NCBI GenBank assembly: GCA_001600695.1
Contig: BCKQ01000004.1
Span: 1,506,422 to 1,520,040, forward strand
Source of the DNA: Ascoidea asiatica JCM 7603
Lineage: Eukaryota; Fungi; Ascomycota
Direction of reading: 5' to 3'
Length of the DNA stretch: 13,619 nt
This document shows, in pieces, positions 1 through 13,619 of the stretch; the first letter of the stretch is position 1, and every line of letters begins with the position of its first letter. The position numbers were made by a program, and so were the translations under genes. The notes below the pieces were generated by a model. It saw nothing but the letters and a program-made list of their open reading frames with translations, had not been told where the DNA came from and ran no database searches.

Positions 1-1753
1 AACATGTCGATATATCACAGCTTAATAGTAATGCTAAGGCTATTGTTGCTTTTTCGGGGTAAAAAAAGACCTAAAACTCAGGTTTCTAAAACAGTTAACC
101 ATAAACAACGCTCAACTAATGATGGCTCTCTTAGTTCTAATAAAATTAAGAGTAACAAGAAAAAAACATAAAAAGATCGTAAACCATATTGTCTTATTTG
201 TCCAGCCGAACATCCATTTGGTTAAGACTTAAACAACAGTAACCCAGAATCGTCAGGGTCAGATAATCATAAGAAAATCGCAAATAGCAATACTTGCATT
301 ACTGTATACAAACCTAATGGAAATATTGCTCAAACTAAATAAGCAACTACCCCATTTACTGAGGGAAACAACTGTGTTTATTCACTCAAATTGTAGTACT
401 ACTTCTCATGGTATTGGCTGGGCTGCAGGGGATAATATGTCATATACTACCAGTGATAGAAATTTACTTAAAAGCTTTACAACACCCCATCTATTAATTA
501 ACGATATTCTTGACCCTGCAGAGTAAACAAAAGAAACAGCTACCATGACTATAAGGTTTCCTCATACTTCTTCACTAAAAATTTAAAAATGCTCATTCAA
601 CTTGCCAGAAACGTAATGAGTTTTGATGCTTTTCATGAGGGACCCTTTCAATTACTGAATGTTAAATCTTCATGAAATAACTCATCATACGTTGTATGGA
701 AATGGACTTCTTGCTAGGAGTACATAGAAATCGTTAAACAAAATGCATCAAATAAAGTTGCTTATCATATTAACAATTCTCAGCCATATTAACTTATTCA
801 AAAATTGAAGAACTTTACAACAGCATCAACGGTTGTGTATGATTCATATCGTATACCGCAAAATCGAAATGCAATTTTTGAGATAATACCTCTCAAACTT
901 CCTAATCTTTATGAAATATTATTAGGTGTTCCACAACCTAAAATACTTAAAATACATTAGTGATTGGGTGATCCCTCTGATTCTGACATGCTTAACGTAG
1001 AAAGATGAAAAATTCGAAATTGACGTACGTTACAGCGGAAACTTAATTAATGTGAAACATAATTCGCATACTACAGCTTTGCCAAACAACTTAAACAGTC
1101 GGAAAAACCCAAGCTGCACATTTAGATATCATGGAAAAAATATGGGAAATACAAGGATATTTTGTTTGAAGATTACAGTATCTTCCCAGCCGCATTTACT
1201 AGTAATGACAAAGCTTCTGTGAGCCCTGAAATAAATAAAGTTATTTCAAAAGGTGGCAATGAAAGATATTTACCTGAACCTGAGTTAACATTGATAATCT
1301 AACCGAGTGCAAAAATCTAAGTCCAGTACAATTATTGGACTACCACACGGATATGAATCTTTTCTTCATTGTAGATCGGAATTAGGTATTAGAAAAGTTA
1401 AATATATGAGCTCCAGAATTTTATTTCATCAAACTTCTCTTTATCATGAACATTTCTTTAGGAAGGCTACAGTATAGACTCGTCTTTTATTAACCAGCGA
1501 AATTCATTCCACAACTAATGAAATTAGTTTATTTGTATTTGATGAGAGACAGCAAAATATGCTCACCTCTCCTCTATTTGGATCAGATCTTTTGAACGCA
1601 TTTAATACAAATAGTTGGGAAAATGCCATATGTCTTGGAGATAATCAGTACTCGCGAACTTATAACGTTTTTAACGCAACAACAACTTTTTTGCTCGGTT
1701 TAATTGCAACCGTTAAATATGTTGGGGAACCTGATTTTTTTAAAATTTATTGA
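1..1753 (+). mobile_element. Degenerate Ty1/copia gag-pol fragment A (Gag knuckle, protease, integrase); pseudogenised and truncated by the window start
   Basis: Manual translation gives motifs in copia order. Knuckle YCLICPAEHPFG* (187-228). Eroded protease GWAAGDNMSYTTSDRNLL (~416-470) and QLARNVMSF (598-624). H**LGDPS for HxRLGHPS (955-978). Integrase core HLDIM (1119), ILFEDYS (1159), IDNLTE (1290). C-terminal GKGY/SH3-like LFGSD...AICLGDNQYSRTYNVF in ORF 1559-1753. Many stops and frameshifts. Confidence 0.85.
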
Positions 1754-1830
1754 CTATTACCCCCTCTAAGTTAGACATTATAAAATTTGTATTTGACTAA
1801 ACAGTTTGAGATTTACTATACTTTTGAATT

Positions 1831-2030
1831 GAAACTAAATATTAACATATACTATAATATCTATTCACTGTAATTAACTATTAACTTATTAATATATATT
1901 ATATAGATATTTTTCTTAATTTTGCTTCTTATTTCTTTATATATGCTTCTTAATAAATATATGCTCTTTTTCATCTTTTTTATACCAATTTTACCACATA
2001 GATAAAAGTAATATTTGAAAAATAAATTCG
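1831..2030. other. AT-rich non-coding tract
   Basis: Hand count: 34 G+C in 200 bp (~83% AT); 1871-1920 is ~92% AT. Contains a small degenerate ~20-bp repeat (TGCTTCTTA at 1923 and 1944, TGCTC at 1962). No ORF and no convincing TE motif. Confidence 0.85.
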
Positions 2031-2120
2031 AAATCTGTAAATTTTTGTCAATTACACGAAAACATTAACTGTGTCACACGAACACACTTTCGCCATTTCA
2101 GGTGCGTTGACAAATTAGGT

Positions 2121-2409
2121 ATTATTAAGATGTTTCTACTTTTTTACAACGATGCGGAATTTTCTTCATGTATAATAAGAACCTTCTAATTATTACAAAG
2201 TTCTTGGAGTAATTTGAGATTATTAAGAACGTTGTAATCGTTTTACAAAGTTGCGGAATATTGTTCTCTTTTAGTAAGAACTTTGTAAATAATACAAAGT
2301 TCTCAGAATAAGTAACAAGTTTCTGAGAACTTTTACATTTTTACAAAAATACAGAATACCATGCGGGATTTCATAAAAACTTTGTAATTATTACAAAGTT
2401 CTGCGAAAT
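2121..2409. repeat. Array of six palindromic units (consensus AAGAACTTTGTAAT-n-ATTACAAAGTTCT), ~49.5-bp period, 99-bp dimer x3
   Basis: Dyad centres at ~2141, 2191, 2240, 2290, 2339, 2389. Unit 2277-2303 has perfect 11-bp arms (AGAACTTTGTA/TACAAAGTTCT). Unit 2378-2400 has perfect 11-bp arms. Unit 2177-2205 matches 12/14 and unit 2228-2252 matches 9/10. TGCGGAAT occurs at 2153 and 2252, 99 bp apart. Confidence 0.9.
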
Positions 2410-4250
2410 TATCATTTTGCATTTGGAAGTTTGCCAGAAGATATCGAGTAGTATTACTCCTGATGCCGGGTTAATGTCAAATTTCGTATCCGAATTGGTA
2501 ATGCGGACAAACGAGTCAGACTATTAGTAGCTCATCTAGGTTCTACACACGGAGCAGCAGGTTTTTGGTAACTATTAGCAAAAAACTTGGGATTATATTT
2601 TAATTCCAAAATGAATATCACTTTATGAACAACGTGCATAATCTAAAAAATTGCTAACATCGTTTTATGAATTATTGAAACACCTACGCATCCCGAGCGT
2701 ACAATCCCACATATCAAACACTCGTTTCTGAACCGACTACAACTGAAGCAAAAGTTTACTTAAATAATACTCATTCAGAACATAAAATTCGTCCACCAGC
2801 ACATTCATATTTGGAAATTAACTTATCTGCTGATCCGATTATTCTTAAAACTTTTGCAAGCTCAACCGAATTTCATTCTAGGCAAAGGGCTCTTTATAGT
2901 GAAAAAAGTCATTTCCCAATTTGATCTGTTTGAGGGCACCGTCTGTTTACCAAAGAATACAACTTTATTTGAGGAAGCATGGATACTTAATAGTAAAATT
3001 TTTAAAATCCCGTTAAATGTTAAGGATAAACTACGAGTTTTTTATATCGTCAGTTTCAAAAGCTAGAAGTTCCAAAACTATCAAAATTTCGATTTAGTAC
3101 CCTTCATTTGGATAAGGATAATTTTTAAATTCCTCTTCTGTATTCTGCTCGTTGCAAGCTTAAAATTAAAACACTCCATATATCAACAGTATTTCAGCTT
3201 GTTCGAATACTTGCGGACAATTATTTTCTTTCAACGCAAAAACTTTTATGATGATGTTGAGACAAAATATGTAAAATTAAATAAATCTGCTTTGGGTCTA
3301 TGACACTCCTCTTTGTCATTGTTCCTTCATTCGAAGAACATTTTACTTAAGTTTGGTCTACTCACCTACTCTTAGACGGCTGTTGTTTGAACTCATCAAC
3401 TGGTTTACTAGTCGAGAACCAAGTGCATTAAGGTAAAATTTTACCAATGAATTTTTAAGTCATTTCACTAGTTATGGGCAAATTGAAAGGGAAGGTATCA
3501 ATTAAAGAACCAGCTTTAGAACATTTGGTCTTATTAGCTTTCCCTTCACCACACGGTGAGATTTGTATCACTTCGGATTGCATTACCACCAATATGTTAA
3601 GAAAGTTATCATTTGTTTATTCCACCCCTACATAATCCCCTCATTTAAATCGAGATGTGTCAAAAACTAACTTAATAATAAAGATAAAAATATTTGTCAA
3701 ACAAATTGTTGTTTCATTATTTTATTTAGCGACTCCTAATAGTGTTTATATTGCTGGTCCGCCGTTGAACTAGGGAAAAGTATTTCCTAGGGCCCAATAG
3801 ATTATTGAAGACCTCTCGGCATCGTTTTGATACCCTAAAGGGTGAACCAACTATCGGTACAAGTTTGAGTAGACCAATCGCAAAGAAATTTGTCTTTTCA
3901 CTGATTGTTCGTATTCCAAACACAGTGCCGCCCGATAGGTTTTTACAAACAGTGGTTGGGCAGTATCTTCGAAATCTTCGAGTGTTGGCCTCTAGCATTC
4001 GCTATTATGGTATCAAGTTTACATCATTGGAGCAACATTAAGTGAACAAGTTGATATTTATTTAATGATTTTAATAGAATACATTGCTAGCAAAATCGGA
4101 GCCTATTCAGTTTATCATACCCTTATTGATATTGCTAAACTAATGTAGAAAATCAAAAATCTTGAAGAGATGGGTCTTCTTTTAGGAAAGCAACTTAAAA
4201 TTAGGTCACATACTTGTATGAAACTACAACGATTAAATTATTAACCCTTT
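2410..4250 (+). mobile_element. Degenerate Ty1/copia pol fragment B (integrase C-terminus, reverse transcriptase, RNase H)
   Basis: YHFAFGSLPEDIE*YYS*CRVNVK...DKR...LGSTHGAAGF (2410-2570; FGCxxYV...LGY-type domain). KIRPPAHSY (~2784). RT motifs EAWIL...KDKLRV, TLHISTVF for LDISTAF (3171), KYVKLNKSALGL (3265-3300), ILLKFGL, and QVH* at the YVDD position (3420). RNase H FTDCSY (~3897) and TNSGWAV. Confidence 0.85.
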
Positions 4251-4261
4251 CCCTTATACCT

Positions 4262-5040
4262 TGTAAAGCTTATCGTGCACAAATACCCCAAATCTGATTC
4301 CCAGGGGATCGACGTTGTGAGAATCTTACAATAGTTGATTATTAGAACCTTAAAAATTTTTTTTATCCAGTCCTCGAACATACTATATATTTTAGAGGCT
4401 CTCATACAACTACGGCTGCACTGCTGGTACTCGATTGGGAAGATTACAGTTGTGATTCATGTTGGTGGACGCTCAGAGACTCATGTGCTTGAGGTGAAAA
4501 TTTGTCACTCCTGGAAAACTTTTGACTTGTTTCAATTCATATAACGACAAAGATACCTATTCTAAAAAACTCTCTTGAAGCAGAAAATGGGGAAAAGAAA
4601 AACTTTTATGTAAGGTGATGTCTAATAACCACTCAATGTAAGTTGTTCGACAGCTATCTAAAGATAGTATGATCCATATCAATCTAAATGCAATTATAAT
4701 TTTAAGAATCAGGGTTTTGAAAAGGTGCTGTTGGTACATCATCCACATAGCACTGCTATCGACAATCCTACTCTTATCCATAGACGAAGAGACGGTATAA
4801 CATATTTCGTCACATATTCGATATTCAGCAGACTGTCTGTAACTATACTCCAAAATCCGCATTACCTGTTAGAATCAACAAAAAAAAAAATCCAATGTAG
4901 AATCTCAAAGCACATGTTTGTTTATATAGTCATCTCCATGGCTTATGCACAAGCAATGCTTCAATCAGAAAGTTATGTGCTATTAAATATATAAATATCA
5001 TATCTATTATCCACTCAACAATGAAATTCATGAACTAATG
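4262..5040 (+). mobile_element. Degenerate Ty1/copia integrase fragment C
   Basis: H...SHTTTAAL...CDSC (4451-4462) zinc-binding region; ENF*LVSIHI for FELVHID; IDNPT; QQTVCNYTPKS...RINK (4830-4885); KAHVCLYSHLHGLC...AIKYINII...HST. Heavily eroded. Confidence 0.7.
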
Positions 5041-5067
5041 CCCTGCTACTGAATATTCATCTCTCTT

Positions 5068-5870
5068 TCTTCTACTAATAATTCACCGTCTGCTGGTACT
5101 GAAACTTCTGTTTTATCTGCTCTAGATGCTTCATTATTCGGCAGTGCAATAGCATCCTCCACTGCCCTTATATAAAGCTCTTCCTCAGCTGCGATAGAAC
5201 CTCATCCTGTTGTTTTACCCTACTTTTGGTTAGCTACCCTCAGAATAACCCCAACTGCTAATACAGCAGCAGTCAGCAGAAATTCACCTTCCAGTTTTTA
5301 AACAGCCACAAGTTTAATATTCGCTATTGAAGCGAAAATAACCTCGCCTGCTTGCACCCAGTTGCCCTTTAATTGTACCTGGTTAAGATATTTACAGTGT
5401 TCTCATTACACTTACAAAACACATAATGACCCTGTACGCTTATTTATTACCACTACCTCGCCGAATTCGGTTTGGGTAATTTGGGCGTCTGCTGCATTCC
5501 TTCGAAAAGTTAGTATGTCTAGAATTTCTATCCGAACAGCTAGTAAGAATCACCACACGCTTGTCCAGCTAGGTGCTTTTGGTATTCCAGATGAGTTCCT
5601 GCAGGTTTATTTTATCTAATGTATGCTAATTTACTATAGGTAATCAATTGTTAGCATTTATCCTCTATAATATGCGCTATTCATTGACCTCACATAATTA
5701 TTCTATTTCTCTTACTAAATTTCTTCATCTCCGGTTATTGCTATACATCATTTACTTCTATTGTTAATTATCCTATTGCTTCCGTTCAACAATGCCCGTA
5801 CCACTGACTATACATGTTATGTAGTTGTTATTGTCGCTGTGAGAAACTTTATATGGATTTGGCCCGTTGA
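5068..5870 (+). pseudogene. Probable degenerate gag relic (Ser/Thr/Ala-rich N-terminus)
   Basis: One frame runs ~184 codons (5068-5619) with only two internal stops (SSTNNSPSAGTETS...FGIPDEFLQ). A possible eroded knuckle (CRCEKL / YGFG) lies near 5832-5866. No decisive motif; the call rests on context and composition. Confidence 0.4.
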
Positions 5871-5880
5871 TTTGTTTCTG

Positions 5881-5932
5881 ATAAAAAAATTTAAACTTAA
5901 AAAAAAAATAAAACAAATAAAATAAAAAAATA
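5881..5932 (+). repeat. A-rich low-complexity tract
   Basis: ATAAAAAAATTTAAACTTAAAAAAAAAATAAAACAAATAAAATAAAAAAATA. Confidence 0.7.
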
Positions 5933-6469
5933 TCCAGTCAATTATAAAGATATCCATTTCAAATTAACTGTTCATAGTTTCAAACGCACTTTATAACTCA
6001 GTATTCCCGAAACTTTTAATGTTAGTATGATTCTCCATTTGGTATTTTGTTCATCCTGTTTTAGTCATATGTAACTGAAAATATTTAGCGTTTCCCTTTT
6101 CCTCACAGCTGCATATGACAGGACTTTCAGTCTGGGCGCAGATTAATTTAATGCAAACGGCTGAGGCGACGCCTATTAGTTTTCACACCCTAACTAATTT
6201 AATGAACAAAATATCTAAATTTATTAAACGTTGAACAGGCTAATTCTTCTGTCGCGAACAAAGAAATAAAACTGACCAATCAAAGGTTCTTTTAAAAAAA
6301 CAAATACATACACAGCATCTATTCTTTTAATCATTGTATGCTTGCATTCAACAACTCATAAAAGTGGTATAAAGTATCGTCAATTCAGTTTTAGGTATTC
6401 ATTCTGTTTATTTAATTACCATTATCAAACACCAACAAAATCAGATATTCGCTCACAATTAGTAAATTT

Positions 6470-9290
6470 TTGCAACTACACCTAAACATAGCAACAATAC
6501 ATCAATTAAGGAAACCTGTCAGCAACTATCATTGCCATTCTAGGTTACATTTCTGACTAGCGTTTTACATCGAATAATGACACTCTTTTAATTGAGTGAA
6601 CTTCTAATGATGGCTCTGCTGCTGTTGTGGGAATTCTCAAACATATGAAATCTATAGGTGATGAATTATATACTGTTGGCGTTCCAGCAGTTCCTGATGA
6701 AAGTTTTACACAATCCATAAACTTTTTTATCGTGATGAGCATAATCAGGTTCAAACAACCATGATCACGAGATTATTTTCAAACAAATCACCTTCAGGTA
6801 TTTTTCACACATTTGGATAAGAAGGTCAATAAAGGGTTACATGCGAGTATATACTATTTTCTCTATATTCCCGATCACAGTTGCTCAACAACCTATTCGA
6901 CCTTAAAGCTTCTTCAAAGACTGAATATTGATAGCAACAGTATTGAATCTGCTATCAAAAGAATCAATAATGGGTCATTTACGTCCAAAACCATCCTACA
7001 AAGGTTAAGGAGGTATAATTTCATTCAATCCAATATATATCTAATTTTGTTGGTAAGGAAACCGTTCGTTATAGAATTATTATTGTTCGGATGAACCTTG
7101 GACATGAATTCTCATTCTTTCCAAATTTATCAGTGCTTTTAAAAAACCCTTTAATTAAAATGCTTTCAACTAACATGGTAGTGTTGTTCAATCAATTTAT
7201 GTGTATTATTTTTAAGCACAATTTCAGCCATCTACCAGTACATACTACTTTTTGTAAGGGATCTTATAATGATACATCGTTCAATAATTATTCTTTGGAA
7301 TATAAATTTCCCGAAGAACAAACCATTTATGAAAGTATTGCCAACACAGATGGCACACAGATGGCACACAGATGGCTCAATGGCAATGCATCTGCCCATA
7401 AAATCAAAGTAACAGAATTTAGTTGTTGTAAGCTGTCCTCTCGCCCTCATAAGTTTGGTAAACATATTACACCACTGAAGCCTCATGTAACCTTAAAAAC
7501 CAAATCATTAATTGATAGGTTTTATAAACACTTATAACAACAGCAGATGAATACATGATCACAACTCACTTAGCAGCTCATATTTTGTTTCAGATCGAGA
7601 ATTTAATTTTTCAGCTGAGTTGTAAACTCGTCAACTCTTCCTACAATCTACTTTCTATAGAAGACCAATCTTATCCCTAGCATGTATTATTAACTATTTT
7701 ACTAACATTGTACTGTTGCTTAAAAATGGAATTTCATATTCTATTGGAACACTTTTAAAAGGTCCTTATAAAACTGATCACATTTATGTCAGACTTCCTC
7801 AGTATTTATTTGCAATGGAGTGTTTTCAATAAAACATCAAACTATCCGGCGAACGATGCATATCTAGCACATTTCAGCCCTCGCACATCCAAGTATTTCA
7901 AGTATGAGGCACTTGGTCAATTTCATATCAAAACTTTCGGAAGCTTTAATTAAGTCATGTATAATATGTAAAGTTACAAAATTGTCGTTCAGATGCCTTG
8001 CAAACAAGGATGTATCGTGGTCCTCACATGAGTTACAATTAGTACCTACAGATACAACTGCCGCTCACACAACAGAAACCGGTGCCAAACATATTATACT
8101 ATTGAATCGGATGACTTTACCTGATATGGTGATGTTACCCTGTTATGTCAAAATATCAAACTGGGAAACAAGTGCAACAACCAAGATATAAAAGTGAAAC
8201 ATTAAAAGGGTCTAAAGTTCTTAAGTTTAAATCTGATTATGGGTCTGTGTTTACCAAATTCCACAGTACATTCAAATTTCTTTCTTCTCCAAGATATAGC
8301 CCAAGCGATAATAGTCGTGCTGAAACAACAGGTGGAAAAATTGAAACGATTTCTTTTTGATTCTGTGTTCACCTTGAAGAATTTCTTGTGAACATTTTTT
8401 TAGATCTTATAAAAAATTAGCTGATACTTATGTAGACGTTTGGTATAACAAATGTACCAACTCAAGTCCTATGCAAAACCTTTCCTGAGGAGCTCCTATT
8501 TCTCGGAAATTTCTACCTTTTGGTAAAGACTGTTGGATCTGGAATCGTCTTAAGAAAATAGTACCTCAGGGATACTTTGTTGAGTATGACAATGATTCTC
8601 TCACGTTTAAGTTTTTCAATAGGAACAATTATGTCATTATAATAAGCGGAGATCTTAAAAAGCTTGATACTTTCCACTTTATTACCACTCATGTACAAAA
8701 TATTCTTCTAGCTGTGGAACCTACTGCTGATAGTTTTATTTTTTACCAACAGAATGGTCTACCGATTCTTTTGGAACTGCCGCAAAACCCCTTTCTACCT
8801 CGTCCTCTTTTAAATTCGAGAGATACTCATAACTATACTATTTGATTACTATAGCTTCTAATGCTAGAGAACTTCATGGATTTGTTTCCAGTTCTCCACC
8901 GAAATCTTTTATAATTGTCTGCCATCATCCAGAATGTCCTACCGCTTTATCAAAAAAATGCAATATACTTAGCATTAATAGTTCCATGTCTCCTATGATC
9001 CTCATTCCCTAAGAAGAGTACGCCTTAAGGCTAAATTGGGTTTTTACTTTAGACAATGTTGTGGACCCTGAAGCTAGATTAGTTATCGTTGGAAAACGAG
9101 AACAAAAAACGCCAGCAGAAGTCGCTGTTCCTGGCTGTCATTCAACAACAGAAAACGTAGTACTCATTATTGAAGCCAAAATACACCTTCACGTATAGAA
9201 ACTTGAAATAAAATCAGCCTTTGTCACAACCAACAAATATAGGGATATTCATATTTACACCCCCCCTGGCTTAGTGCCATAGTTGATGGT
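6470..9290 (+). mobile_element. Degenerate Ty1/copia element D (gag, protease, integrase, 5' part of RT); 5' boundary approximate
   Basis: Knuckle CKLSSRPHKFGKH (7427-7465). Protease relic YMI...FVSDREF (~7552-7605). Integrase: LAHPS...SCIICKVTK...LQLVPTDT (running into ORF 7904-8191), DDFT*Y (~8110), KVLKFKSDYGSVF...YSPSDNSRAE (ORF 8145-8360), FLPFGKDCW...GYFVEY (8510-8587). RT: PPKSF (~8895), NWVFT, EARLVIVG, LEIKSAF, IYTPPGL (to ~9273). Confidence 0.92.
7344..7376 (+). repeat. Perfect tandem repeat (ACACAGATGGC)x3
   Basis: Three identical 11-bp copies at 7344, 7355 and 7366, inside the gag of element D. Confidence 0.97.
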
Positions 9291-9291
9291 T

Positions 9292-9507
9292 TGTGATACT
9301 ATATTCAGACTCATTCGATACATACCACGTGACTGCCGGTTGCGTTCAACCGGCTCCGAGGAGACTCACACCCGTGCGAAGCCAACTGCGGCTTGCCACC
9401 GAGAAAATTTTGATTCTCTCAGTCAAACATAAAAGAACTTCAGTTGTCCTTCTCTTTTATATTTTATATAGAGTTGTTTCCATGATCTCTTTTGATCAAC
9501 CATGTAA
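9292..9507 (+). mobile_element. Probable Ty5-like 5' LTR (ends uncertain)
   Basis: Starts with TG (TGTGATAC) just where RT homology of element D stops. GC-richer than the flanks. Has a TATA-like CATAAAAG (9428-9435) followed by a pyrimidine tract, ATCAACCA near the 3' end, and is immediately followed by a half-tRNA PBS-like motif. No clean terminal CA or target-site duplication found. Confidence 0.6.
9326..9333 (-). promoter_or_regulatory. Perfect CDEI / Cbf1 E-box (GTCACGTG on - strand)
   Basis: CACGTGAC on the + strand matches RTCACRTG. It is the only CACGTG I could find in the window. Confidence 0.65.
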
Positions 9508-9520
9508 GGTTATGATCCTG
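9508..9520 (+). promoter_or_regulatory. Degenerate Ty5/copia-type primer-binding site (half initiator-Met tRNA)
   Basis: GGTTATGA-TCCTG versus GGTTATGAGCCCTG, the complement of the yeast tRNAiMet anticodon stem-loop used by Ty5; one gap and one mismatch. Confidence 0.6.
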
Positions 9521-9779
9521 TTGGTGCTTCAACGACAGGTGAACCCGGGTATCCTGAATGGTATTTGAAATTAGCCTGCTTACTTTGTTTATCACTGTAA
9601 ATATTCTAAAAAACTGGCTAATGCAAATTTAAGTAATAATTGGGAAATGGATGGTGATTTCGAGTAAAATCTAGTTGTTTGTTCTGTTTATCGTTTCAAA
9701 TAGTATAGTAGATTTTATTTGCATTTTAAAATGGTTAAAAAAGTTTATCTATTTGAATATTTGTATTTCAAAATTCTTC

Positions 9780-10840
9780 AATTTCATTTGAAATTACCGT
9801 TTATTAATTTTACAATAATAAAGACAAGCTATCAATAGTACTCCTGAAATTTAAATTTAATTCAATCAATACTTTATAAAATATTAAATTTATTTCACAT
9901 CCATTTAATGAAATTAAAACCTAGTCAGACTAAAAATGGTAATTACATTGGTGATTAATTGAAAATTAATTTAAATTGTTGAATTGAATATTTGATTTCT
10001 ACATATGTTTATATTATTGGGGATCAACTGAGACACATTTTCAAATGATTAAATTAAGGATTACGCTTGACTCAATGGTAATACTAACCGAGTTGAATAA
10101 AAACATTAATAAAACGGCTTTTTGCTTAAACATCACCTAAGATGTCAACAATTGTTTTGAATTGGGTAAGTACAATAAATCATGTCAGAATGTAATTCTA
10201 CTTTCATTATGTTATCAATTCTTTATTATTCACTTTTAAAGTTTGTAAAATTTTAAATTTTGTTAGACCCATAGGACTGCTAATTAGTGTTTAATGTAGG
10301 AGGACTTTGTTGCTGATTTTTACAATACTCGAGGACTATTCACCAAGTCGCAAGTGGAAACTTTTTACTATATGGTTTGAATAATTAAAATTGTGTTTTA
10401 TGAAGATCTATATAAGATTGGGATATGAATATTTAAATAAAAGGATGTTTCTATGTGTGGGTAGCCAAGTTTCGAAAGAAAAGAAAAGTGCTACGGTTAA
10501 GTTCTTATCTTTTTCACTGGTCGAGTCAAAGATTATGTGTGTAATTCCCGATCACATTCCCTGACATATACTGGTGTGTCCTCTTTATTATTAATCTGCT
10601 AATTGATCAATTCTTTGTTATTCTTCATTAGAACTAACTATTGTTTCATCATTTAAATTACAAAATATATGAAATAGAAGATATAATGGTTTTGTGTATC
10701 TTTTTTGGTCACTTTTTGTTAAAATAAAACAAAAGTGGTAATCCCGGTGTGCATAACCAATAATTCCAGGTAGTTATTTTATGAAATTTTTTGACTCTTG
10801 TGAAACACGCTTTCCCACTATTAACGATTTTGGAATATTT
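9780..10840 (+). mobile_element. Very heavily eroded copia RT-RNase H relic, possibly the continuation of element D
   Basis: Faint motifs in the right order with roughly correct spacing: VLLKFKF (~9838), YIGD at the YVDD position (9944-9955), LLGIN (~10014), LTQW*Y (10067), VRPI for TRPD (~10262), YED...DW (~10400), GSQVS...SLVES (~10460-10530), QVVIL for QxADIL (~10767). Each motif is weak on its own. Confidence 0.5.
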
Positions 10841-11056
10841 TTCAAATCCAACTACACTTACTCTATCTGACTAGTTCATTAATAATTCATTCACAATTCC
10901 CTTTTACTTCATCCATCTAATTTTATTGTGTCACATAAAATTTTCAAAGTTATAATTCAATTAATCGTTCGAATTCCCAACGAATTGTCTTTCGTATATT
11001 CAATTACAAAATCTTTCTTAATTTTCTTAATTCCCTAATTTTTATTCTTCAAATAG

Positions 11057-13619
11057 TTGTTTATCATGCTTAGTCCTCATTATCTCATTGAATCCTCTTA
11101 TGATTCACTTTCACATGCAAATGCTTCTTCAACCTTTGTTCCTCAAACTGTGATTAACTATAATCAAGCTCCTTTAGATCTTCTTAATTTTATTGAAACC
11201 ACAATAATTGCAACTGATACTTCTGATTTTCAACCTCAAGATGCCAATTCTGATATCAGTGTTATGTTTAAAAAGATTACTCATTCTGGTGGTAAAATTT
11301 CAAATGATGTATTTTGTGTTTATAAAACAAAGTTCGTAACGATTTCTCATCAGAATCAGGTCTACCTTATTGGGGTAGAAGTCATATTTCTTTATCTAAT
11401 TGGAAGTTTTATTTTGATACTTTTTCAACTATTGTTTGTGAATGGCTAACCGGTACTGTCGTCAAAAATATTTATATTCTAGAAGATATTCAAATTTCTC
11501 CTAAAAGCATTTTTAATTATGTTTCAACTCTTCAATCGTATGGTCCTACTATTGAACAAGCGATTGGTAGAATGAATGCTACAACTGAATATTCAAGTGA
11601 TGCTTTTGCAGATATTCCTCTTGTACTTCAACATAAAGAAGATGAGTTCACACAATTTTTAAATACTGAATTAGATGCTTTGAGATCTCTTTATACTATT
11701 ACTAGACTTAATTTTGAAGTTCAAAAATGTCCTCAATCTGCTATATCTTTAAGACAGCCTTTGCTTAAACATCTTCACTCTTACACGAAAATTAGTTTTT
11801 CAGAAGTAAGAGAAATTATTGTCAAAGCTAATTTAACTCATTTAAATTATCTTGAAAACATTCAGCAAAAACTTTTCAATTTCGTCGCAAATGTGGTTAT
11901 TCTTTTGATAGTACTGTCAAAGCTAATGATACTTCTTCCTCTAAAGATGAATTTTCTGTTGGTAAGAAATTGAAAGGTAACTCTAATGAGAAAACTTATT
12001 GCAAAAAGCTTCAACATACATCATCTATGCGGAGCACATATTGATGGTAATGAGGATACTCCTGGTAAAGATGCTTCTTCTTCTGGGGTGTCTTCTCAAT
12101 AACTATCGTCCGTTGCTGTCATAGAGTCAGGTGATTCTCATAGATTTGTAACTACAGATTTAGAATAACTTTTATTCAATTTCAGACGTTCAACTATTTT
12201 ACTTAAGATCGCTAATGGATCTCAAACTGCTACTACTGTTGCTGGTTATATTTCAATTAAAATAAAAGATACTGATACTTTTTATACTATTCCTGCTGTT
12301 GTTGTTCCTTCAATTCATATGATTATTATTTTTATTAAACCAGTCTGTAAGATCTATAACATCTCTGTTTCCTTTGATGGTGATGAAGTTTTTATAAGAG
12401 ATAAACTTAATGATTATCCAGTTGGTAAATTTTCTTTGCCTACATATTGTTATCAAACAACTTCTATTGTTATAGCTTTGATCATCCTCCAGATATAATA
12501 TTAACCATTTATAATGTTACTATTAGTAATGCTACTCATTTACTTGAATAACATTATATAAATGGACATCCATCTTTTTCTACTATGGGAAGTATGGGAT
12601 AAAAAATAAGTATTGATGATGAAAGAAAGATAAAACAATGTCATAATTGTTCTAAAACCTAGATGAAACAATCAAGTCATACAAGTACCGTTGGAAATTG
12701 CTCGAGAAGGTTATTTCAAACTGGTCATTTGGATACTATTGGTGCTTATACCCTAAGTAATAAAACTAGAGAGTTGTATGCACTCATGATGGATGATTAT
12801 TCTAGATACGTATCTACTTTTAACTAGTCAATAAAGCACGAATTGCAAAGACAGTTCCAGATACAATCATCTTTTGGAAGAAACTTACTGGACTTAAACA
12901 TGGTGTTATCAAGAAACAGAATGGATTTAATTCAATAAACCTTACATTGGTTATAAGCTTCCTGATCCTGCTTATTGCCGTATTTTAATGCAAGAATTGA
13001 ACGGGGTGTTCAAAAGGTTAAAAGAATCGTTGATTCATTACGACATACTGTTGCAGATAATATAAACCTACTAGAATACTTCAAGCGTTATGCTTATGCA
13101 TAAGCTACTCAATTAAGCTATCGTTGTTATCATTCATCAACAAAACTGTTTCCACTCGATTTATTTTCAGGTAGAAAATCTTCTTTACTTAATAAATAAC
13201 CAAGATTTATCAAAGATAGTTACATATTTTATAAAACTCAAAAGGTTCTTGGATGTTTTATAGGTTACAATAACCTTCCAGCTACATATAAGTTCCTATT
13301 ACCTCTATATCCTATCCAGGAATGTCATTACCTTTGATCTTAATAGATGTAATGCAAATCATCTTTTAAATCAAATCAACTGTCGGTTACAACTACAGTT
13401 AATCAATCAAAAACCTTCATATCCAACCTATATTCCAATGTTTAACCGGCCTTGTCATATATTTTATCCAACTTTCGTTCTAGATGATACAACTCAAATA
13501 GAACCTACTGCAGGTATTGCTCCAAAGAAATATAAAGATGCTATCAGGAATCCTAATTAACGACTGGCCATTGATAGAGAAGTTCAAGCTTTAATTTATC
13601 GAAATGTCTTTGAAGAAGA
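11057..13619 (+). mobile_element. Degenerate Ty1/copia element E (gag, protease, integrase, start of RT); runs off the window end
   Basis: Gag-like ORF pieces 11057-11449 and 11572-11973; knuckle 12000-12039. Protease VIESGDSHRFVT for IDSGAS (12118-12153). Integrase HYINGHPS (12552), CHNC (12639), HLDTIG (12726), MDDYSRY (~12789), LNGVFKRL (~12997), GCFIGY (13251). RT start PKKYKDAIRNPN*RLAIDREVQAL (13522+). Confidence 0.93.

Follow-up and report, generated by a model that had tools for sequence, protein, structure and literature searches.

A phased palindrome array in a retrotransposon cluster of Ascoidea asiatica as the probable U3 repeat of a dead Ty1/copia-type LTR

The phased array of palindromes in the window, the whole stretch of 13,619 nucleotides of Ascoidea asiatica DNA that was analysed, is very probably the U3 repeat of a dead Ty1/copia LTR, the palindromes most likely being iterated sites for a dimeric host factor. 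As such, it is an ordinary transposon control region and no special chromosomal element. New is a previously undescribed LTR family whose U3 repeat is palindromic and unusually regular; U3 repeats themselves were already known.

Geometry of the palindrome array

The array consists of three direct repeats of 99 bp, in each of which a good palindrome is accompanied by a weaker one (Table 1). A repeat search of the window returned a 39-nt block three times at a spacing of exactly 99/99 bp (2171–2209, 2270–2308 and 2369–2407) and with 77–82% identity, and a 71-nt pair was also present at a distance of 99 bp. The strong dyads were described by the motif AGAACTTTGTAA-n3-TTACAAAGTTCT (12-n3-12, 27 nt), to which they showed one or two mismatches around a 3-nt centre in a motif scan; two of the three weaker dyads have a 5-nt centre. 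This second site type is located half-way between the strong sites, so that the dyad centres alternate at 49/50 bp, and a second-type site with a 5-nt centre and ..GATGC was found at the equivalent position in the related copies L030, L031, L032, L033 and L035. The first of the weaker palindromes was missed by the motif scan even at ≤7 mismatches and was seen only in the half-unit alignment, where both half-units of the 99-bp repeat keep a palindrome with the same core. Repeat search and motif scan thus confirmed the phased palindromes, the 99-bp spacing and the centre positions that had been described in a sequence-only reading of this DNA, and the motif TGCGG/TGCGA recurs at 2153, 2252, 2362 and 2402 as that reading had claimed.

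A chance origin of the 27-mer sites is excluded, since three were found in the window at ≤3 mismatches against 0.00 in 200 shuffles. The array was not reported by TRF at default scoring (score ≥30), because its units are only ~77% alike. It is no assembly artefact, as one 680-nt read contig spans 1884–2563 with zero differences and at the depth of the flanks; the reads came from runs of two samples, both of which may be the source strain.

Table 1. Coordinates of the array, the LTR and the adjoining sequences in the window.
Feature	Position	Strand	Remarks
Older copia-type element, left part	1150–1747	+	13 paralogs, 73–79% identity, running straight into the right flank
Left 5-bp target-site duplication, AAATT	1743–1747	.	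junction letters; empty-site paralogs
Solo LTR of an old Ty1/copia-type family, 900 bp	1748–2647	-	shared boundaries, inverted termini, C23 interior
TATA-like element, TATAAAAAAG	1975–1984	-	nt 664–673 of the LTR; alignment block of 9 copies
Three-unit 99-bp array	2121–2409	-	nt 239–527 of the 900-bp LTR; upstream of the TATA-like element
Weak second-type palindrome 1	~2127–2155	.	centre ~2141; strongly decayed; from half-unit alignment
Strong palindrome 1	2178–2204	.	centre 2191; 2 mismatches
Second-type palindrome 2	2226–2254	.	centre ~2240; 3 mismatches; 5-nt centre; outer right arm ..GTTGC
Strong palindrome 2	2277–2303	.	centre 2290; 1 mismatch
Weak palindrome 3	2326–2352	.	centre ~2339; 7 mismatches
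Strong palindrome 3	2376–2402	.	centre 2389; 1 mismatch
Right 5-bp target-site duplication, AAATT	2648–2652	.	junction letters; empty-site paralogs
Older copia-type element, right part leading into RT	2653–3250	+	10 paralogs, 66–73% identity

Genome-wide copies and identification of the LTR

The genome to which the window belongs (20.3 Mb) was searched with the 289-bp array. At least ten other places were matched (E 3e-78 to 4e-11), on C16 (two copies, 18 kb apart), C39, C4 (a second copy, 30 kb away), C14, C34, C23 (two), C17 and C3. Upon comparison of the 10-kb stretches around each copy, the similarity always spanned window positions 1746–1748 to 2640–2643, which defines a unit of ~900 bp, and the copies were 57–89% identical to one another. 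Fourteen of the 18 distinct genomic palindrome sites (≤3 mismatches) fall inside copies of this unit.

In the orientation of the window, the unit begins with TATTGATTATTACC and finishes with ..ATAATCAACA in most copies, decayed here to ATAATCTAAA. The sense strand starts with TGTTGATTAT and ends with ..GGTAATAATCAATA; its ends form an inverted repeat, TGTTGATTAT...ATAATCAATA, matching at 9/10 positions, with TA and not CA as the last dinucleotide. The 5' end is TGTTG, and all copies have ..CAATA as the 3' terminus instead of the canonical ..CAACA. Perfect 5-bp target duplications were found here (AAATT) and on C17 (TAAGC), and the duplication around the C23 element agrees at four of five positions (CATTA/AATTA). 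Based on the shared ends, the inverted termini, these duplications and the empty sites and gag-pol interior described below, the unit in the window is a solo LTR of a Ty1/copia-type retrotransposon.

The sequence-only reading had proposed that a genome search would distinguish a centromeric array, present once per chromosome, from a mobile element with many dispersed copies. The search gave the second outcome, including the shared ends and target-site duplications. The suggestion in that reading of an internal repeat of a mobile element was essentially right; the element is the LTR of a Ty1/copia retrotransposon and not a MITE or Helitron. Dispersed ~0.9-kb copies with shared ends and short target duplications do resemble such elements, but a gag-pol interior lies between two of the copies, the ends are TG...A with a 5-bp duplication, and long terminal inverted repeats are lacking. 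Helitron features (5'-TC, CTRR-3' and a 3' hairpin) were not seen in the ends of the copies that were read.

The best-conserved part of the LTR, with a column identity of ~0.8, is a purine-rich ..TTAGAGGAGGGTAATAATCAATA at its 3' end (window 1755–1775, minus strand). Because it lies inside the LTR at the 3' terminus, it is U5/integrase-end sequence and not the polypurine tract of a neighbouring element. A tRNA-Asn gene (L033:660–733) and a tRNA-Phe gene (L038:8882–8977) were located within 4–5 kb of the LTR copies C4:1478682 and C17:263048, respectively. This proximity may be due to chance, or some clusters may lie near tRNA genes; in the window itself, no tRNA genes were found.

The full-length element on C23

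A single full-length element of the LTR family was found, at C23:25708–31524, and it is heavily decayed. Its two LTRs are in direct orientation, 4.1 kb apart and 72.7% identical. Pfam matches in the interior are all on one strand and in the order gag_pre-integrs, rve, SH3_retrovirus and then RVT_2. The RVT_2 match is well supported (77.8 bits vs a cut-off of 31.6); the other three are weak and below threshold. The position of the integrase before the RT corresponds to the Ty1/copia order. The orientation of this interior shows that the minus strand of the window is the sense strand of the LTR.

The 5' LTR is directly followed by TGG, the remainder showing no clear match to initiator tRNA, and no initiator tRNA was found in the 24 genomic loci searched. 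The sole purine run, AAGGGAG, sits ~45 nt before the 3' LTR. At first look, no open frame of ≥70 aa was seen in the element, in which the longest stretch free of stops measures 204 aa. The family looks old and is apparently dead. With the Pol of L043, an intact copia element of the same genome, the RT piece shares only 28.7% identity. When this Pol was used in tblastn, no part of the window was matched at E 1e-3, and the match to the C23 element was confined to a 122-aa RT piece.

Elsewhere in the genome, RVT_2 matches at C2:1434440–1435150 and C6:902772–903479 were located inside stop-free frames of 1496 and 2716 codons. Accordingly, the genome seems to harbour at least one further copia family that is intact and possibly still active.

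Insertion site and neighbouring relics

The LTR in the window was inserted antisense in the pol region of another old copia element. Judged from their paralogs, the copia pieces on either side belong to one older copia-type element that was split by the insertion. The paralogs of the left and the right flank are contiguous in C32, C19, C4:1539579–1540772, C3 and C11; as measured by coordinates only, the left flank (to window 1743) and the right flank (from 2651) are 2 nt apart in these paralogs. Such a gap implies one segment with the length of AAATT between the flanks, and these loci thus represent empty sites. An RVT_2 match is present at the corresponding position just downstream in C32:65286–65711; on the basis of this paralog, the RT region of the split element should begin near window 2950.

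Over 2.2 kb, window 9275–11434 is 75.5% identical to L039:5468–7679 (C3:477667–479878), a stretch that adjoins a fragment of the same LTR family (window 2285–2530 matches L039:4794–5045). This may reflect either a shared nested arrangement or a segmental copy. Two weak, collinear Pfam matches on the plus strand (gag_pre-integrs at 7868–8188, E 0.002; SH3_retrovirus at 8489–8842, E 0.012) hint at another heavily decayed copia-type relic. In a Pfam search of ten open stretches of the window, none scored above the cut-off and nothing was found beside the LTR.

Position of the array in the LTR and inheritance of its phasing

On the sense strand, the TATA-like TATAAAAAAG follows the array at a distance of 137 bp. 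It is part of a conserved block that reads TATAAAAAAG(A)TGAAAAAG (window 1984 to 1975, minus strand) and it may be the TATA box of the element. Array and TATA-like element together would have the arrangement of an upstream activating region in U3.

All LTR copies share the 49.5/50/99-bp phasing and the alternation of the two site types. The number of units varies from 2 to 4, with three strong sites in most copies, four in C4:1478682 and two in others; in the C17 copy, a deletion has removed most of the array. Because the array recurs at this spacing throughout the LTR copies, the phasing is inherited from the ancestral LTR and no local constraint is needed to account for it. Within 290 bp, there is moreover little room for indels. 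Alignment to the interior of a known transposable element or satellite had been named as a refutation in the sequence-only reading, and the array does align to the interior of a transposable element.

These data bear on the proposal of a centromere or kinetochore cis-element, or of a partition- or origin-like platform, which the host would have kept in the retrotransposon cluster. In its favour, all copies are found in regions with few genes and many TEs, with RVT_2 matches nearby, close to the ends of contigs or on small ones. Ty5-type LTR clusters moreover serve as centromeres in many budding yeasts, among them Ascoideales, and LTR motifs are proposed to have been co-opted there as centromere elements (PMC13017519, PMC12711049). 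However, the array does not occur once per chromosome as the sequence-only reading would have had it for a centromere, origin or partition locus: with at least ten copies, two each were found on C4 (30 kb apart), C16 (18 kb) and C23. Every copy is part of an LTR, so the array moves with the LTR and its phasing is inherited, and the copies L038 and L034 have lost units or most of the array. Together with the changes after insertion and the genome-wide counts given below, this makes a role of the array in chromosome segregation or replication extremely improbable. The cluster as a whole is a reasonable centromere candidate, but nothing singles out the array.

Conservation of the arms and timing of selection

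Ten related LTR copies were aligned and compared column by column. In this alignment, for which the palindromes themselves may act as anchors, the mean pairwise column identity was 0.80 for the strong dyads, taken as 27-nt sites with their centres, as against 0.72 for the rest of the LTR (p = 0.005) and 0.66 for the spacers. Variants common to at least two copies, which are mostly differences between source lineages, occupied 15% of the columns in the arms, compared to 35% in the rest (p = 0.0013) and 42% in the spacers. Private changes, which mostly arose after insertion, were not significantly different between arms (6.5%) and rest (7.4%).

The C23 subfamily, which is 57–69% identical to the other copies, showed the same trend. 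Against the majority of the others, its strong arms were 86–91% identical, the rest 68–72% and the spacers 50–59% (p ≤ 0.002). Since the arms are conserved between subfamilies, yet private changes affect the arms and the remaining sequence at similar rates, selection is placed before insertion. This pattern is the signature of strong arms that were under selection during the active life of the element and were released afterwards. In the C23 LTR pair, the arms differ by 14% and the rest by 28%; this contrast, from a single pair, could reflect weak later constraint or conversion between the two LTRs. It speaks for a centromeric element, against which stand the equal frequencies of private changes in the ten copies.

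Of the sequence-only reading, the observation that dyads are kept while spacers diverge thus holds at the level of the family, across the LTR copies. The constraint that it deduced did act on the arms in the active lineage, but not at this locus, given the similar frequency of private changes in and outside the arms among the copies. Its binding platform for a dimeric protein is likewise plausible and fits the conservation pattern, the constraint having been on the lineage of the active element rather than on the locus.

These measures also weigh against the array being a functionless by-product, in which slippage or template switching duplicated a segment that included a palindrome by chance and the result was then inherited. 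Tandem duplications are common in LTRs, the number of units among copies ranges from 2 to 4, and the sites decay like the remaining LTR after insertion. Subfamilies with so low an overall identity would however not be expected to retain their strong arms and lose their spacers to the extent given above, nor would columns with shared variants be less than half as frequent in the arms. Both half-units have kept a palindrome with the same core, and a similar palindrome is present twice in unrelated sequence on C43 (see below). A by-product is therefore considered unlikely.

Palindromes with 12-bp arms, 3-nt loops and a regular spacing could also act as hairpins or cruciforms, for example as stem-loops in the RNA of U3 (3' UTR) for packaging, dimerisation or strand transfer. 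The U3 of the 3' LTR is transcribed, and the sense strand of the array folds at -60.7 kcal/mol vs -41.2 kcal/mol for shuffles (z = -4.7), but such a good fold follows trivially from the palindromes. A total of 26 strong-type palindromes in the ten copies, with 312 arm-pair cells, was examined. The two arms were unchanged in 224 cells; 83 showed a one-sided change, 64 of them pair-breaking, and only 2 were compensatory. With compensatory changes in only 2 of 312 cells, selection was on the sequence and not on the pairing, contrary to the earlier suggestion that symmetry itself is constrained, as in a cruciform. Beyond complementarity, the sequence of the half-site is the same across units and subfamilies, and the C43 palindromes retain only the outer 9 bp of each arm. 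A structural role is hence very unlikely, and the conserved half-site sequence favours a putative sequence-specific dimeric protein over a hairpin or cruciform.

Proposed function and candidate factor

In the preferred reading, in which the palindromes are host-factor sites, the array is a tandem repeat of three units that was already present in the U3 (promoter/enhancer) of the ancestral 900-bp LTR. A ~50-bp unit would have been duplicated, after which the resulting 99-bp unit was triplicated. The two related palindromes per 99-bp unit could then be iterated sites for a homodimeric host transcription factor, and this putative factor would drive transcription from the TATA-like element. It is probable that the palindromes were bound by a protein, that this protein was a dimer and that the array served as enhancer or UAS.

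The 12-nt half-site was not enriched genome-wide, with 24 occurrences vs 31 for the reversed control, and 15 of the 24 were located inside LTR copies. As it is unenriched outside the LTR copies, there is no independent sign of its use in host promoters. The same count speaks against a centromeric element and is in line with a by-product.

The arm contains WWCAAAG, which we take to be the core recognised by sequence-specific HMG-box proteins, and the centre of the palindrome is often TAATTA, presumably a homeodomain core. The outer AGAAC...GTTCT recalls steroid-receptor elements, which are irrelevant in yeast.

Two palindromes with the same core, AGRACTTTGCA-n-ACAAAGTTCT, were observed 151 bp apart at C43:9582–9608 and 9733–9759 (L040:4483–4509 and 4634–4660). 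Each is flanked by CTA..TAG, in sequence unrelated to the LTR, and only the outer 9 bp of each arm are kept. They directly follow the 371-bp LTR of a younger copia family and are repeated at L040:5407–5433 and 5558–5584, across a scaffold gap of 100 N, a duplication that may be an assembly artefact. A second array-bearing LTR family on C43 was considered and rejected: only the first 371 nt are dispersed, the part with the palindromes is local, and ~35 nt are shared with the LTR.

Comparison with known systems

Repeats in U3 are found in murine leukaemia virus, as 72/75-bp repeats, and in tobacco Tnt1. As in U3 enhancer repeats, the array consists of direct repeats in the 5' part of the LTR, upstream of a TATA-like element; the number of units is variable, motifs are conserved and spacers less so, and solo LTRs spread the repeats. 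Tandem repeats with transcription-factor sites in U3 are a described LTR feature, and human ERV9/LTR12 contains 5–17 E-element units of ~41 bp binding NF-Y and GATA factors (PMC11853044). In contrast to ERV9/LTR12, each 99-bp unit here holds two 27–29-bp palindromes of one motif family, and the role of a factor is putative. The control regions of Ty elements in budding yeasts are also different, in that they are generally portrayed as single sites rather than higher-order repeats.

Transcription-factor motifs are abundant in the Ty5 LTRs of yeasts (Haase et al. 2026, PMC13017519), and clusters of Ty5-like LTRs are found at the centromeres of budding yeasts (same study; Hession et al. 2025, PMC12711049). 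The present family is similar to these in its Ty1/copia-type LTR, the TGTTG 5' end, the 5-bp duplications and the state of its solo LTRs, which are decayed and lie nested in retrotransposon clusters with few genes, in an AT-rich yeast. It may belong to the Ty5 clade, although its 3' end has CAATA instead of CAACA and no clear PBS was seen; its palindrome is not among the motifs of the Ty5 study (Cbf1, Cep3 and Ume6/GCG; PMC13017519).

Tandem repeats derived from LTRs can seed centromeric satellites, such as CRM1TR and CRM4TR in maize (PMC3648361). Here too, the units derive from LTRs of elements living in centromere-type regions. Unlike those long arrays, which are amplified outside the element, the 2–4 units are in each case enclosed in an LTR that is otherwise complete, and the genome search revealed no locus where the array was amplified outside the LTRs.

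A combination of both roles was also considered, in which the palindrome is a host-factor site that also marks or organises the chromatin of retrotransposon clusters, as candidate centromeres, with LTR arrays as raw material for centromere motifs. A possible parallel is offered by the Ty5 LTR motifs proposed to have become CDEI, CDEIII and CAM elements. The sole hints for such marking are the C43 palindromes and the lower arm divergence between the two C23 LTRs, and this extension of the host-factor reading is judged exceedingly unlikely.

Significance

With these results, a false lead has been cleared: the phased array in a candidate centromeric region is the control region of a solo LTR, and the spacing that seemed to be maintained was inherited. 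An uncatalogued copia-type LTR family has been defined, together with its orientation and the anatomy of its insertion. The family is a clear illustration of regulatory sites under selection in the active element and of their neutral-looking decay thereafter. The 27-bp palindrome could help to identify the host factor by which the element was formerly driven, and such a factor would bear on the idea that factor sites carried by LTRs seeded the centromere elements of yeasts.
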